DNA from: a virus
Lineage: Duplodnaviria; Heunggongvirae; Uroviricota; Caudoviricetes
Length of the DNA: 64,000 bases
IMG/VR virus record: IMGVR_UViG_3300022910_000004
Reading direction: 5' to 3' (one strand)
In this document: positions 1 through 64,000 of the stretch, in pieces
How the letters are laid out: every line of letters begins with the position of its first letter
Position numbering within the stretch: position 1 is the stretch's first letter
Program-made: the position numbers and the translations under genes
Notes under the pieces: model-generated
Told to the model about the DNA's origin: nothing
What the model saw: the letters and a program-made list of their open reading frames with translations, nothing else
Databases searched by the model: none

Positions 1-315
1 ATAGGAAATAAAATTATGATTCGGGGCAATCATGATGAAAAGTTTACAACTGAACAATGGCTAACGGTATTCAAGTCTGTTGAGAGTTTGGTTAAGTATA
101 AAGAGTATTGGCTGTCACATCCACCAATTCACCCTGCTGAATTACGTGGTAGACAAAATATTCATGGACATGTGCATCACGCTTCCATTAGAAACACTTA
201 TACTAATGTGTATGATGATAGGTATATAAATGTGTCTTGTGAAGCAATAAACGAAACACCAATTTCATTAGATGAAATTCGGTATGGTACTTACTGGAAA
301 AATAAGAGGTGTTAA
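1..315 (+). CDS. calcineurin-like metallophosphoesterase, C-terminal part; gene truncated by window start
   Basis: ORF is open to position 1; GNHD and GHVHH phosphoesterase motifs lie near the start of the translated part, so the N-terminal motifs must be upstream of the window. Confidence 0.5.
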   Translation: MGNKIMIRGNHDEKFTTEQWLTVFKSVESLVKYKEYWLSHPPIHPAELRGRQNIHGHVHHASIRNTYTNVYDDRYINVSCEAINETPISLDEIRYGTYWKNKRC

Positions 316-529
316 TGTGTCAACAAGAATTCTAGTCGAAAAAAGAGGAATTATTAAGTGCCTTCCTAAATATATCCCTCAATATAGTGTAGGTGATGAA
401 TGGTTTGATATTGATACAATTGGATTTTTCAGTCAATGTGAGGCAGAGGCATGTATAGACAACTATCTGGAGGGGAAAGATCCTAGATATCCATATTATA
501 TTTCATACCCAGAAGGACAACCAGCATGA
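272..529 (+). CDS. hypothetical protein
   Basis: 85-aa ORF in the same-strand gene train. Confidence 0.4.
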   Translation: MKFGMVLTGKIRGVNVSTRILVEKRGIIKCLPKYIPQYSVGDEWFDIDTIGFFSQCEAEACIDNYLEGKDPRYPYYISYPEGQPA

Positions 530-819
530 GCTACGTCAAAAGATTATTACTTGGTGGTACTCATGCTGGGGAGGTGGTATCTGTGGATGAGAATAGGGAA
601 CACCTATACATGTCCTCAGTAATTAGATATCCCTCCTTTCACAGTTTGGCTGAAAACAATATATGTAATATGAGTTTGCCGCCAAGAGAATTGTATAGGG
701 AAATGACTCTTCGATCTAGCAAGTATGAGATAAAAGTTTTTGTTTTAGATGGATTAGATCCTATAGAAGAGCTACTTTCTGGGTATCGTCCAATTGCAAA
801 GGTGATAGCTGATGACTGA
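526..819 (+). CDS. hypothetical protein
   Basis: 97-aa ORF; ATGA overlap with upstream gene. Confidence 0.4.
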   Translation: MSYVKRLLLGGTHAGEVVSVDENREHLYMSSVIRYPSFHSLAENNICNMSLPPRELYREMTLRSSKYEIKVFVLDGLDPIEELLSGYRPIAKVIADD

Positions 820-1090
820 AGAACAAAAAGCTCTCCAAAGAGTTGTATGCGCAGCCAATCGTAACAAAGCAGGTTTTGTGCTTCTCGGCGCGAGACACTG
901 GGATAGTTGGATGTGTAAAACCATTGATGCTCTGGGTTATAATGACCATGATTGGGAACAGGGATTTATAGATCAATTTGGAAACTTCCTCACTCGGGAG
1001 GAGGCAGCAGTAATAGCCAAACAGAAAGACCAATTGAAAGGTATGTATAACACTGTTAGTGAAGCTTTATTTAGTGAACACTTATACTAG
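812..1090 (+). CDS. hypothetical protein
   Basis: 92-aa ORF; 4-nt overlap with upstream gene. Confidence 0.5.
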   Translation: MTEEQKALQRVVCAANRNKAGFVLLGARHWDSWMCKTIDALGYNDHDWEQGFIDQFGNFLTREEAAVIAKQKDQLKGMYNTVSEALFSEHLY

Positions 1091-1098
1091 GAGATTGA

Positions 1099-1560
1099 AT
1101 GAGACTTATAGTAGCAGGTGGGCGGGAGTTTAATAATTATAAATTCCTCTCCAAGAAACTGGACCGTATTCTCAGTAATACCAAGGGGCCTATAACCATA
1201 ATTAGCGGGGGTGCTCTTGGGGCTGACAAGCTTGGGGAGGATTATGCAGAAGATAACGATCTATCAATAGTTAGAATGCCTGCTGAGTGGGGTAAATATG
1301 GAAAGTCTGCTGGGTATAAACGTAATAAGCAGATGGCTGAAATAGCCACTCATTGTGTATGTTTCTGGGATGGAGAAAGTAAAGGTACTAAACACATGAT
1401 AGATATTGCTAAGGCTAAAGGATTACCCCTTAGGGTTGTTAAGTATAAGAAGCCCAAGAAAAAGGCTTCTGAGTATTTTATGGGGAATCCTCTGGATTAT
1501 GATATGAATGTTTGGGAAAATCAAATTACTGCCTATGACTTAGGCTATGATTGGGGATAA
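1099..1560 (+). CDS. SLOG-superfamily protein (DUF2493/YspA-like)
   Basis: Rossmann-like IISGGALGAD glycine-rich motif and overall size; assignment from memory. Confidence 0.4.
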   Translation: MRLIVAGGREFNNYKFLSKKLDRILSNTKGPITIISGGALGADKLGEDYAEDNDLSIVRMPAEWGKYGKSAGYKRNKQMAEIATHCVCFWDGESKGTKHMIDIAKAKGLPLRVVKYKKPKKKASEYFMGNPLDYDMNVWENQITAYDLGYDWG

Positions 1561-1783
1561 TATGAATACAAATAAAAAATATGGTGGAAAATTGAAGAAC
1601 TGTACTATGCCTCTTTTAGGAATATGGGTATGGGGTAATCTTTACGATGATCCAAACAAACGCTGGGAAGATGGTAAACAAGTACGTACCAGTGCTGTAG
1701 TGGCAATTGATGAAGAGAACAAGAAAATAGAAACATTAAACACAATTTATGATTATGAGGTAGCTGATTATGGGACCCCGTGA
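1547..1783 (+). CDS. hypothetical protein
   Basis: 78-aa ORF. Confidence 0.4.
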   Translation: MIGDNMNTNKKYGGKLKNCTMPLLGIWVWGNLYDDPNKRWEDGKQVRTSAVVAIDEENKKIETLNTIYDYEVADYGTP

Positions 1784-2130
1784 AGATTATGCAGTGATAT
1801 GCCAACACAACTTAAGTGAACTTACTCGTGAAGTGGAAGAATACCAGAAAAATGGTTGGAAATGCACTGGAGGCATTTGTGTGGTATCTGTTGCAGGATA
1901 TAGTTGTATGTTCTACCAAGCTATGGTTAAAATGATTTTTAGCTAACTGTTCATGAAACATGAACAAGGATATTTAATGAACATAAGAAAGAGATTAAAA
2001 CAAAGAGTTAAACCCTTAACGGAACGACAAAGAAATAGGAGAAGATGTGTAGAATTCTCTTGTATGTTAAGGAGAGTACTGGGGAAAAGATGGACAGTTC
2101 CATTTTCTGGTTATCACCCTTGGGTGGTTT

Positions 2131-2388
2131 GTGAGGCGGAAGTACATGAGTGAAGATCTAAAAGAATTTCAAGCAAAAATGCAAACTACATTAGAATGGG
2201 GCTCAAGTCCAACTATTGAAAATTTAAAGAGTTTGTCTGAAAAGCTGGGATATCCATTACAAGATATACCAACCCCAGTAGATACGAATGCAGTATTCAT
2301 GCATTTAGTGTCTATCCTTGCTGTTAAAATATCTACAGTAGAAAGCGAAGTGAAGTACTTAAGACGCCAATTAAGAAGAATTGGTTAA
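2131..2388 (+). CDS. hypothetical protein
   Basis: 85-aa ORF. Confidence 0.4.
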   Translation: MRRKYMSEDLKEFQAKMQTTLEWGSSPTIENLKSLSEKLGYPLQDIPTPVDTNAVFMHLVSILAVKISTVESEVKYLRRQLRRIG

Positions 2389-2456
2389 ATGGTTCATATA
2401 CAAACCCGTAAACCCTTTATTGGTACATATAAACTACAAATTGGTAAGGAGAGATA

Positions 2457-2609
2457 ATGATTAAAATATTAGGATTTGCTTTATTTGGGTTGGTATACGC
2501 GATAGCTCAACCAAATAAGACATTAAGTGAGTGGTGTACTATAGGATTATTCTTTGTCGGCTGGTGCTCATTGCTGGCTATAGTCGTAGCCTTTATGCCG
2601 ATTAAATAG
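2457..2609 (+). CDS. small membrane protein (50 aa, two hydrophobic segments)
   Basis: ATG at 2457 after an AGGAGA RBS; MIKILGFALFGLVYAIAQ...IGLFFVGWCSLLAIVVAFMPIK; below the ORF-track size cutoff. Confidence 0.35.
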   Translation: MIKILGFALFGLVYAIAQPNKTLSEWCTIGLFFVGWCSLLAIVVAFMPIK

Positions 2610-2618
2610 GAGAATAGA

Positions 2619-3110
2619 ATGAGTAAAGTGGTTTATGCACCAAATCCATCAAGCCATAAAGGGAATGGTATTAATGTATTTCTTGCCGGAAGTATTGATA
2701 TGGGTAAGGCTGAAGACTGGCAACCAGTAGTAGCCAATATCCTAGAACAACTGCAAGAAGTGGGTGAGATATACAACCCTAGAAGATTAGACTTTCAACC
2801 AGATGCAGTACAGTCGATTGATAATGCATATTTCACTCAGCAAGTGCTATGGGAACTAGATCATCTTGAAAAAGCTGATGTAGTATTTATGTACTTAGAT
2901 CCAGCGTCTAAAGCTCCTATATCCCTATTAGAACTTGGATTACTGGCCAGAAGTGATAAGCTGATAGTGTGCTGTCCAAAAGGCTTCTGGCGTAAAGGTA
3001 ATGTGGATGTACTGTGTAACAGAATGGGTATATGCGTACTCGATAAGATGGATACAGCCATAAAAGCTTTGTGCCATATAATTCACTGTAAATATCTTGG
3101 AATCTACTAA
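2619..3110 (+). CDS. nucleoside 2-deoxyribosyltransferase-like protein
   Basis: VFLAGSI near the N-terminus followed by a conserved W, typical of the NDT/Rcl family; GGAGAATAGA RBS before the ATG. Confidence 0.4.
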   Translation: MSKVVYAPNPSSHKGNGINVFLAGSIDMGKAEDWQPVVANILEQLQEVGEIYNPRRLDFQPDAVQSIDNAYFTQQVLWELDHLEKADVVFMYLDPASKAPISLLELGLLARSDKLIVCCPKGFWRKGNVDVLCNRMGICVLDKMDTAIKALCHIIHCKYLGIY

Positions 3111-3349
3111 TGAATAGATCAATGCGTAGACATCACAAACAAAGGATGAAACTAAAGTTCCGTAAAAGGAATAAGCTACACCATTATTGGGCTGATGGGG
3201 TTAAATCTGAAGGAATCTACTGCAAGACTAAATGTACTTGCTCTTGCTTTATGTGTGGTAATCCTAGGAAATGGGGTAAAGGTAGTAATACCAGAACCTT
3301 AACCAAAAGAGAAATCATAGCTAATGAACACCTGAAAGAAGAGAGATAA
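3110..3349 (+). CDS. small basic Cys-rich protein (possible zinc binding)
   Basis: CKTKCTCSCFMCGNPRKWGKG; Arg/Lys-rich N-terminus. Confidence 0.35.
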   Translation: MNRSMRRHHKQRMKLKFRKRNKLHHYWADGVKSEGIYCKTKCTCSCFMCGNPRKWGKGSNTRTLTKREIIANEHLKEER

Positions 3350-3424
3350 GATGCACATATTCCTCATATTTACTTTATTAGCATGTATTGGGGACTATAC
3401 GCATCTATGCTTAAGGGATAACTC

Positions 3425-3979
3425 CTATCCCTTATACCAATCCTTAACTAACTCCTGCCTATACGGATAATACCCAAGAAAGAAATACCTAGGATTAATA
3501 GCAAACATCCTATCCCCATCCTTATCCAATTCAATACCCACTTCCCTAATTAATCCGCTATCCTTCAAAGACTGTAAAGCAGAATAAACAGTAGTACGCC
3601 CACACCCAGTCCCTTTCAATATATCCCCTATACTGGTATACACTAAATTATTATACCCCACCTCTCTCCCTAAGTAGAAGAAGATACAAAGCTCTGAAGG
3701 GTGTACCTGCCTATCAATAGCTAAATCTAATAAACTTCCCCCCACCCATAGGTTATACCTCCTTTTACCAATCTTATAAGCCACAGCCTGATTAAACTTA
3801 ACCCTATTAGTAATGCTCATAATATCCAAGGGCTCTGAATACTCAACATCCCTAGTGATGCTGGTATAAGCCACTCTATCAATTAACTCCCCAGTCTCCT
3901 CATCTAGGCAAGTCTCCATCTGGTTACCATCCTCATCTGTGTAAACCGATAGTACACTAAGTCTATTCATATCCCTCAT
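3425..3979 (-). CDS. winged-helix DNA-binding protein, divergently oriented (candidate replication initiator or regulator)
   Basis: 184-aa ORF on the opposite strand; wHTH-like TGCGRTTVYSALQSLKDSGLI; located directly beside an iteron-containing non-coding region. Confidence 0.55.
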   Translation of the reverse strand: MRDMNRLSVLSVYTDEDGNQMETCLDEETGELIDRVAYTSITRDVEYSEPLDIMSITNRVKFNQAVAYKIGKRRYNLWVGGSLLDLAIDRQVHPSELCIFFYLGREVGYNNLVYTSIGDILKGTGCGRTTVYSALQSLKDSGLIREVGIELDKDGDRMFAINPRYFFLGYYPYRQELVKDWYKG

Positions 3980-3988
3980 TAACCCTCC

Positions 3989-4301
3989 AAAATATCATAG
4001 TGTTCGGTGGAGCGAACAACTCTTAAAATTCACAAATCAAAATATCTATATCTTTCAATAACTTGAAAAAGTGGCCTTTGTTTTGCTTATATAATAAAGC
4101 AACGCATTATTAGCACATGTAATTATCCCATTTTCCCCCCACAGAAATCAACTCATTTATATCTATTAAGAAATATTCTCAGATAGAAAATATCTATAGG
4201 AAGTACCTAAGTAGCGTCTCTCTGGGCATATCTATGGGCGAGGTGCTGAGCACTCCCCCATCGTGACATAAAAAATAATTCTACAATTCTAAAATATCAT
4301 A
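3989..4301. repeat. four direct copies of AAAATATC(A/T)ATA (iterons), plus partial ATCTATAGG copies out to 4640
   Basis: copies start at 3989, 4039, 4187 and 4291; spacings of 50, 148 and 104 bp are near-integral multiples of 10.4 bp; further partial copies at 4159, 4229 and 4631. Confidence 0.5.
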
Positions 4302-4783
4302 AAGGGCTTATTTAGTTTGGCTTAGTTATTGCTAGTGATTGAGCCTTTGATCATACTATAGTCTATACTTATGATAGTAAATCCTTAGATAAGTAATAAC
4401 TAATTGACAATAAACTAGATATAGTATTAGGGATACTAGATATAGGGCTTAACCAACCCCGAGGCTATAGATGAGCAACACATATGAGTGGTACTAGTAG
4501 ATAAGGCTCTATAGAGCGAGTAAATAGCTATAGGATAATAAGCTCTAGGCCTTGATAACACTAGTTTACAGCCATTTTAAGCTATCTGTATAAGACAGTA
4601 TTAGATTAGGTATTAATGAGCTATAAGACTATCTATAGGAGGTTTAAATAATGGTATCTTATGCTTATTCGACGGCATTACTGGCCTAGTGTGTAGATAG
4701 GTAACAAATAAGGGATATAATAGATAAATACTAAAGTATTTAATAAATAATCGAAAATAAATAGACATTTAGTGAAAATTAGC

Positions 4784-4811
4784 TTGCAAAGGGTAAAATA
4801 GGGCGTATAGT
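4784..4811 (+). promoter_or_regulatory. sigma70-like promoter candidate (TTGCAA-16-TATAGT)
   Basis: -35/-10 hexamers with 16-nt spacer at the right edge of the non-coding region, facing the downstream genes. Confidence 0.3.
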
Positions 4812-4878
4812 AACTACATAAGGTAGTTAATAACAGTAAGTAAACAGCAAGATAACCAGTAACAAGAGATAAGACATC

Positions 4879-5007
4879 ATGAAAAGATATTTATTTAGTT
4901 TGATGGTGATTGGTCTAGTAGCTCATGGGATAGGCTCAGTAGGGGCTAGTACAGTGACTAAGTACAATACCAACGTAGACGCTAAAATTGAACAAGCAAC
5001 CAAATAA
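4879..5007 (+). CDS. small secreted/membrane peptide (42 aa)
   Basis: MKRYLFSLMVIGLVAHGIGSVGAS... signal-peptide-like. Confidence 0.3.
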   Translation: MKRYLFSLMVIGLVAHGIGSVGASTVTKYNTNVDAKIEQATK

Positions 5008-5102
5008 GTAATAGGTGATTAAGATGACAGCATTAGTGATTATGACAGTATTGACTTTAGTTGTATTGGCTTCTATTGAAATAACGATCGAGGCTAAATA
5101 AG

Positions 5103-5447
5103 ATGACAACTTCAATTCAAGAGACAATCAAAGTTCTACAAGATCAAGCAGACAGTTGTATTTCTTTCCTTGCAAATCCTTGCCTATGTGATCAACCTTG
5201 TGTAGTGGGTCGTGATGGGCTTTGGATTAGTGATTTGGAAGTTGTAGACGGTAAAACAACAGGGAAGCATTCAATTACTAGTGACGCTACTAAAGCTCAA
5301 CGCTTTACAAGAGCTAACGCCGAAGTAATTGCAAACACTACACAAAACGGTAATGGCTTTTTTAAGGTTCAATCTAAAGCAATGGCTGTACAAGAATGTC
5401 TTGAAAGTACTAAATCAGCTCTATCAATGTTCGACAAAGTAATTTAG
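5103..5447 (+). CDS. hypothetical protein
   Basis: 114-aa ORF. Confidence 0.5.
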   Translation: MTTSIQETIKVLQDQADSCISFLANPCLCDQPCVVGRDGLWISDLEVVDGKTTGKHSITSDATKAQRFTRANAEVIANTTQNGNGFFKVQSKAMAVQECLESTKSALSMFDKVI

Positions 5448-5519
5448 TCTGTTTTCTCGCTAGTCTTGATAACACAGGGCTAGCCGGTAAATTGTACTAA
5501 CAATCACAACAGGTGAATT

Positions 5520-5855
5520 ATGACTACTCAACGTGACATAACTGTAGAAGTATTTAAGGCAAACGGTATTGGCTTCAATCATAACGCCTTTTTAGCTTTC
5601 TGGGATGATGGCTATAGAATTATCGCTATCAGGGATGAACATATAAATATCAATGATTTGTTACTATTAGCCGATAAGCTAAAAGAAAAAACCCGTATCC
5701 GTAAACAGGGCGCATGGGGTTGTGGTATTGCTTTGAATGGTGAGCCTATCTATGAAACTTTTATTTGGGGTTTTGTAGGGGATGATTATATCGGTAGTGG
5801 TTATGATATTGATCACATTACTGAATTGAGCAATAGACACGTGTTTAAGGGCTAA
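5520..5855 (+). CDS. hypothetical protein
   Basis: 111-aa ORF. Confidence 0.5.
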   Translation: MTTQRDITVEVFKANGIGFNHNAFLAFWDDGYRIIAIRDEHININDLLLLADKLKEKTRIRKQGAWGCGIALNGEPIYETFIWGFVGDDYIGSGYDIDHITELSNRHVFKG

Positions 5856-6023
5856 GGTGTAATATGGTAATTCCGAACTTAGAACAATTGATTAGTGTAA
5901 AAAGGGCCGCTAGTGGTTTTAAACTAGATGAGGAAGACATTTATTATCTGAAACAACTAGTCAAAATTATCGAACAACAGCAACAAAGTGCAGGTATAAC
6001 TCCAATCACTATAGGACAATAAA

Positions 6024-6227
6024 ATGGAATCTCTCCTATTAATAATGACCCTCTGTAGCCTCTCCACTGGTCAATGTGACAAGTATATTATTGACCAACA
6101 TCTGACTATAGAGGATTGCAATAAATACCGTATAGACACCCTTATTGCTCACTCTGAGGGTGAAAAGAAGGGCAAGTATGGCGGTTATATACAATCGTTA
6201 GATTGTACAATTGAGGATAATGATTAA
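6024..6227 (+). CDS. hypothetical protein
   Basis: 67-aa ORF. Confidence 0.4.
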   Translation: MESLLLIMTLCSLSTGQCDKYIIDQHLTIEDCNKYRIDTLIAHSEGEKKGKYGGYIQSLDCTIEDND

Positions 6228-6304
6228 TCAACCTTCTAACCTTTCTATAAGAGGTTAGCGGGGTGACTGTTCACCATCCAATTAATTTAAAGGAGATTTA
6301 TTAA

Positions 6305-6640
6305 ATGAAAAATGTATACAAACTATTTTTAGGTTTTGTAATGCTTGGCTTAATGGCTATGAATGCTAGCGCTAACACTTGGGGCGCACCTTGTCAAGTT
6401 TACCCTCATGGTGGTACGGGTGTTAATGCTCATGATTTTTTAAACCCCTCAAACCTTACCAATGCAACAGCAATTGCAAACTTTCACGGCTGGTTTACTT
6501 ACAACATCCAAGCACTTACTAGTGAGCAGTGTCAATCTGGAGCGGTTTGGACTTACTTTACATTTGATAGCAACCCACCACGCAATGGCGTAGGCGCTTA
6601 TACTGGTTATGTGCATTTTATGAGACAAGACTGCCCATAA
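6305..6640 (+). CDS. secreted protein with signal peptide
   Basis: N-terminal LGFVMLGLMAMNASA cleavage-like site; GGAGA RBS. Confidence 0.5.
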   Translation: MKNVYKLFLGFVMLGLMAMNASANTWGAPCQVYPHGGTGVNAHDFLNPSNLTNATAIANFHGWFTYNIQALTSEQCQSGAVWTYFTFDSNPPRNGVGAYTGYVHFMRQDCP

Positions 6641-6761
6641 TTAGTTATTACTAAACAATATAACACAAGGATGTGTTATGACAAAATAGTATTTGCATAG
6701 TTTGTATTTTTAGATAAACTTGTTAACAAGAGATAAGCAATTAACCTACTAGGAAAACATC

Positions 6762-7244
6762 ATGAAAACTAAACAATCTCATATTAAAGCAGTTTTTTCT
6801 AAAAGTGTAAGTAATGCCAAAAATTACTATAATGAAAAAGAGTTAATTTCACTCTATAAGATAATTGATAAAAAGACAGAAACTTGTGTAGTAGATTGTC
6901 GTGTCTATTCAGGGCGTAGTCGTAGTAGTTCCACCCTGTACGCTTCAATTTGGGTTAAGACTGGTGCTAAATGTAAACAACTTCCAAATGATTTTACTAG
7001 CGGTACAAGTTCGGCTGGTGGTTGGGGCTATGACAAAGAAAGCAGCGCAATAGCTGGTGCAATTGCAGATGCTGAAATAGGGCTTTTTGGTACTGCTTAC
7101 CCAAGATCTAGCTATTCTCAAGAAGATAAGAAAATAGATTTTAAGAAACGTGTTTATATTGGTGGTACTGGTTGCCATGAGGAAGCATTACTCGCTATAG
7201 CTTATGCAGCGGGTTATTCTGATTGCATATTAGCTAAATATTAA
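6762..7244 (+). CDS. hypothetical protein
   Basis: 160-aa ORF. Confidence 0.5.
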   Translation: MKTKQSHIKAVFSKSVSNAKNYYNEKELISLYKIIDKKTETCVVDCRVYSGRSRSSSTLYASIWVKTGAKCKQLPNDFTSGTSSAGGWGYDKESSAIAGAIADAEIGLFGTAYPRSSYSQEDKKIDFKKRVYIGGTGCHEEALLAIAYAAGYSDCILAKY

Positions 7245-7293
7245 TACCCAAATTTCCCAATAATCAATTTTTAATATATTAAAGGTAGATCTC

Positions 7294-7758
7294 ATGAAAA
7301 CACAAAAAACTGTAGGATTTTTAAGCCAACATCACATTAACGAAGTTAAAGCGCTTAGAAAGTTGGAGGCTTTTAATTTAGGTATTAAATACAATAAATC
7401 GTCAACTAAACTGCTGACGGTAAAAAGTAGAAAAGAATGTCTTTTTAAAATAGATCAAGATATTAGGGATTTATTTAATAATTCCGATTATTCAAATAGA
7501 ATTGTATTGAATTATCCCCAAAAAAGACAAACAAAACGTAGAATAGTAAATAATGTTTTACATAATTCTACTCTAGCTATTAAAAAGACTTTTGAACAAG
7601 CATTAACAAAAGAATCTTATATTAAAATGTTGGCCTCTCTATACCCCAATGAGTTTTCTAGCTCTGTTAGAGCGCCTAAAGCTGCTATTTGGAACAAATC
7701 AATGGCAGAACGTAAAGCACTGGGCCTTAAAGTTTGGGCTAACCCTTACACACGTTAA
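7294..7758 (+). CDS. hypothetical protein
   Basis: 154-aa ORF. Confidence 0.5.
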   Translation: MKTQKTVGFLSQHHINEVKALRKLEAFNLGIKYNKSSTKLLTVKSRKECLFKIDQDIRDLFNNSDYSNRIVLNYPQKRQTKRRIVNNVLHNSTLAIKKTFEQALTKESYIKMLASLYPNEFSSSVRAPKAAIWNKSMAERKALGLKVWANPYTR

Positions 7759-7850
7759 CTCTAAACTAATAGGAAATTTATACCTTTGTTGAGGTTAGCA
7801 TGTTATATATTTTATTCTTAATATTTTGTATTTATTTTGTTGCTAGCCTA

Positions 7851-7879
7851 TTGACATTCATTTTATTATGGATAATAAT
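7851..7879 (+). promoter_or_regulatory. sigma70-like promoter candidate (TTGACA-17-AATAAT)
   Basis: perfect -35 hexamer in an AT-rich 160-bp gap upstream of the 7919 gene. Confidence 0.35.
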
Positions 7880-7918
7880 GACCTTACTGTATGAAACAAT
7901 TTTAAATCAATTTAGGAA

Positions 7919-8209
7919 ATGATCATGAACAAACCAGCCACTAATGTATATCCTATAACTTCTCGTTTTGAATATAAAATTGTTAATTTAACTGAATTAA
8001 TTCAAGCCTTGCGTATTGCTTACGTTGCTGCTTGCAAGGCTATGGGACTCGCAAGAAAGCTTAAGAATAAAGCAGCTAATGCAAAGCATAGAAGCCGCGC
8101 AACAAGCCTTAAGAATAAGATTTATGGTGAGTTGAGAAAGTACGACAAAGGTACACTTTCAATTTTTGAATCAATAGCTTATCGTGGTGTATTGATTAAT
8201 AAATTTTAA
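7919..8209 (+). CDS. hypothetical protein
   Basis: 96-aa ORF. Confidence 0.5.
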   Translation: MIMNKPATNVYPITSRFEYKIVNLTELIQALRIAYVAACKAMGLARKLKNKAANAKHRSRATSLKNKIYGELRKYDKGTLSIFESIAYRGVLINKF

Positions 8210-8220
8210 TAGGTGATATT

Positions 8221-8436
8221 ATGTGTAATTACAGTCTAAAAGATGCATTAACTCTGGCTTTGCGGGACGGTGTAATAACTGCTTACGAATTTAATCAATG
8301 TGAAGAATTCACAGAAAAGACAATGTATTTTAATTCAAATCCACTAGCTAAAGACAACGGTGAATACTTAGAATTAGAAGAAAAAGTCAAGCCTATAGTT
8401 AATAAAGCTTGGAAAAATTTAGACAATTATATCTAA
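8221..8436 (+). CDS. hypothetical protein
   Basis: 71-aa ORF preceded by the conserved initiation motif TAATAGGTGATATTATG. Confidence 0.5.
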   Translation: MCNYSLKDALTLALRDGVITAYEFNQCEEFTEKTMYFNSNPLAKDNGEYLELEEKVKPIVNKAWKNLDNYI

Positions 8437-8447
8437 TAGGTAATATC

Positions 8448-8621
8448 ATGAATAACACAATTTACAAAATTATTGACCAAAAGAAAAATCAACAAGTCGG
8501 TCGTGATTATCAGGCGCATGAGCATCATTTGGCACTAAACAAAGCGGATAAACTAGACATTCAATGTAAAGAAGTTCGTTATGTTGTTGAAACTTTTCTC
8601 AAACAAGAAACCAAACATTAA
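8448..8621 (+). CDS. hypothetical protein
   Basis: start chosen at the internal ATG preceded by TAATAGGTAATATCATG (same motif as neighbours) rather than the track start 8409. Confidence 0.45.
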   Translation: MNNTIYKIIDQKKNQQVGRDYQAHEHHLALNKADKLDIQCKEVRYVVETFLKQETKH

Positions 8622-8632
8622 CAGGTGGTATC

Positions 8633-8875
8633 ATGGTTGTTTTTTGTAACAGTAAAATGCAGCAAATTTGGGATAAATACTATAGAGATTTACCAGATAG
8701 CCTTTTTATAGCAATTGTGACAGATTATATTAACGATAATTGTTGGCCTAAAAATACTATTTGGAATCTTTTAATAGGATATCAATTTTGTTTAGAAGAC
8801 AACCTATTACCAAAGAATAAAACACTGGACGAAATGATTTCTTTAATGGCTAGATCAAATTTATACAACTTTTAA
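8633..8875 (+). CDS. hypothetical protein
   Basis: 80-aa ORF preceded by TAACAGGTGGTATCATG. Confidence 0.5.
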   Translation: MVVFCNSKMQQIWDKYYRDLPDSLFIAIVTDYINDNCWPKNTIWNLLIGYQFCLEDNLLPKNKTLDEMISLMARSNLYNF

Positions 8876-8885
8876 GGTGAATTAA

Positions 8886-9146
8886 ATGAAAAAACTAACA
8901 GCTTCAAAACTAAATGAAATAGTTGGTTATCCTGTAAAAGTTAATAAGGGCGTGTTTACTGTAGCTAAACCTTATTTCTACAGAACATCAAGCCTAGGTC
9001 AATTTAGAGAACGATTGTCTGAAAAACTACAGGCTGCAAATTTAGAGGTAAAGTTTCTAGACGCGGGTAATGTCTCGAAACCGTTTAAAGGTGGTGCAAA
9101 CGTTTGGAATCAATCACATTATTTTATAAAGGTGGAAATACTATGA
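8886..9146 (+). CDS. hypothetical protein
   Basis: 86-aa ORF. Confidence 0.5.
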   Translation: MKKLTASKLNEIVGYPVKVNKGVFTVAKPYFYRTSSLGQFRERLSEKLQAANLEVKFLDAGNVSKPFKGGANVWNQSHYFIKVEIL

Positions 9147-9313
9147 AACAATCTATGACAAAGCAACAAAAAGAAGCTCATAAAAAATTGCGCAAATCTC
9201 GGAGAAATCCACGAGGCAAGCAATTTTTAGCAGCGTAATTGAGAAGTAAATTTCTCAATCATTTTAAAATTTAACAATTTTGAGTGTTTTACTGCTCAAC
9301 TAGAGGATTTATT

Positions 9314-9634
9314 ATGAGTCATTTAATTATTGGGGAAGGTCAAAACAAAGCTTTATTTTTAGAATTTATTCAGTTTTGTGATAATAAACCTAAAGATGAG
9401 GTTATTAATCATGAAGGTTGGGATGATTGCGCAGTGGGGCAATTCTTTAGTACTAAAAGTGTAGCGTTTATAGGTTATTCTCAGATGCCTTTAGTTGATA
9501 CACTTTTGGGCAGTTTTAAAGGTTCTAAACAATCATTGCATTGGTTAGTTGGTAGTGGGATATGTCCTAGCACTTTTGGAGAATTCACAGAATTTCTAAA
9601 GTCTTATTTACCAAAAATTAACGAAACAGTTTAA
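9314..9634 (+). CDS. hypothetical protein
   Basis: start moved to the ATG after GAGGATTTATTATG (motif also used at 9741 and 10532). Confidence 0.5.
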   Translation: MSHLIIGEGQNKALFLEFIQFCDNKPKDEVINHEGWDDCAVGQFFSTKSVAFIGYSQMPLVDTLLGSFKGSKQSLHWLVGSGICPSTFGEFTEFLKSYLPKINETV

Positions 9635-9641
9635 CTTTATT

Positions 9642-9717
9642 GCGCTGTTAGTTTAATGGATAGAACAGGGGATTTCTAATCCCTCGGCGGCGGGTTCGAC
9701 TCCCCCACGGCGTACCA
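9642..9717 (+). tRNA. tRNA-Arg (anticodon UCU)
   Basis: cloverleaf folded by hand: acceptor GCGCTGT/ACGGCGT (two G-U pairs), D arm GTTT/GAAC, anticodon stem GGGGA/TCCCT with loop TTTCTAA (TCT at 9675-9677), T arm GCGGG-TTCGACT-CCCCC (one mismatch), discriminator A and encoded CCA. Confidence 0.8.
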
Positions 9718-9740
9718 ATTTAATACAACGAGGATTTATT

Positions 9741-9941
9741 ATGAGTAAAACAATTAAAGTGAGCCTTACTACAGTTTATGATAAAAATGGCAAACCTTCT
9801 TTAAAAGAGGGTAGAACTGTGATTCAAAAGGTAGAACATCATTACATATCCGGTAAGGTTTGTACAAATACTGGTGATATCTGGAGCCATGTACCTAATC
9901 CCAATCAAAAAGAATCAAATTATATTGCTATTCGAGATTAA
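9741..9941 (+). CDS. hypothetical protein
   Basis: 66-aa ORF after GAGGATTTATTATG. Confidence 0.5.
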   Translation: MSKTIKVSLTTVYDKNGKPSLKEGRTVIQKVEHHYISGKVCTNTGDIWSHVPNPNQKESNYIAIRD

Positions 9942-9946
9942 CCAAA

Positions 9947-9974
9947 AGCCCGCCTTAGAGCGGGTTTTATTTTA
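9947..9974 (+). terminator. rho-independent terminator
   Basis: GCCCGC-cttaga-GCGGG hairpin followed by TTTTATTTTAT. Confidence 0.6.
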
Positions 9975-10027
9975 TCTTAAGTTTAGTAAACGTTATAGAT
10001 AGTTTATTTATTATAAGATAATGTTCC

Positions 10028-10055
10028 TTGTAAGTTATTGATTTAAGTATATAAT
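10028..10055 (+). promoter_or_regulatory. sigma70-like promoter candidate (TTGTAA-16-TATAAT)
   Basis: consensus -10 hexamer; sits between the terminator and the 10085 gene. Confidence 0.45.
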
Positions 10056-10084
10056 TAGATAAACAAACACAAAGGTATTAAAGA

Positions 10085-10522
10085 ATGTCGGTCTCAAAAA
10101 TATTAAGAATAGTTGATATTAATGGCCAAGGAATGCACAGAGCTGGTGGCACATCTTTGGCTGAGAGAGTAATGTATAACTATTGGATATCAGTAGATAA
10201 CTCCAAACATCCTTTACCTTTTGATGATAAGATTCTCTGGGAATGGTGGGTAGACACAGAAAGTATGGAAGATTGTTTATTTGCTTTCTCTGATAGAGAT
10301 CAGTATTTAAGATGGGTATATGATCCACAATGGAGAAAAGAATTTGAAAATCTTGGGGCTAAACTTTTGGTTATTAGTATAGACGAAGGCGATCATTGCA
10401 AAGGTGAGAGACAAGCTATATACAAAAGGGCTGAAGTTATTGCAGTTAAAGAATTTTCTCCGTATGCTTTTGATGATCCTATTTTAGAAAAAGAAATCAA
10501 CGATTATTTACAAAGTATTTGA
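10085..10522 (+). CDS. hypothetical protein
   Basis: 145-aa ORF. Confidence 0.5.
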   Translation: MSVSKILRIVDINGQGMHRAGGTSLAERVMYNYWISVDNSKHPLPFDDKILWEWWVDTESMEDCLFAFSDRDQYLRWVYDPQWRKEFENLGAKLLVISIDEGDHCKGERQAIYKRAEVIAVKEFSPYAFDDPILEKEINDYLQSI

Positions 10523-10531
10523 GGATTTATT

Positions 10532-10687
10532 ATGATTATATTATATGCTTTAACTGCTGTTTTCCTTTTGTTGGTCGCTTGTACAACAGCACATAACTTC
10601 TCAAGTAGAATTGTGCTCATGCTACCCGCTTTAGTGTTAGGTTTTATTTACGTTAACCTAGTTTATGAAGGGGTGAACAAAATATGA
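10532..10687 (+). CDS. small membrane protein (51 aa)
   Basis: GAGGATTTATTATG start context; hydrophobic MIILYALTAVFLLLVACTT...; ATGA overlap with the next gene. Confidence 0.35.
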   Translation: MIILYALTAVFLLLVACTTAHNFSSRIVLMLPALVLGFIYVNLVYEGVNKI

Positions 10688-11136
10688 AAATTTTAATTGT
10701 CTTTATTTTATTGCTGTTTTCTTCTTGTATGAAAGCTGATGAGCTTTTGTTGGGACAAGAGACATACCATTTTCAAAAGTATATGTGTGCTGGCTGCAAA
10801 CCATACAGAGAAGATAACCCATTAATTGGATATAGCACAGAAAATTATGCGTTTATTGCTATGAAAAATAGCTATGACAATGATAGTATTGTGATTGTAA
10901 GAAAATTTAGCTGGAATTATACAGGCAGAATAAGACCATTTATTGCGGCAGGTTTTGGTACAGGCTATGCGCAATATGCGCCAGCTACTAGTATCGGGAA
11001 TGTGACAGCTCTAGGGTATATGGGTTTTGACTGGCATCCTGATAGAGATAAATGGGGTTATGTTATAACCGTAGTCCCGAGAAAGTTTGTAGGAATAGGC
11101 CTTAGATTTACAATCAATTGGGGGGTTAACCAATGA
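10684..11136 (+). CDS. lipoprotein
   Basis: signal peptide ending in lipobox LFSSC. Confidence 0.5.
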   Translation: MKILIVFILLLFSSCMKADELLLGQETYHFQKYMCAGCKPYREDNPLIGYSTENYAFIAMKNSYDNDSIVIVRKFSWNYTGRIRPFIAAGFGTGYAQYAPATSIGNVTALGYMGFDWHPDRDKWGYVITVVPRKFVGIGLRFTINWGVNQ

Positions 11137-11339
11137 TTGATATGAAAAATACATACTCCTTTATTATTTGGTTATGTGGAGTTATCGGTAAATTTGTCTG
11201 TGATGTTGGCGAATATATTTTGGTGAAAGTTGTTCCTGTAGTTTTTGTGTTGGCAATAAAGTTAATACTATTTATTGTGATGGTTTTCTTTTGTTCGTTA
11301 TTTCTTATTAAACTATTTGATGTCAGTGAAAAACCTTAG
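11133..11339 (+). CDS. small membrane protein
   Basis: two hydrophobic segments; ATGA overlap. Confidence 0.45.
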   Translation: MIDMKNTYSFIIWLCGVIGKFVCDVGEYILVKVVPVVFVLAIKLILFIVMVFFCSLFLIKLFDVSEKP

Positions 11340-11348
11340 GAGGTTATC

Positions 11349-11699
11349 GTGGATTTAGATACACTTATTAAATTAAAAGAAGTTTTATTGACACTTAAAG
11401 CAGGTCAAATTGGAGACAAATTTTTAGGTATTTGTGGCAATATCCCTAGTAATATTAAGGCTGAGTCATTAAAATATTTTTATTCTACTTGGGATAAATG
11501 GCCAGAATACTCTGGGTATATGGGATATCCTGTAAAGCATGGAGAACATTTACCTGTTAGTGCTTTCTTCTATGTTGAGGACTGTTGGGAAGGGGAATAT
11601 GGAGAAGCTAGATATCGTTTAGTTGATTGGTTACTTGAGCAAATAGATAAGGATTTACAAATCCCATCTAAAGATGCCTCTGAAGCTTTAATATATTAA
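11349..11699 (+). CDS. hypothetical protein
   Basis: GTG start after AGGAGG RBS. Confidence 0.5.
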   Translation: MDLDTLIKLKEVLLTLKAGQIGDKFLGICGNIPSNIKAESLKYFYSTWDKWPEYSGYMGYPVKHGEHLPVSAFFYVEDCWEGEYGEARYRLVDWLLEQIDKDLQIPSKDASEALIY

Positions 11700-11780
11700 G
11701 GTAATACCAAAGCTTAGACTAAACGTAAAATCGCCACAAAGCTTTCCTATGAGCTTTAAACACTATTATAAGGAGTACAC

Positions 11781-11981
11781 ATGCAATCGCCTTTATCAGT
11801 ATTTGCTTTATTCATTAAGCTTGTTATCACTTTCTTATTTTTTATGGCTATTGGTTATTTACTAACAGGCACCATAGAACCAAAAGATTGGAACACTATA
11901 ATGAATGTTGATATAACAATTTTATATTGTTTGTGTACTGTTTATATAATATTTTCACATAAGGAAACAAAATCTAAATAA
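11781..11981 (+). CDS. small membrane protein
   Basis: hydrophobic 66-aa ORF; AGGAG RBS. Confidence 0.4.
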   Translation: MQSPLSVFALFIKLVITFLFFMAIGYLLTGTIEPKDWNTIMNVDITILYCLCTVYIIFSHKETKSK

Positions 11982-12398
11982 TATGTGCTATACTGAATAT
12001 AGATTAGTCACTTAATGACTAGACTGGTTTATAAACAGTCTCGGATAGGAGTTTTCTGGGTAAACCTCTTTTGTACTATCTTAAAGTTCATAAAAGGCTC
12101 GAACAAACTTGGGGAAGTGGGACAAATGTCTCAGAGGTGACAAGGCTATGATGCTGACTAAAGCAGAAGCACCTCTCGGAATACAGGATTAGTATTGCTT
12201 GTATTCTATTCCGCACTTGAGATACAGTGTGCTACATGCAATGTAGAGAATTATACGGCTCCATTAGTATAGATTCTGAGAATTCTTCAATGGTTCCTCT
12301 AAGGCTAGTTTAATCTGGTATGAGGGGCTATAGCGGAAGTCTATTCAGAATTTACTCACCATTAGTATAGACTATAATTAATCCAGTCGGAGGTAAGA
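11982..12398 (+). other. 417-nt non-coding, hairpin-rich region upstream of an HNH endonuclease gene (candidate structured RNA / long leader)
   Basis: no ORF of 60 aa or more; multiple perfect hairpins (TAGTCA/TGACTA, GACTG/CAGTC, GAATACA/TGTATTC, CTACAT/ATGTAG); CCATTAGTATAGA repeated at 12261 and 12359. Confidence 0.3.
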
Positions 12399-12956
12399 GT
12401 GGCTACGTTAACCCTAAGTCAATTCAGTGATAAGTTATTCTCTGGATTCTATGGCAGACCCAAAGATCAATCTCTCATTCATCTAAGAAATAATTTCTTG
12501 GTTATGAAGGGTTCTGTTAATAAAAGTAAAGCTGAGTTAGTTAATAAATATATTGAGTCTTCAATAGAAAAGTCAGAGGATGTTTTGGAAACTAAACAAC
12601 AAAGCGCCCTAGAAAGCTCAGAATCGGATTTTGATCTATTGGTTGCTGGTAAGTTAAGCCAATTAAAATGCTCTGCTGAACGCCGTGGTAAAGAGTTTGA
12701 TTTGACGTTTAATGTAGTTAAGCGTTTAATGAAGCGGAAGACTTGTTATTACACAGGGCTTAAATTCCAAGCCTCTCCAAATCTACATCTAACTATTGAT
12801 CGTGTGGATTTTACGAAAGGGTATGTTATTGGGAATGTTGTAGCCTGTAGTAATTGGGCTAACCAAATGAAGAATCAATTAATCGAGCAAGAGGGTAGTC
12901 CTTTATTAGGTAATCCTAGACTGCTTAAAAGATTTCTTAATAAATTAGGAGAATAA
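12399..12956 (+). CDS. HNH-family (homing-type) endonuclease
   Basis: GTG start after GGAGGT; C-terminal CYYTG...LTIDRVD...GNVVACSNWANQMK HNH-like core. Confidence 0.5.
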   Translation: MATLTLSQFSDKLFSGFYGRPKDQSLIHLRNNFLVMKGSVNKSKAELVNKYIESSIEKSEDVLETKQQSALESSESDFDLLVAGKLSQLKCSAERRGKEFDLTFNVVKRLMKRKTCYYTGLKFQASPNLHLTIDRVDFTKGYVIGNVVACSNWANQMKNQLIEQEGSPLLGNPRLLKRFLNKLGE

Positions 12957-13061
12957 TATGGACGATTGGTATGAAGATGCGTTAGACAATGAATGGGACT
13001 TAGAAGATCTCCTTCCAGAAGATGATCTTTTAGACAATGATTTCGATGAAGGGGAATACTT

Positions 13062-13403
13062 GTGAGATGTCTAATTTTTATTATAACCTTGTTGCTGTTT
13101 TCTTGTTCAGAAAAAGAAGAACCATTTTTAGTATGGTCTAAAGTAAAGATGTATGAAGTAGTGGAGATAAATGAGAGTAAGCATGTTTATGGACTTGTTC
13201 TGAAAGATTTTCAAACAGGCGAGTATTGGCAGGGATACTCCATTGGAAAGTCCTGTCGTCCTCCAATGGGCGTTAGATTAGAATTCATTGAGAGGCGCTA
13301 TAAAACAACCACAGAAGATTGGAGAATACTTGTGGGTGTTGAGGAAATGTGTGAGAGGCTATCACAGGGTAAATATAAACTTGATTGGCAAATGGTGTAT
13401 TAG
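13062..13403 (+). CDS. lipoprotein
   Basis: signal peptide with lipobox LLFSC. Confidence 0.5.
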   Translation: MRCLIFIITLLLFSCSEKEEPFLVWSKVKMYEVVEINESKHVYGLVLKDFQTGEYWQGYSIGKSCRPPMGVRLEFIERRYKTTTEDWRILVGVEEMCERLSQGKYKLDWQMVY

Positions 13404-13612
13404 TGAATACAGTGATTATTAATGGTGTGACTTACATACCAAAAGTAGATAAAGATGTTTTTAGGAGAAATCTTGTCGATCTCCTAAACCGCCTAACCTA
13501 CTACGCTAATGCTCCTTCAGATAATGAGAGAACAAAAGGCATGGCAGATGCCTACTACACTGCTGCAAAAGCGCTAGAGAGTATTTTAGATAACTACGTT
13601 GAAATGAAATAA
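13385..13612 (+). CDS. hypothetical protein (TTG start)
   Basis: 75-aa ORF; first codon is TTG. Confidence 0.4.
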   Translation: MANGVLVNTVIINGVTYIPKVDKDVFRRNLVDLLNRLTYYANAPSDNERTKGMADAYYTAAKALESILDNYVEMK

Positions 13613-13623
13613 AGGAGAAGTAT

Positions 13624-13932
13624 ATGATTGATATCACAGGTGTTGATTTAAAAGAATTTGTTAAAAAGGTTTATGAACTATCTAAACCACAAGGTTTAGG
13701 ATTCTTGCATTATGAGTCTGGTGGATTGTCTGATGAAGAAGCCCAGTTTATTGTGGATAACTGCTACAATCCCACAAGATTTGCTGTTGCTATGGATTAT
13801 GTGAAAGGTCGTGCATGTAAAATGACTGTTCATAAAAATGGCGACAAACTTGAGATCAAGGATAGTTGGTATGATCACTCTGAGAATCAATTAAAAGAAT
13901 TGCTCTCTCATTTTGGTTTAGAGGTGGCTTAA
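13624..13932 (+). CDS. hypothetical protein
   Basis: GGAGAAG RBS; 102 aa. Confidence 0.5.
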   Translation: MIDITGVDLKEFVKKVYELSKPQGLGFLHYESGGLSDEEAQFIVDNCYNPTRFAVAMDYVKGRACKMTVHKNGDKLEIKDSWYDHSENQLKELLSHFGLEVA

Positions 13933-14819
13933 TGGAATTATTAAGACCACAATTAGCAGCCTCAGATGTGCCAGACATTTATACAGAAGTTAGTTGGCCT
14001 AAGATTATCCAGCCTAAATTGGATGGTATCTGTTGCTTGGCAGTGAATGGGCAGGCGTATAGTCGTACAATGAAACTGATTCCTAATCAATACGTACAGA
14101 AAGTGTTTAAGGAATTAAACCTTCATGGTACACATGGGGAATTGATGGTACATGGTGACTTCAATGATGTACAGTCTGCGATTATGCGTGAAGAGGGAGA
14201 ACCAGACTTCTACTACGTAATTTATGATAAATGGAATAGTGAAGATCATTATGGATTTAGAAAGGCCCACCTAGAACAATTTTATGTGGAAAATATCTGG
14301 GAGAAAGGGGGATATGAAAAACATATTCATTTAATAAAATCCTTCTACGTAACCAATCCAACAGAGTGTGAGGATAAACTTGAGCAATATATCAATTTAG
14401 GTTATGAGGGCGGAATATTACGTTGCCCCTATAGTCTTTATAAACAAGGTAGACACACCCTTAAGTCTCAGGGACTTTTAAAGCTCAAAAAGTTCTATGA
14501 TGATGAAGCAATCATTATTGGCTATGAGGAAAAGATGACCAATGAGAATGAAAAGGTTAAAGATGAGCGTGGCTATTCTAAACGTTCAAGTCATAAAGAG
14601 AATATGGTCCCTGCTGGCGTACTTGGAGCATTAATCGTTAAGTGGAAAGATGTTGAGTTTAAAATTGGTAGTGGGTACAACGATGAGCAGCGTAAAACTC
14701 TTTGGGATACCAGAGATGCGCTAATTGGACTCCCTGTCACATTCAAGTATCAAGAATTGTCTAAATATAAAGTACCAAGATTTCCTGTATTTAAGGGAAT
14801 TCGATTAGAGTATGTATAG
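13932..14819 (+). CDS. lig: ATP-dependent DNA ligase
   Basis: motif I KLDG (QPKLDGICCL), motif III GELMV, motif IV EGGILR, motif V LLKLKK. Confidence 0.85.
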   Translation: MELLRPQLAASDVPDIYTEVSWPKIIQPKLDGICCLAVNGQAYSRTMKLIPNQYVQKVFKELNLHGTHGELMVHGDFNDVQSAIMREEGEPDFYYVIYDKWNSEDHYGFRKAHLEQFYVENIWEKGGYEKHIHLIKSFYVTNPTECEDKLEQYINLGYEGGILRCPYSLYKQGRHTLKSQGLLKLKKFYDDEAIIIGYEEKMTNENEKVKDERGYSKRSSHKENMVPAGVLGALIVKWKDVEFKIGSGYNDEQRKTLWDTRDALIGLPVTFKYQELSKYKVPRFPVFKGIRLEYV

Positions 14820-14876
14820 CTATTTATAATTTAAGCAAGTAGTATTACCCTCCCCAAGAAAAACTGAGGAGGGATT

Positions 14877-15113
14877 ATGCAATTAGATGAGAAAATAGTC
14901 AAAATTGATAATGGAGACCTCTATCAAATTAGTGATTTGTCTCCCTTAGAGATAGAAATAATTTGTAAAAGGTATTGTTTACTCGAAAGACAAGTCAATA
15001 GTTTGATAGCTACAAATAAGAATCTAGTAGATGCCTGCCTTTTGTATAAAGAGTCTATTGACAAGCTTATTCAAGAGAGTGACAACTTTAAGAAATCTAT
15101 CAAATATAATTAA
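14877..15113 (+). CDS. hypothetical coiled-coil protein
   Basis: GAGGAGGG RBS. Confidence 0.45.
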   Translation: MQLDEKIVKIDNGDLYQISDLSPLEIEIICKRYCLLERQVNSLIATNKNLVDACLLYKESIDKLIQESDNFKKSIKYN

Positions 15114-15121
15114 ATCCTTAT

Positions 15122-15158
15122 AGCCCTGCTTACAGAAATGTAATGTGGGGCTTTTTAT
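15122..15158 (+). terminator. putative rho-independent terminator
   Basis: AGCCCT...GGGGCT stem with long loop followed by TTTTTATT. Confidence 0.4.
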
Positions 15159-15275
15159 TGCCTAAAATTTCACTTAAATCAGCAAAAGTTTAGGTAAATT
15201 ACTTACATATATCTAATTAGTATTAAACGGATGTCAAGCTAGTTTTATATATTATTTAAATCAGTAAAAATAAAT

Positions 15276-15304
15276 TTGACTTACTTTTAGTTATTAGTTA
15301 ATCT
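15276..15304 (+). promoter_or_regulatory. sigma70-like promoter candidate (TTGACT-17-TAATCT)
   Basis: AT-rich 220-bp gap with upstream A/T tracts. Confidence 0.45.
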
Positions 15305-15339
15305 GGCATCTCTAAATTAGTGACGAAGGAGTTATGAAT

Positions 15340-16299
15340 ATGAATCAGATTGTTAATCTCGTGCCAAAGAAGAGTGAACAGTTTGTACCTTGGGAAGGAC
15401 TAGGTACTAAAATAAATGTAAAGGATTCATTGAAGACGACCATGAAAAACGCTGGCTTAGACTGGCAAGCGAAGCGTACCCCTAACTTATACGCTGTATC
15501 CGCAGATACCATCATAAAAGGTAGTAAATCTGTAATATATCGTTCAGATAATAATCTAGAGTTAGGCGTTGTTACTGATAAGTACAAAATTGCACAGCCA
15601 GAGGATATTGTTAAGCTCTATAAAGATTTGATCGATCTTAAAGGTTGGAAATTGGATGTACTTGGCACCCTAGATGGCGGAAAGCGTATCTGGGCTTTGG
15701 CCAAAACAGACTCATCTTTCTTTGCTGGAAATGATGAAGAGGATATTGTTGACATTCATTTGTTACTAACTACCACATTTGATGGGAATAGTAGCACTCA
15801 AGGTAAGTTTATTGGTTTGAGAAATATTTGTGGACAAAGTTTAAGTCTTGCAGTGGGTGAAAACTCTGGACTAACAAAAATACGATTAAATCATAAGGCT
15901 GAATTTAATCCTAAATTTATGACACAAAAATTGAATGTGTTGCCGAAAGCTTCAGAGGTATTTGAAGGACAAGTGGCAACGTTATGTAATAAGCCTATCA
16001 ATGATGCCCAAGCGGCGAGATTTTTGATAGATATGCTGGAAGGTGAAGGTGCAGACCCTGATGATTTATCAGTAAGACAGAGAAATCTTGTACTGAAAGT
16101 GCTCGAATTATATCAGGGCAAGGGTATTGGTAGCAAGTTTAAGTCCTCAAGAGGCACAGCTTGGGGTTTACTCAACGCACTGACACAACATGTAGATTAT
16201 GATGTTGGACTTAACACCAATAACATTATTCGCTCAGCTTGGTTTGGTTTAGGGGAAACCCTCAAAATCAAGGCAATGACCAAACTACTTAAAATTTAA
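15340..16299 (+). CDS. DUF932-family phage/plasmid protein
   Basis: N-terminal ...VPWEGLGT...AGLDWQAK pattern characteristic of DUF932 (from memory); start placed at the second ATG for RBS spacing. Confidence 0.45.
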   Translation: MNQIVNLVPKKSEQFVPWEGLGTKINVKDSLKTTMKNAGLDWQAKRTPNLYAVSADTIIKGSKSVIYRSDNNLELGVVTDKYKIAQPEDIVKLYKDLIDLKGWKLDVLGTLDGGKRIWALAKTDSSFFAGNDEEDIVDIHLLLTTTFDGNSSTQGKFIGLRNICGQSLSLAVGENSGLTKIRLNHKAEFNPKFMTQKLNVLPKASEVFEGQVATLCNKPINDAQAARFLIDMLEGEGADPDDLSVRQRNLVLKVLELYQGKGIGSKFKSSRGTAWGLLNALTQHVDYDVGLNTNNIIRSAWFGLGETLKIKAMTKLLKI

Positions 16300-16332
16300 T
16301 TATATCATTTAATGCTAATTGGAGGACTTATT

Positions 16333-16626
16333 ATGTCTAATTTACTTTGCACAGCTTGCAATCAACGTAAGAAAGAAGAGAATTTCAGTCAACAATCTAT
16401 TTTAAATAATACCCCAGTATGTGCAGGATGCGATGTAAAGATGCTAATGAGGAGAATAGAAATCTCTAAGGATACTATTATGGCGGCTAAGAAGCAACAA
16501 CAAGCTGTTGTTGAAGTGGCTAAGACCCTTGATAGTCCTCCTAAAAAGCCTATTAAAACAACTTCACTCGCTTTGCTGAAGGGGATATTGCAGGGAGGTG
16601 AAGGGGCTTTAATAAATGCTTCTTGA
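16333..16626 (+). CDS. zinc-ribbon protein
   Basis: CTACNQ...CAGCD. Confidence 0.45.
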   Translation: MSNLLCTACNQRKKEENFSQQSILNNTPVCAGCDVKMLMRRIEISKDTIMAAKKQQQAVVEVAKTLDSPPKKPIKTTSLALLKGILQGGEGALINAS

Positions 16627-16653
16627 CAGTATGTAATTTTTTTACTAATCTAA

Positions 16654-16684
16654 ATAAGCGGCAATTAAGCCGCTTATTTTATTC
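16654..16684 (+). terminator. rho-independent terminator
   Basis: AAGCGGC-aatta-GCCGCTT followed by ATTTTATT. Confidence 0.7.
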
Positions 16685-16699
16685 AGGGGATTTTATATT

Positions 16700-16903
16700 A
16701 TGATAAGAATATTTTTAGGAATTTATTGGAAATGGAGATTGAGTAAAAATTATAAGCAATTGGAAATACTGAAAAAGCTAAGAAGTGATTGTTCCCCTTA
16801 TCCCCATTTGATGGAAGAAGTAGAAGAATTGATCTTTGAATGCAAAAAACTTGTACTTATCGCGGAAAGAGAATCTCTTAAATATAGAGGCTCTGTTATA
16901 TAA
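16700..16903 (+). CDS. hypothetical protein
   Basis: 67-aa ORF. Confidence 0.4.
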   Translation: MIRIFLGIYWKWRLSKNYKQLEILKKLRSDCSPYPHLMEEVEELIFECKKLVLIAERESLKYRGSVI

Positions 16904-16984
16904 TTATTTAATCTAAGATATTAGTTGAATTTCTTTATCAGATTCATTACAATTACTTAACTTAAACAGTCAGAGGTTTACAAA

Positions 16985-17296
16985 ATGAATGCTTATAAAA
17001 TGTCAATCTCAGAACGTAGAGCACTTCTGGATTCCAGTCTAAAACGTGGGCGTATTGCCAGTATTGCATGGAAAAAAGCTTCTGGTGAGGCTACTAAACG
17101 TAATTTTACGGAAAAGTGTCTTGATGGATTTAGAGATGGTATAGAAAATGCAAAACCTAATCCAGTCAAAGACAAGCCTGAACTCTATACCGCTTGGGAT
17201 TTATCTAAAAGAGATTGGTCAAATGTAAATCTGAACAACTTGATAAGTGTAGCTCTTGATGGGGAGACATGGGAATTTGGGGCAGAAGATGTCTGA
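16985..17296 (+). CDS. hypothetical protein
   Basis: 103-aa ORF. Confidence 0.45.
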   Translation: MNAYKMSISERRALLDSSLKRGRIASIAWKKASGEATKRNFTEKCLDGFRDGIENAKPNPVKDKPELYTAWDLSKRDWSNVNLNNLISVALDGETWEFGAEDV

Positions 17297-17618
17297 GAAT
17301 CCTTATATTGAAACAGTAATAACTAACACTATTCGTAAGTACAATCCTAATTACGGTGATAATAGGGTTTGTGAATGTGGTCATACTTATGACAGGCATT
17401 TTGATTCATATGAAAATATGAGCCCAGTCGGTTGTAAGTATTGCCCCTGTGGCACTTTCGTAGAGGCGAATCTCATACTTAGGCATACACCTTTTGATAT
17501 TTATCAAGTACCTAATGAGTGCGTATTTGTTCTTGATATTGTGAATTGGATTAATAAGCAAGAGGACAAAGAAGTCTACACTAAACTTTTGGTTGCTTTG
17601 GGTGAGGAGATTTACTAA
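17289..17618 (+). CDS. Cys-rich (zinc-binding?) protein
   Basis: CECGHTYDRH...CKYCPCG. Confidence 0.45.
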   Translation: MSENPYIETVITNTIRKYNPNYGDNRVCECGHTYDRHFDSYENMSPVGCKYCPCGTFVEANLILRHTPFDIYQVPNECVFVLDIVNWINKQEDKEVYTKLLVALGEEIY

Positions 17619-18076
17619 TGCCAGTAGAAATAATTAAGGGTGACCTTCTTGATGCCTTCGATAGAGGTGAAGTTGATATAATTGGCCATGTAGTAAATTG
17701 TCAAAGTGTGATGGGATCAGGAATTGCTTTAGCTATTAAGAATCGTTACCCAAATGTTTATAAAAGTTATTTAGATTCATTCCCAGAAGCATTGAAAGAG
17801 GGTGTGACAAAAGACTTAATGCTTGGTCACGTTGAAGTTATTGATGGTGTTGCAAATATGTATGCCCAATTTAAATACGGGGCAGACAAGCGGCATTTAA
17901 ATTATGGAGCTATATCTCAATGTCTTTCGAGTCTGGCTATGTATGGAGATAAGAGTTACATCTTTGGCTTTCCTTATAAAATGGGTTGTGATCGAGCTGG
18001 TGGGGATTGGTCTGTTGTTTTAGAAATGATAGAATATTACTTTAACGATGTTAGAGTTAAAATCTATGAACTATAA
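17618..18076 (+). CDS. macro-domain protein, TARG1/OARD1/DarG-like (ADP-ribose binding or hydrolase)
   Basis: IIGHVVNCQSVMGSGIALAIK matches the HxxNxxxxMGAGIA macro-domain signature. Confidence 0.65.
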   Translation: MPVEIIKGDLLDAFDRGEVDIIGHVVNCQSVMGSGIALAIKNRYPNVYKSYLDSFPEALKEGVTKDLMLGHVEVIDGVANMYAQFKYGADKRHLNYGAISQCLSSLAMYGDKSYIFGFPYKMGCDRAGGDWSVVLEMIEYYFNDVRVKIYEL

Positions 18077-18737
18077 ACTCTATCAAATGTCTCCATCCAT
18101 CTTCGTTGTTGAAATGGATAATGCCGAAGATCTTGCACATACATTTTTAAGAGTGCAGGAATTTTATGAAAGTGAGAATGATGATTTCAGAGAAGGCGTT
18201 TTTACCATTGAAGAGTACAAGAAGTGGTATTGTACTCAAAGTTATGATGGGACATTTAGCTATGCCAAAGATTGGGTCGGATTTAATATCCATTCAAGTG
18301 TAATTGAACGGTGTTATGCTTGTTCCAGAGAATTCACTAAAGATGATATTTTCTTTTTAAGCATTTGTGCCAGCATAAAGAACCAAATAGGGGATAATGG
18401 ATACTATTTGTGTGGTATTAAAACATGTGATAAAGAAACTTTAGACCATGAGTTGGCTCATGCGCTGTTTAGTACTAATTTAGAATATCGACAAGTAATG
18501 ATTGATGCAGTGTTAGCAATAGATCGTTTGAATTTAGATGTTATTTTCACTACCTTACAAGATGAGGGATATTCGTTTTCTGTTGTTATAGATGAAACAC
18601 AGGCACATTTAAGTACTGGTCTGGTGAATATCCCAGAAACAGAGTATTTGTTAGGGTTAAGAAAACAATTTAGCAGTATCTTCAATAAGTTTATAAAAGA
18701 ACTTGGAGATCCTATATTAATAATGAGAGGAGCATAA
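18066..18737 (+). CDS. HExxH zincin-like protein (SprT/DUF45-like metallopeptidase?)
   Basis: DHELAHALF motif; several Cys; start ambiguous (18048, 18066 or 18087). Confidence 0.4.
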   Translation: MNYKLYQMSPSIFVVEMDNAEDLAHTFLRVQEFYESENDDFREGVFTIEEYKKWYCTQSYDGTFSYAKDWVGFNIHSSVIERCYACSREFTKDDIFFLSICASIKNQIGDNGYYLCGIKTCDKETLDHELAHALFSTNLEYRQVMIDAVLAIDRLNLDVIFTTLQDEGYSFSVVIDETQAHLSTGLVNIPETEYLLGLRKQFSSIFNKFIKELGDPILIMRGA

Positions 18738-18741
18738 TTTA

Positions 18742-18999
18742 ATGAATAAGGCACTAATTTTAATGATGATTACTCTTTGTCTTGTAGGCTGTGGAGACAA
18801 GTCTTATACAGATGATAGTGAAAATTATAAATTACCACCAGAACTCTCTGCATGTAAAGTTTACTATCTAGGTCAAGGCGGACTGCAAACAGGAATAACA
18901 GTAGTGCATTGCCCAAGAGCAGATACTACAACGTCTTATACACAGTCTTGTGGAAAAGGTTGCACAAGACATATTAATACTACAGTGGCGAGCTATTAA
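18742..18999 (+). CDS. lipoprotein
   Basis: lipobox LVGC. Confidence 0.5.
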   Translation: MNKALILMMITLCLVGCGDKSYTDDSENYKLPPELSACKVYYLGQGGLQTGITVVHCPRADTTTSYTQSCGKGCTRHINTTVASY

Positions 19000-19000
19000 T

Positions 19001-19948
19001 ATGAATTTAATTATGAAATGCCTATTCGGTAGCCACCTTTATGGTTTGAACACACCCACTTCAGATAAAGACTATAAAGGAATCTATTTGCCAGACAAAG
19101 ACAATTTGTTGCTTGGAAATTATGCCAAGCATTATTCTGAATCTACAGGTAATGATAAGACTAAGAATACTAAAGATGATATTGACGTGGAGATATTTTC
19201 TCTTCCCTATTTTATAGAACTTGCCTGTAAAGGCGAGACTGTAGCTTTGGATATGCTTCATGCAAGAGAGGAAATGTTTGAGTCTAATATTGGTGAAATA
19301 TGGTGGGAGCTAAAAAATAGACGTAAGATGTTCTACACCAAAGATATGAAGTCCTATATTGGCTATGCTCGTAAGCAGGCTAATAAGTACGGTATCAAAG
19401 GTAGTCGTATGGGGTCTGTTGAAGGAGCTATGAAAGCTTTAGCTAAACTAACACCCAATTGGAAATTGAGTCAGGTTTGGGACAACTTGCCCACAGATGA
19501 GTTTTTAATAAAAGTTACTATGAATGATAAATCCTCTGCAAAACCTTTAAATTTTTATGAGGTATGTGGCCGAAAGTACCAAGACACTTTATTTGTTTAC
19601 CAAGCTTATGAGCTTATAGAGGGGATCTATAAAGAGTATGGGGATAGGGCTAGACAAGCTAAGAATGATGAGGGCGTGGATTGGAAAGCTGTTAGTCATG
19701 CACTAAGGGCTTCTTACCAAATGCTTGGTATTTTGAATGATGGAGATTTTGAATATCCTCTCCCCCAAACAGAATTTTTGTTGGCGGTAAAAACAGGGCA
19801 GCTTAACTTTGTAAATGAAGTTCAGCCAGAATTAGATTCTCTTATCGTTAAGATCGAAAAGATGTCAGCGGAAAGTAGTTTACCAAATAAAGTTGACAGG
19901 AATTATTGGGATCAATGGTTATTAAATGTTTATAGAGAATATCTTTAG
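19001..19948 (+). CDS. Pol-beta-fold nucleotidyltransferase (unknown substrate)
   Basis: GSHLYGLNTPTSDKDYKG (GS...[DE]x[DE]) plus downstream DIDVE; start placed at the ATG following the stop of the lipoprotein gene. Confidence 0.5.
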   Translation: MNLIMKCLFGSHLYGLNTPTSDKDYKGIYLPDKDNLLLGNYAKHYSESTGNDKTKNTKDDIDVEIFSLPYFIELACKGETVALDMLHAREEMFESNIGEIWWELKNRRKMFYTKDMKSYIGYARKQANKYGIKGSRMGSVEGAMKALAKLTPNWKLSQVWDNLPTDEFLIKVTMNDKSSAKPLNFYEVCGRKYQDTLFVYQAYELIEGIYKEYGDRARQAKNDEGVDWKAVSHALRASYQMLGILNDGDFEYPLPQTEFLLAVKTGQLNFVNEVQPELDSLIVKIEKMSAESSLPNKVDRNYWDQWLLNVYREYL

Positions 19949-19957
19949 GAGAAAACA

Positions 19958-20830
19958 ATGACAATACAATTATTCATAGATGGGGTAGAAGTTCCTGTAA
20001 AAAAGATTAAATTTTCTGATGGGGGATCTAATGTAAAATTAGAAGTTCCTGAAGGATTATCTCCAAGAAGATACATATGCATTACAGTTGACCCAATTAC
20101 ACCCGCAGATAACTATTTGTGGGAAATCGGTTTGGTTATGTATGCTTTGGAGGTATTGTTTCCAGATTACGAAACAAAGACTATTATAAATTTACCATAT
20201 CTACCTCACGGCAGAGCAGATAGAGTGTTTGAAAGAGGTAATCCATGCCCTCTAGAATGTTTCTTTGATGAATTCCTTTGTTGGGAATTAGATAATATTG
20301 AGATTCATTTAACTGATCCGCATAGTGACTTTTATAAAAATTATGCAGATAATCTCGCTTTTGAAGTGAAAGAGCAGTACCAATGTTTTAGAGATACAGT
20401 TTTTGGATTCCAGTCTGGAGATTATTTAATAAGTCCTGATAAGGGGGCCAAGACTAAGATTCATCAACTTCAACAGTACTTAGATTCTCGCTGGGTGGCT
20501 TCATTTGTTGTTGAGGCGGAAAAAGTGAGAGATCCATCCAACGGTAAAATATTAGAAACTACTTTACCTGAAGGTATTGATCTTACTAATAAGGTATGTT
20601 ATATTGTCGATGACATTTGTGATGGAGGTGGAACATTCATCCCTCTCGCTGAGAAGCTTAAAGAAGCTGGAGCAAAAGAAGTTCATTTGTACGTCACTCA
20701 TGGCATATTCGCTAAAGGTTTGGATTTGTTTAAAGGTAAAATAGATAAGCTTCATGTATACCAAATAGTAAGTAATTATGTTACAATGATTGATATTATG
20801 AACTTTAATCAGGGGAAAGAGGTAAAATGA
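19958..20830 (+). CDS. ribose-phosphate pyrophosphokinase homolog (Prs-like; candidate ADPR-PP synthetase of NARP1 type)
   Basis: PRPP-binding loop YIVDDICDGGGT; divergent N-terminus lacking canonical Prs motifs. Confidence 0.65.
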   Translation: MTIQLFIDGVEVPVKKIKFSDGGSNVKLEVPEGLSPRRYICITVDPITPADNYLWEIGLVMYALEVLFPDYETKTIINLPYLPHGRADRVFERGNPCPLECFFDEFLCWELDNIEIHLTDPHSDFYKNYADNLAFEVKEQYQCFRDTVFGFQSGDYLISPDKGAKTKIHQLQQYLDSRWVASFVVEAEKVRDPSNGKILETTLPEGIDLTNKVCYIVDDICDGGGTFIPLAEKLKEAGAKEVHLYVTHGIFAKGLDLFKGKIDKLHVYQIVSNYVTMIDIMNFNQGKEVK

Positions 20831-21105
20831 TTATGTTTAGCGATCACTGCCAAAAATGTGGACACAGCCTAGAGTGTATGGCCGGTGAATCTGCACACCC
20901 CTCTAATTGGTATTGTCCAAACAAGAATTGTGAGAAAGACGCTCAAGAACTTAAGATAAAATATCTTAAAAGTAAACGAGATCACCTAATTGATGAAGCA
21001 CAGAAGGCAGCACATGCCTACTTCGTTGAGTGTGATATTGGGAAGGAGCGTGAAAAGGCTGGCGAGATATATGAAAATATCCGTACTGCTGGAAGAGTTT
21101 ATTAA
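20827..21105 (+). CDS. zinc-ribbon protein
   Basis: CQKCGH...CPNKNC. Confidence 0.45.
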   Translation: MIMFSDHCQKCGHSLECMAGESAHPSNWYCPNKNCEKDAQELKIKYLKSKRDHLIDEAQKAAHAYFVECDIGKEREKAGEIYENIRTAGRVY

Positions 21106-21136
21106 CAATTAAGTAAATTTATATTAGGAGATAATT

Positions 21137-22858
21137 ATGCCATTAGCACAAACAGATAGTTATAAGCTTTCACACAAAGGGTTTATGAATAAAGGTACAA
21201 CTAAGCTTTATTCAAATATGACCGCCCGTTCTGGCAAACATTTCCCCGTCCTGCAAGATCGTTGGGATGGTAAAGTAGTAGTATTTGGATTTCAAAAGTT
21301 TGTCATTGAATTCCTGATTAATGAGTGGAACAGTAAGTTCTTTCAAATGCCTAAACATAAGGCTATTAAGAAATTCAAACGCCTTGTAGATGCTTACCTT
21401 GGTAAAGATGCTGTTGATATGGCACACTTCGAAGCTTTGCATGATATTGGTTATTTACCTTTGCACATCAAGTCTATTGATGAAGGTAATCGTGTAAATA
21501 TTAAAGTTCCTTTGTGGACTATTACAAATACTCATCCAGATTTTGCATGGTTAGTGAACTATCTCGAAACTGTGATGTCTTGTGAGTGCTGGAAACCAAT
21601 TACCACAGCTACGATTATCTCTGAATATCGTAAACTGATTAATGAATATGCACTAAAGACCACTGGCAGCTTAATGGGCACACAGTTCCAGATTCATGGT
21701 TTTGAATTCCGTGGAATGGCAAATCGTCAAGATGCAGCAAGCTGTGCAGCCGGAATGTGCTTATCTACAAATGGTACAGATACAATTCCAGCTTTAGAAT
21801 TAATTGAAGAGTACTACTTCACTGATATTGAGAAGTACTTTGTGGCAACTTCTGTGCCAGCAAGCGAACACTCTATTGCGTGTCTTGGAACTGCTGTACA
21901 AGGTGAATTAGAATCCTATCGTAAATGGATTACTGTAGACTATCCTACTGGCATTGTAAGCTTGGTAAGCGATACCTACGATTATTGGAAAGTACTAACA
22001 GAGTATCTCCCAATTCTTAAGCCCGATATTCTTGCTCGTCCAGTTAATGAGATTGGTTTGAGTAAAGTAGTTATTCGTCCTGATTCTGGTAACCCTGCGG
22101 ATATTATTTGTGGAGATGTTTTCACAGATTTAACTAAAGACTGTAAAGATTTTGACACTTTCAAACGTTGGGCGTTAGAAATCATTCGGGAAGAAGTGGG
22201 AGATGATACTCCTCATGGAGAGTGTGGTGAATGTAACCCAAACAAAATCTTCAAATGGCAAGATAAGTACTATGATGTACATGCAGAAATTGAATGGAAT
22301 CGTTATGATAAACAATACTATTATATGGAGGACGAACGCATCACTAGTGTGGAAGAAATTGAACTTACACCAGAACAAAAAGGCTCTGTAGAACTCCTCT
22401 GGGAGACCTTTGGAGGCACTGTAACAGAGCAGGGATACAAAGTATTAGACAGTCACATAGGATTGATCTATGGTGATTCTATTACACTTAAAGTGGCTTT
22501 AGATGTAATGGAACGATTAGCAGCCAAAGGATTTGCCTCAACAAACATAGTGTTTGGTGTAGGCAGTTATACAATGCAGTATCTAACTCGTGATAGCTTA
22601 GGTATGGCAGTTAAAGCCACCTATGGCGAAGTTGATGGTGTTGGTTATGAGTTGTTTAAAGATCCAATTACTGATAGCGGTATGAAGAAGTCAGCAAAAG
22701 GATTGTTACGTGTGGAAAAAGAGGGAGATGATTACGTTCTATATGATCAGCAAACTCTAGAGCAAGAGGCTACAGGGGAATTAACTTCTCTGTTTTTGAA
22801 TGGGAAATTGATGAAACAAACTACATTCGAAGAATGTCGTAATCGTCTTTGGAAATAA
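21137..22858 (+). CDS. nadV: nicotinamide phosphoribosyltransferase family protein (NadV/Nampt-like; candidate Namat)
   Basis: 573 aa; type-II PRTase RPDSGNPADI motif; adjacent to Prs-like gene. Confidence 0.75.
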   Translation: MPLAQTDSYKLSHKGFMNKGTTKLYSNMTARSGKHFPVLQDRWDGKVVVFGFQKFVIEFLINEWNSKFFQMPKHKAIKKFKRLVDAYLGKDAVDMAHFEALHDIGYLPLHIKSIDEGNRVNIKVPLWTITNTHPDFAWLVNYLETVMSCECWKPITTATIISEYRKLINEYALKTTGSLMGTQFQIHGFEFRGMANRQDAASCAAGMCLSTNGTDTIPALELIEEYYFTDIEKYFVATSVPASEHSIACLGTAVQGELESYRKWITVDYPTGIVSLVSDTYDYWKVLTEYLPILKPDILARPVNEIGLSKVVIRPDSGNPADIICGDVFTDLTKDCKDFDTFKRWALEIIREEVGDDTPHGECGECNPNKIFKWQDKYYDVHAEIEWNRYDKQYYYMEDERITSVEEIELTPEQKGSVELLWETFGGTVTEQGYKVLDSHIGLIYGDSITLKVALDVMERLAAKGFASTNIVFGVGSYTMQYLTRDSLGMAVKATYGEVDGVGYELFKDPITDSGMKKSAKGLLRVEKEGDDYVLYDQQTLEQEATGELTSLFLNGKLMKQTTFEECRNRLWK

Positions 22859-22879
22859 TTAAATATCGGGAGTAGTAAA

Positions 22880-23101
22880 ATGGGACTTAATGTTTTTGGT
22901 AAATTGCTAACTGTGGATGATGCTATCTCTTCTTTACAAAAGACAGTAGATAAGCTGAAAGATGTTATTGGCGTTCGTGATAATGCTATAACAGAAAACA
23001 CAGCTAAAGTGGCCGACCTTCAGAGGGAAGTTGCAGAACATCAATCTGAAAAGGAAAGAGCCCAAGCAATTTTAGAAAAATTAACTAATTTGTTAAGTTG
23101 A
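22880..23101 (+). CDS. coiled-coil protein
   Basis: 73-aa heptad-rich ORF. Confidence 0.4.
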   Translation: MGLNVFGKLLTVDDAISSLQKTVDKLKDVIGVRDNAITENTAKVADLQREVAEHQSEKERAQAILEKLTNLLS

Positions 23102-23111
23102 GGAGATAATT

Positions 23112-23327
23112 GTGGTGGACCCTGTTGAAATAAAAGCCTCTAGGGATAGGGTTGCCAGAAGACTAGAGCGACTTAACTCTTTAAAAGATAAGATAGAAAA
23201 TAGACACTCTGGAAGAGAAATTTGGTTTACCTACCATGCTGGTTGGGATCTTGGATATCTTAAAGGGCAAATCTCTATTTTAGAGGAAATGGAAGATTTG
23301 CTCAATGATCTTGTTAGAGATAGTTAA
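23112..23327 (+). CDS. hypothetical protein (GTG start)
   Basis: GAGGAG RBS then GTG. Confidence 0.4.
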   Translation: MVDPVEIKASRDRVARRLERLNSLKDKIENRHSGREIWFTYHAGWDLGYLKGQISILEEMEDLLNDLVRDS

Positions 23328-23343
23328 TAAAGAATTTAAGTTA

Positions 23344-23373
23344 TAGACAAAGCTTAAGTAAAGGTGTTATAAT
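23344..23373 (+). promoter_or_regulatory. extended -10 promoter candidate (TAGACA-18-TGtTATAAT)
   Basis: TGnTATAAT at 23365-23373. Confidence 0.4.
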
Positions 23374-23404
23374 AAATTTTATTTTAAACTAAGGAGAATA
23401 GATT

Positions 23405-24289
23405 ATGAATGAACAATCCGTATCAAAACTTGCTAAATGGGGAATTATTTCTATTATAGCAATTATTGTGCTCGCTGTGTTAAGTCCATTTAACACTGTC
23501 CCCACTGGTACTCGTGGTGTAGTAACTCAGTTTGGTGCTATTAAAGGTATTGAACAAGAGGGTTTAGTAATCCTACCTCCTTGGCAAAAACTCTCTGTAT
23601 TCAATACACGAGCAGAAGAAGCCACTATCGAGAAGGCTGTAGGGGCTACAAGTGATACACAACCAGTATTTGTTAGTCTTACTGTACGCTATAATGTCTT
23701 CCCAGACCGTGTAGCAGAAGTATATGAGAAATACTCTCGTGATGGAGACTTGTCTTCATATGTACAGACAGCAACTGCTGAAGTATTTAAGGCAGTAACA
23801 GCCAAATACACTGCACCAGACCTTATTAGTCAACGTGCAAAAGTATCAACTGATATTGTAGAAGCTTTGTCTAAGAAACTGTCTTTATATGGTGCAAACG
23901 TAATAAACGTTGATATGCGTAACTTTGAGTTTTCTGCCACTTATATGACAGCAATTAATCAAAAGGTTACTCAAGAGCAATTACGATTAGTAGCAGAGAA
24001 TCAACTGAAGACGGTGGAAGCAGAGCAAAAGCAGAAAGTTGCTATTGCTGAAGCAGAAGCTAATGCCGCTCGTGCAAAGGCTGATGGTGAATCTTACGCT
24101 AACTTAAAGATTGCATCAGCTCAAGCTGAAGCACTACGAATTCAGAATGCTGCATTAGCTCAAAATAAAGATGTGTTAGAGCTTCGTCGTATTGAAGTAG
24201 AAATGAAAAAAGCTGAAAATTGGAATGGTGCCCTACCACAAAATATTTATGCTGGTGCCCCAATTCCCTTTATGAACTTTCCTAAATAA
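23405..24289 (+). CDS. SPFH/band-7 (prohibitin/HflKC-like) membrane protein
   Basis: N-terminal TM then TGTRGVVTQFGAI...LPPW core; Ala/Glu-rich coiled coil at C-terminus. Confidence 0.65.
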   Translation: MNEQSVSKLAKWGIISIIAIIVLAVLSPFNTVPTGTRGVVTQFGAIKGIEQEGLVILPPWQKLSVFNTRAEEATIEKAVGATSDTQPVFVSLTVRYNVFPDRVAEVYEKYSRDGDLSSYVQTATAEVFKAVTAKYTAPDLISQRAKVSTDIVEALSKKLSLYGANVINVDMRNFEFSATYMTAINQKVTQEQLRLVAENQLKTVEAEQKQKVAIAEAEANAARAKADGESYANLKIASAQAEALRIQNAALAQNKDVLELRRIEVEMKKAENWNGALPQNIYAGAPIPFMNFPK

Positions 24290-24334
24290 GTAAGGATCGC
24301 TTAAGATAGAATAGGATTAATAATAGAGTTACTA

Positions 24335-24362
24335 GATGCTTCGTAAGAGGCATCATTTTTAA
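24335..24362 (+). terminator. putative terminator
   Basis: GATGCTTC...GAGGCATC imperfect hairpin then ATTTTTA. Confidence 0.35.
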
Positions 24363-24408
24363 ATGCTTAATGAGTTTTTAAGAATGATAAACAAATAGGA
24401 GTACAGAT

Positions 24409-25119
24409 ATGGCAAATAGTCTTGGCGATAGAATGAAGGGTTATGAACATGTTAATCGTAACTTCTTGATTAAAAGAATGCCTGTGGTTATCCGTTTGGA
24501 TGGAAAAGCTTTCCACACTTACACTAAAAACTGTGGAAAGCCTTATGACTCAGATTTGCATATTGTTCGTAAGGCGACTCTGGAACATCTTTGCAAAGAA
24601 ATACAAGGTGTTATTATAGGGTATTCTCAGTCAGATGAGATATCCCTTGTTCTTAAAGACTGGCAGACATTCAACACTTCTGCTTGGTTTAACAATAACA
24701 TCCAGAAAATTTGCAGTGTATCGGCCTCAATGTGTACGATGAGGTGGAATAGTGCAGTTAATTTCATGAACTATGATATTGGGCATATTGTTTTAGAGCC
24801 TTGTGCTATGTTTGACTCAAGAGTGTTCAATCTTCCCAAAGAGGAAGTAGTGAATTATTTAATCTGGAGGCAACAAGATTGGGAACGTAACTCTGTCCAA
24901 ATGTTGGCCCAAAGCTTATACTCTCACAAAGAGTTACAAGGTAAAAGCTGCTCCCAATTGATTACTAAAATCGAAGAGGAATTTAATATTATCTGGGGAA
25001 ATTTTTTGCCTTGGAAAAAGCAAGGTGAAATTTGGTTTGGTGGGAAAACACAAGAGAGTTTTCTTTTTAAGAATAATCGTGTCCTTATTGAGGAAGAACT
25101 TAATTTGGAGTTGAATTGA
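24409..25119 (+). CDS. tRNA-His guanylyltransferase Thg1-like protein (3'-5' nucleotide addition)
   Basis: RLDGKAFH and GYSQSDEISLVL match the Thg1 catalytic core. Confidence 0.7.
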   Translation: MANSLGDRMKGYEHVNRNFLIKRMPVVIRLDGKAFHTYTKNCGKPYDSDLHIVRKATLEHLCKEIQGVIIGYSQSDEISLVLKDWQTFNTSAWFNNNIQKICSVSASMCTMRWNSAVNFMNYDIGHIVLEPCAMFDSRVFNLPKEEVVNYLIWRQQDWERNSVQMLAQSLYSHKELQGKSCSQLITKIEEEFNIIWGNFLPWKKQGEIWFGGKTQESFLFKNNRVLIEEELNLELN

Positions 25120-26276
25120 TGAAACGCTATTGGACATCTTTGCTCGCCACTTATGTTTTAGACTGGACAGTCCCTAATGCTATACGGGAGATTGTCCAAA
25201 ACTGTCTGGATGACCCAAGTACATTTGAATATGATCTTAGTGGCCCTACTATCGAGCTTACCTCTAAAGGTGTTCAATTAAACCCTGCTACACTCCTTAT
25301 GGGGGCTTCTGGCAAGCGAGGGGACCCTACGGTAGTGGGTGGCAAGGGAGAGGGCTACAAAGACGCGCTATTGGTCTTATTGAGGAACGGACATAAGGTC
25401 ACTATTAAGAATGGTAACAAGCTATGGATACCTTCTTTTGAATACACTGAGATGTTTGATCAAGAAGTCTTGTGTGTTACAGAGACAGACCTAGAAGATA
25501 ATGAGGACCTCACTTATCTTATTGAGGGGATAACTCCAAAGCTTAGAGATAGTATCATTCATGATTGCCTATACTTACAAGATGACCTTGGTGAAGTTAG
25601 GGAAGGTAGTATTGGTAGGATATTAGTTGATAGGCCCAATAAACTCTACGTAGGTGGCCTATTCGTCACAGACATAACAGGACATAAATATTCTTATGAT
25701 TTTGCTCCTGCATACCTCCCTTTAAACAGGGATCGTAAGTCTGTTGATAGTTGGAACTTGGCCGCTAATACCACCAAATTGCTGGAAGAGGCTTTTCCGC
25801 CTAAAGAAGTGGCAGAGATGGTCAGAGATCGTGTTCGAGATACTGGAGGTTATTACGCCAGTATAAAAAGCCAAGCCGTGGCCGAAGAGGCTTATAACTT
25901 GGTTAAAAAAGAACATGGAGATACTGTTGTTATTGCATCTAATACAGATGAAGAGCAACAACTTAAGAAGTCTGGGTATGATAATGTAAAAACTATCTAC
26001 GATGATAATTATAGACAGCTAGTAAAATCTAGTGTAGAATACCAAAGCAATGTTAATAAATTAGAAGTTAAAGTGTTAGAGGAAGATAAGCGTACACCCA
26101 TTGAAATGTTAGAAGAATTCTATTTAGCTATTGAAGATTGTCTTGATTTTGAGGGGCGAGACTTATTTGACGATTTGATGGACACTTTTAATGATCGTGG
26201 TGTAGTGTTTCTTCGTAAAGCAAGTCAAGTTACAGCCAAGACCACATTAAAAGAAGAGGAAGAAATTCCTTTTTAG
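25116..26276 (+). CDS. GHKL/Bergerat-fold ATPase-like protein
   Basis: N-box EIVQNCLD (ExxxNxxD) and glycine-rich GGKGEGYKDALLV. Confidence 0.4.
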   Translation: MMKRYWTSLLATYVLDWTVPNAIREIVQNCLDDPSTFEYDLSGPTIELTSKGVQLNPATLLMGASGKRGDPTVVGGKGEGYKDALLVLLRNGHKVTIKNGNKLWIPSFEYTEMFDQEVLCVTETDLEDNEDLTYLIEGITPKLRDSIIHDCLYLQDDLGEVREGSIGRILVDRPNKLYVGGLFVTDITGHKYSYDFAPAYLPLNRDRKSVDSWNLAANTTKLLEEAFPPKEVAEMVRDRVRDTGGYYASIKSQAVAEEAYNLVKKEHGDTVVIASNTDEEQQLKKSGYDNVKTIYDDNYRQLVKSSVEYQSNVNKLEVKVLEEDKRTPIEMLEEFYLAIEDCLDFEGRDLFDDLMDTFNDRGVVFLRKASQVTAKTTLKEEEEIPF

Positions 26277-26290
26277 TATAGGAGATAACA

Positions 26291-27475
26291 ATGACACCTT
26301 TTGAGCAACAAGGTTGGACTAAAGATAGTCTATTTACCGTAGATAACAGTTCATACTTCAGACAAGGTGAGATTATTTGGCTACATAAAGATGATAAATC
26401 AAGTAGTCCATATTTTACAAATGGTGAGATGACATTTTCCAAATGTCTATCTGGGCTAAAGTACTTAGGAGAAAAAGGTAAAATGAGTAGAGATAAAATT
26501 ACGGATAAATCTTCTTATAAGCCAAACTCTATGCCAGACATTACTAAGTTTAAGCATACTGCGGTAGTAAAGTTCTATACTGATGGAAGATTATATGGAA
26601 AAGAATATCATTATCTATGTGATGACTCTATCTTAAGGAAGTATATAGATAGCGATGGCCCTTTTGACCATACTGCTATTGTTAGTGGCGAGTCTAAGAA
26701 AATTTCAGTTAGATCGGTATTACCAAATTATCTTTCTGAAAAGGCGACTAAGGCTCTTCCAGAGGTAGCCTTTACATCACCAATCTTGACAGATTCAGTA
26801 AAAATTAAGGTTACAGTATCTAACCCTAATGAGTTAAAAGTAGGTAGTAGAGTTAAGATAAGAAAGGGTACAAGATATTATGGAAATTCTACCAGAAATC
26901 CGGCAGAGGTTGAAGGTACTGTTAACGAAATTAAATCTTCCGGTTGGTTTCATGTTATATGGGATAATGAGGAATCAGAAGATTATGAATATCCAGATTT
27001 AGAATTGGTTGAAAATAAAGTAGAAAAAGATTTGAAAATATCTTCATCTAATGCTAAAGTGGAATCTAGTGCTTCACAATCTGTAAAGCTGGTTTGGGAT
27101 AAAGAGTACTTAATGAGAGTTGGTGGTTATTGGAAAATGCCTGATAATATGGGTGTTTCTGAAACAGATGTTAAACTTAAACAAGAGGATGTTAATATGG
27201 GTGTACGTAGAACAGTAACAATTGAATTGATTGACGATGATAAGGGCTTGGATGTATCTGATGCTCTTGTTGCATCTTACGAAAATGTCTTGATTGAGAC
27301 AGATACTGAAAGTGCAATTCGTGAGATTTTGATGACCAAGAATGTTGCCAAGAAATTGGAAGAACACAATGTTAAACGCATGGCTACAGTAGATTTAGAT
27401 ATTCTTAATCGTACAGGTAATGAAGTTAAGCTCCGTTCAGTACAGCTTAATCAACTTCGTTGGAATGTAAAATAA
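26291..27475 (+). CDS. hypothetical protein (394 aa)
   Basis: GGAGA RBS; no recognisable motif. Confidence 0.5.
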   Translation: MTPFEQQGWTKDSLFTVDNSSYFRQGEIIWLHKDDKSSSPYFTNGEMTFSKCLSGLKYLGEKGKMSRDKITDKSSYKPNSMPDITKFKHTAVVKFYTDGRLYGKEYHYLCDDSILRKYIDSDGPFDHTAIVSGESKKISVRSVLPNYLSEKATKALPEVAFTSPILTDSVKIKVTVSNPNELKVGSRVKIRKGTRYYGNSTRNPAEVEGTVNEIKSSGWFHVIWDNEESEDYEYPDLELVENKVEKDLKISSSNAKVESSASQSVKLVWDKEYLMRVGGYWKMPDNMGVSETDVKLKQEDVNMGVRRTVTIELIDDDKGLDVSDALVASYENVLIETDTESAIREILMTKNVAKKLEEHNVKRMATVDLDILNRTGNEVKLRSVQLNQLRWNVK

Positions 27476-27507
27476 GCTAAACTAAAAGGTAGTATCATAG
27501 TAAAACA

Positions 27508-27538
27508 CAAAGGCCAGTAAATGGCCTTTGTCGTTTCT
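27508..27538 (+). terminator. rho-independent terminator
   Basis: AAAGGCCA-gtaaa-TGGCCTTT then GTCGTTTCT. Confidence 0.55.
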
Positions 27539-27565
27539 GTAACTTAGAAAAATAGGAGATATTGT

Positions 27566-27967
27566 ATGTATCAAGATTCTAATAGCTATTATTTGAGTGA
27601 ATATTATAAAGAGCAGGAAGAGTCAGAAAATAGATTTTTACTGAGTCTGCCTGAAGTTCGATCAGCTTGTGTAGATCTTGCAAAGAATATTATGAATGGC
27701 TACGCCGATAGTGACTCTTATCACTGGGCTTACGGTCCCTATTTTGATAGTGATACAGGAGAATATGATTCGGAACTATTAGCCGTATTAGAAGACTGGT
27801 ATCAAGATGACTTAGACCCTCTAGATGAACCATTACTAAGAGTATATGCAGTAGATGCATTACAAGCTGCTGTAGACATCCTTTACAATATGAGTATTGA
27901 TGACATACTTGAAGATGGATATCCCTTTAGTAAATTATTAAATGAGGTAGTTGAAAAGAATGAGTAA
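27566..27967 (+). CDS. highly acidic protein (candidate DNA mimic/anti-restriction)
   Basis: 133 aa with dense D/E/Y runs (DSDSYHWAYGPYFDSDTGEYDSE...). Confidence 0.45.
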   Translation: MYQDSNSYYLSEYYKEQEESENRFLLSLPEVRSACVDLAKNIMNGYADSDSYHWAYGPYFDSDTGEYDSELLAVLEDWYQDDLDPLDEPLLRVYAVDALQAAVDILYNMSIDDILEDGYPFSKLLNEVVEKNE

Positions 27968-28190
27968 AAGACTTTATACATATGAACTGAAGGACAAAGA
28001 ATATCCTGAAGATATTGTGAAAGTAGTCTATACTTCGAATAGTTGCAGTTGTTCTTATGATTGTTATGAAGATGAGTTGGACTTCTATATTGAAGATGAG
28101 TGGTATGGCAAAATAGAATTAAGGGGCAAACAGAAAGAAATAATCTTTGGGTTACTTACTTCTGAGTATGATATAAAGGAAATTAAGTAG
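27951..28190 (+). CDS. hypothetical Cys-containing protein
   Basis: 79-aa ORF. Confidence 0.45.
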   Translation: MKRMSKRLYTYELKDKEYPEDIVKVVYTSNSCSCSYDCYEDELDFYIEDEWYGKIELRGKQKEIIFGLLTSEYDIKEIK

Positions 28191-28201
28191 GAAGGTGAGA
28201 T

Positions 28202-29896
28202 ATTAGCTGTATAGAAAAGATAAAGCATGAAGTAGATCATTGTACTTCTGCGAAAGGATTACAGGTCTTTTATGATGATGGTAGAGGTAAATACACTGGT
28301 TATTGTTTCTCTTGTGCAGCCAAAGGATTAGAGGCGTACGTAGAAAACCCTTATGACGAAGGGTATGAGCCAGAACCACCAAAGAAAAAGACTAAGGAAG
28401 AAATTGATGCAGAGATTCGGGAGATTAAAGAGTTAAAACACCCTGAATTTACTTATAGAGGGATTCCTAAAGAATACTTTAAAAAGGCAGGCGTAAGATT
28501 AGCTTATAGTGAGTTTGATGGATTAACTCCAAATTCTTTTAACTTTCCTTACTCTTTAGGGGGAAATCTAAAAGGTTACAAAACAATTTTACTGAATAAA
28601 AAATTGCATTGGTCGGTAGGAGAAATTGTTGGTTGTGATCTTTTTAACTGGGAAGTTGCGAAGAAGAGAGGAACCAAGCGTTTATATGTGACGGAAGGGG
28701 AATGGGATTGTCTTTCCTTGGAGTACATGCTAGACCATACGTTTGGGCAGAATGGAAAGTATAGACATGCTGTTGTCTCTATTCCTCATGGAGCCGGTAG
28801 TGCCGCCCCTACCTTAGGGAGAATGCGTAAGGAAATAGAGGAACTGTTTGATGAAATTGTTTTAGTATTTGACAATGATGAAGCTGGGGTTAATGCGGTT
28901 AAAGAAGTTCAAAAAGTATTGCCAAATGTTCTAGAAGCTCCACATGTCACTGGTGTTAAGGACGCTAATGAGGCATTACAGTCTGGCGATTATAAAAGCT
29001 TTATTGAATTTGTTAAATGGAAAGCTCGTAAACCTCCAATACAAGGTGTGGTTACAGTTAGTCAGGCAATGGAAAGGGGAATTACCAAACCTGAGTCTGG
29101 TTTATCTCATCCTTGGGAAAAATTATCGACCGTAATGTATGGTCAAAGATTTGGGGAGGCTACTTGTGTTGCTGGATGTGTAGGCGGTGGTAAAACAGCC
29201 ATAGCTCATGAATCTAGTGCTCACAATGCAAATTTCCATAAATTGCCAAGCTTCGTCGCTTTGCTGGAAGAAGATAATATCAAAACCTGTTGGAACATTG
29301 CAGCTAAGATAGATTCTATTCCTTATAACAGACCGGAAGTCTTTGAGAAAAACAAAGAACAATACTATGAGACTATGAAGAGCTTGGAAGATAAGATCTT
29401 TATGTGGAATAGTCAAGGGAATTCTAGTTACAGATTTGATTTACCAGAAATACTGAATGCTATTCGATTTAATAATGCAGAGTATGGATGCAAATTTGCT
29501 TATATCGATAACATGACCAGATTAGTGGATACGATGCCAACAGCAGAAGCTAATGAGTTTATCAACAGATACTCAAGTGAAATTGCAAATTTGGCTAGTG
29601 AATTAGATATGCATATTTATGTGCTATCACATTTGAATCCTCCTAAATTTGGTCGAAGTCATGAAGAGGGTGGAGAGGTATTGCCAGCTCAACTTACAGG
29701 AAGTAGGGGTATCATGAGATCGTTCTCTAACATTATAGGATTTGAGAGAAATAAATTTGGAGAGACCAAACACAATTCTTTCTTGTCTCTTATAAAAAAT
29801 AGAGATTATGGTAATGAGCAAAAAATTAAATCTCAGTACAACCCTGACACAGGAAGATTAAAGGAATATGAATGGGAAGGAGAAACTTTATGGTAG
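28202..29896 (+). CDS. bifunctional primase-helicase (T7 gp4-like); N-terminal zinc-binding domain encoded upstream of the first ATG
   Basis: open frame from stop at 28196-28198; HC(x17)CFSC zinc-finger at 28230-28320; Toprim VTEGEWD and VFDNDEAG; Walker A AGCVGGGKTA; no ATG/GTG/TTG before 28604. Confidence 0.8.
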   Translation: MSCIEKIKHEVDHCTSAKGLQVFYDDGRGKYTGYCFSCAAKGLEAYVENPYDEGYEPEPPKKKTKEEIDAEIREIKELKHPEFTYRGIPKEYFKKAGVRLAYSEFDGLTPNSFNFPYSLGGNLKGYKTILLNKKLHWSVGEIVGCDLFNWEVAKKRGTKRLYVTEGEWDCLSLEYMLDHTFGQNGKYRHAVVSIPHGAGSAAPTLGRMRKEIEELFDEIVLVFDNDEAGVNAVKEVQKVLPNVLEAPHVTGVKDANEALQSGDYKSFIEFVKWKARKPPIQGVVTVSQAMERGITKPESGLSHPWEKLSTVMYGQRFGEATCVAGCVGGGKTAIAHESSAHNANFHKLPSFVALLEEDNIKTCWNIAAKIDSIPYNRPEVFEKNKEQYYETMKSLEDKIFMWNSQGNSSYRFDLPEILNAIRFNNAEYGCKFAYIDNMTRLVDTMPTAEANEFINRYSSEIANLASELDMHIYVLSHLNPPKFGRSHEEGGEVLPAQLTGSRGIMRSFSNIIGFERNKFGETKHNSFLSLIKNRDYGNEQKIKSQYNPDTGRLKEYEWEGETLW

Positions 29897-29905
29897 AGGA
29901 ACACT

Positions 29906-32038
29906 TTGAAAAAGATAACAAACTGGGCTAATGCTTCTGTAGCAGACTTAGAATCGGATGGTTTACTGGATGAAGCCACCAAGATCCATGTTTTATCATT
30001 TAAACTATCTGATAAGACAATTAAAAGTATTGAGGGAGATAATAAAGAGCGGCTGATTGCCTTCTTCAAATATCATATAGATAATAATATTCCAATTGTT
30101 ATGCATAATGGTATTTGCTTCGATGTGCCTTTAGCAGAAGAAATCTTAGGAATTGATTTATCTAACCTAATGGTTATTGATACTTTAGCAGTGAGTTGGT
30201 ATCTCAATATTGAACGTCAGAAACATGGTTTAGATTCGTTCTTAGAGGACTATGGAATTGCCAAACCTAAAATTGACGATTGGGAAAATCTTACTTACGA
30301 AGAGTATAAATTTAGATGTGAAACAGACGTTGAGATTAACTACGAACTTTGGGAGGATTTAAAAGATCGTTTAATCGATATGTATGAAAGAGTGAAGCTT
30401 GCTGTTGATATTGGTGATGTAGACGGTAAGCGAGTGGAGGGAGAAGTTTGTCATATCGATCAGTACAAACAGTCAAGTTCTGTTGAAGATTACATTGATA
30501 GGATTTTACAATTTCTTTGCCACAAAATGGATATAAGTCGTCTGAAGGAAAAGACACGATTCAAGGCTGATGAGGAAGCAATTGATGCAGGTATTGCTGA
30601 GCTAGAAGGATTTATTGATGCTGCTGCAAAAGAGCTTGAGAGTGTAATGCCTCAAGTGCCCAAATACACTAAGAAAAACAAGCCAAAAGACTGTTACAAG
30701 AAGAATGGTGAGTTGAGTGTATCAGGATCTAACTGGGAAGCAGCACTAGCTAAGATTGGTCAGAAGGATGATGATGGAAATGAACTTGTCATTGTGGTCA
30801 GTGACATTGAATTGAAAGTTCTTAACAAGTATGAGCCCCCAAATATTAATGGTAGTCAACAAATTAAAGACTTCCTATTTTCTAAAGGCTGGGTGCCAGA
30901 AACATTTAAGTACGACATTAAGGATAGCGATAAGACAGCTTGGGTTGAAAGTGGTTATAAAAAGCATCTTAAACCTGTGCCAAGGAAGATCCCACAAATT
31001 AACAGGGATGGTGACGATGGTAAGGAGCTGTGCCCTTCTGTATTAAGGCTAGCAGAGGTTGTGCCAGAGATTATGGCCTATGCCAAGTACAGTGTGATAA
31101 AGCATCGCTATGGCGTGCTGAAGGGTTTTAAAAGGGATTTGTCAGAGGATGGATTTCTAGTAGCAAGAAATGGAGGATTTACCAATACGCTGAGGGAAAA
31201 GCATAGGGAATTGGTTAATTTAGTATCAGTAAGTAAACCCTTCGGAAAATATATCCGTGGAAGTTTAATTTCTGAGAAAGGGAAGATTTTGTGTGGTAGT
31301 GATATGAGCAGTCTGGAAGACAGAATTAAACATAATTTCATGATACCTCATGACCCTGAGTATGTTGAGATTATGTCGGTCAAAGGTTATGACCCTCATT
31401 TGCAGCTAGCAGTACTTGCTGGATTACTTTCTCCCGCAGAGGAGGCTCGATACAAAGAGCTTAAGAAAAGGGATGATTTATCTCCAGAGGAGAAAGCAGA
31501 ATTCACAAAGTTAGGGATTATTAGACAGACAGGTAAAGGTGGAAATTATGCTTGCCAGTATGGAAGTGGCGCAGAGACTTTATCAAGACAATCTAAGATT
31601 CCATTAGCGACAGCTAAAAAGGTTGTAGAAGGTTACAAACAAATGAATTGGTCAATCGAAGCTATTGCTGATGATCAGTGTGTGATAACAGATGCTAGGG
31701 GACTTAAATGGTTAATTAATCCTATCAATGGTTTCTGTTACAACATTCGTAGTAACAAAGATAGATTCTCTACTCTATGTCAAGGAACAGGAAGTTTCAT
31801 GTTTGATATGTGGGTGGACAGATTCTTAGAAAAAATGAAAGAGAAATGGTCTGTAAAAAGATTATCAGGACAGTTTCATGATGAATTAGTGGTTTCATTT
31901 AGAGACACAGAAGAAAACAAGCTCGCTGTAAAAGAGATGTTAAATGCTGCTGTGGAAGAAGTGAATACAACTTTCATGCTGAGAAAGAAACTTGGTTGTG
32001 ATGTACAATTTGGTACACGATATTCAGAGATTCACTAA
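29906..32038 (+). CDS. family A DNA polymerase with N-terminal 3'-5' exonuclease (TTG start)
   Basis: Exo DLESDGL and MHNGICFD; motif A CGSDMSSLEDRI, motif B KGGNYACQYGSG, motif C QFHDELV. Confidence 0.85.
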   Translation: MKKITNWANASVADLESDGLLDEATKIHVLSFKLSDKTIKSIEGDNKERLIAFFKYHIDNNIPIVMHNGICFDVPLAEEILGIDLSNLMVIDTLAVSWYLNIERQKHGLDSFLEDYGIAKPKIDDWENLTYEEYKFRCETDVEINYELWEDLKDRLIDMYERVKLAVDIGDVDGKRVEGEVCHIDQYKQSSSVEDYIDRILQFLCHKMDISRLKEKTRFKADEEAIDAGIAELEGFIDAAAKELESVMPQVPKYTKKNKPKDCYKKNGELSVSGSNWEAALAKIGQKDDDGNELVIVVSDIELKVLNKYEPPNINGSQQIKDFLFSKGWVPETFKYDIKDSDKTAWVESGYKKHLKPVPRKIPQINRDGDDGKELCPSVLRLAEVVPEIMAYAKYSVIKHRYGVLKGFKRDLSEDGFLVARNGGFTNTLREKHRELVNLVSVSKPFGKYIRGSLISEKGKILCGSDMSSLEDRIKHNFMIPHDPEYVEIMSVKGYDPHLQLAVLAGLLSPAEEARYKELKKRDDLSPEEKAEFTKLGIIRQTGKGGNYACQYGSGAETLSRQSKIPLATAKKVVEGYKQMNWSIEAIADDQCVITDARGLKWLINPINGFCYNIRSNKDRFSTLCQGTGSFMFDMWVDRFLEKMKEKWSVKRLSGQFHDELVVSFRDTEENKLAVKEMLNAAVEEVNTTFMLRKKLGCDVQFGTRYSEIH

Positions 32039-32047
32039 GGAGTTAAT

Positions 32048-32251
32048 GTGAGTAATAGACGACATAAACATAATGTCAAAGAGAAATTTGTTGGTGATGT
32101 GCCTAAGGCTTCTATTGGTTTAGGTGATCACATGACAAGGGATGGTTTCTATCACCCAACTAAAGGGTGGCGGAAACTTCGCAAGGAAGTAAGCTGGAAC
32201 TTTCTAAATAAACTGTTAAGTAAATTAAATTTAAATAAAGAGACAAACTAA
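32048..32251 (+). CDS. small basic protein (GTG start)
   Basis: 67-aa ORF. Confidence 0.4.
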   Translation: MSNRRHKHNVKEKFVGDVPKASIGLGDHMTRDGFYHPTKGWRKLRKEVSWNFLNKLLSKLNLNKETN

Positions 32252-33159
32252 TGAGTTATATACCTAAATCACAAGGCAGTGCAAAACAAGCTGGATCATA
32301 TTCTAACGTAGCTCCAAATGGAGTTGCTTATAAATTTCCAATTCCAGAGGCAGGGAACCAATCAGCTCGTATTAGCTTGATTGTGGACGTTGGTACACAA
32401 AAGCGCGAAGACTTTGTTGATGAAGCGACTAAAGTTGTCACCCCACAAAAACCATGTCAACAAGTAGTTATATTTGCTGACCTAGTAGATCAAGTGGTTG
32501 ACTACGGTGGTGATATTGGAGAAAAACAATATCGTTTAATGCTAAATAAAAATTTCCGTGGAGATATTCAGGGAGTAAACTTCACTGCTGTTCCACCACG
32601 AGATGCTGAGGGTAAATTAATTGAAGGTAAGGTGTGGACATTCCATCCACAAAACTTGCTTACTAAGATTGCCAAGGCAACAGGTAATGATCATATTCTA
32701 GGTACTGATGCCAATAACAATATGAATATTGCAGAATTACTTGGTGCAGCATTCTACGCTGATGTTGAAGTGACAAGTACCAAAGATAAGAATGGTAAAA
32801 AAGACGATAAAGGAAATGTTATTGTTTACAATAACGTTAACTTTAAAGGTGCTAGCAAATTGCCAATGGTTAAAGGTAAACCAGTAGAAGTTGAAGAACT
32901 CACTACTAAGCCACTTATTATAAACCATAACAACGTTACTAAAGAAACCTTAGTGTTCTTGCGTGGCAAAGTAATTGCAATGATGAAAGCTGCTCCTGAA
33001 TATGAAGGAAGTGTTTTACAGAAGCTTTTAGAATCTCCAGAAGCATCTAAGCCTGTAGAAGAAGATGAGCCACAAGCCCCAGCAGCTAAACCTGCTAAAG
33101 CTGCAAAGGCAAAAGCTGCTCCAGCAGAAGACCAAGGGGATGACGATAGTCCATTCTAA
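32251..33159 (+). CDS. ssb: single-stranded DNA-binding protein (candidate)
   Basis: Pro/Ala/Lys-rich linker and acidic C-terminal tail EDQGDDDSPF (compare SSB DDDIPF); sits between polymerase and exonuclease. Confidence 0.55.
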   Translation: MSYIPKSQGSAKQAGSYSNVAPNGVAYKFPIPEAGNQSARISLIVDVGTQKREDFVDEATKVVTPQKPCQQVVIFADLVDQVVDYGGDIGEKQYRLMLNKNFRGDIQGVNFTAVPPRDAEGKLIEGKVWTFHPQNLLTKIAKATGNDHILGTDANNNMNIAELLGAAFYADVEVTSTKDKNGKKDDKGNVIVYNNVNFKGASKLPMVKGKPVEVEELTTKPLIINHNNVTKETLVFLRGKVIAMMKAAPEYEGSVLQKLLESPEASKPVEEDEPQAPAAKPAKAAKAKAAPAEDQGDDDSPF

Positions 33160-33172
33160 TTAGGAGATAAGT

Positions 33173-33382
33173 ATGAGTAAGTTAGTGGCAGTATTTTCGC
33201 TCGCTATCTTACTTATTCTTTACTACCCAAGTTTAGTAATTATAACACTTATTGATGCAGTGTTTGAGTACAATCCATTATTAACAAGCAGTTTTATCTT
33301 ATTGCTTGTTAATTTTTGGAATGACAATAGTGTTTATGTTGGATCATATTGGGAATATATAAAGGATAAGTGGAATGAGTAA
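33173..33382 (+). CDS. small membrane protein
   Basis: hydrophobic 69 aa. Confidence 0.4.
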   Translation: MSKLVAVFSLAILLILYYPSLVIITLIDAVFEYNPLLTSSFILLLVNFWNDNSVYVGSYWEYIKDKWNE

Positions 33383-34373
33383 GGGATTGATAGCAGTGGT
33401 TGATGCTGATTATATCAAGCATACGGCTGCATCTGCGGGAGAAAGAAGGGCAGTACAAGTAACTCATAGAGCTACTGGAGTGATTAGAGAGTTTGCAAGT
33501 AGAACAGAATTCTATGGTCACTGGGCCAAGAAGTCTGGGGGTTGGTTAGCTGAAGAAAATAAGAACAGAACTTCTCCTTATTTGGTAGAAGAGTTCGATT
33601 ATGAAGATGTTCAGTATCCAGAACCTTTAGAAAATGTTTTGCACACAGCGAAATTAATGTGGGAAGGTTGTGGAAATTCTATTGGTGCAACTAAGTCTTA
33701 TGGATTCTTGGGTGAAGGCGAAAGTTTTCGTGTAGCCCGTTCTACAGTAGAACATTATAAGGGTAAACGAAGTGATTTAATAAAACCAATTCATTTGCAA
33801 GATGTACACGATTATCTTGAGAAAAGATTTAAATGTGAAATCGTTCGAGACATTGAAGCAGATGATCGAGTTGTACAAGAGTGCTATCAGCAAGACAATA
33901 AAATTATTGTTGGAGTAGATAAAGATTACTATGCTCAGCCTATCAAGTTCATGAATATGAACAGAATTGATGAGGGCATTCAAAATGGTGATCAGTTTGG
34001 AAAACTTTGGTTGACTGAAAAAGGTGATGTACGTGGTATTGGGAGAATGTTTCTCTACTTCCAAGTAGCATTTGGAGACGATTCTGATTGCTATCATGCT
34101 AATTCTGGTACAGAAACTAAGTGGGGTGAGAAGTCTGCATATAAAGCTTTGGTAGATTCAGTAGATGACAAATCAGCTTTAGAAAATTTAATTGGTGTTT
34201 ATAAGAAACTTTATCCAGAGCCTACTATTATTGAGGGGTGGAGAAGAGATAAATTAAATATCGATTGGTTGTACATGATAAGAGAAAATTTTGATCTAGC
34301 TCGTATGCTAAGATTTGAAAATGACAAAGTGGATATCAAAGATATCTTTGATAAATTGAAAATAGAATATTAG
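33375..34373 (+). CDS. 5'-3' exonuclease, T7 gene 6-like
   Basis: acidic-cluster pattern VVDADYIKH...EADDRV...VGVDKDY and C-terminal ARMLRFEN resemble T7 gp6 (from memory). Confidence 0.6.
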   Translation: MSKGLIAVVDADYIKHTAASAGERRAVQVTHRATGVIREFASRTEFYGHWAKKSGGWLAEENKNRTSPYLVEEFDYEDVQYPEPLENVLHTAKLMWEGCGNSIGATKSYGFLGEGESFRVARSTVEHYKGKRSDLIKPIHLQDVHDYLEKRFKCEIVRDIEADDRVVQECYQQDNKIIVGVDKDYYAQPIKFMNMNRIDEGIQNGDQFGKLWLTEKGDVRGIGRMFLYFQVAFGDDSDCYHANSGTETKWGEKSAYKALVDSVDDKSALENLIGVYKKLYPEPTIIEGWRRDKLNIDWLYMIRENFDLARMLRFENDKVDIKDIFDKLKIEY

Positions 34374-34382
34374 GAATAATGA

Positions 34383-34589
34383 ATGACTAAATTAGAAGAA
34401 ATTCAAAAGCAACACAACGAAGCTTTGTTTTTGCAGAAACATCATGAAGAGCTTTCTAAAAGCTTCCTTCGTAATACAGTTGTTTTGGAGGGGATGTATC
34501 AGCAAGAACAACAACGTTTAGCGGCTGAGCAAGAAGCTGCACAGGCAGAAGAAACAGTTATTACTTCCTCTTCTGAGGACTATAAATAG
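34383..34589 (+). CDS. small coiled-coil protein
   Basis: 68-aa ORF. Confidence 0.4.
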   Translation: MTKLEEIQKQHNEALFLQKHHEELSKSFLRNTVVLEGMYQQEQQRLAAEQEAAQAEETVITSSSEDYK

Positions 34590-34598
34590 GATTTATTT

Positions 34599-35126
34599 AT
34601 GGATAAGTGGGAGCCTTGGAAATGGTATCCACAAGTCTGGAAGAATAAAACAGCTTTTTTCACTTATCTCAGAGGATCTTTGAGAAAGGCTGTTTGGAAT
34701 CAGAGCCCCATTAAGATTATATTTAAAAATGGGGCATGTTCCAAACCTCCAGAAGGGTATACAGGGAGAGCCAAGTCAGGCGCTTATTGTGCATTGAGTG
34801 GTGAATGGGAAGGTAAAAGTAAGTTAGAGGTAGATCATATCTCTGGCAATGTGTCAATTAATGATGAATCAGAAATACTAGAGTTTTTGAAGCACTTAAT
34901 TCCTCCCCCAAACAGTTTGCAATTAGTTACACCAGAAGCACACAAAGCAAAAAGTTATGCAGAAAGACAGGGACTAAGTTTTGATGAAGCAACTGTGCAG
35001 AAGAAAGCTATTGCAATCTTAAAAGAGCAAAGTGGAAAGCCTTGGTTAATTGAGCGGGGAATTGTTCCAGCTAGTTCTGCTCCGAAACGAAGAGAACAGA
35101 TAGTTAATTACCTTAAGGAGAATTAA
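34599..35126 (+). CDS. HNH/endonuclease-VII-like nuclease (candidate junction resolvase)
   Basis: CALSG...LEVDHISGN...NLQLVTPEAHKAK HNH core. Confidence 0.5.
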   Translation: MDKWEPWKWYPQVWKNKTAFFTYLRGSLRKAVWNQSPIKIIFKNGACSKPPEGYTGRAKSGAYCALSGEWEGKSKLEVDHISGNVSINDESEILEFLKHLIPPPNSLQLVTPEAHKAKSYAERQGLSFDEATVQKKAIAILKEQSGKPWLIERGIVPASSAPKRREQIVNYLKEN

Positions 35127-35473
35127 TGAAATACAAATACAGTAAGTTAGCTAGGAAAATATGTACGGGGTTATCTTGGGAGTGCTTAATAGACTATCAA
35201 GCTAAGTTTAATTTTTGCACAGGCAAAACTGCTGGGGCTATTTTAGGTTTGATCTCAGAAGCGATGCTAAACCCAGAAACATATTTTGATATAAGATCAA
35301 AATTGAAAGTTACAGAACAGCAGTTTAATGCCATAGGTGGAATTCAGGATCATTTGAAAACAATAATCTCAAAATTACAGTTTGATTTTATTTTCATAGA
35401 GGGTTATACAATAGTATATAAACCTTATGGATATGTAACTAGAGATTGGATGATAGTAGATGAAACAAATTAA
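35126..35473 (+). CDS. hypothetical protein
   Basis: 115 aa; ATGA overlap. Confidence 0.45.
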   Translation: MKYKYSKLARKICTGLSWECLIDYQAKFNFCTGKTAGAILGLISEAMLNPETYFDIRSKLKVTEQQFNAIGGIQDHLKTIISKLQFDFIFIEGYTIVYKPYGYVTRDWMIVDETN

Positions 35474-35846
35474 ACCCTTTGAAACATGGATAATCCGGCA
35501 TAAAGAAACAAGACAAATTTGGTCTGCACCTTCAGGTAAAACAAGTTGGAAAGCCACAGGTCATGCTAAAAATGCTTGGGCCTCAATGATTAGTGGATAT
35601 AATACAGTATATCAACAACAACGTTGTGAAGAGCTTGGTGTAGAAAAAGTATTTGATAGACAATATAAAGATGTCAATTACTATCGAGTTCCTTATTTTG
35701 ATGAGCAAAGTGTTTATGAATTAGTTAAGCTCGAAACAAGTACATTAGATAGATTAACCATTGCGGAGAATTTATTGAAAATGTGTTTGGGGAGAGTTGA
35801 AAATTTAGAATTAGAAAATTCAATAAAGGAATTTCTAAATGTCTAA
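35460..35846 (+). CDS. hypothetical protein
   Basis: 128-aa ORF. Confidence 0.45.
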   Translation: MKQIKPFETWIIRHKETRQIWSAPSGKTSWKATGHAKNAWASMISGYNTVYQQQRCEELGVEKVFDRQYKDVNYYRVPYFDEQSVYELVKLETSTLDRLTIAENLLKMCLGRVENLELENSIKEFLNV

Positions 35847-36024
35847 ATTAATATTTCATGTCCCTGAAAGTGGTGGATATACAGTTGCTACCCTTAATGA
35901 TGAAGAAGTATATCGTGGAGATGATAGAGCAGGACCACTTTTATGGGAGATTCTTAAGTGGTATGGCATTGGATATGAAACACGAGAGTACAGAGATATT
36001 CTCTATGAGGAGAAATTTAGTTGA
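35839..36024 (+). CDS. hypothetical protein
   Basis: 61-aa ORF. Confidence 0.4.
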   Translation: MSKLIFHVPESGGYTVATLNDEEVYRGDDRAGPLLWEILKWYGIGYETREYRDILYEEKFS

Positions 36025-37028
36025 ATGAAATTAAAAACAGTTTAAAGGATGAAGATACTCGTTTAAAAGTTGCAAAGATGGCAGAAACAGAAACGGGTAT
36101 TGCCATATCAGAAAAACTTGGAATTGCTCAAAGAACCATTTATGATTTCCTAGCAAAAAATACTTGGGATAAATGGTGGGAATGGTATGAGAACATGTCT
36201 TCTTCTACAGAAGATGATTTAGAAATCAGTGTTCAAGCTAAAGCTGAAATAACTCATAAACCAATTAAGTTTCCTTATGAAAAGTTCAAATCAAGAGAAA
36301 TTCATAAGAGAGATATAAACGAAGATAATAGTAGGGTATTGCTTATTTCTGATATGCACATTCCCTATCATCACCCAGATACATTAAAGTTTTTAAGTCA
36401 CTTGAAGGATAAATACAATCCAACAAGAATTATCTGTTTAGGGGATGAGCTTGATAAACATGCTTTAAGTTTCCATGATAGTGATCCAGATTTACCAAGC
36501 GCTGGTGACGAATTGAAATTAGCCTTGCCGGTTATTCAAGAGTTGAAGAAATTGTTTCCTGTAATGGATATTCTTGAGAGTAATCATGGCAGTTTGGTTT
36601 ATCGTAAAGCTAAGCATCATGGAATACCAAGACAGTATTTAAAAAGCTACAACGATGTGTTAGGTGTTGATGATCAGTGGCAATGGTGGTTTGATATGAC
36701 TATCGATCTACCTAATGGAAGTAAGTGTTATCTACATCATGGCAAGTCTTCTGACGTAGTTCAATTGTCCCAACAAATGGGCATGAATGCTATTCAAGGA
36801 CATTACCATGAGAAGGCTTATGTTGGGTACTGGGCAAATCCAAATGGATTGTTTTGGGGATTACAGGCTGGTTGTTTAATTAATGATTCTACATACGCAT
36901 TTAATTACAACAATTGCAATATTAAAAGACCAATTATTAGTACAGCTTTAATCATCGATTCTATGCCTGTACTAGAGCCAATGATTTTAGATCAGAATGG
37001 TGATTGGATACAGGAAAATAAATTATGA
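36021..37028 (+). CDS. calcineurin-like metallophosphoesterase
   Basis: DMH, GDELD, SNHG, HHGK and GHYH motifs in canonical order. Confidence 0.65.
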   Translation: MNEIKNSLKDEDTRLKVAKMAETETGIAISEKLGIAQRTIYDFLAKNTWDKWWEWYENMSSSTEDDLEISVQAKAEITHKPIKFPYEKFKSREIHKRDINEDNSRVLLISDMHIPYHHPDTLKFLSHLKDKYNPTRIICLGDELDKHALSFHDSDPDLPSAGDELKLALPVIQELKKLFPVMDILESNHGSLVYRKAKHHGIPRQYLKSYNDVLGVDDQWQWWFDMTIDLPNGSKCYLHHGKSSDVVQLSQQMGMNAIQGHYHEKAYVGYWANPNGLFWGLQAGCLINDSTYAFNYNNCNIKRPIISTALIIDSMPVLEPMILDQNGDWIQENKL

Positions 37029-37735
37029 GTCTTAAAATGGGAGCACTAAATAATACCAAAGTGATCTTATTAAATGGCCCTAAGCTATGTGGAAAGGACA
37101 TAGCTGTTTCTCACCTCAAAAAGGTGGGGATACCCTTAGTGGTTAGGGAGTGCAAAGATAGCTTACATAAAATCACTCAACAACTATTCTGTGTGTCAGA
37201 AGAAAGATATTGGGAAATATATAATAATCGGGAGACTAAAGAACTCCCTTTACCAGAATTTAGTTTAGACATTAATTCTATTGAGCTTGATAAGCTTGGT
37301 GATATTCTGAAATATGACTTGTCTAATAGAGTAGGTAGAGCATTTAGAAAAGATGCAGGAATTATTTTTTACCACAATATTAATTTGTCTGTCCGCGAGG
37401 CGGTAATTTATGTCTCTGAATTAATTTGTAAACCAAGATTTGGTGATGAGTATTTTGGTAAAGCAAGAGCTAATGCTATTCAGGACAATGAAATTGTTAT
37501 TGATGGTAGTTGTGGTTTTAAAGAAGAACTTGCTCCATTGATTAAGAAAGTTGGAATGGAAAATATCCTACTGATAAAAATTTATAGAGGCGGTTGTACT
37601 TTTGACGGTGATAGCAGAAATTACATTCCAGATGGTGTAATTCACAACACTAAGATAATTGGAAACAATTTTAGTGAGGACTCTTATTTGGAAAGTATTG
37701 AACAAGCAGTGAGAGAATTTTTATGTCTACAATAG
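37025..37735 (+). CDS. deoxynucleoside monophosphate kinase (T4 gp1-like)
   Basis: P-loop LNGPKLCGKD and overall collinearity with T4 dNMP kinase (from memory). Confidence 0.55.
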   Translation: MSLKMGALNNTKVILLNGPKLCGKDIAVSHLKKVGIPLVVRECKDSLHKITQQLFCVSEERYWEIYNNRETKELPLPEFSLDINSIELDKLGDILKYDLSNRVGRAFRKDAGIIFYHNINLSVREAVIYVSELICKPRFGDEYFGKARANAIQDNEIVIDGSCGFKEELAPLIKKVGMENILLIKIYRGGCTFDGDSRNYIPDGVIHNTKIIGNNFSEDSYLESIEQAVREFLCLQ

Positions 37736-38274
37736 CAATAGATGTAGACTGCACTATTTGTGACACTGGTGATTGGTGGCTTGCTTACTTATGGGAGAAG
37801 TATCGACTAACCCCTGAAGGGGAAAGTATTTGCAATTTTAATGGAGTTAAACCTTACAACTTATCTGAAATGTTTCAGTTGAATGGGGATGATCCACTGA
37901 AATTCTTTAAGAGTCCTACAGTATACGATGGTAGAAGCCCAAGAAAAGACGCTTTAGAGTGGATTCCAAAACTTAAGGAATTAGGGCATAAAATAGTATT
38001 TGTCTCAAGGATAATTCCTGAACATGCACTATCTAAAACTAACTTTCTAAATAAATGGTTTGACCATGATGGAATTATATTCACTGCCACTAAACAATAC
38101 ATCAAAGCTAATATCTTTATTGACGACTGCTATGAAGTATTAAATACACTAAGTGACGAAACATTAAGTATAAAGTTTAGACTGGACTATATGGAAAAGA
38201 TAAAACCCACTAGACCTTATCTTATTCAGTTTAATTGGGAACAAATCTACAATCACATAAGGGGCTTAAGTTGA
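37723..38274 (+). CDS. HAD-family 5'(3')-deoxyribonucleotidase
   Basis: motif I DVDCT and motif IV IFIDD. Confidence 0.65.
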   Translation: MSTIAIDVDCTICDTGDWWLAYLWEKYRLTPEGESICNFNGVKPYNLSEMFQLNGDDPLKFFKSPTVYDGRSPRKDALEWIPKLKELGHKIVFVSRIIPEHALSKTNFLNKWFDHDGIIFTATKQYIKANIFIDDCYEVLNTLSDETLSIKFRLDYMEKIKPTRPYLIQFNWEQIYNHIRGLS

Positions 38275-38816
38275 AGCAAAGAATACTGAAATGGATGTGT
38301 GCCATAGGGCAAAACCCCTATGAGCTTATAGGATTAGATAAGGGGCTCTTACTACAAAGGTTTAAGTCGAGATATGAACTTAAGATAGAAGAGCTTCAGG
38401 AGCAACTGGAGGCCCTTGAAGAGGGTAATTTTGTTGAGTTTCTTGATGGTATTCTGGATGAATACGTCTACTTATCTCAAGACATGGTGGAGTTGGAAGC
38501 CTTGGGGTTTAAGGTGAATGAAGCGTTTAACGCTGTCTTAGATAATAATGAGACTAAATTGACCACCTCAGAGGACTACATATTAATTCAACATGCCTTG
38601 AAAGTTAAAGATGCTGGAGAGAATAACTGGTACGTAGATGCTAACGTATTCAATGATGAAACTTATTACTGTCTAAAGAACCACAGTAATGATAAAGTGG
38701 CTAAATTCATTGATCATGAGAAGCCGGATATCAGTCAATTTGTACCTATCTCTTTACAAAACTTAACACAGGCTGAAAGCGATACCAGACTCCCCTCAAT
38801 AGGAAATGTGTCGTGA
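38271..38816 (+). CDS. hypothetical protein (start uncertain: TTG 38271 overlapping upstream stop, or ATG 38235)
   Basis: AAGGGG RBS 6 nt before the TTG. Confidence 0.35.
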   Translation: MKQRILKWMCAIGQNPYELIGLDKGLLLQRFKSRYELKIEELQEQLEALEEGNFVEFLDGILDEYVYLSQDMVELEALGFKVNEAFNAVLDNNETKLTTSEDYILIQHALKVKDAGENNWYVDANVFNDETYYCLKNHSNDKVAKFIDHEKPDISQFVPISLQNLTQAESDTRLPSIGNVS

Positions 38817-38849
38817 ATATAGCAAATAAAAAGACGGGAGGAAAATATA

Positions 38850-39896
38850 TTGAAATACCTGAGTGAAGTGAGGGGACGATCGGGTACAGTTGCTCGTGTG
38901 GTAGCCTATTCCCAAGCGGCAAGTAGTGGGACCAACTTGATCACATTTGAGTACGAAGCTTATCGTGGGATTTTGGCAGAGTTAAACACTCATTGTATGT
39001 TGCCTAAGAACGCTGAAAGCTCTCGTGCAGTTCCTATTAAGAAGCGTATAGAGGCGATTAGGAATAGTCCTTATGTTCCTATTGTCTTTGGGTCTAATAA
39101 GGCTGGAATGCAGGCTGGGGAAGAAATAGATACCTTAGTAAAAGTATTTAATCCAGAATATGATCCAGAACTTGGGGATGATGGTTACCGTACAAAAGAG
39201 GTTGCGTGGAAAGTTTCTGCTAACAGAGTAGCGGATATCATGCAAGCTTGGGAAGATGCTGGATATCATAAGCAAATCGTTAATCGTATTGGTGAAGCCT
39301 TTACTACAGTGAAGGGTGTCCTCACTGCTACTGAATGGGATAACTTCTGGCACCTTCGTAGAGATGAGATGGCTGATCCGGCTATTAAAGAATTAGCTGA
39401 TTGTATGTGGAAGGCTAAGAAAGAAGTTGAAGATAATGGATTGATTGAAACACTTCAGGCTGGGGAATGGCATACTCCTTATGTGAAACATGCTCGTTGT
39501 CCTGAAAGTGGTAAATTTGATTACATCTTAGAAACAGATGTTGAAGGGGTATTTAAGTCTTTAACTTTAGAAGAAGCTTTAAAAATATCTTCAGTAGCTT
39601 GTGGACAAGTTAGTTTTAGAAAGCTCGATACTTCAGAAGAAACTGTAGAACGTGTCTGGGATAGATTGATGGGTGGTGCAATTATCCATGCTTCTGTTAC
39701 ACAACATCAAGGGACTCCTATGAGTATTCCTGTATATAGTGAGCAAGTAGATACATGGGAAGGTCTCTTTAATGAGGATGGTATTACTCATATAGATAAG
39801 AATTATCAGAAGTGGTCAGCACAGTTCAAACATTGGATTATGTTTAGAAAGACCATTCCTAATGAAGTATGTTTAAATTATGTAGAAGGTGAATAG
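38850..39896 (+). CDS. ThyX-like (flavin-dependent thymidylate synthase family) protein, divergent (TTG start)
   Basis: segments NAESSRAV and W..LRRDEMADPAIKELA align with ThyX blocks NELSGRY and LR.D..A..EI from memory, but canonical RHR is THC here. Confidence 0.35.
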   Translation: MKYLSEVRGRSGTVARVVAYSQAASSGTNLITFEYEAYRGILAELNTHCMLPKNAESSRAVPIKKRIEAIRNSPYVPIVFGSNKAGMQAGEEIDTLVKVFNPEYDPELGDDGYRTKEVAWKVSANRVADIMQAWEDAGYHKQIVNRIGEAFTTVKGVLTATEWDNFWHLRRDEMADPAIKELADCMWKAKKEVEDNGLIETLQAGEWHTPYVKHARCPESGKFDYILETDVEGVFKSLTLEEALKISSVACGQVSFRKLDTSEETVERVWDRLMGGAIIHASVTQHQGTPMSIPVYSEQVDTWEGLFNEDGITHIDKNYQKWSAQFKHWIMFRKTIPNEVCLNYVEGE

Positions 39897-39899
39897 AAT

Positions 39900-40337
39900 A
39901 TGCCAGTGAATTATCTTAGCTTCAAGGATTTAGAGAAAGTATTAGGATTTAAGAGCGCAAAAGAAACAAACAATATCAAAGAGTTTGAAAGAATTATATT
40001 TGAAAATGGGGCTGATATAACTAAGCCCTATAAAATAGAAGATTGTTTTCATCGCCCTCGCACAAGCAACATTGCTTATAATGGACTTCGTGTGGTATTC
40101 CAAGAACGATTGGACAGAGATTGGGTGACAGGCAAAGCAGCTTCTTTAGATGCTTATGTAGAAGCTTCTGGAGATATCTCAATGGTTAGGGAATTACAAT
40201 CCCTTAATCCAAGAAATGATACTTCGTGGGATGAAGAAAAACATTTGAGTATTGAAATCCCTGAGGACACTCCTTTTGACAAAGAAGCGCCTGAACTAGA
40301 AAACAAAGAAGCAGTAATATTGAGGGAAATTGATTGA
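39900..40337 (+). CDS. hypothetical protein
   Basis: 145-aa ORF. Confidence 0.45.
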   Translation: MPVNYLSFKDLEKVLGFKSAKETNNIKEFERIIFENGADITKPYKIEDCFHRPRTSNIAYNGLRVVFQERLDRDWVTGKAASLDAYVEASGDISMVRELQSLNPRNDTSWDEEKHLSIEIPEDTPFDKEAPELENKEAVILREID

Positions 40338-42181
40338 TTAAAGATAAAGATTCAGTAGTAGAGTATAACGGTATCCTTATTGATTATTCCAGAGATAAGT
40401 TGATACCGGAAAAAGGTCTGGTCCTCCTTACGAAAAAGGGATTTTATAAAAAGGAACATGAAGACTCTCCACAAGAGTCTTTTGCAAGAGCTGCAACTTG
40501 TTATTCTTTTGGTGATTATGATTTTGCTCAACGAATCTATGACTATGCAAGTCGAGGCTGGTTTACTTTCGCCTCTCCTGTGCTCTCTAATGCAGTGGAT
40601 GTTGACTGGCCTTCTTTTAGAAATCATCAGTTTGATGAAGCTGGTGAATGGTTAGAGGAAAACGTAACTCCAGATGGTTTACCAATTTCTTGTTTCTTGA
40701 GTATGATCACTGACAATAAAAAAGGTCTAGTGGATTCAAGTACAGAAACACGTTGGTTGAGTATGATGGGAGGCGGCATTGGAATTTATGCTAACAACAG
40801 AGCCCCTGATGAAAAGTCTACAGGAGTTATGGCTCATTTACGTGGATACGATGCTGATGCTTTATCGTATAAGCAGACAGAATCTCGTAGAGGAAGTATC
40901 GCTGTATATTTAGATATCGATCATCCAGAAATATTATCTTTCTTGGAGATGCGTAATCCAGTTGGTGGTGATGCTAATAAGAAATGCTTTAACCTCAACA
41001 ATGCGATAAACATAACTGATAAGTTTATGAGAGCTGTTATCAAAGGTGAAGAGTATGAATTGGTTGATCCTAAGCACGGAAATACAGGAAGAAAATTAAG
41101 TGCTCGTGAAGTTTGGAAAATGATTCTTCAATCTCGTTATGAGACTGGTGAGCCTTACTTAAACTTTATCGACACAATTAATAAAAGTATTCCTAGTTGG
41201 ATTACCAAACCCACTTACAAAGTTGTGCAAAGTAATCTATGTAATGAAATTACTTTAATGACAAGTAAGAAGCGTACAGCGGTTTGTTGTTTATCAAGTT
41301 TAAATTTAGATAAATATGACGAATGGAAAGAGACAACAATAGTACAAGATATTGTTAGACTTCTTGACAATGTACTGGAATACTTTATTCGATTAGCTCC
41401 CCCAGAGTTAAACAAAGCTGTTTACTCAGCAAGTAAAGAGAGGGCAATTGGTTTAGGTACTTTAGGTTTTCATTCTTACTTACAAAGTAAACGTATTCCT
41501 TTTGAATCTGGGGGAATGAACAGTGCAGCTAGCGAAACTTATAAAATATTCTCGTATATAAAAAGAGAAGCTGTTAAAGCCAGTAAGCAATTGGCAACTG
41601 AGCGTGGTGAGTGTAGTGATTGTGCTGGCAGTGGGATGCGTAATAGTCACTTAATGGCAATTGCCCCCAACGCTTCAAGCAGTGATATGGTAGGTGTATC
41701 TCCTAGTTGTGAACCTCTATCAGCTAATGCATTTTTATCTGAAGGAAGAGCTGGTAGTTTCTTGATTAAGAACCACCACCTCAAAAGTGAGTTACAAGAG
41801 TTGGGACTTGATACAGAGGAATTCTGGGATCAAGTTGAAAGGGAGAAGGGAAGTATTCAAGGAATTAAAGGTCTTCCTGATTGGATGTATGCAGTCTATA
41901 AAACTTTTGGTGAAATTGATCCAAAATGGATTATTGAACTAGCCTCAATTAGACAGCCTGAGGTATGTCAAGGAATGTCTAACAACATTAAAGTTAGAAA
42001 GGATATTACTCTACAAAAAATGAGTGACATTCATATACTTGCTTGGTGGAAGGGACTAAAAGGTTTGTATTATTGTCGAGCAGAAAAACCTGTACAGACA
42101 TATAATGTGGATACATCTCAACCCTTAAACAAGGTGAATGTAGAAATTAATTTTGAGGAGTGTATTTCATGCTCGGGTTAA
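40334..42181 (+). CDS. nrdA: ribonucleoside-diphosphate reductase large subunit (class I, no ATP cone; TTG start)
   Basis: SNLCNEIT catalytic motif, YYCRAE, C-terminal CISCSG redox pair. Confidence 0.85.
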   Translation: MIKDKDSVVEYNGILIDYSRDKLIPEKGLVLLTKKGFYKKEHEDSPQESFARAATCYSFGDYDFAQRIYDYASRGWFTFASPVLSNAVDVDWPSFRNHQFDEAGEWLEENVTPDGLPISCFLSMITDNKKGLVDSSTETRWLSMMGGGIGIYANNRAPDEKSTGVMAHLRGYDADALSYKQTESRRGSIAVYLDIDHPEILSFLEMRNPVGGDANKKCFNLNNAINITDKFMRAVIKGEEYELVDPKHGNTGRKLSAREVWKMILQSRYETGEPYLNFIDTINKSIPSWITKPTYKVVQSNLCNEITLMTSKKRTAVCCLSSLNLDKYDEWKETTIVQDIVRLLDNVLEYFIRLAPPELNKAVYSASKERAIGLGTLGFHSYLQSKRIPFESGGMNSAASETYKIFSYIKREAVKASKQLATERGECSDCAGSGMRNSHLMAIAPNASSSDMVGVSPSCEPLSANAFLSEGRAGSFLIKNHHLKSELQELGLDTEEFWDQVEREKGSIQGIKGLPDWMYAVYKTFGEIDPKWIIELASIRQPEVCQGMSNNIKVRKDITLQKMSDIHILAWWKGLKGLYYCRAEKPVQTYNVDTSQPLNKVNVEINFEECISCSG

Positions 42182-42393
42182 ATACAGCAAAAGACTTCTT
42201 TGGACAGGAGTTAAAAGTTGGAGACAAAGTGGCAAGTCTAATAAAAGATTATCGAGGCTTGACTAAAGCAGAAGTGATAAAGATAACACCTCAAAATATT
42301 AGAGTGACATATAAAACTCACAACAATTATGTCAGAGAGTATCTTTGTCCTTCTGATTGGGTAGTTAAGGAACCAGATAATGTCAATATTTGA
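42160..42393 (+). CDS. small ORF overlapping the nrdA end
   Basis: 77-aa ORF. Confidence 0.3.
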   Translation: MYFMLGLNTAKDFFGQELKVGDKVASLIKDYRGLTKAEVIKITPQNIRVTYKTHNNYVREYLCPSDWVVKEPDNVNI

Positions 42394-43384
42394 AGAAAGT
42401 TTAAGTTATAGACCTTTTAAATACCCATTTGCAGTCGAGGCGGAAAAGAAGCAATTCATTGATACTTACTGGCATGAGGGGCAAGTAGATTTACAGGATG
42501 ATTTAAGGCAGTACTACTCCAAGGATGGATTAAAAACCCCTAACTGTACACATGAATACAACAAATATATTTTAGATACATCTTTGTTATTCTTTACTCA
42601 GTTAGATATGAATGTAGCTCAGGGATATGTAGACTTATTACCTTACACAAAGAATAATGAAATTAAAACTTTATTTATTCAACAGGCAGCAAAGGAAGTA
42701 CGTCATCAAAGGGCTTACGCATTAGCTGGGGAAACGTTTGGGTTTACGGATGCAGACTGGAATGCATTCAGACAGTATAAGGAAATGACTAGTAAGATTG
42801 ATGTGATGTCTTTTAGTAGTCTGCCGTTAAGCACTCCTCTTGGGTACGCCCTAAAGCTTACACAAGTGCTTTTAGGGGAGGGTATAGGATTGTTCGCTCA
42901 ATTCACTGCCCTCTTGAACAAGAAGCGTTATGGATTACTAATAGGCTTTAATGACATTAATCAATGGAGTTTATTGGATGAGTTTCTTCATGTTGAGAAT
43001 AACCTTGCTGTTCTTAAGCATGTTATTCCAGACTTGACTGAAGCAGAGAAGACCGACCTCATTCAAACGACTAAAGTTATGGTAGACGATTTTGTTGCGG
43101 CAGAACATGCCATCATTGATCTCTACTACGAGAAGGGTAGTTTGGAAGGAATTGATAAGGAGGACTTCAAGAACTACATTAAGTACTTAGGAAAGAATAT
43201 CCTATTTAAGGCAGGTTATATTGGAAGTCTTGAAGTTCCAGTAAACCCTTTAAAGTGGATGGATAGTATGCTAAGTGCTGAAAGGCATGGGGCATTCTTT
43301 GAGAAACGTGTTACAGACTATTCTCACAAGAAGCTTGAAGGTGAAATAGATTATAGTAAATACCAAATCTTACTTGACAGCTAG
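42380..43384 (+). CDS. nrdB: ribonucleoside-diphosphate reductase small subunit
   Basis: 334 aa; KEVRHQ iron-ligand motif; follows nrdA. Confidence 0.75.
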   Translation: MSIFEESLSYRPFKYPFAVEAEKKQFIDTYWHEGQVDLQDDLRQYYSKDGLKTPNCTHEYNKYILDTSLLFFTQLDMNVAQGYVDLLPYTKNNEIKTLFIQQAAKEVRHQRAYALAGETFGFTDADWNAFRQYKEMTSKIDVMSFSSLPLSTPLGYALKLTQVLLGEGIGLFAQFTALLNKKRYGLLIGFNDINQWSLLDEFLHVENNLAVLKHVIPDLTEAEKTDLIQTTKVMVDDFVAAEHAIIDLYYEKGSLEGIDKEDFKNYIKYLGKNILFKAGYIGSLEVPVNPLKWMDSMLSAERHGAFFEKRVTDYSHKKLEGEIDYSKYQILLDS

Positions 43385-43402
43385 TTAAGTATAGGCGATA
43401 CT

Positions 43403-43441
43403 AGCCCCATATGACTTAGGTTGTGTGGGGCTTTTCGTTTT
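43403..43441 (+). terminator. putative rho-independent terminator
   Basis: AGCCCC...GGGGCT stem then TTTCGTTTTT. Confidence 0.45.
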
Positions 43442-43454
43442 TGGAGGATAGTGA

Positions 43455-43718
43455 ATGGTTATCGAAACTTACAATCTTAAATCTAATGGATCATTTTCTA
43501 TATTTAATGATCCTTATGACAAAGAGCAACACCCTAATCAACGGGGTGGATTAGACAAGTATATTGATGTACTAGATCATAGAACTGGGGAAATTAATTC
43601 TGTAAAGCTCTACATTAATAGTAAAGGGCTTCATTTTAAAAAGAATGGTTCACATTACTTATCAGAGTTTATTTTAGATTCTATATACGTTCCTTATCAA
43701 ATTGAGGTGTTGGTATGA
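43455..43718 (+). CDS. hypothetical protein
   Basis: GGAGGA RBS. Confidence 0.45.
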   Translation: MVIETYNLKSNGSFSIFNDPYDKEQHPNQRGGLDKYIDVLDHRTGEINSVKLYINSKGLHFKKNGSHYLSEFILDSIYVPYQIEVLV

Positions 43719-44017
43719 GTTCAGTAAAAGAGGATAAAGTGAAGCCTAGACTCAAGGTTAGCCTAACAGTAACTTCTTATCTGACTAAGACTGGTTTTGA
43801 GCTAAAGAAGTCGTTATACTTCTACAAGAACCCCAATCCTGAATACCTAATTGATGCCTTCAAAGAATGGGCTAAAGAGCGTGGATTGTATGCTATCACT
43901 AATCTTCATCTGCTTGATGATGGAATATACGAATTGGTAATAAGAAATATATCTTATGATTGGGATACTGGCACTCCTGATGACTGGGAATTTGAATTAA
44001 TTGAGTGGAGGGACTAA
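43715..44017 (+). CDS. hypothetical protein
   Basis: 100-aa ORF. Confidence 0.45.
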   Translation: MSSVKEDKVKPRLKVSLTVTSYLTKTGFELKKSLYFYKNPNPEYLIDAFKEWAKERGLYAITNLHLLDDGIYELVIRNISYDWDTGTPDDWEFELIEWRD

Positions 44018-45207
44018 TGGATATTGAAAAAATACAAAAATTTATAACTTCAGCAGAATCATTGAAGCGTAAAGTCACTACTGAATCGGCTGCTACATTT
44101 ATTGAAGCATCGCTTTACGTAACGAAAGAATTTATTGCTGAAATTACAGCATTGCAAGACCGCCTGTGCGCTGCTGAAAGTCGAATAACCGAATGGTTTT
44201 GTGAATCGTGCAATACAGTTTATCCGGCACCAAAAGGGTTCAACCTATTATGCAAGTGTGGGGATGGCACATTAAAGCCATCCAGCATGATTGAGCGGGA
44301 ATTGGTTAGACGTTTAGAGAATAGCCACATTGAGTGTAAGTCAATCTCTGATGACCGCGACCGCTTGCAGTCAATTGTCGATGAAGCGCAGGGGCAAGAG
44401 CCATTTGACTTTGACAGGATTACCAATGCCATCCACGACCTTTGCCTCAGTACTGATGCAGGAGTAGTGCCATCATGGAAAGATATTAATTCAATTCTTT
44501 GTTCACAAAAACTCTACGCCCTTCCTCCAATACCAGCTAAGCAAGTGCCAGATGGATATGTGCACGTGGATGAGGTCATTCAGCTTTGCAGAGACTTTAG
44601 TAGTCGCACCGGCTCAATCTATATCGGTGATGTTGAGGCGGCCTTAACGGGCATGCTGCAATCGCACCCAGAGCCAAAGCAATCAGTCGAGATAAATGAC
44701 CAAGAAATGCGCGAAGCTTATGAGTTGGCGTGCATGAAAAAATATGAATCGAATTTGGCCAGATGCTTTCTTCGGCTATATACGCCAGATAAGCAATCAG
44801 TCGAGATAAGCGGCGGGGGTGATGAACTTATCGGGTATATTCACGAAATTGACCTTGAGCATTTAAAAGAGACAGGTAAAGGCAAAATATATCGCGATGA
44901 AATCCTTGATTCATTAGCGGTTTATTCTAGGCCATCCCCCAATAAGGCAGATGTGCCGGAAGAAATTAGAAAGGAAATATTGATTGATGCGATTCGCTCA
45001 ATAGAGAAAAGTCACTTTAGAACAGTTGATGATCATGGTGCGAGCGAGCATGCACAAATTGTGCTAGGCCACTTACGTGGTCTTGCTGGATTACCGATGG
45101 TTTTTAAAAGCGACTTACCTGCATGGGATGGTGAAAAATATGCCATGCCCGAAAATAGTAATTTGTTGGCTAATTGTAAGCCGCTCCCACCGCTAAAGGA
45201 TGAGTAA
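44017..45207 (+). CDS. GC-rich (about 48%) horizontally acquired gene; zinc-ribbon protein of unknown function
   Basis: CESCN...CKCGDG; codon usage rich in GCG/CGC/CCG unlike flanks; internal repeat KQSVEI appears twice; C-terminus PLKDE duplicated downstream. Confidence 0.55.
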   Translation: MDIEKIQKFITSAESLKRKVTTESAATFIEASLYVTKEFIAEITALQDRLCAAESRITEWFCESCNTVYPAPKGFNLLCKCGDGTLKPSSMIERELVRRLENSHIECKSISDDRDRLQSIVDEAQGQEPFDFDRITNAIHDLCLSTDAGVVPSWKDINSILCSQKLYALPPIPAKQVPDGYVHVDEVIQLCRDFSSRTGSIYIGDVEAALTGMLQSHPEPKQSVEINDQEMREAYELACMKKYESNLARCFLRLYTPDKQSVEISGGGDELIGYIHEIDLEHLKETGKGKIYRDEILDSLAVYSRPSPNKADVPEEIRKEILIDAIRSIEKSHFRTVDDHGASEHAQIVLGHLRGLAGLPMVFKSDLPAWDGEKYAMPENSNLLANCKPLPPLKDE

Positions 45208-45208
45208 T
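45193..45208. repeat. direct repeat copy 1 (CTAAAGGATGAGTAAT)
   Basis: perfect 16-bp match with 45366-45381; contains the stop codon of the GC-rich gene. Confidence 0.8.
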
Positions 45209-45209
45209 T

Positions 45210-45380
45210 ATGAGAAAGTTTTTAATCATGACATTAGTAAAAATGCGTTGGATCTATTTTCACATTCACCCAAGCTATTTTAAATTTACAGTCAATGGTG
45301 AGCCGCATTTTCAAAACTTAAAGAACAACACAATACATAGTAATTATGTTTGGGTGGATGAACCACTAAAGGATGAGTAA
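45210..45380 (+). CDS. 56-aa ORF ending in the same PLKDE-stop as the upstream GC-rich gene (possible remnant or displaced gene end)
   Basis: in-frame ATG at 45210; C-terminus VDEPLKDE; lies between the two 16-bp repeats. Confidence 0.3.
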   Translation: MRKFLIMTLVKMRWIYFHIHPSYFKFTVNGEPHFQNLKNNTIHSNYVWVDEPLKDE

Positions 45381-45381
45381 T
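45366..45381. repeat. direct repeat copy 2 (CTAAAGGATGAGTAAT)
   Basis: contains the stop of the 56-aa ORF and the ATG of the 45373 gene. Confidence 0.8.
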
Positions 45382-45729
45382 ATGGAATGTGGAAATGATC
45401 TTGCTAAACTCTACTACGAGGCCCATATTACTATCGAACCTGTATTTGATGATAGACGCTTAGCTGCTTCTGCTATTGCTATTTCGTATGGCTTTAAATT
45501 AGCAGATCTTCTTATGAAGAAACGTTCTGAAGATACAGAGGAACGTTCAGCTAAAGACACATTTATGACAGGTCATAGCAAAAGTAGGCTTGACATTGAA
45601 TCTAGAACAAGAGATACTATCCTTCACCTTCAAAGGGCTGGTTACAAAGTTTGGCGATACAAGATAGAAGATACTTTACTTGATAGCCGAATTAAAGATG
45701 TTTTTAACTTACTAGGAGATGAAAAATGA
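45373..45729 (+). CDS. hypothetical protein
   Basis: 118-aa ORF. Confidence 0.45.
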   Translation: MSNMECGNDLAKLYYEAHITIEPVFDDRRLAASAIAISYGFKLADLLMKKRSEDTEERSAKDTFMTGHSKSRLDIESRTRDTILHLQRAGYKVWRYKIEDTLLDSRIKDVFNLLGDEK

Positions 45730-46025
45730 AAAAGATATTTTTACTGTTGATTTGCTTTATCCCAATGTTTACCTTAGCTGATACTATCCCTGCTGGTTAT
45801 TGTCAGGTAGAAGTGTGTAATAGAATTGAACGCTTTAGTTTAGACCCCTTCTCTCACCTAAAGGATCGTATTGGAGAAAGTTGTGTAGTCACTCTTGTTA
45901 GTAAAGAAGATGCTGTTGCTGATAAGAAGTTAAGCTCTGAGTCTCGTTGGTATCAGGGATCTACTATCAACCCAACTAAAGAAAGTGTTACTCGGGTTAA
46001 AAGAGTTATTCTTTGTGGGGAATAG
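45726..46025 (+). CDS. secreted protein with signal peptide
   Basis: MKKIFLLLICFIPMFTLA. Confidence 0.45.
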   Translation: MKKIFLLLICFIPMFTLADTIPAGYCQVEVCNRIERFSLDPFSHLKDRIGESCVVTLVSKEDAVADKKLSSESRWYQGSTINPTKESVTRVKRVILCGE

Positions 46026-46026
46026 T

Positions 46027-46230
46027 GTGATTCTTATTACCTATTTAGAAGAGTGGGCTTACGACAGCAAAGGTAGAAAATCTCATAAACTAACTTCACC
46101 AAAAATTATGGTGAGTCATGGGGTAGATCCAACCACTTCAAATAATGTTATAGTTCCTCAAGAGAGTTTAGACTATTACATTCATATAGGTGCTAAACTT
46201 GGATTAGATGGAGAGTACCATTTATGCTAA
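46027..46230 (+). CDS. hypothetical protein (GTG start; alternative start 45985)
   Basis: ORF continues from 45985 and overlaps the upstream gene. Confidence 0.3.
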   Translation: MILITYLEEWAYDSKGRKSHKLTSPKIMVSHGVDPTTSNNVIVPQESLDYYIHIGAKLGLDGEYHLC

Positions 46231-46436
46231 ATATTACAAGAGATAAATTAGAAGAGTTCCTTGCTAAGCTTAGGCTTGAGTGCAGCAAAAGGGGAGAAGC
46301 TCATGTTAGTTGGGGAGTGATTGGGCCTACTTTAATCGTTGATATCATTATTGATGGATTAAGGGATAGCTATTGCATTTACAACTCAGCTAATGGTGGG
46401 GTGACATTTGATCGCATTTGGAACGGTGTTATCTAG
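46224..46436 (+). CDS. hypothetical protein
   Basis: 70-aa ORF. Confidence 0.4.
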   Translation: MLNITRDKLEEFLAKLRLECSKRGEAHVSWGVIGPTLIVDIIIDGLRDSYCIYNSANGGVTFDRIWNGVI

Positions 46437-46448
46437 GAGAATACTTGT

Positions 46449-46727
46449 ATGATGATGAAATATGTTTGTTTTATTAATGAAGATGCTAACATAGAAGAAA
46501 TATTCCTATTTCCTAAAGTAGTTCATCATGACTGCTTTTCAGAGGATATTGATTTTATGAGAAATCAGAGTTATGGTGATTGGAACAGAATTGCTAGACG
46601 ACCAGTGTCGGCAGGCTTTGTTAGGTTTGTAGGAGGTAAGGTTGTTTGTTTTGGCAGAAGTGAAACCTTAAAATTATCCTCAAGACCAATAGATACTGAA
46701 ATTCTGAATAAACAACTGGGAGGTTAG
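46449..46727 (+). CDS. hypothetical protein
   Basis: 92-aa ORF. Confidence 0.4.
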   Translation: MMMKYVCFINEDANIEEIFLFPKVVHHDCFSEDIDFMRNQSYGDWNRIARRPVSAGFVRFVGGKVVCFGRSETLKLSSRPIDTEILNKQLGG

Positions 46728-46728
46728 T

Positions 46729-46941
46729 ATGAGAGATAAAGAAGTTCACGTATTCACAGAGAAAGGTGGGATGATAGCGCAAGGCCTTCCAATTGCTGAG
46801 GCAAGAAAAATAGCTAATAAGTATGCTAGGGAGAATATTGGGCAATCAGCTCACATATTCGGCATCGTAGAATCTCATTTATGTCCTGAAGTTCCACCAA
46901 CTGTCACTAAAGGATATTGGGCTCAACCGCAGGAGGAATAA
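46729..46941 (+). CDS. hypothetical protein
   Basis: 70-aa ORF. Confidence 0.4.
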   Translation: MRDKEVHVFTEKGGMIAQGLPIAEARKIANKYARENIGQSAHIFGIVESHLCPEVPPTVTKGYWAQPQEE

Positions 46942-46945
46942 TCCT

Positions 46946-47509
46946 ATGTGGTATAAAGTAAATTTTATAGTAAAGTATTGTCTATTCTGGCTCATTATCT
47001 TCTTATCATTAGATATAGTAGATAAGAGAGGAGAAATTCAAGACTACTTTAATACTCTACCTAATAACTCAGAGGTTGAGGAGTTGCATTTTCAGAACAC
47101 CTTAGCACTTGCTCAAGAGGAATTGGAAGAGAAGAAGCAAATACATTGTATGGCTGAGGCCGTCCTATACGAGGCTTACAGCGAGTCTAGAAAAGGGAAG
47201 GCTATGGTAGCCCAAACGATTTTAAATCGCTCCAAAGCTTACAGGAAGAGCCCATGCTGGGTTGTTAATGAGAAGAGGAATGGATATTGGCAATTCTCTT
47301 ACCATTATGACTTTAAGAAGAGGGATAAGTATGGGAAAAAGGACTGGAGAATGGCTGAGAATATTGCCGAAGAAGTGTTAGACAAGAACCATGTAACATC
47401 TGTTATGTTCTATAAGAGATGTGACACAGAGAATTCTGGATTTGATGGTCTTATACTACATTCAGTAATTGGTAATCATTGTTTTTATAAAGAGGATAGA
47501 AAGGCATGA
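46946..47509 (+). CDS. membrane-anchored cell-wall hydrolase (SleB/Hydrolase_2-like)
   Basis: N-terminal TM (FIVKYCLFWLIIFLSL) then AVLYEAYSESRKGKAMVAQTILNR...WQFS core. Confidence 0.5.
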   Translation: MWYKVNFIVKYCLFWLIIFLSLDIVDKRGEIQDYFNTLPNNSEVEELHFQNTLALAQEELEEKKQIHCMAEAVLYEAYSESRKGKAMVAQTILNRSKAYRKSPCWVVNEKRNGYWQFSYHYDFKKRDKYGKKDWRMAENIAEEVLDKNHVTSVMFYKRCDTENSGFDGLILHSVIGNHCFYKEDRKA

Positions 47510-47712
47510 ATAAAGATACAATACTGTTTGTAGAAGATACTGAGAGAGTATTTCATAAACTTCCTTTAGGTTTGGTAGACAAGATTTGGTGGGCGGAGAA
47601 TATTCTTTGGGTTGAATTTTCCAATAGTAGTAGAGGATCTGTCCATATAAATTACCAAGAGTGGAGTAGGCTTCAGGAAAAGCTCAGACATCTTAGGAAT
47701 AATGTGTTATGA
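47506..47712 (+). CDS. hypothetical protein
   Basis: 68-aa ORF. Confidence 0.4.
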   Translation: MNKDTILFVEDTERVFHKLPLGLVDKIWWAENILWVEFSNSSRGSVHINYQEWSRLQEKLRHLRNNVL

Positions 47713-47936
47713 GTCATACCGTAATTCTTAGTCTAACAGACCAAAAAGGTAGTCTCTACTATTTTGAGGGAAATTTCTATCATCCTATTGATTTGGTAGG
47801 GAGATCTATTGGTCAAGTTAAACGTGGTATTAGGGACTTCTGGAAGGCGAATAAAGAGAAGATAAAAGCTGATCGTGCCTTGCCTACATACAAAACGTTA
47901 GTACAAATATTTGACGAGCAATACCCAGAGGGATAA
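47709..47936 (+). CDS. hypothetical protein
   Basis: 75-aa ORF. Confidence 0.4.
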   Translation: MSHTVILSLTDQKGSLYYFEGNFYHPIDLVGRSIGQVKRGIRDFWKANKEKIKADRALPTYKTLVQIFDEQYPEG

Positions 47937-47938
47937 TT

Positions 47939-48208
47939 ATGACAATCGTAAATATAAATGAAAAATATCGAGTGAATATCGATGAGTGGAATCACACTTT
48001 GGAGAAATTCCGTGAGGGTGGGATAATTACTGTAGGTAAAAATATAGGACAGATGAGAGAGTCTACTTGGGAAACTGAGGGATATTACCCCAGCCTTCGT
48101 CAATGCTTGAGACGAGTCTGTGTATTAGAAAGTTTAGATGGTAATACAATATCATTAACTGAATACATCGACAAGCTTGAATTACTTCTTGGGGCATTAG
48201 AGCCATGA
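47939..48208 (+). CDS. hypothetical protein
   Basis: 89-aa ORF. Confidence 0.4.
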   Translation: MTIVNINEKYRVNIDEWNHTLEKFREGGIITVGKNIGQMRESTWETEGYYPSLRQCLRRVCVLESLDGNTISLTEYIDKLELLLGALEP

Positions 48209-48381
48209 ATATTGACAGATTAACATTAGGAGTTCTACTAATATTATCTAGTACTTGGGGAGGGAGTTATCTAACCTCTCTCATATACAAAACTTGGTTA
48301 TTATTTCCTGTGATATTTACTTCTGCAATGATATTTATTGTAGGTCTTATTATTTGTATAACTAAAGAGATTAAATGGTGA
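48205..48381 (+). CDS. small membrane protein (58 aa)
   Basis: two hydrophobic segments; ATGA overlap. Confidence 0.3.
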   Translation: MNIDRLTLGVLLILSSTWGGSYLTSLIYKTWLLFPVIFTSAMIFIVGLIICITKEIKW

Positions 48382-48560
48382 AAGTAGATAAAAATAAAGT
48401 ATTAGTAAAGAAAGTTGCAATGGCGATGAAATATGTTAAGCAAGGATGTCCCTTAAAGGATTTTCTGGAACATGATGAAATCGAGGAAGCATTAAAATTG
48501 CTGGTGGTAACGCACAAGTCTTTAGAAATTTTACAGGGTAAATCTTAATTGGAGATAGAT

Positions 48561-48800
48561 ATGAATAAAGAGTACAATTGTTATTTGGATAACACTAATG
48601 ATCCTATGGTTGAACATGAAGGAGAGTTTTATCCATTCTCTGGAAGTATTTGTGGATTTGAAAATACTGAGGAGGGATGGCAGGATATTATAACTTGGTT
48701 TATTCATAAATACCCTGATCTTCTCGCTTGCAATGAAGGGATTAAAGAAGCTCTTTCTCCACTGACATTTATTAAGACTATTTCAATTACAGTCCAATAA
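48561..48800 (+). CDS. hypothetical protein
   Basis: ATG after GGAGA RBS (track start 48549 is a TTG). Confidence 0.45.
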   Translation: MNKEYNCYLDNTNDPMVEHEGEFYPFSGSICGFENTEEGWQDIITWFIHKYPDLLACNEGIKEALSPLTFIKTISITVQ

Positions 48801-48802
48801 AA

Positions 48803-48832
48803 AAGCCCCAAGACCGTTAAGTCAAGGGGCTT
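48803..48832. terminator. bidirectional terminator hairpin between convergent plus- and minus-strand blocks
   Basis: AAGCCCC...GGGGCTT stem; A-run on the left gives a T-run for minus-strand transcripts. Confidence 0.6.
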
Positions 48833-48860
48833 AATAAAACATTCTTATTATTTATTGTAA

Positions 48861-49418
48861 TTATTCTTCAGGAGGAGTTCTTGTATTCTCGTACACTGCA
48901 TTAGCATGGAAGAGAACAGACTCCGTTGTTGCACTTGATGTAAAATTAAAAATATTAAAATATACACCATCATTAGTCATATATAGTTCAGCCCATTGTG
49001 GTACATAAGGTTGATCATGGTCTTTCTGCATACGTCTTTGTGCGTTTAAAATTATTGCCCCAGAACTCGAAAACTCTAAAGGGATATCACAAACTTTTAT
49101 AGCACTTGCTGCTACTGTATGCGAACCTATGTTCACACTAACCTCAATTTGAGCACTAACTAAATTCCCATATCGTGTACAAGAAACAACAGCACTCCCT
49201 GACAAACCAGATTCACTAAAGTTATTTGAGAAAAATGCATCCAATTCAACAGGAGCACTTCCTCCACCGCCAGTAGGATCTCTCCATTCAGCTTGAAATG
49301 GAGTACTCGATACTTTAGTTAGTACTTGTCCATCTTCACCATCTGATGGGATTCCTACAAAACTGTCTATCTGATCCCCTGTTGGTACATTAGGTACTAT
49401 TACATCAACAATACTCAT
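48861..49418 (-). CDS. virion/tail-associated protein (hypothetical)
   Basis: 185 aa, Gly/Ser-rich; last gene of the minus-strand block. Confidence 0.4.
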   Translation of the reverse strand: MSIVDVIVPNVPTGDQIDSFVGIPSDGEDGQVLTKVSSTPFQAEWRDPTGGGGSAPVELDAFFSNNFSESGLSGSAVVSCTRYGNLVSAQIEVSVNIGSHTVAASAIKVCDIPLEFSSSGAIILNAQRRMQKDHDQPYVPQWAELYMTNDGVYFNIFNFTSSATTESVLFHANAVYENTRTPPEE

Positions 49419-49756
49419 AATCTACTAACTCCTGTATCATATGCAACAGTGTAGGTTTCACTCCTATCACCATCTGTATCTGATGCATTGTAAACCCAGC
49501 AATCAATTACCCCTTTAAAATTTTTAGAATTAGTAACTGAAGGGGGAAGATTAAGATCTACTGCCCCTGTGGCAGGGGTAAATGTTACATAAGGAGAGCT
49601 TTCATTCCAGCTCCCTAAAACTGCTGGTGATGTCTTAAAAGGACGTATCTGAATTAATACAGAGTATCCTGTTAAATCTTTTGGTGTTGTTGAATTTATT
49701 TTGAATCGCCATCCCATTTGGAATTCACAGCCTTCAACCATTTGTACTGTCTGCAT
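49415..49756 (-). CDS. hypothetical protein
   Basis: 113-aa ORF. Confidence 0.4.
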   Translation of the reverse strand: MQTVQMVEGCEFQMGWRFKINSTTPKDLTGYSVLIQIRPFKTSPAVLGSWNESSPYVTFTPATGAVDLNLPPSVTNSKNFKGVIDCWVYNASDTDGDRSETYTVAYDTGVSRL

Positions 49757-50043
49757 TACTTTTTCCTTTCACTATCTATACTTTGTTGGATAGCATCCAT
49801 TCTCTGTTGCTGCGAGATGTTATAATTACTTTGATTTATATCAAGTCTATTTATCTGCCTTTGCAAATCTTGTCTGTCCGATTCAAACTGTTTCTTTAAA
49901 TCATCCTTGATTTGATTTATTCTTGTTGTGTCATTCCATTGAAGCACTGTTTGAGAGCACACATAGAATACAGCCAAAATAAAACAGTAGCTAATTACCT
50001 TCTCTACTAATTGCCATATCACTCTTACTGCTCCTGCCGACAA
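49756..50043 (-). CDS. membrane coiled-coil protein
   Basis: N-terminal TM then Gln-rich coiled coil. Confidence 0.4.
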   Translation of the reverse strand: MSAGAVRVIWQLVEKVISYCFILAVFYVCSQTVLQWNDTTRINQIKDDLKKQFESDRQDLQRQINRLDINQSNYNISQQQRMDAIQQSIDSERKK

Positions 50044-50044
50044 G

Positions 50045-50389
50045 CTATTCTTTCCTGCTTGTTCCCCTAATTAAAAGTAATATCGTATCAAGCTTAGCTT
50101 GCGTATCACTCGACATAGATTCCATTCTTCGGGTAAGCCTATCTTCTAAGGCTCTACCTTTCTCTTCTGTAAATGCAGCCCCTTGCATTGCATACATACG
50201 ACTATCCAATGTGTTAATGGCATTTTGTTGGTATCCAATTACCAAGACCATAGCACCTATTGCAACTTTCTCTAATATTCCAGAAAGCTGACTCTTGTCT
50301 TTAGATCCATCATTTCCCATTTGTTGAGCCATTGTATAATTTCTCTTTAGCTTTTTTCCAATCACGTATTGCGTTAAAGGAGGCTTCAT
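50045..50389 (-). CDS. single-TM membrane protein (possible holin/antiholin)
   Basis: VAIGAMVLVIGY hydrophobic segment; start uncertain. Confidence 0.35.
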   Translation of the reverse strand: MKPPLTQYVIGKKLKRNYTMAQQMGNDGSKDKSQLSGILEKVAIGAMVLVIGYQQNAINTLDSRMYAMQGAAFTEEKGRALEDRLTRRMESMSSDTQAKLDTILLLIRGTSRKE

Positions 50390-50594
50390 ATTTAAAAATA
50401 CAGGAAGTATTCTCTACATAACCTGTAGCCAATTGTCTTATTGTTTCTCCAGCATCTTTTGCCTGACAAGGGCTCACCAATAAACTATCTGGAATTAGAA
50501 CTGGTACTTCCTTTGTCTTGTATGTTGTGCATCCTAGTATTGATGATAATATCGTCAGGAAGCTTAGCATCAATATCAATCTCAGAGGCTTCAT
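50310..50594 (-). CDS. o-spanin (outer-membrane lipoprotein)
   Basis: lipobox SSILGC; two further Cys; start embedded in the i-spanin 3' end in another frame. Confidence 0.55.
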   Translation of the reverse strand: MKPLRLILMLSFLTILSSILGCTTYKTKEVPVLIPDSLLVSPCQAKDAGETIRQLATGYVENTSCIFKYEASFNAIRDWKKAKEKLYNGSTNGK

Positions 50595-50931
50595 TTTGTT
50601 TACCTGTTGGATTACTAATTACCGGCTTGGTACAAGGTTTGGAAGGGATATTATTAAGCTTTTTAATAAGCTCTTGTTTCTCTGCTTCCAAGCCTAGTAC
50701 TTTCTCTTGTTTGTCTGTTGAAATGGCATCATCTTGCTTAGCACCTTCTACAACTTTAGCTTTACTCTCAACAGACTCTTTATAGTCAGCTTGTAGCTTC
50801 GTATGCTTCTCTTGGAGAACTTTTAAGTCTGATTTAGTACTAAGGTATAGGAAACCCATAAGTGAGCCAAAAACGACAGCTACGAGAGTAATAACAAGTA
50901 ATATCTCTGTAGTTAATCCTTGCATGAACAA
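50485..50931 (-). CDS. i-spanin
   Basis: N-terminal TM then long charged coiled coil; overlaps the o-spanin gene. Confidence 0.55.
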   Translation of the reverse strand: MFMQGLTTEILLVITLVAVVFGSLMGFLYLSTKSDLKVLQEKHTKLQADYKESVESKAKVVEGAKQDDAISTDKQEKVLGLEAEKQELIKKLNNIPSKPCTKPVISNPTGKQNEASEIDIDAKLPDDIIINTRMHNIQDKGSTSSNSR

Positions 50932-51170
50932 TCCTCCTCTTGGGACTCTTGTTTAATAAAACTGCCAATCAATCCCATAACAGCCAACACCCCTGAGATA
51001 GCGCACATTACCCAGAAGGGCATGTAGTCCATGAAAGGGATGATTGCACCGAAACCAACAGAAGAGATGGCAATAAGTAAGTGAGTTATGAAACTATATC
51101 TTTTAAAGACTTTCTTCCAATTGGTTTCGATCTTCTGTCTCATTTTTAAACCTTTATTTGGTCCATGCAA
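50913..51170 (-). CDS. holin candidate (two TMDs, charged C-terminus)
   Basis: FITHLLIAISSVGFGAIIPF and FWVMCAISGVLAVMGLIGSFI then QESQEEDCSCKD. Confidence 0.5.
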   Translation of the reverse strand: MHGPNKGLKMRQKIETNWKKVFKRYSFITHLLIAISSVGFGAIIPFMDYMPFWVMCAISGVLAVMGLIGSFIKQESQEEDCSCKD

Positions 51171-51435
51171 ATTGTTGTACAGTTATGCTGTAAGTACCAG
51201 CAGATACACCACTGATTATCAAACTATCAATTGAAGCTGGGGATAGGGTAAAAGATTTATGCCCTGCCTCAAGAGTTAGGGTTTCATAAGTGGTAGACCC
51301 TTTTGGTCTAATCTGTACTACTGTAGGAGCGCTAGTTGTAAATCCCTCAAGAGTCACTTGTGTAATTAATAAAGAGGGACTTAAAGTAATTGTAGGAGAT
51401 GTACCGCCTGTATAGGCGATTGTTTGTGTTTTCAT
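51154..51435 (-). CDS. hypothetical Thr/Ser-rich protein
   Basis: 93-aa ORF. Confidence 0.4.
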   Translation of the reverse strand: MKTQTIAYTGGTSPTITLSPSLLITQVTLEGFTTSAPTVVQIRPKGSTTYETLTLEAGHKSFTLSPASIDSLIISGVSAGTYSITVQQFAWTK

Positions 51436-51446
51436 TATATTTCCTA

Positions 51447-53300
51447 TTAATTTAAGTAGGTAATTAAACCACCAGATGACATGAATTTGAGAGTTTTCTG
51501 TAATGAGCCTGTAGATGAACTTCCACCTAACACCACTGAGATAACTCCTCCAGCCGATTTGGTCACTGTAGCTTGGGTAACAATACCTGTTGCTGCTCTA
51601 CGTATCCAAATTGTCTGAGATCCAACAAAGTCTGTTACTATTTGACTATTTGCATTTATTTGGTTATTGGCAACACCTTGTGCAGCAGCGGTATTGAAAG
51701 TAACTTGATCACCATTAGCGAGAGTCATATAGTAATGTAAGTAGGTATTATCAGTAGCGACAGGGCTGGCTATTGTCTGGTAAGACTCTCCAGTTGCTGT
51801 AACGACGTTTATCGTACTTGTTGCTGTTTTTGCTCCATCTCCTACAAGCACTGCCTTGCCTGATCCATAACTAGGTATCACAGCACCATTGACACGTTGT
51901 GTCATTGTGAAGCTACCAGCACCTGAGGGTGCGCTAATTGCTGAAACAGCAACCCCATCAATTGTCATGGAGGTTAGAGTACCTAACACTGTGGTTGTTA
52001 TTGAACCACTTTGTCCATAACTAATGTTGGTAGGAAGGGAACTGATAGAAGCATTAAGAGCATCAATTGTCGCCCTAAGATCAGTAGCCATAACAATGTG
52101 CATTGGCTTAGCTGGATGTAATCCATCAATTGTTGCATAGCCAGTTGTTGGGGTGCCTACGTATGTATCTTGAATCCAGAGTAATGGATTGTTTACACCC
52201 CTTGTACCATTCATAGCACAAACAGCATTAATGTTGGTTCCTACTTCACCATCCATTGCAGCGTTAAATAGAATTGCATCTCCGCCTACATCCCAACCAG
52301 CACCAGTTACTGTTTGGTTAATCTCGTATTTCCAACCATCAGTTGAACTTGTTCTTGGCAGTAATTTCGTACGAATAATCTTCTGTACGCCATAACCTTT
52401 TAACTTAGTCCAAATAGCTCTTACCAATGTTGTCATTGTTGCTAAACTAGTAAAGTTACCAGTAGCTGTAAAGTCATTGGTCCCGTATTCATCCACAGCA
52501 TAAGTGGCGTATTTTGACCAGTATGCAAGACGATCTGAGGTGGCAGTGTTAAAGCTTTGTGCAGTTGTAGAAGATCTACAGAAGTTACAACCAGCTAATA
52601 TCCTACTAGGTGATCCATCCCCGATTAAAGCACGGTTAAAGAATCCATAAGCAATTGGGTTAGCTGAATCATCCCCAACCCCAGCACCAATACTATCTCC
52701 ATAACCATACACAATAGGGTCTGGGTTACCAATAGGCGTTCCCAGCATTATAGGACACCAAGAAGATGTTGGAAGTAAAGGAGTAGTACCTGTATAAGAG
52801 AAAGTACCAACAGCATCAACACTACTAACTACTGTATCATTTGCAGAGTTGGTCCAATAAACTTGTGTACCCGCCATAGCACTGGTATTACGAAGATCCA
52901 TTTGAGCCAGTTTAAGTCCTGTAGATGCAAGACTAAGTTTAGCTTTTAACCAGACAGTAGTGCCTCGATCAAATTTTGCTAAACCTAAAGAGGCTGCTGT
53001 AATACTATCTGTTTGACTATCATTAAGCCCAGCAGTAATTACCCATGTTCTAGATCCACCCTTGGTGACAGGAACTGTGTTCACTCCATTCTCAACAGCC
53101 ATTGAGACTATTGTAATGCTGTTACTAATGTTTGTAGTATTGCTACCACCACGCTGCCAACCCATATCAGAAAATCTGATATCAGACCAATCACCACTAC
53201 CAAAAGTGAATGGCCATCTTATGTATATTTCGTTTGAAGATGCTAGGGTGACTTCTGAAGAGAGTACGCCGTTCTGTAACGATGCGTAATATAATGTCAT
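51447..53300 (-). CDS. tail spike/fiber with SGNH (GDSL) esterase domain
   Basis: block I GYGDSIGAG, block III GTND, block V DGLHP; long Thr/Ser/Gly-rich beta-type flanks. Confidence 0.65.
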   Translation of the reverse strand: MTLYYASLQNGVLSSEVTLASSNEIYIRWPFTFGSGDWSDIRFSDMGWQRGGSNTTNISNSITIVSMAVENGVNTVPVTKGGSRTWVITAGLNDSQTDSITAASLGLAKFDRGTTVWLKAKLSLASTGLKLAQMDLRNTSAMAGTQVYWTNSANDTVVSSVDAVGTFSYTGTTPLLPTSSWCPIMLGTPIGNPDPIVYGYGDSIGAGVGDDSANPIAYGFFNRALIGDGSPSRILAGCNFCRSSTTAQSFNTATSDRLAYWSKYATYAVDEYGTNDFTATGNFTSLATMTTLVRAIWTKLKGYGVQKIIRTKLLPRTSSTDGWKYEINQTVTGAGWDVGGDAILFNAAMDGEVGTNINAVCAMNGTRGVNNPLLWIQDTYVGTPTTGYATIDGLHPAKPMHIVMATDLRATIDALNASISSLPTNISYGQSGSITTTVLGTLTSMTIDGVAVSAISAPSGAGSFTMTQRVNGAVIPSYGSGKAVLVGDGAKTATSTINVVTATGESYQTIASPVATDNTYLHYYMTLANGDQVTFNTAAAQGVANNQINANSQIVTDFVGSQTIWIRRAATGIVTQATVTKSAGGVISVVLGGSSSTGSLQKTLKFMSSGGLITYLN

Positions 53301-53336
53301 TATTTAATCCTTGTAGTAAAGCATTTACATGCTAAT

Positions 53337-53864
53337 TTAATTATCTTCATTAATACTCACTTCCCCTAAACACCATTTCATTTCTTTATCGCGTCTAGTA
53401 ACTATCCCCGAACAGTTATTATCAAGATTATGACAATCTAAAGTTTGTCCATTTCGTTTAACTTTAGTCCATCTAACCAACTCTCTACAAGCAGCTATAT
53501 GATCCCCCTCATTAAGTTTTCTTAACATAGTAGAATTAGTACAATTAGCTATTCCTACGTTGTAACAAAACGAGAGTATGCCAGCATGTTCATAATTACT
53601 TAACCAAGGCACACGAACAAATTTAGATAACTCTTGATCATGTTTAGTAAGATCTTCAGCAAACTGTTTATCACATTGTTCTTTAGTGAATGTTTGTCCA
53701 AGCTTAAGTTCTTTCCCTGTATGCCCATAGCAGCTTGTGAGGATGCCTATAGGATCTAAGTAAGTTTGCATTACTAATCCTTCTGAAGGGGCTATTAAAT
53801 AAGCCCCAGACAGTGCTACAGCGCCTGCAACACCTAATGCTGCAAGTCTTTTATAAAGGCTCAT
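53337..53864 (-). CDS. SAR endolysin (T4 lysozyme family with signal-anchor-release domain)
   Basis: Gly/Ala-rich N-terminal TM LAALGVAGAVALSGAYLIA; catalytic E-x8-D-x5-T (SEGLVMQTYLDPIGILT). Confidence 0.75.
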   Translation of the reverse strand: MSLYKRLAALGVAGAVALSGAYLIAPSEGLVMQTYLDPIGILTSCYGHTGKELKLGQTFTKEQCDKQFAEDLTKHDQELSKFVRVPWLSNYEHAGILSFCYNVGIANCTNSTMLRKLNEGDHIAACRELVRWTKVKRNGQTLDCHNLDNNCSGIVTRRDKEMKWCLGEVSINEDN

Positions 53865-53880
53865 TTTGATTACCTAAATT

Positions 53881-54639
53881 TTAAAGGTCACTGAATTTCT
53901 TACCAGCACCTGCGTTATAAATTGCAGTGATATCTGAACTTGACAATAATTGTCCACCCCAAACACCGATACTATCCATGTCAATAGATATTCCGCTAGA
54001 TGGATTGTTTATCTCACAGTCACCAAATATTATTCTTGCTGGTGCAGAATTGGGTTCATTAGCAGGTACACTATTACGAGTGATAGAAGTTAAAGATCCA
54101 CTACCTTGAGGTCCCCAATACCAACTAGTTCCTAAACCACCAGCGTTAGGATGAGATTGATAAGCAAAGAAATACCAAGTACTTGTGCTAAATGTTCCGG
54201 TTAAAAGAGTGGAGTAACTAAAGACTCTGTAAGTACCAAGAGCATTTTGTCTAGCTGCAAGAAACCCTAAATCGGTTCCCGATGAATCTTGAAACAGAAC
54301 AAGTCTACAATCGTTACTATTCGTGAAATTTGTAGCATTTAGTTTTGCCCAAAAACAAACAGTTGATGCATATCTGAAAGTGTTACCTGATCCACCAAAA
54401 TCTATTGGAGCAGGTGGTTGATATCTAACACTACCATGAGAAGATTTCATGTAACTTCCTAACCCAGCATTTACTGGGAAGGAAGAAGATGTTGATATAC
54501 TATTAGCAGCATATGGAGTTATACTATTATAAGAATCTGTAGTACTAGCTCCATCCAACCACATTATCAATCCGTTATAGAGTGGATGTCCAGATGTGAA
54601 AGTAGGTAACAAACTTATTCCTGTACTAACTCCAGCCAT
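53881..54639 (-). CDS. tail fiber-associated protein
   Basis: Gly/Ser/Thr-rich 252 aa; ATGA overlap with the long fiber gene. Confidence 0.4.
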   Translation of the reverse strand: MAGVSTGISLLPTFTSGHPLYNGLIMWLDGASTTDSYNSITPYAANSISTSSSFPVNAGLGSYMKSSHGSVRYQPPAPIDFGGSGNTFRYASTVCFWAKLNATNFTNSNDCRLVLFQDSSGTDLGFLAARQNALGTYRVFSYSTLLTGTFSTSTWYFFAYQSHPNAGGLGTSWYWGPQGSGSLTSITRNSVPANEPNSAPARIIFGDCEINNPSSGISIDMDSIGVWGGQLLSSSDITAIYNAGAGKKFSDL

Positions 54640-57600
54640 TATTTATTATCCTTAGAAGATAAGTATCCTCTCCAAGCATTACTACCAGCTTTAGTGAACA
54701 CTAAGATATCAGTACCAGAAGCAGTAAGCACTGGAGCAACACCACCAGCCCAACGTGTACCAGCAGGCCATGTCATAGTATAAGAACCACCATTCGTTAA
54801 TTCTAAAGTTAAAGCATAAACTCTAGTGAAAGTGCTTGGTGAAGGGAATGTCCATGTTGTATTTCCATTCACTGTAGCAATGACATGAACACCACTAGAT
54901 GCAGTAATACTAACAGAACCACTCACACTTCCAAGACTTTGGAAAAGTTGTTCTGGTGTAGTAATCTGAGTATCAATTTTTGAGTTTGCTGTAGTAGCAG
55001 TGTTACTTGCAGATGCTGCTAAACTATATGCAGAAGCTACAGCAGTATCACTTGCAGCAATTGCACCTGTTAAACTAGTAACAGAGTTAGTAAGTTGTGT
55101 TATACCATACGCTGAAGTAGAAGCTACAGGAAGACGAGACGTTGAAACCGTACCCGATGAAAGAGCACTAGCATTTAAACTAGTAAGACCTGAGCCATTT
55201 CCTGAGAAAATTCCTCCACTAGAAGTGATGTTACCACCAACTATATAGTTTCCAGCCTGTGTAAATATGAAAGCAGAACCAGCAGTACTTGCTGTACCAA
55301 AGTGTATTCCAATAGAATCATTTCCACCATAACCGGCACTACCACCAAAATAACTCAACCCTACACCTAATGAAGATGCAAATCTCCAAATTGGGTTTTG
55401 TGCGTTAGCTATGTAAACGTCACTTAAGAATCCACCACCAGCAGAAGCTTGAACATATCCACCAACAGCAAACACATTTCTCTGATACGTGTCACCAGAA
55501 CCATCGCGTTGAACTACTGTGGAAGCAGATGACGATGTGCTGATACCAAAAGCAAGTCTGCTGTTAGATAGAGTACCAGAAGTAATATTGCTCGCATTAA
55601 GATTTGTTAAATTTGCTCCATCCCCTTGTAATCCGTTTACTTGAACACTTCCATTAGAAATAACAATTCTGTTATTTGCATTAGCATCACATAGTCTGAA
55701 ATTTGTATTATCCCAAACAAGTAAACCTCGACTTACTCCACCTTTTTGTAAATTAAGAACGCCATTTGTAGCACCAGTATTCAATACTAAAGTATCTACA
55801 GCACTAGTAGCATTATAAAAAGTAGCACCATTGGTAGAAGTAATAGCACCAGCAACATCTAAAGTACTATTCATTACCACTGGAGAAAGAAATTTAATAT
55901 TTCTAGATTGGTTAGAGAACCCCATTTCTCCATTACCAGCACCCATACCCATCCATGCAACTTCAGCATTAGTGTTATCATGAAAACTATGATAAGCAAG
56001 CATAGAGGTTGCAGGACTATTGTTATCTGTAAATATTAAGGTAGGAGCAGTACTTGTTAAATTTAAACTAGCCGCTGTTACACTTGTATCAACTTCAATA
56101 GACCCAGTTTTTAAGCCACCACCAGAACCACTTGTACCTCGTAACTGGAAATATCCAGCAGCATCAAAGTAAAGTGTACCAGCACCAGCAGCACCTGTTT
56201 TATAAAAACCTATTAATGGTTGGTTTGCTGAGTCAGATTTAACTAGCATTCCACCATCTGTATAAGTGAGCGTACCATTACCTGTATAATCAGTAACAAA
56301 TTTACTGTTAGAGGTTATTACTCCATTTGTTGCTATATTTAAACGAAGAGCACCACTAGTGTAGAAATTTATTGGTAAGTAACTTCCTGTACCTGTCTTG
56401 GTTGCAGAAATTGCTGTATTAGTACCATCTGTATAAAATTGTCCGAGAGAAGAATTACTTGCATCAGAAGAACTATAAGTATTAAAAACCCCAGAAGTAC
56501 CTGTTCCGTTAGGAATTACACCAACACCTGTTGAAGAGTTTGCATTACTTGTTTGAAAAAGAGGTCTATTCGAATGAGTAGCATTATTAAAATCACCCAA
56601 TATTCTCTTAGCGCTTCCAGATAATGTCAAATTACCATTTAAGTCAACGTTAGTAAAATTACCAGTAGATCTTGTAGTGGCACCAATACTTGTGCCATTA
56701 ATTATCCCACCAGAGATAGTAACGTTGTTTGCATTTTGTAATGCAATAGTACCAAGATTACCTGTAGTACCTAAACGTGTGTCTACTGTAGTAACATCAA
56801 TTGCACCAATATCAGCAGCAGTGATGCTCAGCAAGTGCGTATGAGTTGTTCCTGTTACACTGTTTGTCGATGATGCAGAAATTGTAGAAGGTGTACCAAG
56901 TGTAAATGTTCTGTTAGCAGATAGATCTCCACCACCAGTCAAACCATTACCTGCTGTCAATGTTCTTGTAGTAGGGGTCGATCCTAAGTCAGCATTAGTT
57001 AATACTACAGTTCCAGTATATCCATTTACACTATTTACAACACCTGTACCACCTGTAGAAGAGTTAATAGTTACTGTATCACCAGTTTGAGTAAAAGAAA
57101 TATTACTACCAGCAATCAAACTTTTTATTTGTAAATCAACACCAACTTTTCCACTTACTAAACTTGCTGTACCAGCACCAACCGAAGAAATAGTGTTAGC
57201 TTCTGCACCAGCAGAGATTCCAGCTAATTTACTTTTCTCTGTGGTTGTATAATCTTCGGTAGAAAGACCTTTACCACTTACTACATCAACTTTACCATCT
57301 AAAGCTGTTTGCAATCCCGTAACATCTGCAATAATGTGTGTGTGTGCTGAAGGTGTGAAAGTAGATGGTTTACCAGTGATGTCGGCCCAAGCTACTGAAC
57401 CTGAAACAGAAGAAGGAACTAGCGTAGTCCCATTAAATTCATAATGAGATTCGTCAGCTTTCATTATAAGCTCAAACCCTCTAGGCAGAGCTGTATTGTA
57501 CCAAACACCATTACCACTAAAGTAAACGTGATTATCAGTTGTTAAAAAGTATGCTAATCCATCAGAAGCAGGAGTGGTAGAAATTGAACTAACAATTCCA

Positions 57601-57725
57601 TCTAATCGTCTATTAAGCAAAAAAGAAAACTTTAATAAGTTTTCATTCATGCCTGTGCCCCAAGCATTATCCCCATCACTCCATCCCCATTTGGTTTGGA
57701 AGAATGGATCTGTCATTTGTGTCAT
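54639..57725 (-). CDS. long tail fiber protein
   Basis: 1028 aa; extreme Gly/Thr/Ser/Asn content with repeated GxTGxxG segments. Confidence 0.65.
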   Translation of the reverse strand: MTQMTDPFFQTKWGWSDGDNAWGTGMNENLLKFSFLLNRRLDGIVSSISTTPASDGLAYFLTTDNHVYFSGNGVWYNTALPRGFELIMKADESHYEFNGTTLVPSSVSGSVAWADITGKPSTFTPSAHTHIIADVTGLQTALDGKVDVVSGKGLSTEDYTTTEKSKLAGISAGAEANTISSVGAGTASLVSGKVGVDLQIKSLIAGSNISFTQTGDTVTINSSTGGTGVVNSVNGYTGTVVLTNADLGSTPTTRTLTAGNGLTGGGDLSANRTFTLGTPSTISASSTNSVTGTTHTHLLSITAADIGAIDVTTVDTRLGTTGNLGTIALQNANNVTISGGIINGTSIGATTRSTGNFTNVDLNGNLTLSGSAKRILGDFNNATHSNRPLFQTSNANSSTGVGVIPNGTGTSGVFNTYSSSDASNSSLGQFYTDGTNTAISATKTGTGSYLPINFYTSGALRLNIATNGVITSNSKFVTDYTGNGTLTYTDGGMLVKSDSANQPLIGFYKTGAAGAGTLYFDAAGYFQLRGTSGSGGGLKTGSIEVDTSVTAASLNLTSTAPTLIFTDNNSPATSMLAYHSFHDNTNAEVAWMGMGAGNGEMGFSNQSRNIKFLSPVVMNSTLDVAGAITSTNGATFYNATSAVDTLVLNTGATNGVLNLQKGGVSRGLLVWDNTNFRLCDANANNRIVISNGSVQVNGLQGDGANLTNLNASNITSGTLSNSRLAFGISTSSSASTVVQRDGSGDTYQRNVFAVGGYVQASAGGGFLSDVYIANAQNPIWRFASSLGVGLSYFGGSAGYGGNDSIGIHFGTASTAGSAFIFTQAGNYIVGGNITSSGGIFSGNGSGLTSLNASALSSGTVSTSRLPVASTSAYGITQLTNSVTSLTGAIAASDTAVASAYSLAASASNTATTANSKIDTQITTPEQLFQSLGSVSGSVSITASSGVHVIATVNGNTTWTFPSPSTFTRVYALTLELTNGGSYTMTWPAGTRWAGGVAPVLTASGTDILVFTKAGSNAWRGYLSSKDNK

Positions 57726-57743
57726 AGCATCTCTCTTATAATA

Positions 57744-58604
57744 TTAATTTCCAATAGCGAGAAAGCTCACCGCTATTATACTTGGCCCACTTGCATCTCT
57801 GTGAAAGTTTGTAGTGAATCCGTTTTTCGATATGTTGTATGCAGACAAACTTACATCACCACGACCAATAGATTGGGCATAGTTCAAGTTAACCACAAAA
57901 CAATTTGTAGGGAAGCTTAAGCTAGTAAATACATCAGCGTCTTTGTTTGCGTTAATTTGCCCCCATTGCATTCTGAATCCTAACAACCATGAAGGAAACT
58001 GAATGTACCCATTTGAGGCAAGGTTGGCAGAAAACCCTAATTTAAATTTCTTAGGGGTTAAGTATTTATTATCATCAGTTGCAGTAATAGCATCTGAATC
58101 ATCAGCTTTAATTAATCCTGCCGCAGAAGCAGCAGCAGCTTGCGTAGTAGCTGTAAATACATTCTTACCCGCAGTACCACCACCAAGCAACGTTAATAAG
58201 TTATTAGCATTTGGAGAAGAGAGCAAACTTAGAAAATATGAGCTATACAATGAAGCAGCAACAGCACCAGATTTATCTAATGTCTTATGCCATGCAGATT
58301 CAGAAAGATCTGCTACAGGATCTGTTCCAGTATTATCTACTTTACAGATATAAAAATTTCCATCACTCCCTTGCACCCAGCTTTTATTAGCTATATATGG
58401 TGTAGATGCATCCCATAAATTCATACCATGCTGATTGTTGTGCGCAATTGCTTGGTCTTGTTTGTTATCAAGCCAGTTAAACCACTCTCTTGGTGGTTCT
58501 TCAATAATCCAGCCTTGTATAATCTTTGCATCAGATGGAGTTGTTTTAACTCCACCACTACTCCAGATTTTATTTATGTCTGAAGGTTTTGTAATTTCTG
58601 CCAT
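57744..58604 (-). CDS. tail fiber protein, paralog A
   Basis: N-terminal about 100 aa (ITKPSDINKIW...WVQGSDGN.Y.CKV) shared with the adjacent gene; divergent C-terminus. Confidence 0.55.
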   Translation of the reverse strand: MAEITKPSDINKIWSSGGVKTTPSDAKIIQGWIIEEPPREWFNWLDNKQDQAIAHNNQHGMNLWDASTPYIANKSWVQGSDGNFYICKVDNTGTDPVADLSESAWHKTLDKSGAVAASLYSSYFLSLLSSPNANNLLTLLGGGTAGKNVFTATTQAAAASAAGLIKADDSDAITATDDNKYLTPKKFKLGFSANLASNGYIQFPSWLLGFRMQWGQINANKDADVFTSLSFPTNCFVVNLNYAQSIGRGDVSLSAYNISKNGFTTNFHRDASGPSIIAVSFLAIGN

Positions 58605-58616
58605 TACTTTTTCCTA

Positions 58617-59258
58617 TTAAAGTGGGATAACACTATCAAAGAATAAATCGCCACTTGCGCCCGTATTGTATATTTTAACTGTGCCATCAGTACCTATAAG
58701 AGAGTAAGAAGGTCCAGCGCCACTGGCGATGTTGGTTAGAGATGCTCTTCGTGCAGCAGTTGGTCTATAAGCTGTTGGAAGAGTAAAGGTAGTAGTACCG
58801 TCTGTTCTTGTACCACCAGATATAGATCCATAAATATGTAATGAATTATTAAAAAATCTATATCTTAAACTTACGTTAGTCCAAGAGTTGGATAAGGTAG
58901 GAGTTTGTTCAGGACCAGCACCAGTACGATATATTGGAATACCCCAATAAGTAAAAGTAGTATCTGTTGTAGGGTTTTGGTTGGTGTTAGTTACTTTACA
59001 AGGATAGATATTTCCATCACTACCTTGAACCCAACTAGTACCAGCTTGATATTCTGTAACATCATCCCAAATAGGAACACCGTGTTGATTTATATGCGCA
59101 ATTGATTGATCGATTTTATTAATCATCCAATTGAATTGTTGCAGAGTAGGGATCTCTACAATATATCCTAAAGCTATTTTTGCATCGTCTGGAGAATGCT
59201 TGTCACCAGTAGCAGCCCATATTTTATTTATGTCTGAAGGTTTTGTAATATTAGTCAT
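58617..59258 (-). CDS. tail fiber protein, paralog B
   Basis: same conserved N-terminal domain; different C-terminal domain. Confidence 0.55.
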   Translation of the reverse strand: MTNITKPSDINKIWAATGDKHSPDDAKIALGYIVEIPTLQQFNWMINKIDQSIAHINQHGVPIWDDVTEYQAGTSWVQGSDGNIYPCKVTNTNQNPTTDTTFTYWGIPIYRTGAGPEQTPTLSNSWTNVSLRYRFFNNSLHIYGSISGGTRTDGTTTFTLPTAYRPTAARRASLTNIASGAGPSYSLIGTDGTVKIYNTGASGDLFFDSVIPL

Positions 59259-59267
59259 AATTTCTCA

Positions 59268-60068
59268 TTAATACTCTGTAGCTAAATAGCCACCTATGTC
59301 CACTGTAACTGCATCTGTTCCCCAGTTATAGCCGTATAAATACCCATATCCACTAATTACGTTTTCATCCCCAAAGCCCTTGGCATTTGGAACACCCTGA
59401 AATGCAAATACATTGCGTGCATCGTAATGCCCAAAATTAGATTTAACACCAATTGTCTTTGGGATTAATCGTGAAGGGTATCCACTAGAGTAAGAAACAT
59501 AATTAAGTAAAATTCTTTCAAATTTAGAAAGCACTCTACCAAAAAGTAAAGTGAATGATGCAGTGCCCTCTTGCAGTTGTGCAGGCGTATTCTCACCAAA
59601 TAAAAAGTTAACAAACGCAATAAGTTCTTCTGGAGTAGATGCTGTATTATTTTTTAGTATTTTAGCTTTAATAAAAAGTCTGAAAGAATTATCATCTAAA
59701 AGAATGTTTCCTCCAGAGGGTCTTCCATTACTATAGAATGGAGCCCCTGAACCAGCAACACTTAAACTTGAGAACCCACTCAAACCATCTACAGTAAGCC
59801 CCAAAAAAGAGAAAAAATTGTATAGGTCTGCTTGAATAAGTTCTCTATTCTGTCCAACAATTCTTCCAACAATATCTAGTTGTTCACCAACTGCTTCATC
59901 AATACTTCTCATTTGAAGTAGTTGCTTAAACATTTCTTGAACATTTTCTTGCTCCCCAACTAAGAGTTGCAAGTATCTATCGAAGACATCTTTATTTTTA
60001 AATTGTTGAGTAACTTCTAATCTAGCTTCTTCTAGAAAATCGTTTTCAACAATATCTGGTATAGCCAT
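59268..60068 (-). CDS. baseplate wedge/tail fiber attachment protein (gpI-like?)
   Basis: position between gpJ-like and fibers. Confidence 0.35.
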   Translation of the reverse strand: MAIPDIVENDFLEEARLEVTQQFKNKDVFDRYLQLLVGEQENVQEMFKQLLQMRSIDEAVGEQLDIVGRIVGQNRELIQADLYNFFSFLGLTVDGLSGFSSLSVAGSGAPFYSNGRPSGGNILLDDNSFRLFIKAKILKNNTASTPEELIAFVNFLFGENTPAQLQEGTASFTLLFGRVLSKFERILLNYVSYSSGYPSRLIPKTIGVKSNFGHYDARNVFAFQGVPNAKGFGDENVISGYGYLYGYNWGTDAVTVDIGGYLATEY

Positions 60069-60080
60069 TGTGATTTCCTA

Positions 60081-61541
60081 TTAGGTTGTGATATTTATAT
60101 TCACAGACTCAAAGCTAGCTATTGCATTAAAATCTATTGCTATGTTTGCCCCACTACTTGGGGATGGTGAAGTTCCAATATATAAATGATTTACTTGGTG
60201 ACCAAGAACACTATTTATTGGTGTATATAATCTTGATGTAATTACGTCATCGCCCACGTTAAAATTATCAGAGGCATATTTTATAATTGCATTTTGAATA
60301 TCTTCATTCCCTGTTGCAGGATAAACTGTAGGATCTATTGTAAGATCTATATCAACATAAATTGTAACTGGATTTGGAATTTCAAAATAAATTGTATGTT
60401 GAAATCCTTGGCTGTCTAAAATAGTTACAGGAGTATTACCAACAGGCCCAATACCTAAAGGCTTATTTCTCCAAATGGCTTCTGCAATGTCCGGCAGAGA
60501 ACCACCAGTAACAACAGCCATAAAACTATGAGGGGCTAGGTTATACGAGCCTGATAGTGCTAAAGGTTCATCTGTATCGTTTTCATAAACTCTAACATCT
60601 TCTACAGTATCAACAGAGAAAAGGGCAGAGTACAAACTATCAAGGATATTTGAACTTCTTAAGTACTTTGTGTTTCTGAATCTAACTCTCAACTCTTCGT
60701 CTGATTCTCTCACTCTTCCTTCAGCAGCAGCTAATGGGTTTGTTACGCTATCCCATCCTAAAACTGGGGTTTGTATAGTGGTAAGAGTATTTGCTTGTTG
60801 AGAGATAACACCAACTTCATCTGCTTGCAAATTACCAATTTTACTAACTTTAGTAATGGTAATATTATCTGAAGGAGTAAAAGTACTAACTTGGAACGGA
60901 TCTGTTTTAGTAATAACTAAAGTGGTTCCATCAATAGTACTAGTAACTGTTGGATGAGCTGTTAAAATGTTTGAAGATAATCCTGCCAATATTTCAGCAA
61001 CTGTAGCTGACCCATCGGAGGTGTAAGTAATCGTATTTACTGTAGAAGAAGTCGTAGAATAATTTATTGTGTAAGTAAAACTATTTACTGCCACAACACT
61101 GATAGTAATTGCTGAGGCATTGTAATTATTAAGTGCAACACTGCCTACAGTGTAAAATCTATTTCCTGTAGTGGTATCACTAACATAACTATTTGCTGGA
61201 ATCAGTGTACCGTTAGATCCTGAAAATAAACCTAATGCAGTTGATCTCGCTTCTGCTAATCGTGTTATTCCACCATAAGCAACTAAGTTATCTAGTGGTA
61301 TGCCTGTAGCTGTATTAGGATCGAAGGCAGAATAGACGGCTTGTCCTAATTCCCATAGTTGAGCATCACCTACAGAATCTAAATTTATTAGTCTACCAAT
61401 TGTCGAACTATCTGAAGTATCCACAACATCAGTTGGGCCTACCAGATCTTGAAATATGCCTACAGCTCTTGCTCTTTGTTCTGTTAGAATATCTTCTAAA
61501 CGTTTTATGACAAAGCCTGTAGAGGTTACGCCAAAGGCCAT
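60081..61541 (-). CDS. baseplate J-like protein
   Basis: 486 aa following gpW-like gene; N-terminal pattern consistent with Baseplate_J. Confidence 0.5.
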   Translation of the reverse strand: MAFGVTSTGFVIKRLEDILTEQRARAVGIFQDLVGPTDVVDTSDSSTIGRLINLDSVGDAQLWELGQAVYSAFDPNTATGIPLDNLVAYGGITRLAEARSTALGLFSGSNGTLIPANSYVSDTTTGNRFYTVGSVALNNYNASAITISVVAVNSFTYTINYSTTSSTVNTITYTSDGSATVAEILAGLSSNILTAHPTVTSTIDGTTLVITKTDPFQVSTFTPSDNITITKVSKIGNLQADEVGVISQQANTLTTIQTPVLGWDSVTNPLAAAEGRVRESDEELRVRFRNTKYLRSSNILDSLYSALFSVDTVEDVRVYENDTDEPLALSGSYNLAPHSFMAVVTGGSLPDIAEAIWRNKPLGIGPVGNTPVTILDSQGFQHTIYFEIPNPVTIYVDIDLTIDPTVYPATGNEDIQNAIIKYASDNFNVGDDVITSRLYTPINSVLGHQVNHLYIGTSPSPSSGANIAIDFNAIASFESVNINITT

Positions 61542-61551
61542 AAAAGCTCCA

Positions 61552-61914
61552 TTAAGGTGTTGGTGTGATTGTTATGGGGGCTGTAACTTGTCCAGTCTTT
61601 AATCTAACACTGAATGTACAACTATAAACTCTATTGCTTAGAGTAGAGGAGAAGGAAACTATCTCTTTAACAGCTTCCTCTTTTAAAATTTCTTGTTGGT
61701 AAATTAGATCAACATCTGCTTTACCAATCTTGGTGCCGAATATTCGTTGCCAGTAAGGAACTCCATAATTAACATCAAACCCATATTCAGATCTGAAAGT
61801 AAGTAATCTTATGGAAAGCCTCTGAGCTGTAACTTCAGGAGGTTCAATTGTCGCCTTGACCTCCCCATTAATAAACAACAAATCATTGGTTTCTTTGTCT
61901 AAAAGTAAATCCAT
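61552..61914 (-). CDS. baseplate wedge protein gpW/gp25-like
   Basis: DLLFINGEV...RLSIRLLTFRSEYGFDVNYG matches the GPW/gp25 signature. Confidence 0.6.
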   Translation of the reverse strand: MDLLLDKETNDLLFINGEVKATIEPPEVTAQRLSIRLLTFRSEYGFDVNYGVPYWQRIFGTKIGKADVDLIYQQEILKEEAVKEIVSFSSTLSNRVYSCTFSVRLKTGQVTAPITITPTP

Positions 61915-61923
61915 ATTGATCTC

Positions 61924-62661
61924 TTAAATAGGTGTGGATGTAACCGCAGGATCTGTACCAGCCTTAGCAACGAATGGATGAGTGTGATTGATAAGTGATT
62001 TACCACCAGCCTGCACATCCCCAGTGGCAGTGAGTCCACCGTTCAAACTTATATCTCCGTTCCAAGTAGTGTTATCTGCATCTACTGTAAGATTAGGTGT
62101 TTCTATGTGGGCAGATTGAGTAGCGTTAACTTCAGCAGTTTTACAATTGATTACAACACCGCCATTTGACTTTAGTCTAACTTCGACTTCATCAGCAGTT
62201 CCAAGATTATGGACAAGTACTGTATCTTTTGTTGAGTGTGGGTTAGTATGTTTCTTAGGATCGTTAACAGCTTTCTTCTGAGGAAAGAGTCCTAAAATGG
62301 CCATTGCATCTTTCTTATTGAATCTGGCCCAGTTCAATGGGTTAGCTGGTATGCCAGACCCCTGTTTAAAGCTCTCCAGAGCCCTCATAGAGAAGACTAA
62401 GAGAACGGTATCCCCTACGTTCACAGGAAGAATTAAAGCGCTTGTAGAGGTAGCTGGGAAGATATAAGGCACACCCAATATCTGGGGCCTTTCTGTGTGT
62501 GTAGAATCGACATTGGCTATATTAATTAAGGGTTGAACATCTATAAGTTGTTCTGCCTCACTTCTTACAGCAAGTATCACAGCCGGTATAGCTGTGTACA
62601 TGTCTGAAGTATGGAAATTGAAAGCATTGTTTAATACTTCCTGTAAAGAGATATCTCTCAT
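61924..62661 (-). CDS. baseplate central spike (gpV-like)
   Basis: 245 aa; position upstream of gpW; C-terminal Gly-rich with HTH metal-type motif. Confidence 0.45.
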   Translation of the reverse strand: MRDISLQEVLNNAFNFHTSDMYTAIPAVILAVRSEAEQLIDVQPLINIANVDSTHTERPQILGVPYIFPATSTSALILPVNVGDTVLLVFSMRALESFKQGSGIPANPLNWARFNKKDAMAILGLFPQKKAVNDPKKHTNPHSTKDTVLVHNLGTADEVEVRLKSNGGVVINCKTAEVNATQSAHIETPNLTVDADNTTWNGDISLNGGLTATGDVQAGGKSLINHTHPFVAKAGTDPAVTSTPI

Positions 62662-62662
62662 T

Positions 62663-63676
62663 TTAACCCTCTTGTGGGAACTCTAACTCAGGGCTTTGTT
62701 CAGCCTCTTCATCAGCTCTTCTTTCTGCGTCTGTAGAGATGGACTGTAGAACTTGAATATTAGCTTGGGATATTTCTGTCCCTCTGATATCCATGTACCA
62801 ATCATTGCCTCTGTAGTCTCCTGTATATCGGATTTCATCTACGATATACCAGCCCTTAATAATGTCGTCTTCAACTTTAATTATTTGACCACAGATGATC
62901 TCGGTATCAATTAATTTTCTAAACTGAATTCCACGTAACGCTGACTTATCAGTTATGGCTTTTTTGCCTTTATCACCTGTAACCGAAAATACATTATCGA
63001 TAAGACCTGTCTCTTTAGAGATCACAGGGGCATCACCAAAACTCTCATTCCAAGTGGTGCGCTTATTATTAACGTACAAAGTATTTCCATGAGTGTGCCA
63101 CTCTAAACCATAAGTAGCTGCCAACTCATTTAGCATTTGTGTAGGATTACCAGAGAGTGGGTATCCATAAATAACAGAGTTGTTTAAGTTAGTCCCAGAG
63201 AATACTCCACGACTAATCCCCTCTGTATTGGGGGCTCCATTCACTTTTGCTTTAACTTTAAAAGTTTTGAATATTGCTTTAACAACATCCTTAACTGTTT
63301 TGCCAGAAGGGACTAAACCAGACAGTTGGGTTTGAGTAAGGTCTACGTAACCTTCCCCCATAACTATCTGTGTAACTCTATCTGCCCCAACTTTTTTAGT
63401 GCTTGATCTTACGATTTGTCCTGAAAACAATTCTTGCAAGTCACCATCATTGTAAGCAACTTTAAATTGAGCAGCTAAGAAATCGTTATCCTCTAAAATT
63501 TTTACTTCATCATCATTAAGGTTATAAATTTCTATTGCTGCTGAGTTTGTTCTTTGACTGTTATCAGAGGTCCTACTTATATCAAATGTTATTTGATGAT
63601 TCTCTATAAGTAGGCCGTCATTAGAATTAACATCACCTACAATTAAACTGTATTTTCTGTTAATTTGTAATGGCAT
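62663..63676 (-). CDS. baseplate hub protein (candidate)
   Basis: 337 aa preceding the spike gene. Confidence 0.35.
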   Translation of the reverse strand: MPLQINRKYSLIVGDVNSNDGLLIENHQITFDISRTSDNSQRTNSAAIEIYNLNDDEVKILEDNDFLAAQFKVAYNDGDLQELFSGQIVRSSTKKVGADRVTQIVMGEGYVDLTQTQLSGLVPSGKTVKDVVKAIFKTFKVKAKVNGAPNTEGISRGVFSGTNLNNSVIYGYPLSGNPTQMLNELAATYGLEWHTHGNTLYVNNKRTTWNESFGDAPVISKETGLIDNVFSVTGDKGKKAITDKSALRGIQFRKLIDTEIICGQIIKVEDDIIKGWYIVDEIRYTGDYRGNDWYMDIRGTEISQANIQVLQSISTDAERRADEEAEQSPELEFPQEG

Positions 63677-63677
63677 T

Positions 63678-63947
63678 TTAAGTACTCAAATTATAATAAG
63701 ATAGGGTGTAATACTGTCCAAGATTTTCTGGATACAATTTATAATACTCAGTGCTAGGAGAACCTAAGCTCTCAAGCATGAAATACCCATTTAGATCAGG
63801 AATAACATAATCGAAAGTAAGAGGGTAGTAGGGTGTTAGTCCTATACCAGATACAATCAAGTTTCCAACAGAGTCTTTTAAAGACATCATATACAATTGC
63901 ATTTTTTCATTGTAGATAAATACAAGAGTATATGAATTTTGTTCCAA
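63678..63947 (-). CDS. tail/baseplate-associated protein
   Basis: 89-aa ORF; ATGA-type coupling to the hub gene. Confidence 0.3.
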   Translation of the reverse strand: MEQNSYTLVFIYNEKMQLYMMSLKDSVGNLIVSGIGLTPYYPLTFDYVIPDLNGYFMLESLGSPSTEYYKLYPENLGQYYTLSYYNLST

Positions 63948-64000
63948 GGATATTTTATAGGAATAGTAGGGTAGGTCATAAAGCGGACATGAAGTTTGAA

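Follow-up and report, generated by a model that had tools for sequence, protein, structure and literature searches.

A stand-alone macrodomain gene (positions 17618..18076, + strand) in the 64,000-nt stretch of Caudoviricetes phage DNA analysed here (IMG/VR record IMGVR_UViG_3300022910_000004; hereafter the window) lies in one gene cluster with both enzymes of NARP1, an NAD+-rebuilding pathway, and most likely assists that pathway instead of representing a novel kind of antidote. The chances are about even that it encodes an Adpp-like phosphatase, which would convert ADP-ribose-1''-phosphate (ADPR-1''-phosphate) to ADP-ribose (ADPR) for NARP1, the arrangement termed NARP1-AP that opposes RES-type NADases. 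Macrodomain genes rank with the most common ADP-ribose-handling genes of large phages, and functions were assigned to them only in 2025-2026, namely Adpp, which feeds NARP1 against RES NADases, and AdfM, which acts against DarTG2. The type of small ADP-ribose-processing enzyme encoded here has already been described in phages.

The macrodomain gene and its fold

The ORF encodes 152 aa with no other domain, runs from an ATG to a TAA stop codon, and is confirmed as a real gene. A Shine-Dalgarno-like GAGGAG is located 8 nt 5' of the ATG, and the start codon shares bases with the stop of the ORF before it (TAATG). Genes for a primase/helicase, PolA, ligase and RNR are found nearby, together with structural genes. 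The initial annotation had placed a phage-encoded macro domain at these positions, and on this point ORF, fold, similarity and phage neighbours all agree. Homologues were present in 1804 phage records at 1806 places, i.e., nearly always in single copy. As a paralogue would have suggested a division of labour, a second copy was sought in the window by an HMM search of all six-frame ORFs, but none was found. A megablast search of 50,697 phage records returned no match to the 7-kb region; with no close sequenced relative of the phage available, context was taken from metagenomic contigs.

The predicted structure (pLDDT 94.8) is that of a macrodomain, a three-layer α/β fold with an ADP-ribose-binding cleft. 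The solved structures nearest to this model were BT1257/SCO6735, DarG, Poa1p and TARG1, and by these neighbours the protein is predicted to belong to the ALC1-like/TARG1-DarG-Poa1p group. Sequence comparisons likewise indicated a likeness to macrodomains far above chance, with matches to PHROG 335 'phosphatase' (E=1.6e-41), full-length matches to BT1257 (2fg1, E=7e-8) and SCO6735 (5e3b, E=2e-5), and matches to the NCBIfam (E=5e-13) and PADLOC (E=1.4e-11, model positions 3-140 of 329) DarG models that were confined to the macro part. Within the group, this stand-alone protein is predicted to be a catalytically competent member of a branch in which Gln replaces the catalytic Lys (Gln-type) and to which SCO6735/BT1257, phage Adpp and T4 Tk.4 belong. 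Pfam's generic Macro model (PF01661) is insensitive to this branch; its match to the window protein covered residues 26-58 only and, at 14.4 bits, missed the gathering cut-off of 22. The clade first proposed for the protein, TARG1/DarG, holds for the broad group indicated by the structural neighbours but not beyond it, as the TARG1/DarG catalytic residues and the DarG C-terminal domain are missing.

Binding loops and catalytic positions

The peptide IIGHVVNCQSVMGSGIALAIK (residues 21-41, nt 17678-17740), initially read as a TARG1/OARD1 signature, is in fact the general ADP-ribose-binding loop common to the whole ALC1-like/TARG1-DarG-Poa1p group. Loop 1 itself, H24-V-V-N27-C-Q-S-V-M-G-S-G35-I-A37 (17687..17728, + strand), was delimited from family alignments and from alignments with DarG, SCO6735 and AdfM. 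N27, G35 and A37 were invariant across the family in two alignments, and N27 pairs with N22 of DarG and with N23 of PhiKZ AdfM, mutation of which lowers AdfM activity (PMC13309987).

Alignment to 5e3b and multiple alignments placed Gln84 (codon CAA, 17867..17869, + strand), which is conserved in at least 90% of the family, at the catalytic-Lys position of TARG1 (K84) and DarG (K80), equivalent to Gln85 of SCO6735. In the latter enzyme Q85 is essential and has been stated to be the equivalent of K84/K80 (PMC9411070). V25 of the window protein also aligns with V25 of SCO6735, and Lys34 of SCO6735 is replaced by Ser34. The loop that follows Q84 has 12 residues (K86, K91 and R92 among them) against 14-15 in SCO6735/BT1257, relative to which the mobile loop is shortened by 2-3 residues, and 9 in TARG1.

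Loop 2, G123-C-D125-R126-A127-G-G-D-W131 (17984..18010, + strand), was defined from family conservation, a motif table of 86 loci and alignments. It carries the signature 'xR[AG]G[GA]xW' of a subgroup (the 'xR-loop' subgroup), whereas SCO6735, Adpp of Vibrio phage Gary and TARG1 have GCGL(A/D) instead. Within this subgroup, Arg126 is invariant and residue 125 is usually acidic, both lying in the diphosphate/distal-ribose loop, and the combination is absent from the assayed relatives: the Gary Adpp loop reads GCGLAGGDW against GCDRAGGDW in the window protein, and SCO6735/BT1257 have G-L for D-R.

Ala127 occupies the position of TARG1 D125. Both members of the TARG1 dyad, K84/D125, are thus replaced, by Q84 and A127, in a protein with 25% identity to human TARG1/OARD1, the TARG1 sequence used for comparison having been checked solely against published residue numbers. 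A strict TARG1/DarG mechanism was rejected on these grounds. The initial annotation had named absence of the catalytic residues as what would refute its main idea, a DarG-type antidote to DarT; this is not valid, because the Gln variant also occurs in SCO6735, Gary Adpp and T4 Tk.4/AdfM, and the Gln-type SCO6735 and T4 Tk.4/AdfM act against DarT. Judged by these analogues, anti-DarT activity would be compatible with the absence of the TARG1/DarG residues.

A gene cluster with Adps and Namat

The macrodomain gene belongs to a series of genes, all on the + strand, in the order macro, orf229, orf85, RlaP, Adps, orf92 and Namat, which either overlap or are spaced by no more than 31 nt. The first NARP1 enzyme, an Adps-like PRPP-synthetase homologue (19958..20830; Pfam Pribosyltran / PHROG 619), is 41% identical to the Vibrio phage 1.063.O protein so named in Table S1 of the NARP1-AP preprint (bioRxiv 10.64898/2026.01.28.702374). 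The second, the nicotinamide ADP-ribose transferase Namat (21137..22858; PHROG 448, 1.7e-176), matched the SPbetaL1 structures 9W5X/9W5W, confirmed as Namat (PMC12774641), at E=3.7e-131 vs 1e-57 for human NAMPT, and its identity as Namat is solid. Adps lies two ORFs upstream of Namat, with only a 92-aa zinc-ribbon ORF (20827..21105, + strand) between them. In relatives this slot is filled by unrelated small genes; the idea that a macrodomain gene is concealed in their Adps-Namat spacer was rejected on that account. The tight spacing of the cluster is followed by a 547-nt gap and then by the best promoter-like site. Promoter and terminator scans gave counts equal to the shuffled expectation and thus add no operon boundaries to what gene spacing shows.

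Three ORFs, or about 1.9 kb, separate the macrodomain gene from Adps. The first (18048..18737), whose 229-aa product contains an HExxH (HELAH) motif, is a variable insert found only in a 99% identical relative (L007) and had no Pfam, PHROG, PADLOC or NCBIfam match; the second, of 85 aa (18742..18999), has a lipoprotein-like signal and corresponds to DUF4884 in a relative. The third encodes an RlaP-family nucleotidyltransferase (18950..19948, likely start ATG 18998; Pfam RlaP 1.3e-12, PHROG 388 3e-98) with 42% identity to T4 NrdC.11. The preprint counts macrodomain genes as associated when they lie no more than two genes away from the NARP1 pair, a distance exceeded here. With this locus, an environmental phage lineage is added whose macrodomain gene is NARP1-linked yet outside the strict operon definition, and the published figure of 15% for NARP1-associated macrodomain genes may therefore be an underestimate.

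The presence of the RlaP-family gene raised the alternative of an RNA-linked role, in which the macrodomain would act with this enzyme and a Thg1-like enzyme in RNA repair by clearing ADPR-1''-phosphate or Appr>p by-products, the task of Poa1p in yeast tRNA splicing, or would remove ADP-ribose that host ADP-ribosyltransferases have attached to RNA or protein. In the window and three related contigs (L004, L005 and L008) an RlaP-family gene follows the macrodomain gene within one to two genes, a Thg1-like gene lies 6 kb downstream, and in T4 tk.4 and the RlaP homologue nrdC.11 are about 4.5 kb apart. This adjacency, however, is confined to close relatives and may be plain synteny; it was seen in none of the 76 other IMG/VR loci. 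The remainder of an RNA-repair set (Tpt1/KptA 2'-phosphotransferase, RNA ligase and polynucleotide kinase) was absent among the window ORFs scanned, and no ADP-ribosyltransferase gene was found nearby. An RNA-linked role is considered improbable. In sequence, likeness to Poa1p, an ADP-ribose 1''-phosphate phosphatase, was weak (E=3.5e-3), mostly N-terminal, and Poa1p differs in loop 2 (INSGIAGVPW).

Two further products encoded in the window, a SLOG-family protein and a deoxyribosyltransferase-like protein, would be in keeping with a macrodomain that breaks ADPR-derived immune messengers, such as the cyclic ADPR isomers of Thoeris or other 1''-linked ADPR conjugates, thereby silencing the defence and freeing ADPR for NARP1. 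Accessory enzymes that feed NARP1 with ADPR from immune signals are reported, for another fold, in a RyR-domain preprint. The validated activities of the Gln-type branch are, however, those of a phosphatase (Gary Adpp) and of DNA de-ADP-ribosylation (SCO6735, and T4 Tk.4 by genetics), and of the explanations weighed signal degradation is the one given least credence.

Linkage to NARP1 among relatives

The closest annotated relatives of the window gene are those of Vibrio phage K354 (41% identity), located between Adps and Namat, and Vibrio phage 1.063.O (43% identity, E=3e-38), directly upstream of Namat. Table S1 (bioRxiv 10.64898/2026.01.28.702374) counts the proteins of 1.063.O and RYC among the NARP1-associated macro proteins, and both carry the motifs PxKMGCDRAGGxW and NLHAQ, as does the window protein. 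Identities to the Table S1 macro proteins were 43% for 1.063.O, 37% for RYC, 34% for PH357 and 33% for JG004.

Adps and Namat were both encoded within 10 kb and on the same strand at 35 of 80 IMG/VR loci with a macro relative. After dereplication, linkage within 10 kb was seen in 22 of the 54 clusters formed at 90% identity and in 19 of the 49 formed at 70% (about 40%). With base rates of 859 NARP1 pathways in 20,185 phage genomes (bioRxiv 10.64898/2026.01.28.702374) and of Namat/NAMPT-like genes in 1634 of 50,697 phage records, this amounts to a roughly ten-fold enrichment. Like the fold, N27, Q84 and the Gly-rich loops, this statistical linkage of the family to NARP1 was shown here. Distance and order varied even within the lineage of the window: NARP1 lies at +3.3 kb in L004, and L005 has it 7 kb upstream. 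In Felixounavirus HY02 no NARP1 genes lay within 9 kb of the macro homologue, and that phage therefore adds no support.

About 60% of the macro relatives have no NARP1 within 10 kb. Among the Barbaviruses, 84.6-kb variants carry Adps and Namat directly downstream of the macrodomain gene, and their 80.3-kb relatives carry the macrodomain gene alone. As most Barbaviruses and all T4-like phages hold a homologue without NARP1, the family also has a NARP1-independent use.

Possible phosphatase or anti-DarT2 activity

Clustering with NARP1 and the NARP1-embedded position of the closest relatives suggest the role of an Adpp-type phosphatase, and we infer this activity, what it acts on and which defence it opposes as follows. 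Enzymes of the Gln-type branch bind ADP-ribose and hydrolyse whatever sits on C1''. The likeliest substrate here would be ADPR-1''-phosphate, made from NAD+ by an RES-domain NADase defence (aRES), and removal of its phosphate would yield free ADPR. Adps would then pyrophosphorylate ADPR to ADPR-PP, from which, together with nicotinamide, Namat would produce NAD+. This scheme has been published as 'NARP1 with associated phosphatase', and Adpp of Vibrio phage Gary (KNV71_gp137) was shown by Osterman et al. to be an ADPR-1''-phosphate phosphatase (bioRxiv 10.64898/2026.01.28.702374). Gary Adpp resembles the window protein in being a stand-alone phage macrodomain of about 155 aa with Gln at the catalytic-Lys position and an H-x-x-N-C...MG-x-GIA loop (29% identity over 160 aa, E=1e-12), and the window locus resembles NARP1-AP in that the macrodomain gene is clustered with Adps and Namat, both of them present. 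In NARP1-AP, however, the phosphatase gene lies between these two genes rather than upstream of the pair. While the initial annotation was right in recognising a phage macrodomain of the broad group, it had missed this NARP1 context.

The function that it had favoured instead, an orphan DarG-type antidote which, like AdfM, would remove the ADP-ribose placed by host DarT2 on thymidines of phage ssDNA, is the main rival, possible but doubtful. SCO6735 of Streptomyces coelicolor, which together with BT1257 of Bacteroides thetaiotaomicron represents the cellular, non-phage Gln-type ALC1-like macrodomains, has V25, N27 and Q84/85 in common with the window protein (29% identity, E=8e-11) and is highly active on ADPr-thymidine DNA, from which it strips DarT ADP-ribose despite having Gln85 and no Asp (PMC9411070). 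T4 Tk.4, or AdfM, is a stand-alone phage macrodomain of the Gln type (NLYTQ), similar in length and homologous over its full length (26% identity, E=3e-11); it guards T4 against DarTG2 (bioRxiv 10.1101/2025.11.20.689424), and T4 growth on DarTG2 hosts needs it, a role known from genetics rather than biochemistry (10.1101/2025.11.20.689424, HIDEN-SEQ preprint). T4 nevertheless differs in having no NARP1, and Tk.4 in its loop 2 (RIGAGIGKGNW). Many relatives without NARP1 are also found in early/replication regions beside primase and polymerase.

Several observations weigh against this role. DarG and PhiKZ gp104 (AdfM) share the fold and N-terminal ADPr-binding loop of the window protein, but carry Lys (K80 in DarG, and K78 in AdfM, within FPTK in the hhalign alignment) where the window protein has Gln. 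DarG in addition has a DarT-binding C-terminal domain and an adjacent DarT, and the window protein has neither: the NCBIfam DarG match reached 49 bits against a cut-off of 250 (positions 2-147 of 338), and no DarT or ART gene was detected among the neighbouring ORFs scanned with PADLOC, Pfam, PHROG and NCBIfam. A full DarG antitoxin was therefore rejected. So was close kinship to the K-type PhiKZ AdfM, which is remote (BLASTP 27 residues; hhalign 97.9% probability, about 22% identity). Lys34 of SCO6735, important in DNA positioning, is Ser34 here, and the NARP1-embedded closest relatives and roughly ten-fold linkage point away from an antidote as the main role. The window protein is acidic (pI 5.1 vs 8.7-9.6 for SCO6735/BT1257), but net charge and pI were uninformative as discriminators between DNA and small-molecule substrates, both proven DNA-acting AdfM proteins being acidic too.

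Although the Adpp-like phosphatase is preferred, phosphatase and DNA glycohydrolase are inseparable by homology in the Gln-type branch. The window protein scored 51 bits with the validated Adpp, 46-50 with SCO6735/BT1257 and 47 with T4 Tk.4/AdfM and is thus no closer to Adpp, whereas Gary Adpp and T4 Tk.4 (77 bits) are closer to each other than either is to the window protein. Labels such as 'DarG-like antitoxin' or 'phosphatase' are consequently unsafe from sequence alone. The active site could act on DarT2-modified thymidine too, as those of related Gln-type enzymes do, and phosphatase and AdfM-like roles may reside in one protein. With an assayed Adpp (Gary) and a genetically defined AdfM (T4 Tk.4) in one branch, unsplittable by homology, whether one enzyme serves against two defences becomes directly testable. 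It is also conceivable, if rather unlikely, that the 'xR-loop' subgroup is a functionally distinct enzyme, either a single broad-spectrum C1''-hydrolase that uses ADPR-1''-phosphate to supply NARP1 and also frees DNA of DarT2 ADP-ribose, or one specific for a still unknown ADPR derivative of host immunity. The frequent absence of NARP1 beside subgroup members, as in most Barbaviruses, and their tight coupling to it elsewhere would fit a dual-use enzyme, in which case one small gene would disarm two unrelated defence classes.

The macro gene encodes an ALC1-like macrodomain

The macro gene (17618..18076, + strand) begins with an ATG that shares bases with the stop of the ORF before it (TAATG), is preceded 8 nt upstream of its start by a ribosome-binding-like element (GAGGAG), and encodes a protein of 152 aa, hereafter the window protein. 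It is present as one copy in the window, as in nearly all phage records. The peptide IIGHVVNCQSVMGSGIALAIK, from which a DarG/TARG1-type macro domain had initially been proposed, was found at residues 21-41, as described. Against the Pfam Macro model the protein scored 14.4 bits, under the cut-off of 22, and it matched the viral family PHROG 335 ('phosphatase') at 1.6e-41. A PDB sequence search matched BT1257 (7e-8) and SCO6735 (2e-5) over the full length; the similarity to M. tuberculosis DarG (5e-5) and to yeast Poa1p (3.5e-3) was N-terminal, and TARG1 reached 0.14 only. An AlphaFold2 model built with 85 homologues as input was confident, with a pLDDT of 94.8 and a pTM of 0.89. Curated DarG models covered the macro part (NCBIfam 5e-13, PADLOC 1.4e-11), the NCBIfam score of 49 bits falling below the equivalog cut-off of 250 because the window protein is without the DarT-binding C-terminal domain. 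On the basis of the PDB matches, the structural model and the DarG profiles, assignment to the ALC1-like clade, that is, the TARG1/DarG/Poa1p group, therefore holds.

The catalytic lysine is replaced by glutamine

In multiple alignments that included TARG1, whose sequence here and in the pairwise comparisons was checked against its published numbering only, the window protein carries Gln84 at the catalytic Lys position and Ala127 at the position of TARG1 Asp125. The Lys and Asp equivalents of TARG1/DarG, on which the initial annotation had made its assignment depend, are thus absent. V25, N27 and Q84 align with V25, N27 and Q85 of SCO6735, in which Gln85 stands in for the catalytic Lys (K84 in TARG1, K80 in DarG) and Asp125 is also lacking; SCO6735 is nevertheless highly efficient at taking DarT-derived ADP-ribose off thymidine, an activity for which Q85 is indispensable (PMC9411070). 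Because this Gln-type branch is active, the missing Lys and Asp do not amount to a valid refutation of function. With high probability the window protein is a working hydrolase of a group attached to C1'' of ADP-ribose.

Among the 85 homologues, N27, G35, A37 and P119 were invariant, and H24, M32-G33-S34, Q84 and R126-A127-G128-G129-D130-W131 were at least 90% conserved. The loop PYKMGCDRAGGDW marks a subgroup; Arg126 is retained almost everywhere, whereas position 125 is variable (D, C, H, Y or V), and the alignments place G-L at positions 125-126 in SCO6735, BT1257, Gary Adpp and TARG1.

Relationship to phage macrodomains of known function

Phage macrodomains tied to NARP1, the NAD+ reconstitution pathway in which Adps converts ADPR to ADPR-PP and Namat joins this to nicotinamide, have already been described, as have those countering DarT2. 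The RES-domain defence proteins aRES cleave NAD+, releasing nicotinamide together with ADPR-1''-phosphate, a compound that is of no use to NARP1; a macro-domain gene, Adpp, occurs in ~15% of NARP1 operons, and the Adpp of Vibrio phage Gary converts ADPR-1''P to ADPR, restoring NARP1 activity (bioRxiv 10.64898/2026.01.28.702374, Osterman et al.). The T4 macrodomain gene tk.4, named adfM (anti-DarT factor macrodomain), is required for growth on a DarTG2 host (HIDEN-SEQ preprint 10.1101/2025.11.20.689424), and PhiKZ gp104, likewise named AdfM, strips DarT2-derived ADP-ribose off DNA via N23 and K78 (Cell Reports, PMC13309987).

NARP1-associated macro proteins from Table S1 of the Adpp study (bioRxiv 10.64898/2026.01.28.702374), which already lists close relatives of the window protein, were compared pairwise with PhiKZ gp104 and T4 Tk.4 from genome records and the other proteins. 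Among the Table S1 entries, identity to the window protein was 43% for Vibrio phage 1.063.O (E=3e-38), 37% for RYC (E=5e-29), 34% for PH357 (E=1e-27) and 33% for JG004 (E=2e-20). The assayed Gary Adpp followed at 29% (E=1e-12), with BT1257 at 26% (E=4e-12), T4 Tk.4 at 26% (E=3e-11), SCO6735 at 29% (E=8e-11) and TARG1 at 25% (E=1e-5). PhiKZ AdfM aligned over only 27 residues by BLASTP, with an hhalign probability of 97.9%; in all the other phage proteins compared, the catalytic-position residue is Gln. Gary Adpp and T4 Tk.4 are closer to each other (77 bits) than to the window protein (51 and 47 bits, respectively), and both documented phage functions therefore fall in one branch, inseparable by homology alone. 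The window protein belongs to a sister subgroup.

The macro gene lies in a cluster with NARP1

Between about 5.1 kb and 47.5 kb of the window, every gene is on the + strand. The macro gene directly follows a zinc-binding-like ORF (17256..17618, 120 aa) and is overlapped at its end by a HExxH (HELAH) ORF (18048..18737, 229 aa); a lipoprotein-like ORF (18742..18999, 85 aa), an RlaP-family nucleotidyltransferase (18950..19948), a PRPP-synthetase-like gene (19958..20830), a zinc-ribbon ORF (20827..21105, 92 aa) and a NAMPT-like gene (21137..22858) come next, all on the + strand, with overlaps or gaps of at most 31 nt throughout this stretch. The 547-nt gap 3' of the cluster holds the region's best promoter-like site; promoter and terminator scans were otherwise no better than shuffled sequence. 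The 229-aa ORF had no match in Pfam, PHROGs, PADLOC or NCBIfam, and looks like a recent insert, since it was found only in a 99%-identical relative (L007) and is missing in the related contigs L004 and L005.

The NAMPT-like protein matched the SPbetaL1 Namat crystal structures 9W5X/9W5W (codes confirmed as Namat) at 3.7e-131 and human NAMPT at 1e-57, and the PRPP-synthetase-like protein shares 41% identity with the Vibrio phage 1.063.O gene listed as Adps. Judged from these matches, NARP1 is thus present in the cluster in full, and 1.9 kb separates Adps from the macro gene upstream of it.

In the best annotated phage matches the macro gene has Adps on one side and Namat on the other (K354 and relatives) or stands directly before Namat (Vibrio phage 1.063.O). 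Of 80 IMG/VR loci with a relative of the macro gene, 35 had both genes within 10 kb of it, always on the same strand; dereplication left 22 of 54 clusters (90% identity) or 19 of 49 (70%). The NARP1 base rate is ~4% (859 pathways in 20,185 genomes; bioRxiv 10.64898/2026.01.28.702374), and Namat/NAMPT-like genes were found in 1634 of 50,697 phage records. The association is looser inside the window's own lineage: Adps is 3.3 kb downstream in L004 (68% identity), NARP1 is 5-7 kb upstream in L005 (53%), and no NARP1 was seen within 10 kb in L008 (51%). In Barbavirus the macro gene stands alone in almost all of 115 records; in Barba19A and Barba31A (84.6 kb) Adps and Namat are immediately downstream.

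Because of this genomic context, ADPR-1''-phosphate is the favoured substrate and NARP1 the favoured consumer of the product. The window protein would convert ADPR-1''-phosphate to ADPR, which NARP1 would then use; the chances that it acts in this Adpp-like way, as part of a NARP1-AP (NARP1 with associated phosphatase) of loose organisation, are judged to be about even. The main alternative, an anti-DarT2 role, as the initial annotation had suggested, is compatible with it and is supported by SCO6735, by T4 Tk.4 and by the many relatives without NARP1; it is considered rather unlikely. Degradation of ADPR-derived signals by the window protein is considered improbable. Two questions can be tested: what the conserved Arg126 variant of the loop does, and whether a single enzyme acts in both kinds of counter-defence.

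Neighbouring genes and other features

An RlaP-family gene lies 1-2 genes after the macro gene in four related contigs (window, 18950-19948, +; L004, 8725-9705; L005, 9113-10081; and L008). The window RlaP protein is 42% identical to T4 NrdC.11 (L087, 436-1446; E=7e-90), and nrdC.11 is about 4.5 kb from tk.4; a functional pairing with the macro gene is possible. The NARP1 region is flanked by a DUF932 protein (15334-16299, +), an SPFH/Band-7 protein (23405-24289, +) and a Thg1-like tRNA-His guanylyltransferase homologue (24409-25119, +), and several unrelated IMG/VR loci (L020, L025, L041, L054, L055) likewise have a Thg1-like gene at most 7 kb from the macro gene. Given the conserved RlaP gene nearby and the Thg1-like gene, a link of the macro gene to RNA repair is possible; however, the synteny was seen among close relatives only, and no Tpt1/KptA, RNA ligase or kinase was detected among those window ORFs that were scanned.

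The early region encodes a SLOG-family protein (1099-1560, +; Pfam YAcAr, 4e-16) and a nucleoside 2-deoxyribosyltransferase-like protein (2619-3110, +; PF15891, 7e-31). As both folds have been tied by comparative genomics to NAD+/ADPR-derived signalling conflicts (PMC9503650), the phage may be equipped with several counter-defence genes related to ADPR.

The window Namat is longer (573 aa) than the crystallised SPbetaL1 Namat (491 aa), and its PDB match is split in two, which implies that ~80 aa are inserted after residue 328; the Namat genes of Vibrio phages, at about 1.65 kb or some 550 aa, are similarly long. The small gene that separates Adps from Namat differs from relative to relative: it is the zinc-ribbon ORF (20827-21105, +) in the window, an HNH/AP2-like 135-aa ORF in L004 (12022-12429) and an unrelated 153-aa ORF in L005 (1572-2033). 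An HNH endonuclease splits or adjoins Namat in several database phages. Most Barbavirus genomes, such as Barba18A (L003), are about 80.3 kb with the macro gene alone, whereas the 84.6-kb genomes (Barba19A-like L060, 84,608 bp) carry Adps and Namat as an insert directly 3' of it; the window Namat has its best phage-database match in theirs (62% identity). A single tRNA-Arg (anticodon TCT) was found at 9642-9717 (+). At about 47.8 kb gene orientation changes from + to - and the GC-skew sign flips, with large ORFs on the - strand beyond; the window is AT-rich throughout (GC 33-39%).

What the first reader, a model, noticed from the sequence alone, without database searches (positions are those of the whole stretch)
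19001..19948. Pol-beta-fold nucleotidyltransferase of unknown substrate directly upstream of the NAD module
GS-x10-SDKD followed by DIDVE is the minimal NTase catalytic triad. The rest (about 250 aa) is alpha-helical and unrecognisable to me. It could be an NMN/NaMN adenylyltransferase analogue completing NAD synthesis, a CD-NTase-like signal synthase or decoy, or a tRNA 3'-end repair enzyme that would complement the Thg1-like protein at 24409.
Basis: inference. Interest (0 to 1): 0.55.

Follow-up and report, generated by a model that had tools for sequence, protein, structure and literature searches.

The report
Phage RlaP-type RNA-end nucleotidyltransferase (T4 NrdC.11 homologue)
The gene is real and encodes an active-looking nucleotidyltransferase. 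[quoted passage not shown]

Summary
The ORF at 19001-19948 (+, 315 aa) is real. Its Pol-beta motifs are G10-S11-x9-S21-D22-x-D24 and D60-I-D62-V-E64. D22, D24 and D62 are invariant in 78 homologues.

It matches Pfam PF10127 (RlaP, 46 bits against a cut-off of 23) and PHROG 388 over its full length (E 2e-97). It is 42-44% identical to T4 NrdC.11. Only residues 2-130 align to canonical RlaP; the C-terminal ~185 aa are specific to this subfamily.

Adjacency to the NAD genes is not conserved. In relatives at 65-76% identity the gene sits directly upstream of primase-helicase and DNA polymerase. The NAD genes fit NARP1 (Adps + Namat), which needs no adenylyltransferase.

Across 164 related loci the recurrent neighbours are RNA-repair genes:
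- RtcB in 24 loci
- Rnl1 in 11 loci
- Pnkp in 8 loci
- HD-kinase in 8 loci
- a canonical RlaP paralogue directly downstream in 29 of 80 bacterial loci

The window's own contig also encodes an RNA ligase and a T4-type Pnkp about 22-24 kb upstream, and a Thg1-like enzyme 4.5 kb downstream.

Best reading: a template-independent RNA 3'-end nucleotidyltransferase in a phage tRNA-repair toolkit. That activity is inferred, not shown, for this subfamily. It is a new member of a known kind, of low to moderate interest. One unexpected feature is a recombining variable cassette at residues 138-216.

The parts
19001..19948 (+). Gene for a 315-aa RlaP-family (T4 NrdC.11-like) Pol-beta nucleotidyltransferase
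   Evidence: ORF. Pfam PF10127 E 5e-12. PHROG 388 E 2e-97 over the full length. 42-44% identity to T4-like nrdC.11 in 1518 phage records. AlphaFold2 model with pLDDT 92.
19028..19072 (+). NTase signature G10-S11-x9-S21-D22-K23-D24, carrying the first two catalytic aspartates
   Evidence: Translation. G10, S11, S21, D22 and D24 are invariant in 78 homologues. The motif aligns with GS...SDYD of canonical RlaP.
19178..19192 (+). D60-I-D62-V-E64 on a beta strand; D62 is the probable third catalytic aspartate
   Evidence: Translation. D60 and D62 are invariant, E64 is not. D62 aligns with the invariant D88 of canonical RlaP paralogues.
19412..19648 (+). Variable central cassette (residues 138-216) covering helices 134-162, the sheet at 169-194 and the start of helix 199-221
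   Evidence: Nucleotide identity to the sibling phage L005 is 52-73% across about 19400-19700, against 89-100% in almost every other 100-nt bin of 17000-23500. Besides that dip, only the RlaP-Adps junction and a patch at 22100-22400 in Namat fall lower. In the protein, the core is 98% identical and the cassette 47%. The more distant P0003 shows core 79% and cassette 75%. This is the highest-entropy part of the family alignment.
24409..25119 (+). Thg1-like 3'-5' nucleotidyltransferase, a second RNA-end repair enzyme in the same gene array (functional link inferred)
   Evidence: PF04446 E 8e-29. PHROG 4717 E 6e-86. Thg1 and RlaP are both listed as phage RNA-end restoration enzymes in PMC7824862.
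17618..18076 (+). Macro-domain protein (T4 Tk.4-like, DarG-like). It is a conserved upstream neighbour of the NTase in related phages; its role is unresolved.
   Evidence: PHROG 335 E 2e-41. DarG macro-domain models E 1e-11 and 5e-13. It lies 0.6-1.4 kb upstream of RlaP in L002, L003 and L008.

Best explanation
[quoted passage not shown] The most likely mechanism has three steps. Host ribonucleases deployed against the phage cut tRNA or other RNA and may trim a nucleotide. The enzyme then uses NTP and a divalent metal held by D22, D24 and D62 to add one or two nucleotides, without a template, to the 3'-OH of the broken RNA. The phage's own polynucleotide kinase/phosphatase and RNA ligase, encoded on the same contig upstream of the window, prepare the ends and seal the break. 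The Thg1-like enzyme would do the equivalent job at 5' ends. What is shown: family membership, intact catalytic residues, a confident fold, and genomic association with RNA-repair genes. What is inferred: RNA as the substrate, 1-2 nt addition, and the order of steps. These come from Pseudomonas RlaP enzymes of another subfamily. Its position next to the NAD+ reconstitution genes reflects co-location of accessory counter-defence genes in one long same-strand array, not a shared pathway.
For: Family and homology:
- PF10127 is the only Pfam family hit (46.4 bits against a cut-off of 23).
- PHROG 388 matches over the full length.
- Precomputed PF10127 annotation is present on nearly all of the 120 listed homologues.

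Active site and fold:
- The three aspartates are invariant and align with those of canonical RlaP. PMC12776372 reports three strictly conserved catalytic aspartates.
- The model has pLDDT 92 with an N-terminal NTase domain and a helical C-terminal domain, the architecture described for PfRlaP.
- BFVD fold matches to phage 'nucleotidyltransferases' reach TM 0.72-0.77 over the full length.

Neighbours in 164 related loci:
- RtcB in 24 loci (PF01139, E 4e-120 for the L074 copy).
- Rnl1 in 11 loci (PF09511).
- Pnkp in 8 loci (PF25109).
- HD-kinase in 8 loci.
- A small HD protein directly downstream in 19 loci.
- A canonical RlaP paralogue directly downstream in 29 of 80 bacterial loci.
- Example gene orders are HD-kinase-Rnl1-RlaP, and RlaP-ligase-RtcB, preceded in five of the eight such loci by a conserved 133-145-aa ORF with no Pfam match.

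The same phage genome:
- A 429-aa RNA ligase. It is 95% identical to the L166 copy, which hits PHROG 968 at E 1.5e-46.
- A T4-type Pnkp. It is 99% identical to the L166 copy, which hits PHROG 505 at E 4e-91. Both genes lie on the window's own contig.
- A Thg1-like gene inside the window.

Biochemistry of the family: RlaP adds 1-2 NMP to RNA 3'-OH and does not act on DNA or protein (PMC12776372).
Against: - No enzyme of the NrdC.11-like subfamily has been assayed.
- Only residues 2-130 align to canonical RlaP (hhalign probability 63%, E 7e-5), so substrate recognition by the divergent C-terminal 185 aa could differ.
- In this phage the RNA ligase and Pnkp genes lie 22-24 kb away, not in an operon with the NTase.
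- No RtcB is present in the window.
- T4 nrdC.11 is dispensable in the laboratory and has no known phenotype (PMC9825161).
Confidence: 0.6

Rival explanations
1. It is an RNA 3'-end tailing or acceptor-end repair enzyme. Under this reading it rebuilds or extends the 3' termini of tRNAs (CCA-like repair) or marks RNAs, rather than restoring nucleotides at internal breaks before ligation.
For: RlaP also labels intact tRNA- and rRNA-sized species and shows little NTP specificity (PMC12776372). The phage carries a Thg1-like enzyme for the opposite end of tRNA and one tRNA gene. In this phage the NTase is not next to a ligase.
Confidence: 0.15
2. It makes a nucleotide-based signal or decoy. For example, it could carry out protein-primed or free oligonucleotide synthesis like Hailong HalB and keep a host DNA-gated effector silent during infection.
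Confidence: 0.07
3. It takes part in NAD+ metabolism together with the adjacent genes, for instance as an NMN/NaMN adenylyltransferase analogue or by acting on ADP-ribose derivatives.
For: It lies 9 nt upstream of the Adps gene, with no predicted terminator between them. NAD-salvage genes lie within 5-10 kb of RlaP homologues in several other phage lineages: L011, L015, L055, L084, and T4-like phages carrying NMNAT-Nudix.
Against: NARP1 needs only Adps and Namat (bioRxiv 10.1101/2024.02.11.579819; PMC13586617). The adjacency survives only in the near-identical sibling L005. Relatives at 65-76% identity place the gene directly before primase-helicase, with Namat ~6 kb upstream in L002 and L003 and no Namat homologue detected in the others. 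Of the 82 related viral loci other than the window's own contig and its near-identical sibling L005, only 2 have an Adps homologue and 7 a Namat/Nampt homologue within 10 kb. Known NMNATs have a Rossmann-like fold (PF01467, as in the phage NMNAT-Nudix proteins), not a Pol-beta fold. Most T4-like phages that carry NrdC.11 have no NARP genes nearby.
Confidence: 0.04

Closest known systems
Bacteriophage T4 NrdC.11 and its homologues in T4-like phages (PHROG 388, annotated 'nucleotidyltransferase')
   Same: Homologous over the full length (residues 1-313 of 315) at 42-44% identity. The catalytic motifs, length (~315-335 aa) and PHROG are the same. Both are accessory early-region genes.
   Different: The window phage is not T4-like. 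Its DNA polymerase is family A and 51-55% identical to those of Vibrio and Shewanella myoviruses. The genomic neighbours differ: the T4 gene lies between the mobD and nrdC.10 genes. The function of T4 NrdC.11 is itself untested, and the gene is deletable (PMC9825161).
Canonical RlaP (PF10127 cluster 1a: Pseudomonas fluorescens and P. aeruginosa RlaP in rtcB-rlaP-rtcA operons; PMC12776372)
   Same: Both have a Pol-beta NTase core with three conserved aspartates and an N-terminal NTase domain plus a helical C-terminal domain. Both are associated with RtcB and 5'-phosphate RNA ligases in many loci.
   Different: Only residues 2-130 are alignable at the profile level. This protein is ~50-60 aa longer and has a variable cassette with a beta sheet. 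Bacteria often carry both types in tandem (29 of 80 loci), which suggests non-redundant roles. The activity is untested for this subfamily.
Hailong HalB (PDB 9dbh), a defence NTase that makes tyrosine-primed oligodeoxyadenylate
   Different: Identity is only 16% and no sequence-level relationship is detectable. HalB is 217 aa and is paired with a membrane effector, whereas this gene family is paired with RNA ligases.
Class II CCA-adding enzymes and Thg1-like proteins (other RNA-end restoration enzymes found in phages)
   Same: These are proposed to play the same kind of role, restoring RNA termini after host nuclease attack (PMC7824862). A Thg1-like gene sits 4.5 kb downstream.
   Different: They are different families. 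No CCA-adding-enzyme domains are detected, and Thg1 has an unrelated fold and works in the 3'-5' direction.

Membership tests
[quoted passage not shown] | Score above the Pfam gathering threshold | tested here: met
   46.4 bits against a cut-off of 23, E 5e-12. The match covers only protein residues 2-133 and HMM positions 19-142 of 249. Precomputed PF10127 annotation is present on nearly all listed homologues.
Pfam PF10127 RlaP | Pol-beta signature hG[GS]-x9-13-D-x-D plus a third strictly conserved aspartate | tested here: met
   G10, S11, D22, D24 and D62 are invariant in 78 homologues. They align with GS/DxD/D88 of canonical RlaP. Three conserved aspartates are reported for PfRlaP (PMC12776372).
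Pfam PF10127 RlaP | Full-length homology, including the C-terminal helical domain of canonical RlaP | tested here: inconclusive
   hhalign aligns only the first ~130 residues (probability 63%). Foldseek against BFVD aligns full-length phage NTases of ~240-285 aa at TM 0.45-0.59, which suggests a similar overall architecture. The PfRlaP structure is not in the PDB copy searched.
Pfam PF10127 RlaP | Genomic association with RNA ligases and RNA-repair genes | tested here: met
   For the subfamily: RtcB, Rnl1, Pnkp or HD-kinase lies within 5 kb in 40 of 164 loci. For this phage: an RNA ligase and Pnkp are on the same contig but 22-24 kb away.
Pfam PF10127 RlaP | Enzymatic addition of 1-2 NMP to RNA 3'-OH, with no action on DNA | not testable with these tools
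   This needs a biochemical assay. It has been shown only for PfRlaP and PaRlaP (PMC12776372).
T4 NrdC.11-like subfamily (PHROG 388; SSN cluster 5 of PMC12776372) | Full-length similarity to T4-type NrdC.11 proteins | tested here: met
   PHROG 388 E 2e-97, protein residues 1-314 against profile positions 36-333 of 351. tblastn gives 99-100% coverage at 42-44% identity to T4, T2, T6 and ime09 nrdC.11.
CD-NTase (cGAS/DncV-like signalling nucleotidyltransferases) | Match to CD-NTase models or the cGAS-like fold | tested here: not met
NMN/NaMN adenylyltransferase (NadD/NadR/NMNAT; PF01467 CTP_transf_like) | Rossmann-like HxGH nucleotidyltransferase fold or family match | tested here: not met
   No PF01467 hit. 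The fold is Pol-beta. True phage NMNAT-Nudix proteins found in other loci do hit PF01467 and NUDIX.
Hailong HalB-type NTase | Sequence or profile relationship to HalB and pairing with a HalA-like membrane effector | tested here: not met

The most novel reading that the evidence does not exclude
The NrdC.11-like RlaP may be more than a generic RNA-end filler. Its central cassette (residues 138-216) could be a swappable specificity module that phages exchange by recombination, either to retarget the enzyme to different damaged host or phage RNAs or to escape a host sensor. Supporting observations are that the cassette is 47% identical between phages whose remaining sequence is 98% identical, and that bacteria pair this long form in tandem with a canonical RlaP. 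A more radical version is that the enzyme synthesises a HalB-like oligonucleotide that neutralises a nucleotide-gated defence.
Probability: 0.12. Interest if true: 0.65.

Novelty: new member of a known kind. Interest (0 to 1): 0.3.

Why it matters
This result changes the reading of the region. The nucleotidyltransferase is not an unrecognised step of phage NAD+ synthesis. It is one component of a scattered RNA-repair toolkit: RNA ligase, Pnkp, RlaP and a Thg1-like enzyme. That toolkit lies in the same gene array as a NARP1 NAD+-reconstitution module. An uncultured ~97-kb phage therefore appears to stack two independent counter-defence strategies.

The NrdC.11-like subfamily is very common. It occurs in 1518 deposited phage genomes, including T4, and in many bacteria, yet it has never been assayed. 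The variable cassette and the bacterial tandem with canonical RlaP give concrete handles for finding out what distinguishes it from the Pseudomonas enzymes.

Tried and rejected
- Megablast of 17000-23000 against deposited phages found nothing, so no close cultured relative exists.
- phmmer and profile searches of the PDB with the protein, with its family alignment and with canonical RlaP paralogues gave no meaningful hit. The published PfRlaP structure is apparently not in the copy searched.
- The afdb50 fold library was unavailable.
- PADLOC and NCBIfam have no model for the protein.
- tblastn for RtcB in the window was negative.
- The promoter scan equals the chance expectation and shows no site that isolates the gene as its own unit.
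- Tan et al. 2025 (Hailong) and Burroughs & Aravind 2016 (the original RlaP definition) are not held in the library. What is said about them comes from secondary sources (PMC13434031, PMC7824862, PMC12776372).
- One contig look-up failed because window ORF 16-315 is only the C-terminal part of a metallophosphoesterase gene that starts upstream of the window.
- The longer GTG start at 18950 was considered and rejected.
- A dedicated NAD role was considered and rejected on pathway logic and on the non-conserved synteny.

Full report
**1. The observation**

The + strand carries an ORF from ATG 19001 to TAG 19948 (315 aa). An alternative GTG start at 18950 would overlap the upstream lipoprotein-like gene (18742-18999). 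I reject it for two reasons: the metagenome's own gene call is the 315-aa product (P0001), and homologues align from residue 1-4.

The motif is G10-S11-HLYGLNTPT-S21-D22-K23-D24 (19028-19072), followed by D60-I-D62-V-E64 (19178-19192). In an alignment of 78 homologues at 46-85% identity, G10, S11, S21, D22, D24, D60 and D62 are invariant, and E64 is not.

The stop codon lies 9 nt before the start of the next gene, and an AGGAG overlaps the stop.

**2. What the protein is**

- Pfam reports one family, PF10127 RlaP ('RNA repair pathway DNA polymerase beta family'), at 46.4 bits against a gathering score of 23. The match covers residues 2-133 only.
- PHROG 388 ('nucleotidyltransferase') matches over the full length at E 2e-97.
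- tblastn against 50,697 deposited phage genomes finds 1518 records, nearly all T4-like, at 40-44% identity and 99-100% coverage. In annotated records the gene is nrdC.11.
- That preprint characterised two Pseudomonas enzymes of cluster 1a. They add one or two NMPs to RNA 3'-OH ends, prefer Mn2+, do not act on DNA or protein, show little NTP specificity, and prefer the broken end of a cleaved-tRNA mimic.

**3. Structure**

An AlphaFold2 model built from the 78-sequence alignment is confident (pLDDT 92, pTM 0.80). It has:

- an N-terminal alpha/beta NTase core (residues 1-90);
- helices at 98-162;
- a three-stranded sheet at 169-194;
- long helices at 199-314.

This matches the overall plan described for PfRlaP, an NTase domain plus a helical domain.

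Fold searches gave the following:

| Search | Result |
|---|---|
| Foldseek vs PDB | Weak, best E 3e-3 |
| Foldseek vs viral models (BFVD) | Full-length phage 'nucleotidyltransferases' at TM 0.72-0.77; shorter (~240-285 aa) phage NTases at TM 0.45-0.59 |

A profile-profile comparison with 22 canonical RlaP paralogues aligns only residues 2-130 (probability 63%, E 7e-5). One of those paralogues scores PF10127 at E 7e-67. The comparison puts D62 opposite their invariant D88.

I conclude that this is an RlaP-family enzyme of a distinct, longer subfamily. Its C-terminal ~185 residues are not recognisably similar in sequence to those of the characterised enzymes.

**4. Is it linked to the NAD genes?**

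The two downstream genes are:

- a Prs-like protein (PF00156 and PF14572; TIGR01251 at 76 bits, below the cut-off of 113);
- a Nampt-like protein (PF04095 and PF18127).

A Prs-like gene next to a Nampt-like gene in a phage is the operational definition of NARP1 (Adps + Namat) (bioRxiv 10.1101/2024.02.11.579819). In NARP1, Adps makes ADPR-PP from ADP-ribose and ATP, and Namat joins it to nicotinamide to give NAD+ (PMC13586617). No adenylyltransferase step is missing.

Synteny argues the same way.

- In relatives whose NTase is 65-76% identical (L002, L003, L004, L006, L007, L008), the gene sits immediately upstream of the primase-helicase and DNA polymerase genes. In L002 and L003 the Nampt-like gene lies about 6 kb upstream; no Namat homologue was detected in the others.
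- Only the near-identical sibling phage (L005) keeps the NTase-Adps-Namat order, and even there 262 nt are inserted at the junction.
- Among 84 viral loci, 4 have an Adps homologue and 9 a Namat/Nampt homologue within 10 kb. Both counts include the window's own contig (L001) and L005.

NAD-salvage genes do recur within 5-10 kb in several lineages: L011, L015, L055, L084, and T4-like phages with NMNAT-Nudix. Their order and orientation vary. I read this as clustering of accessory counter-defence genes rather than a shared pathway.

**5. What it is linked to**

I collected 164 loci encoding relatives, 84 viral and 80 from bacterial or archaeal genomes. I clustered all neighbouring ORFs within 5 kb and annotated the recurrent clusters with Pfam.

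| Neighbour | Loci | Note |
|---|---|---|
| Canonical RlaP paralogue | 29 of 80 genomic | directly downstream |
| RtcB | 24 (11 viral, 13 genomic) | |
| Small HD-domain protein | 19 | directly downstream |
| T4 Rnl1-type RNA ligase | 11 | |
| ATP-dependent ligase | 10 | |
| Pnkp | 8 | |
| HD-kinase fusion | 8 | |

At least one of RtcB, Rnl1, Pnkp or HD-kinase lies within 5 kb in 40 of 164 loci. Typical gene orders are HD-kinase-Rnl1-RlaP (L030, L032), RlaP-HD-...-RtcB (L018, L058), and RlaP-ligase-x-RtcB (eight loci, L020 to L074), preceded in five of them by a conserved 133-145-aa ORF that has no Pfam match. This is the association that gave the family its name, and here it is demonstrated for the NrdC.11-like subfamily.

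**6. RNA-repair genes in this phage**

The window contains no RtcB. Its ligase at 13932-14819 is an ATP-dependent DNA ligase (PF14743 and PF01068, PHROG 114).

I fetched the part of the window's own contig that lies upstream of the window (ENA ERZ27228472 k141_1664580, 96,681 bp; L168). In window coordinates it encodes:

- a 429-aa protein at about -5264 to -3975. It is 95% identical to the sibling's copy, which matches PHROG 968 'RNA ligase' at E 1.5e-46 over the full length.
- a 296-aa T4-type polynucleotide kinase/phosphatase at about -3459 to -2569 (AAA_33 + HAD_PNKP; PHROG 505 E 4e-91 for the 99%-identical sibling copy).

Together with the Thg1-like gene at 24409-25119, the phage carries a dispersed heal-fill-seal toolkit, as T4 does. 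A comparative study of jumbo phages describes the same repertoire: RlaP mirroring RNA ligases, with sporadic Thg1 and Macro domains processing by-products (PMC7824862).

**7. Mechanism proposed**

Shown:
- family membership;
- an intact acidic triad;
- a confident fold;
- association with RNA-repair genes, both in related loci and in this genome.

Inferred:
- the enzyme adds 1-2 nucleotides, without a template, to the 3'-OH of RNA broken by host ribotoxins, restoring residues that RloC-like nucleases remove;
- it acts after Pnkp has healed the end and before the RNA ligase seals it.

I give this about 0.6. Rivals are 3'-terminal (acceptor-end) repair or tailing (0.15), HalB-like oligonucleotide synthesis as a decoy (0.07), a role in NAD metabolism (0.04), and other substrates for the remainder.

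**8. An unexpected detail**

Across 17000-23500 the window and its sibling phage L005 are 89-100% identical at the nucleotide level in almost every 100-nt bin. Identity falls to 52-73% within the NTase gene at about 19400-19700. Two other places also fall out of that range: the RlaP-Adps junction, where L005 carries the 262-nt insertion, and a patch in Namat at 22100-22400.

In the protein, residues 1-137 and 217-315 are 98% identical, whereas residues 138-216 are 47% identical with an indel. A more distant homologue, P0003, shows the opposite pattern: core 79%, cassette 75%. The cassette has therefore been exchanged by recombination.

It is also the most variable part of the whole family (entropy 2-3 bits). 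It covers the helices at 134-162 and the sheet at 169-194. It may determine substrate or partner specificity, but this is untested.

**9. Verdict**

The gene is a new member of a known kind, the RlaP family in its NrdC.11-like subfamily. Interest is low to moderate. The family is named and was recently characterised, but this widespread subfamily has not been assayed, and the variable cassette and the bacterial tandem paralogues are not, to my knowledge, described.

Noticed in passing
window 19412-19648 (residues 138-216 of the NTase); L005 and P0002, P0003: A central cassette of the NTase is 47% identical to the sibling phage's copy, although the rest of the protein is 98% identical. The cassette is closer (75%) to that of a more distant homologue. 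This points to recombinational cassette exchange in the most variable part of the family.
   Followed up: partly
window 19958-20830 and 21137-22858: A Prs-like gene and a Nampt-like gene form a NARP1-type NAD+ reconstitution module (Adps + Namat). The Namat is 573 aa against 532 aa in the sibling phage. It has a highly divergent patch at about 22100-22400, with 36-41% nucleotide identity where the flanks are ~99% identical.
   Followed up: partly
window 17618-18076: A macro-domain protein (PHROG 335 'phosphatase', the PHROG annotated 'phosphatase' for T4-like tk.4; weak DarG-type macro hits) lies three genes upstream of Adps. It could be an ADPR-1''-phosphate phosphatase extending NARP1 (Adpp; bioRxiv 10.64898/2026.01.28.702374) or a de-ADP-ribosylating enzyme. 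It stays 0.6-1.4 kb upstream of the NTase in relatives that lack the adjacent NARP1.
   Followed up: partly
L168 3639-4928 and 5444-6334 (same contig, upstream of window position 1); window 16-315: The phage contig encodes a 429-aa RNA ligase (PHROG 968) and a T4-type Pnkp just outside the window. Window ORF 16-315 is the C-terminal part of a metallophosphoesterase gene that starts upstream of the window.
   Followed up: yes
L088, L090, L093, L124, L132, L136, L162, L164 and 21 further genomic loci: In bacterial genomes the NrdC.11-like NTase is followed immediately by a canonical ~255-275-aa RlaP paralogue (29 of 80 loci). The tandem suggests a two-subunit or two-step system.
   Followed up: partly
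L018, L058, L061 and 16 further loci: A ~174-aa HD-domain protein (PF01966) sits directly downstream of the NTase in 19 loci, often with RtcB a few genes further on. It may be an end-healing phosphoesterase partner.
   Followed up: no
window 24409-25119: The Thg1-like gene is only 80% identical in protein to the sibling phage's copy, whereas most surrounding genes are 92-100% identical; the neighbouring ORF at 26291-27475 is likewise only 80% identical. This is another mosaic patch in an RNA-repair gene.
   Followed up: no
window 23344-23373, 23405-24289, 24335-24354: An SPFH/Band_7 membrane protein gene is flanked by the best sigma-70-like promoter match in the region (11 of 12, with an extended -10 TG) and by a terminator-like hairpin. 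It may be a separately expressed insertion.
   Followed up: no
L005 about 10969-11235 (between the NTase stop and the Adps start): The sibling phage carries a 262-nt insertion exactly at the NTase-Adps junction, which marks the junction as a recombination breakpoint.
   Followed up: no
window 9642-9717: A single tRNA-Arg(TCT) gene is the only tRNA in the window.
   Followed up: no
window 1099-1560, 2619-3110, 15334-16299: Other accessory genes lie in the same + strand array: a YAcAr-domain protein (PF10686), a nucleoside 2-deoxyribosyltransferase-like protein (PF15891) and a DUF932 protein.
   Followed up: no

Follow-up and report, generated by a model that had tools for sequence, protein, structure and literature searches.

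What does a phage gain from a Thg1-like protein (TLP), and on which RNA ends would such an enzyme act? The question is raised by an intact reading frame in a 64,000-nucleotide stretch of viral DNA (the window), which is the reverse complement of approximately 20.3-84.3 kb of the 96,681 bp metagenomic contig ENA ERZ27228472 k141_1664580. An initial annotation, made from the sequence alone, had placed the gene in a phage. The contig bears this out, as it encodes a contractile-tail module (sheath, tube, tape measure and baseplate) and replication genes, with primase/helicase, family A DNA polymerase, ribonucleotide reductase and further typical phage genes. No nucleotide-level relative of the TLP locus was detected in INPHARED by megablast. 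The features of the window discussed below are collected in Table 1.

Table 1. Features of the TLP locus and its surroundings, with positions counted from the first nucleotide of the window.
Feature	Position	Strand	Details
tRNA-Arg(TCT)	9642..9717	+	G1-U72 wobble, A73, encoded CCA; sole tRNA in 82.6 kb of the contig
Macrodomain protein, DarG-like	17618..18076	+	NCBIfam NF048014, E=5e-13, below cutoff; PADLOC DarG, E=1.4e-11
RlaP-family Pol-beta nucleotidyltransferase ('RNA repair pathway')	18950..19948	+	PF10127, E=1.3e-12; phrog_388, E=3e-98; 4.5 kb 5' of TLP
Sigma-70-like promoter of SPFH gene	23344..23373		
Terminator-like hairpin	24335..24354	+	8 bp (4 GC), then T-run; consensus match; between SPFH stop and TLP start
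Shine-Dalgarno AGGAG	24397..24401	+	7 nt 5' of TLP ATG; read from the sequence
TLP coding sequence	24409..25119	+	ATG start; 236 aa; intact ORF
Divergent patch inside TLP	~24500..24900	+	residues ~31-165 (catalytic core); 36-84% nt identity to L004
385-aa gene (phrog_6077)	25119..26276	+	ATG overlaps TLP TGA stop (TGATG)
Terminator-like hairpin	27507..27531	+	10 bp; after 394-aa gene; possible end of transcription unit

The identification as a Thg1/TLP enzyme had been made from two core motifs. Both are present in the translated reading frame, RLDGKAFH at residues 29-36 and GYSQSDEISLVL at residues 71-82, and database searches place the similarity far beyond chance. Against the Pfam Thg1 profile PF04446, which had been proposed as a check, the protein scored 100.6 bits (E=8.1e-29; curated cutoff 29.2) over profile positions 2-130 of 130, and it matched PHROG 4717 (phrog_4717, 'tRNA-His guanylyltransferase') with E=6.3e-86. 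The best match among PDB structures was the TLP of Bacillus thuringiensis, BtTLP (4KGK/4KGM), with E=1.4e-53 over residues 3-206. In the same search, Thg1 from human, yeast and Candida, and archaeal TLP, scored far weaker (3e-13 to 3e-5).

To examine individual residues, we aligned the phage TLP with BtTLP, human THG1 (hTHG1) and 117 homologues from a search of 5.8 billion proteins. The catalytic carboxylates, whose absence would have spoken against the identification, are all there: D31, D76 and E77 align with D30/D75/E76 of BtTLP and D29/D76/E77 of hTHG1, and are invariant in 117/117 homologues. The activation residues K44, S75 and N161, and the nucleotidyl-transfer residues R29, K100 and R138 together with H36, are likewise present and 98-100% conserved among these homologues, with K or R at position 44 (roles as in PMC3701042). 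Modelling with AlphaFold2 from an alignment of 22 sequences (pLDDT 88.6, pTM 0.87) predicted an RRM-like palm carrying the C-terminal extension of Thg1, and 32/32 significant Foldseek matches of the model in the PDB were Thg1/TLP structures, with BtTLP first (TM 0.83-0.86).

The HINNLYN motif is a mark of eukaryote-type Thg1. The equivalent region reads ERNSVQM in the phage protein and SKNSISM in BtTLP, compared with CHINNLYN in hTHG1. Because the eukaryotic motif is absent, the phage protein is judged from its sequence to be a TLP of the bacterial type; contrary to the name it commonly bears in databases, it is no eukaryote-type tRNA-His guanylyltransferase. BtTLP is also its nearest characterised relative by sequence (1.4e-53, against 3e-13 for human THG1), and the order is the same by fold. 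Comparison with two lineage relatives gave a dN/dS of approximately 0.2, a value that indicates purifying selection. Sequence and model together argue that this phage TLP is genuine and apparently active.

The substrate preference of BtTLP offers the most direct guide to what the phage enzyme would do. [quoted passage not shown] Because of this preference, 5'-end repair, which was among the activities put forward in the initial annotation, is by analogy the best-supported activity for the phage protein. If it works as BtTLP does, a 5'-monophosphate RNA end would be activated by ATP or GTP, and an incoming NTP, paired to the 3' strand of the acceptor stem, would attack the activated 5' end with its 3'-OH. 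This cycle would be repeated until the acceptor stem is full, with the missing 5' nucleotides templated by Watson-Crick pairing. From the genomic context, the targets in infection may be host tRNAs and the phage's own tRNA-Arg.

BtTLP can also place a templated G-1 on C73 tRNA-His, and it rescues a yeast thg1 deletion (PMC3061083); by analogy the phage TLP would be able to add G-1 opposite C73 of tRNA-His as well. It might therefore be dedicated to maintaining this nucleotide, re-adding G-1 opposite C73 on those host tRNA-His molecules from which it is lost, or whose processing goes wrong, in infection, so that charging by HisRS is sustained. Such a role would agree with the name 'tRNA-His guanylyltransferase' already carried by most TLP-bearing phage records, and the bacterial G-1:C73, being a Watson-Crick pair, can be templated by a TLP. 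However, the phage TLP lacks HINNLYN, and the enzyme it most resembles prefers repair substrates to -1 addition. Furthermore, G-1:C73 is the genome-encoded arrangement of bacterial tRNA-His, and post-transcriptional addition is not needed.

The tRNA genes themselves point the same way. The phage carries its own tRNA, as had been noted, but this is a tRNA-Arg(TCT), and ARAGORN and Rfam found no tRNA-His in 82.6 kb of the 96.7-kb contig. Viral TLP genes had 81 unique tRNAs within 10 kb, two of them called as tRNA-His, and the single tRNA-His that parsed cleanly, at locus L062, encodes G-1 opposite C73. The suggestion that the enzyme matures phage tRNAs did not hold for tRNA-His and was rejected on these grounds. 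We consider dedicated maintenance of G-1 on host tRNA-His to be unlikely.

A different relation between the enzyme and phage tRNAs would be editing of the mitochondrial style, in which phage tRNAs are encoded with mismatched 5' acceptor ends that are then replaced by the TLP. TLPs carry out such 5' tRNA editing in protist mitochondria (PMC3701042), the tRNA-Arg of the window has a G1-U72 pair, and the first twelve TLP-linked tRNAs included 4/12 with G1-U72 and one with C1xA72. We compared acceptor-stem pairs 1:72 to 3:70 between 90 TLP-linked and 321 control viral tRNAs. Non-Watson-Crick 1:72 pairs occurred in 17/90 TLP-linked tRNAs and 54/321 controls (Fisher P=0.64), and true mismatches in the first three pairs in 4/90 and 17/321, respectively (P=1.0). 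Moreover, G-U is a legitimate pair. With no surplus of wobble pairs or mismatches in TLP-linked tRNAs, editing was rejected as an explanation and seems to us extremely improbable.

We returned to repair of 5'-truncated tRNAs and asked whether the genome encodes other RNA-repair functions. In addition to RlaP, the same contig carries, at locus L014, an RNA ligase (Rnl; phrog_968, E=5e-49) and a T4-type Pnkp (HAD_PNKP, 1e-41; phrog_505, 5e-91). Linkage of these genes to the TLP is neither operonic nor tight: RlaP is 4.5 kb away, Rnl and Pnkp lie approximately 2.6-5.3 kb outside the start of the window and approximately 27-29 kb from the TLP, and unrelated genes intervene. Pnkp converts nuclease-made 5'-OH ends to 5'-phosphates, the form needed by a TLP, and in this phage it could provide 5'-phosphates from the 5'-OH ends left by nucleases. 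Among PADLOC defence HMMs, the sole match on the TLP and its flanks was the macrodomain protein, as DarG-like. The context is consistent with the TLP belonging to a scattered set of RNA-repair tools (Pnkp, Rnl, RlaP, macrodomain and TLP) that would sustain the translation apparatus.

To place this arrangement in a wider setting, we surveyed the neighbourhoods of 88 viral TLP loci, which represent 44 lineages at <70% TLP identity. No gene family occurred within 6 kb of the TLP in more than 8/44 lineages, but two themes recurred. The first was RNA repair, with two RNA-ligase families, RlaP, an AAA_33 Pnkp-type kinase, the cREC cyclic-phosphate domain and metallophosphoesterases, and the second was NAD+ metabolism, with NAMPT, Prs, NAD synthase, isochorismatase and LigA. 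Within 10 kb, 14/44 TLP lineages had one or more RNA-repair genes (RNA ligase, RlaP, Pnkp-type kinase or cREC), compared with 3/120 control viral loci, an enrichment confounded by the control loci being shorter and from other phage types. Since the neutral marker dUTPase was likewise enriched (6/44 lineages and 1/120 controls) and the controls differed in this way, the association of RNA-repair genes with viral TLPs is suggestive at most. The repair-gene neighbourhoods of viral TLPs match those of bacterial Thg1, for which PNK, MACRO and RNA ligase neighbours were reported in 2010 (PMC2904730). Taken as a whole, we think it reasonably likely that the gene encodes an active bacterial-type TLP, a template-dependent 3'-5' RNA polymerase, which serves in 5'-end tRNA repair within a dispersed RNA-repair kit.

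The genes immediately beside the TLP had been described as SPFH and GHKL-ATPase-like. The first of these assignments stood, as the gene 5' of the TLP matches SPFH/Band_7 in Pfam (E=3.9e-28); by its match to the terminator consensus, the hairpin that follows this gene is predicted to separate the TLP from the SPFH transcription unit. On the other side, the TLP stop overlaps the start of the 385-aa gene and the next terminator-like hairpin comes only after the 394-aa gene, so co-transcription of the TLP with the 385-aa ATPase-like gene and the 394-aa gene is possible. The 385-aa protein had no match of its own in Pfam or the PDB, a family-profile search against the PDB returned nothing, and a single-sequence AlphaFold model was unusable (pLDDT 34). 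In 31 homologues, however, E24/N28/D31 (ExxxNxxD) and G74/G77/G79 (GxxGxG) are invariant, and 3/31 family members weakly matched HATPase_c-type models (best E=6e-4). From these motifs and matches, a very divergent GHKL/Bergerat-fold ATPase is a plausible candidate assignment.

Neither flanking gene proved to be a conserved partner of viral TLPs. Among the 44 lineages, SPFH was found near the TLP in 2/44 and the ATPase-like gene in 1/44. The phrog_6077 family occurs in 113 phage records, mostly Pseudomonas siphophages of approximately 57 kb, none of which is among the listed TLP-bearing INPHARED records. In a relative with 73% identity (L009), a homing-endonuclease-like gene is inserted between the TLP and the ATPase-like gene, and other neighbours flank the TLP in Shewanella phage 1/4, Aeromonas phage 2L372D and contig L011. 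A partnership with these two genes was rejected; they are lineage-specific neighbours.

A further feature lies within the coding sequence of the TLP itself. We compared the window with IMG/VR contig L004, which is approximately 99% identical over most of 20 kb. Nucleotide identity was 98.9% in the SPFH gene and 99.5-99.7% in primase/helicase and PolA, compared with 79% in the TLP. The divergence within the TLP is confined to a patch with sharp boundaries and flanks that are 96-100% identical to L004, and all catalytic motifs are kept across it. Like patches were seen within RlaP, NAMPT and the ATPase-like/394-aa genes. This pattern indicates allele exchange by recombination within the gene, as read from the two sequences. 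Allele exchange in accessory genes is ordinary phage mosaicism, and is also expected for genes that engage host factors.

Such a history could also mean that the TLP hitch-hikes as an accessory gene and matters little to this phage. It lies within a mosaic, recombination-active accessory region, and the family is rare in phages, with homologues in 164/50,697 INPHARED records. Against this, the dN/dS is low, the functional residues are all kept even across the swapped allele patch, the ribosome-binding site is strong, and the gene has been retained in 44 diverged viral lineages. We regard a mere passenger as very unlikely.

The 60 listed of the 164 INPHARED records with TLP homologues are from large phages of at least 104 kb, bar one 595-kb 'uncultured phage' record. 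A second CDS labelled 'tRNA-His guanylyltransferase' in Vibrio phage vB_CoeS_P1 was discarded, as it is unrelated to the TLP and reflects an annotation slip. Homologues were also found in at least 591 IMG/VR contigs. Cellular relatives in GTDB reach at most 55% identity and are mostly from Firmicutes and Bacteroidota, apart from a single 67% match located on an 8.9 kb MAG fragment. So far, all members of the clade of the window TLP (>60% identity) come from viruses or metagenomes.

The position of the gene relative to replication functions allows another class of substrate to be considered, in which the enzyme repairs or extends the 5' ends of phage transcripts, small RNAs or replication primers. 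The TLP lies 1.0-3.8 kb upstream of a primase/helicase and DNA polymerase module in the window, L009, L011 and Vibrio phage vB_CoeS_P1, and directly 3' of a helicase gene in Shewanella phage 1/4. There is also a precedent in Dictyostelium TLP4, which acts on non-tRNA RNAs (PMC6471195). However, closeness to replication genes is expected of any early or middle accessory gene, and the characterised bacterial and archaeal TLPs are all efficient on tRNA acceptor stems (PMC6471195; PMC3061083). A non-tRNA substrate is in our judgement doubtful.

If tRNA acceptor stems are the substrate, the next question is what would damage them during infection. The initial annotation had pointed to tRNA-cleaving defences, specifically anticodon nucleases and PARIS-type cleavage. 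Anticodon-loop cuts of the PrrC and PARIS type are healed by Pnkp and RNA ligase, both of which are encoded on the contig. A TLP uses the 3' acceptor strand as its template and rebuilds the 5' terminus only. Because this terminus is the sole end it can repair, the enzyme cannot mend anticodon-loop cuts, and this part of the proposal was not upheld.

Defences that cut the acceptor stem or tail fared no better as candidates. Retron Eco2 nicks tRNA 6-7 nt before the CCA end (PMC12916289), HEPN-MNT clips CCA tails according to the same paper, and Cas12a3, going by the title of its report, cleaves 'tRNA tails' (PMC12851939). In these cases the template strand itself is cut, so a TLP cannot repair the damage, and the link was rejected. 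Our literature search found no defence that makes 5'-truncated tRNAs; the sites cut were in the anticodon arm, D-loop, T-loop and 3' acceptor strand or CCA tail. Phage TLPs could still be a counter-defence against an undescribed host immune nuclease that hits the 5' nucleotides of the tRNA acceptor stem, with Pnkp giving the 5'-phosphate and the TLP refilling the stem. The exchanged TLP allele would then reflect an arms race with the defence or with a host inhibitor. We hold this extension to be improbable as it stands.

The idea of repair or counter-defence, which the initial annotation had offered, has a published history. A defence-directed RNA-repair role was raised for phage 201phi2-1 in 2010 (PMC2904730), in 2013 the TLP gene of Bacillus phage Bc431v3 was singled out as unusual (PMC3601020), and a repair role was raised again for jumbo phages in 2021, beside RlaP and CCA-adding enzymes (PMC7824862). 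The family, its occurrence in phages and the repair/counter-defence hypothesis have thus all been published before, and the gene in the window brings no new principle. A literature search turned up no experimental work on phage TLPs.

If phage TLPs do restore tRNA 5' ends, tRNA repair by phages would gain a fourth arm, beside healing and sealing by Pnkp/Rnl, restoration of 3' ends by CCA-adding enzymes or RlaP, and replacement tRNAs. It would also imply a host activity attacking tRNA 5' ends that is yet to be found. We know of no bacterial or phage TLP with a demonstrated in-vivo substrate, and a tractable phage system could settle this question, which has stood in the Thg1 field since 2010. 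Isolated phages of Vibrio, Shewanella and Aeromonas include close relatives.

Among known enzymes, BtTLP is the closest counterpart of the phage TLP, with approximately 50% identity over residues 3-206 and with shared carboxylates, activation lysine and substitution of the HINNLYN region. The phage protein differs in a short insertion around residues 120-130 and in its diverged C-terminal 30 residues; it is virus-encoded, and is known here from sequence and model, whereas BtTLP is known from biochemistry. Eukaryotic Thg1 (human THG1, 3OTB, and yeast Thg1) belongs to the same superfamily and shares the two-metal active site and three-step chemistry, but is approximately 20-26% identical to the phage TLP in fold alignments. 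The phage enzyme, which lacks the HINNLYN motif, is expected to depend strictly on a template, without adding a non-templated G-1 opposite A73.

The other phage genes of PHROG 4717 (S14_69 of Shewanella phage 1/4, gp148 of Aeromonas phage 2L372D, gp143 of Bacillus phage Bc431v3 and that of Pseudomonas phage 201phi2-1) are of the same family, and among the matches listed the window TLP is 60-67% identical to the closest isolates. A like, speculative role has been suggested for these genes (PMC3601020; PMC2904730; PMC7824862). Outside the immediate lineage, their gene context is unlike that of the window. T4-type repair by Pnkp and Rnl1 and the RlaP systems have counterparts on the contig, which encodes Pnkp, RNA ligase and RlaP, although in this phage the repair genes do not form one operon. 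Those systems heal and seal internal breaks or act on 3' ends, whereas the TLP would rebuild the 5' terminus.

We compared the TLP region with L004, an IMG/VR contig that is otherwise about 99% identical, and found sharply bounded patches within accessory genes in which nucleotide identity falls to 40-75%. One of these patches spans the catalytic core of the TLP, and all catalytic motifs are retained within it. Upstream of the accessory block lie a small ATP-dependent DNA ligase and a DUF932 protein (E=4e-32), the gene for the latter keeping the same position in the 73%-identical relative L009. The stop/start overlap of the TLP and ATPase-like genes seen in the window is broken in L009 because a 231-aa gene, homing-endonuclease-like and with a weak AP2 match, is inserted between them.

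Among the other TLP-bearing relatives, Vibrio phage vB_CoeS_P1 (L003, PV206818.1) carries a 114-aa CDS publicly labelled 'tRNA-His guanylyltransferase', which we rejected as the TLP as it has no similarity to it; the true TLP ORF lies just upstream and is without annotation in the public record. The 128-kb phage contig L011/L012 encodes a 63%-identical TLP; within 10 kb of it lie an IS605 gene of the Cas12f-like OrfB/TnpB type and another for a CapR-domain protein. Only one match from a 'cellular' genome exceeded 55% identity: L215 (RXKB01000072.1), a short 8.9-kb contig of a 'Candidatus Dependentiae' MAG, at 67% identity to the TLP. We suspect that it is a phage fragment of the same TLP clade mis-binned into the MAG.

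tRNA genes were considered both near TLPs and in control viral contigs. The tRNA-Pro(TGG) of Aeromonas phage 2L372D, 3.6 kb from its TLP gene, has a C1xA72 mismatch atop the acceptor stem; as a class, such acceptor-stem mismatches showed no excess in TLP-linked tRNAs over control viral tRNAs. In the 130-kb viral control contig L119 (IMG/VR 3300012012_000956), the T-arm pattern GGGGTTCGAATCCCC occurs eight times in identical form, regularly spaced about 125 bp apart. This is suggestive of tRNA or tRNA-like units, nearly identical to one another, arrayed in tandem.

Coordinates of features in the window and in related or control contigs
Feature	Location	Match or remark
RNA ligase, N-terminal PHA02142-type OB domain	L014:3639-4928	phrog_968, E=5e-49
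T4-type polynucleotide kinase-phosphatase	L014:5444-6334	phrog_505, E=5e-91
DNA ligase	window 13932..14819	
DUF932 protein	window 15334..16299	
DarG-like macrodomain	window 17618..18076	
229-aa gene	window 18048..18737	no annotation
RlaP	window 18950..19948	
Prs-like phosphoribosyltransferase	window 19958..20830	phrog_619
NAMPT-like protein	window 21137..22858	phrog_448; NF006629, 489 bits
Divergent patch, TLP	window 24500..24900	
Other divergent patches	window 19366..19666, 22066..22366, 25966..26866, 27766..28366	
231-aa insert	L009:10695-11390	
114-aa CDS	L003:8728-9072	
True TLP ORF	L003:8001-8666	
OrfB/TnpB	L011/L012:19368-20468	
CapR-domain protein	L011/L012:16071-17339	
tRNA-Pro(TGG)	L002:2292-2366	
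GGGGTTCGAATCCCC copies	L119:1507-2398	

An RNA ligase and a polynucleotide kinase-phosphatase are encoded on the window's own contig but outside the window (locus L014), about 2.6-5.3 kb beyond its first base. PhoH and dCMP deaminase genes were also observed near these two. Within the window, the 229-aa gene separates a DarG-like macrodomain gene from that of RlaP, an 'RNA repair pathway' nucleotidyltransferase with homologues in 1,518 phage records, for the most part T4-like.

Neighbouring Prs-like and NAMPT-like genes are also present in the window. Genes of NAD metabolism (NAMPT, Prs, NadE or isochorismatase) occur within 10 kb of the TLP in 8 of the 44 viral lineages. The Prs-like and NAMPT-like pair resembles the pathways by which phages rebuild NAD+ and so counteract defences that deplete it.

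Follow-up and report, generated by a model that had tools for sequence, protein, structure and literature searches.

An AUU codon as the predicted start of a T7 gp4-like primase-helicase gene in uncultured phages

In the 64,000-nucleotide stretch of phage DNA analysed here (the window), translation of the primase-helicase gene very probably starts, directed by a Shine-Dalgarno (SD) sequence, at an AUU codon located at 28202-28204, which would give the full-length enzyme of 564 amino acids (plus strand, 28202-29896, with the stop codon at 29894-29896). We infer the decoding of AUU as the actual start from the homology and conservation of the region, its link to a strong SD, purifying selection on the codons that follow and the lack of an alternative start, features which can be read directly from the sequences compared. 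The sequence at 28180-28213 is aaattaagTAG GAAGG TGA GAT ATT AGC TGT ATA, in which the TGA at 28196-28198 (plus strand) lies in the primase frame and closes it upstream of the gene. As already described with correct coordinates in a first-pass annotation of this DNA, the frame is open from that stop codon, and no in-frame ATG, GTG or TTG occurs before the TTG at 28604-28606 (plus strand). This first canonical start is the one used by ORF and gene callers and yields a 430-aa product without a zinc-binding domain; the stretch ahead of it translates to DISCIEKIKHEVDHCTSAKGLQVFYDDGRGKYTGYCFSC..., and the translation of the 135 codons 5' of it is DISCIEKIKHEVDHCTSAKGLQVFYDDGRGKYTGYCFSCAAKG.... Compared with these 135 open codons, the other long ORFs of the 64-kb window have at most 25 before their first canonical start, with one exception of 54 codons in a frame overlapping a neighbouring gene. 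Given the codon usage of the gene or the genome, a run of 133 sense codons would be free of ATG, GTG and TTG with a probability of about 5e-4 to 9e-4. A generally relaxed use of start codons in this phage was rejected, since no near-cognate codon of the window other than 28202 is placed behind a strong SD, without a canonical in-frame start upstream, and at the head of a long ORF.

Comparison with orthologous primases, which had been proposed as a check, places the ATT at 28202 at the exact alignment position of the initiator codon (ATG, GTG or TTG) of the orthologs. The N-terminus of the window protein, I-S-C-I-E-K-I-K-H, corresponds to M-[A/S/G]-C-[I/V/L]-E-K-I-K-H in more than 100 metagenome homologs. 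The earlier suggestion of a non-canonical AUU or AUA start is sustained for the AUU, given the ortholog alignment, the strong SD and the recurrence of ATT in relatives, and not for the ATA at 28211.

The encoded protein resembles the T7 gene 4 product, with a zinc-binding domain, a TOPRIM RNA-polymerase domain and a DnaB-like helicase arranged in the same order. Pfam searches matched Toprim_2 (plus strand, nt 28685-28978, residues 162-260; E 6.8e-7, above its cutoff), Toprim (E 4.5e-5) and DnaB_C (plus strand, nt 29099-29761, residues 301-521; E 1.3e-7). A profile built from 45 orthologs matched T7 gp4 structures with an E value of 4e-39 from profile position 81 on, being aligned to T7 gp4 residues 79-252 and also matching the T7 gp4 helicase structures 1cr0 and 1e0j. 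Similarly, the best Foldseek matches of an AF2 model (mean pLDDT 86) were T7 gp4 chains (6n9x, E 4.7e-33), so that T7 gp4 is the best match both in sequence and in structure. The model has a beta-rich N-terminus (pLDDT 73-86; strands at residues 4-8, 21-26 and 31-36). In this region, a zinc-binding motif H-x4-C ... C-x2-C is encoded at 28226-28315 (plus strand), and its four residues are invariant in the 45-sequence alignment. Counted from the D at 28199, the ligands are H10 (28226-28228), C15 (28241-28243), C36 (28304-28306) and C39 (28313-28315). The motif had been noticed before as HC-x17-CFSC; its presence holds, and its spacing is corrected to HC-x20-CFSC. No Pfam zinc-ribbon model matched the primase-helicase, and the domain was assigned from the motif and from homology. 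Distant relatives carry C-x2-C-GSSDG ... C-x3-C at the corresponding positions, with Cys at all four, which we take to resemble the zinc motif of T7 gp4. Thus, the primase-helicase, being of the T7 gp4 type, has a genuine zinc-binding domain in its N-terminal stretch, with a motif homologous to that of T7 gp4. The window protein differs from T7 gp4 in its overall sequence (about 25% identity) and in having His as first ligand with the spacing H-x4-C; it further lacks a gp4B-type internal start and would use AUU for the full-length form, where T7 gp4 uses AUG. Among cultured phages, Aeromonas phage PVN02 and Shewanella phage MSO-5, both Chaseviridae, have the closest relatives of the protein, which align over 99% of the length with 36-40% identity. 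These primase-helicases have the same N-terminus, M-A-G-x-C-[I/V]-x-R-[I/M]-K-H, but their genes, unlike that of the window, use an ATG preceded by an ordinary SD of the sequence GGAG. A megablast search of the region against cultured phages returned nothing, and the relatives found there are related at the protein level only, with no more than 40% identity.

Purifying selection acts on the N-terminal 133 codons to the same extent as on the remaining gene. Between the window and L007, a relative with 82% identity, pN and pS are 0.11 and 0.78 for codons 2-134, and 0.11 and 0.67 for the remaining codons; the constraint is similar in comparisons with L010, L011, L044 and L045, and every difference between the window and L004 is synonymous. 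This strong purifying selection indicates that the codons ahead of TTG 28604 are translated, and it rules out a decaying leader as well as a protein made solely as a short form. Over the first 134 codons, ATT lineages contain 3.6 ATG, GTG or TTG triplets compared to 5.2 in canonical lineages, a weak trend (p = 0.014, uncorrected). The absence of such triplets from 28202-28603 might be fortuitous, or might serve to avoid competing internal starts.

The ATT is preceded by an extended SD, GGAAGGTGA, at 28190-28198 (plus strand), with a predicted duplex energy of -12.3 kcal/mol with the anti-SD; the first G of this sequence is the last base of the TAG of a small upstream ORF, and the in-frame TGA forms its 3' end. 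The SD-like element previously pointed out at 28191-28199, GAAGGTGAG, is thereby borne out. Its GAAGG core at 28191-28195 is separated from the ATT by the 6-nt spacer TGAGAT. Among about 70 gene starts in the window, which mostly carry an SD of the type tAGGAGa and use ATG in 52, TTG in 11 and GTG in 7 cases, the duplex ahead of 28202 is the second strongest. In contrast, no SD is present at TTG 28604 (-0.9 kcal/mol). The initiation region around 28202 is unstructured: its fold is weaker than that of shuffled controls (z = +1.05), and no regulatory RNA structure was found around the start. Directly upstream, sigma-70-like promoter matches did not exceed chance. The association of ATT with a strong SD extends to the relatives. 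Mean duplex energy is -12.3 kcal/mol at ATT sites, while the ATG, TTG and GTG sites of orthologs each average -8.3 kcal/mol, and values of -11 kcal/mol or stronger were reached by 10 of the 12 ATT or ATA sites but only 3 of the 44 canonical ones (Fisher p = 5e-7; Mann-Whitney p = 1.6e-4, neither corrected for phylogeny). Nine other relatives with an ATT start carry a GGAGGTG-type SD at the same spacing as in the window. The ATT lineage of L004 and L008 has only a modest SD (TAAGGA, -6.3 kcal/mol), which counts against an SD-directed AUU start.

ATT recurs at the primase start across the family. ATT AGY TGY occupies the initiator position in the window and ten further lineages with 56-82% protein identity, and is also present in L009, which was grouped with the window. 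Of the 56 distinct initiation regions compared, 20 start with TTG, 19 with ATG, 11 with ATT, 5 with GTG and 1 with ATA. L004, L008 and L043 have kept the ATT in a gene 99.6% identical to that of the window, although the upstream context is different. For L004 and L043 (JGI metagenome), the identity of 99.6% holds across primase and polymerase (20 mismatches in 4.7 kb), and the start reads ATT AGC TGT as in the window, preceded by TAAGGAAAATCAAA; L008, from an ENA assembly, is arranged as L004. In the other lineages, the ATT follows GGAAGGTGAGTT (L007), GGAGGTGTAAA (L010), GGGAGGTGTGCC (L011), GGGGAGGTAAAA (L012), GGGGGTGTACC (L013-15, one of them an NCBI assembly), AGGAGGTGTAAA (L089) and TTTGGAGGTGTATC (L091-93, listed together with L020, the protein occurring on 17 contigs). 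For these comparisons, the upstream DNA was read for every oddly short or long homolog call, and 58 related loci fetched without bias yielded three more lineages with ATT, L020, L041 and L058. At 32% identity, L084 (Ga0114899_1009084, 1192-1194) has an ATA where orthologs have ATG (aaaggagattaaa ATA GGT ATA TGT), a second kind of near-cognate start in the primase family; together with this ATA, the ATT regions span 32-100% protein identity. Two loci were left out of the counts: L088 (P0100), which is ambiguous in that an in-frame ATG precedes the ATT found at the ortholog position, and L090 (P0104), a frameshifted assembly with an ATG start. In L090 (ena:ERZ26167708 ctg195236), the frameshift at about 1050-1560 separates the zinc-binding domain (ATG, frame 2) from the remaining gene, and is probably an error of a low-coverage long-read assembly rather than biology.

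Several other explanations of the missing canonical start have to be weighed against initiation at AUU. ATT and ATG are only one base apart, and the same picture might result from a mistake in sequencing or assembly, or from a defective phage whose ATG had recently been inactivated by mutation to ATT; this is hardly credible, as the same ATT appears in assemblies of different projects (JGI 3300005577, ENA ERZ27252106 and ERZ27228472, Logan runs and an NCBI GCA assembly) and in lineages down to 56% protein identity, and as the coding sequence of the ATT lineages is intact and constrained. Independent assemblies and the conservation seen across lineages thus refute the sequencing error or frameshift considered in the first-pass annotation. 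Also very improbable, if slightly less so, is a start elsewhere in the region. The ATA at 28211 is a near-cognate codon too, but the SD core is 15 nt away from it, and in the alignment it falls on an internal Ile position occupied by I, V or L in orthologs. From the GTG at 28195-28197, skipping of one base would give M-D-I-S-C; this GTG, however, overlaps the SD, is followed three codons later by an in-frame TAG, and is absent from L004, L010, L011 and others. A short form without the zinc-binding domain, made from TTG 28604 instead of or in addition to the full-length protein as in the case of T7 gp4B, would agree with this codon being the first canonical start and the choice of gene callers (P0002, 430 aa in the database). 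We nevertheless consider it quite unlikely, because TTG 28604 lacks an SD and corresponds to about residue 130 of T7 gp4, inside the RNA-polymerase domain (N-terminal subdomain) rather than in the linker, and because the codons ahead of it are constrained. In addition, the first canonical triplets of other ATT lineages fall at unrelated positions (codons 4, 11, 20, 22 and 98-100), and orthologs have no canonical in-frame start in common in the linker that follows the zinc-binding domain. An internal start with its own SD behind this domain, as in the dual 4A/4B arrangement of T7, was accordingly not found, which leaves the additional short form proposed earlier unsupported, and TTG 28604 is probably not the true start of the primase-helicase.

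The strongest of these competitors, though still unlikely, is termination-reinitiation, in which ribosomes that finish the small upstream ORF at TAG 28188-28190 would restart at the AUU, coupling outweighing fresh binding of 30S subunits. The distance between an upstream stop codon and the ATT is 1-15 nt in the window, L004, L007, L010, L012 and L013, and at an infC-type stop/AUU junction about half of the translation of an E. coli reporter resulted from reinitiation (PMC3592434). Tight gene packing is, however, usual across these phages, so that the proximity of a stop codon is not specific to the primase, and the extended SD points to SD-directed positioning. Moreover, L011 retains the ATT and a strong SD despite a gap of 53 nt to the upstream gene; coupling is therefore not required, and it may contribute alongside SD-directed initiation. 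Two further candidates were rejected: an alternative genetic code or readthrough of TGA 28196, as the primase frame upstream is full of stop codons and the window's long ORFs read normally with code 11, and a fusion with or frameshift from the 79-aa upstream ORF, as this ORF is absent from L004 and L007, which both keep the ATT.

With SD-directed initiation at AUU 28202 as the preferred reading, the extended SD (GGAAGGUGA, core 6 nt upstream) and the unstructured region would position the 30S subunit at the AUU, where the initiator tRNA would pair with the near-cognate codon and read it as fMet. The predicted product is the full-length protein of 564 aa, fMet-Ser-Cys-Ile-Glu-Lys..., which includes the zinc-binding domain. 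The long SD would partly offset the weak codon and fix the start site. To our knowledge, bacteria hardly ever use AUU as a start, E. coli having two such genes. Non-canonical starts account for 0.004-0.024% of annotated bacterial starts; infC and pcnB of E. coli have an AUU start, a type of codon against which IF3 discriminates (PMC5499595). The conserved AUU or AUA starts of S. aureus (AUU in cvfC1; AUA in ccpN and infC) all have extended SDs, and reporters of cvfC1, ccpN and citZ, the latter also with AUA, gave about 10% of AUG expression (PMC13009471). In E. coli, AUU typically reaches 1-2% of AUG (cited in PMC5499595), perhaps a low yield for a protein essential to replication, which may speak against an AUU start. 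As in infC, pcnB and cvfC1, the window primase has a conserved near-cognate codon behind a strong, extended SD at proper spacing, located at the initiator position with no canonical alternative and found again among relatives. Translation of the bacterial AUU and AUA genes studied is attenuated and IF3-sensitive (PMC5499595; PMC13009471; PMC3592434). By analogy, the weak codon probably holds synthesis of the primase-helicase to roughly one tenth of the AUG level or less, and it is about as likely as not that synthesis is both low and sensitive to IF3. The preference of the family for weak starts and the TTG of the adjacent polymerase gene fit with low synthesis. The phage case is unlike the bacterial ones in that it concerns a phage replication gene whose start alternates between ATT, TTG, GTG and ATG within the family, and in that the ATT initiation region moves between lineages in a recombining 5' module. 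A special initiator tRNA encoded by the phage was not found in the window, where tRNA-Arg(TCT) at 9642-9717 is the sole tRNA gene.

In a neighbour-joining tree, ATT lineages are scattered among those with TTG, GTG and ATG. L058 and L020 have about 60 nt of upstream sequence plus TTTGGAGGTGTAYCATTAGCTGCGTAGAA in common, although their primase bodies fall into different subclades, and L005 and L022 share a different, TTG-type module. The initiation region with the 3' end of the upstream gene (about -60 to +15) is found as alternative ATT and TTG modules, whose shuffled distribution does not follow the phylogeny of the primase body. Thus, the scatter of ATT over the tree arises, at least in part, because the initiation region and the upstream gene form a recombining module, and independent recurrent mutation as its sole cause is weakened accordingly. 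Such shuffling implies that the first codons of the primase are a hotspot of recombination. The region of ATT and extended SD appears, by the same comparisons, to be an old allele that is kept and circulated by recombination rather than a product of fresh mutations. The small upstream ORF in the window (27951-28190, plus strand; 76-79 aa, Cys-rich, no family match) ends with its TAG 11 nt before the ATT, and is absent from L004. Here, positions 27950-28201 of the window (252 bp, containing the Cys-rich ORF) replace 23 nt of L004 (2978-3000), and the right-hand breakpoint coincides exactly with the primase ATT at 28202. Further upstream, the identity between the window and L004 is 97.5% (26815-27949) and 88.6% (24934-26768), the region being mosaic. 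It might tentatively be speculated, although we rather doubt it, that extended SD and AUU form a selected mobile regulatory cassette, by which the supply of IF3 in the host, or the host's translational state, would set the dose or timing of the replisome in a manner similar to infC. If so, swaps with TTG, GTG and ATG cassettes would let lineages tune the amount of replication protein.

Gene callers truncate or misplace the primase-helicase in every ATT lineage examined. The miscalled products of 430, 464, 466, 469, 523, 551 and 556 aa lack the zinc-binding domain wholly or in part, while in one ATT lineage the call was extended to an upstream ATG instead; databases therefore hold primase-helicases that seemingly have no zinc finger. 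The mechanism of AUU initiation is already known. New, as far as these sequence comparisons indicate, would be a phage replication gene family with widespread AUU initiation, as would its pairing with an extended SD, its exchange by recombination and its systematic mis-annotation, and a literature search found no paper describing a phage primase with an ATT start. The family favours weak starts, about one fifth of the distinct initiation regions having ATT with a compensating long SD. This provides comparative evidence for the ideas that selection maintains near-cognate initiation in phages and that primase-helicase dosage is set at the initiation step. At the same time, homologous genes starting with ATT, TTG, GTG and ATG constitute a natural matched set for the trade-off between start codon and SD strength.

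The primase gene is adjoined by a family-A DNA polymerase gene (29906-32038) for which TTG is the only canonical start available, and nearly all primases of a clade with 57-59% identity start with TTG; weak start codons seem to be typical of the replication module. The phage, which belongs to an uncultured, myovirus-like group represented solely by metagenome contigs of about 85-97 kb, encodes a baseplate wedge protein, and nicotinamide phosphoribosyltransferase (NAMPT; phrog_448, E 2e-176) and the large subunit of ribonucleotide reductase are encoded at 21137-22855 and 40334-42178, respectively. Between the genes for a 394-aa and a 133-aa protein, positions 27507-27531 hold a GC-rich hairpin with a perfect stem of 10 bp and a loop of 5 nt (ACAAAGGCC-agtaa-GGCCTTTGT); it is terminator-like in both orientations and may delimit the primase operon at its 5' end. 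In several relatives, the primase-helicases (P0025, P0028, P0035, P0048, P0084 and P0094) measure 854-921 aa and probably contain inteins, homing-endonuclease domains (PF05203/PF05204) being present in most of these proteins. An Intein_splicing domain was also identified in the polymerase of L013 (2875 onwards), while the genes of the window are without inteins.
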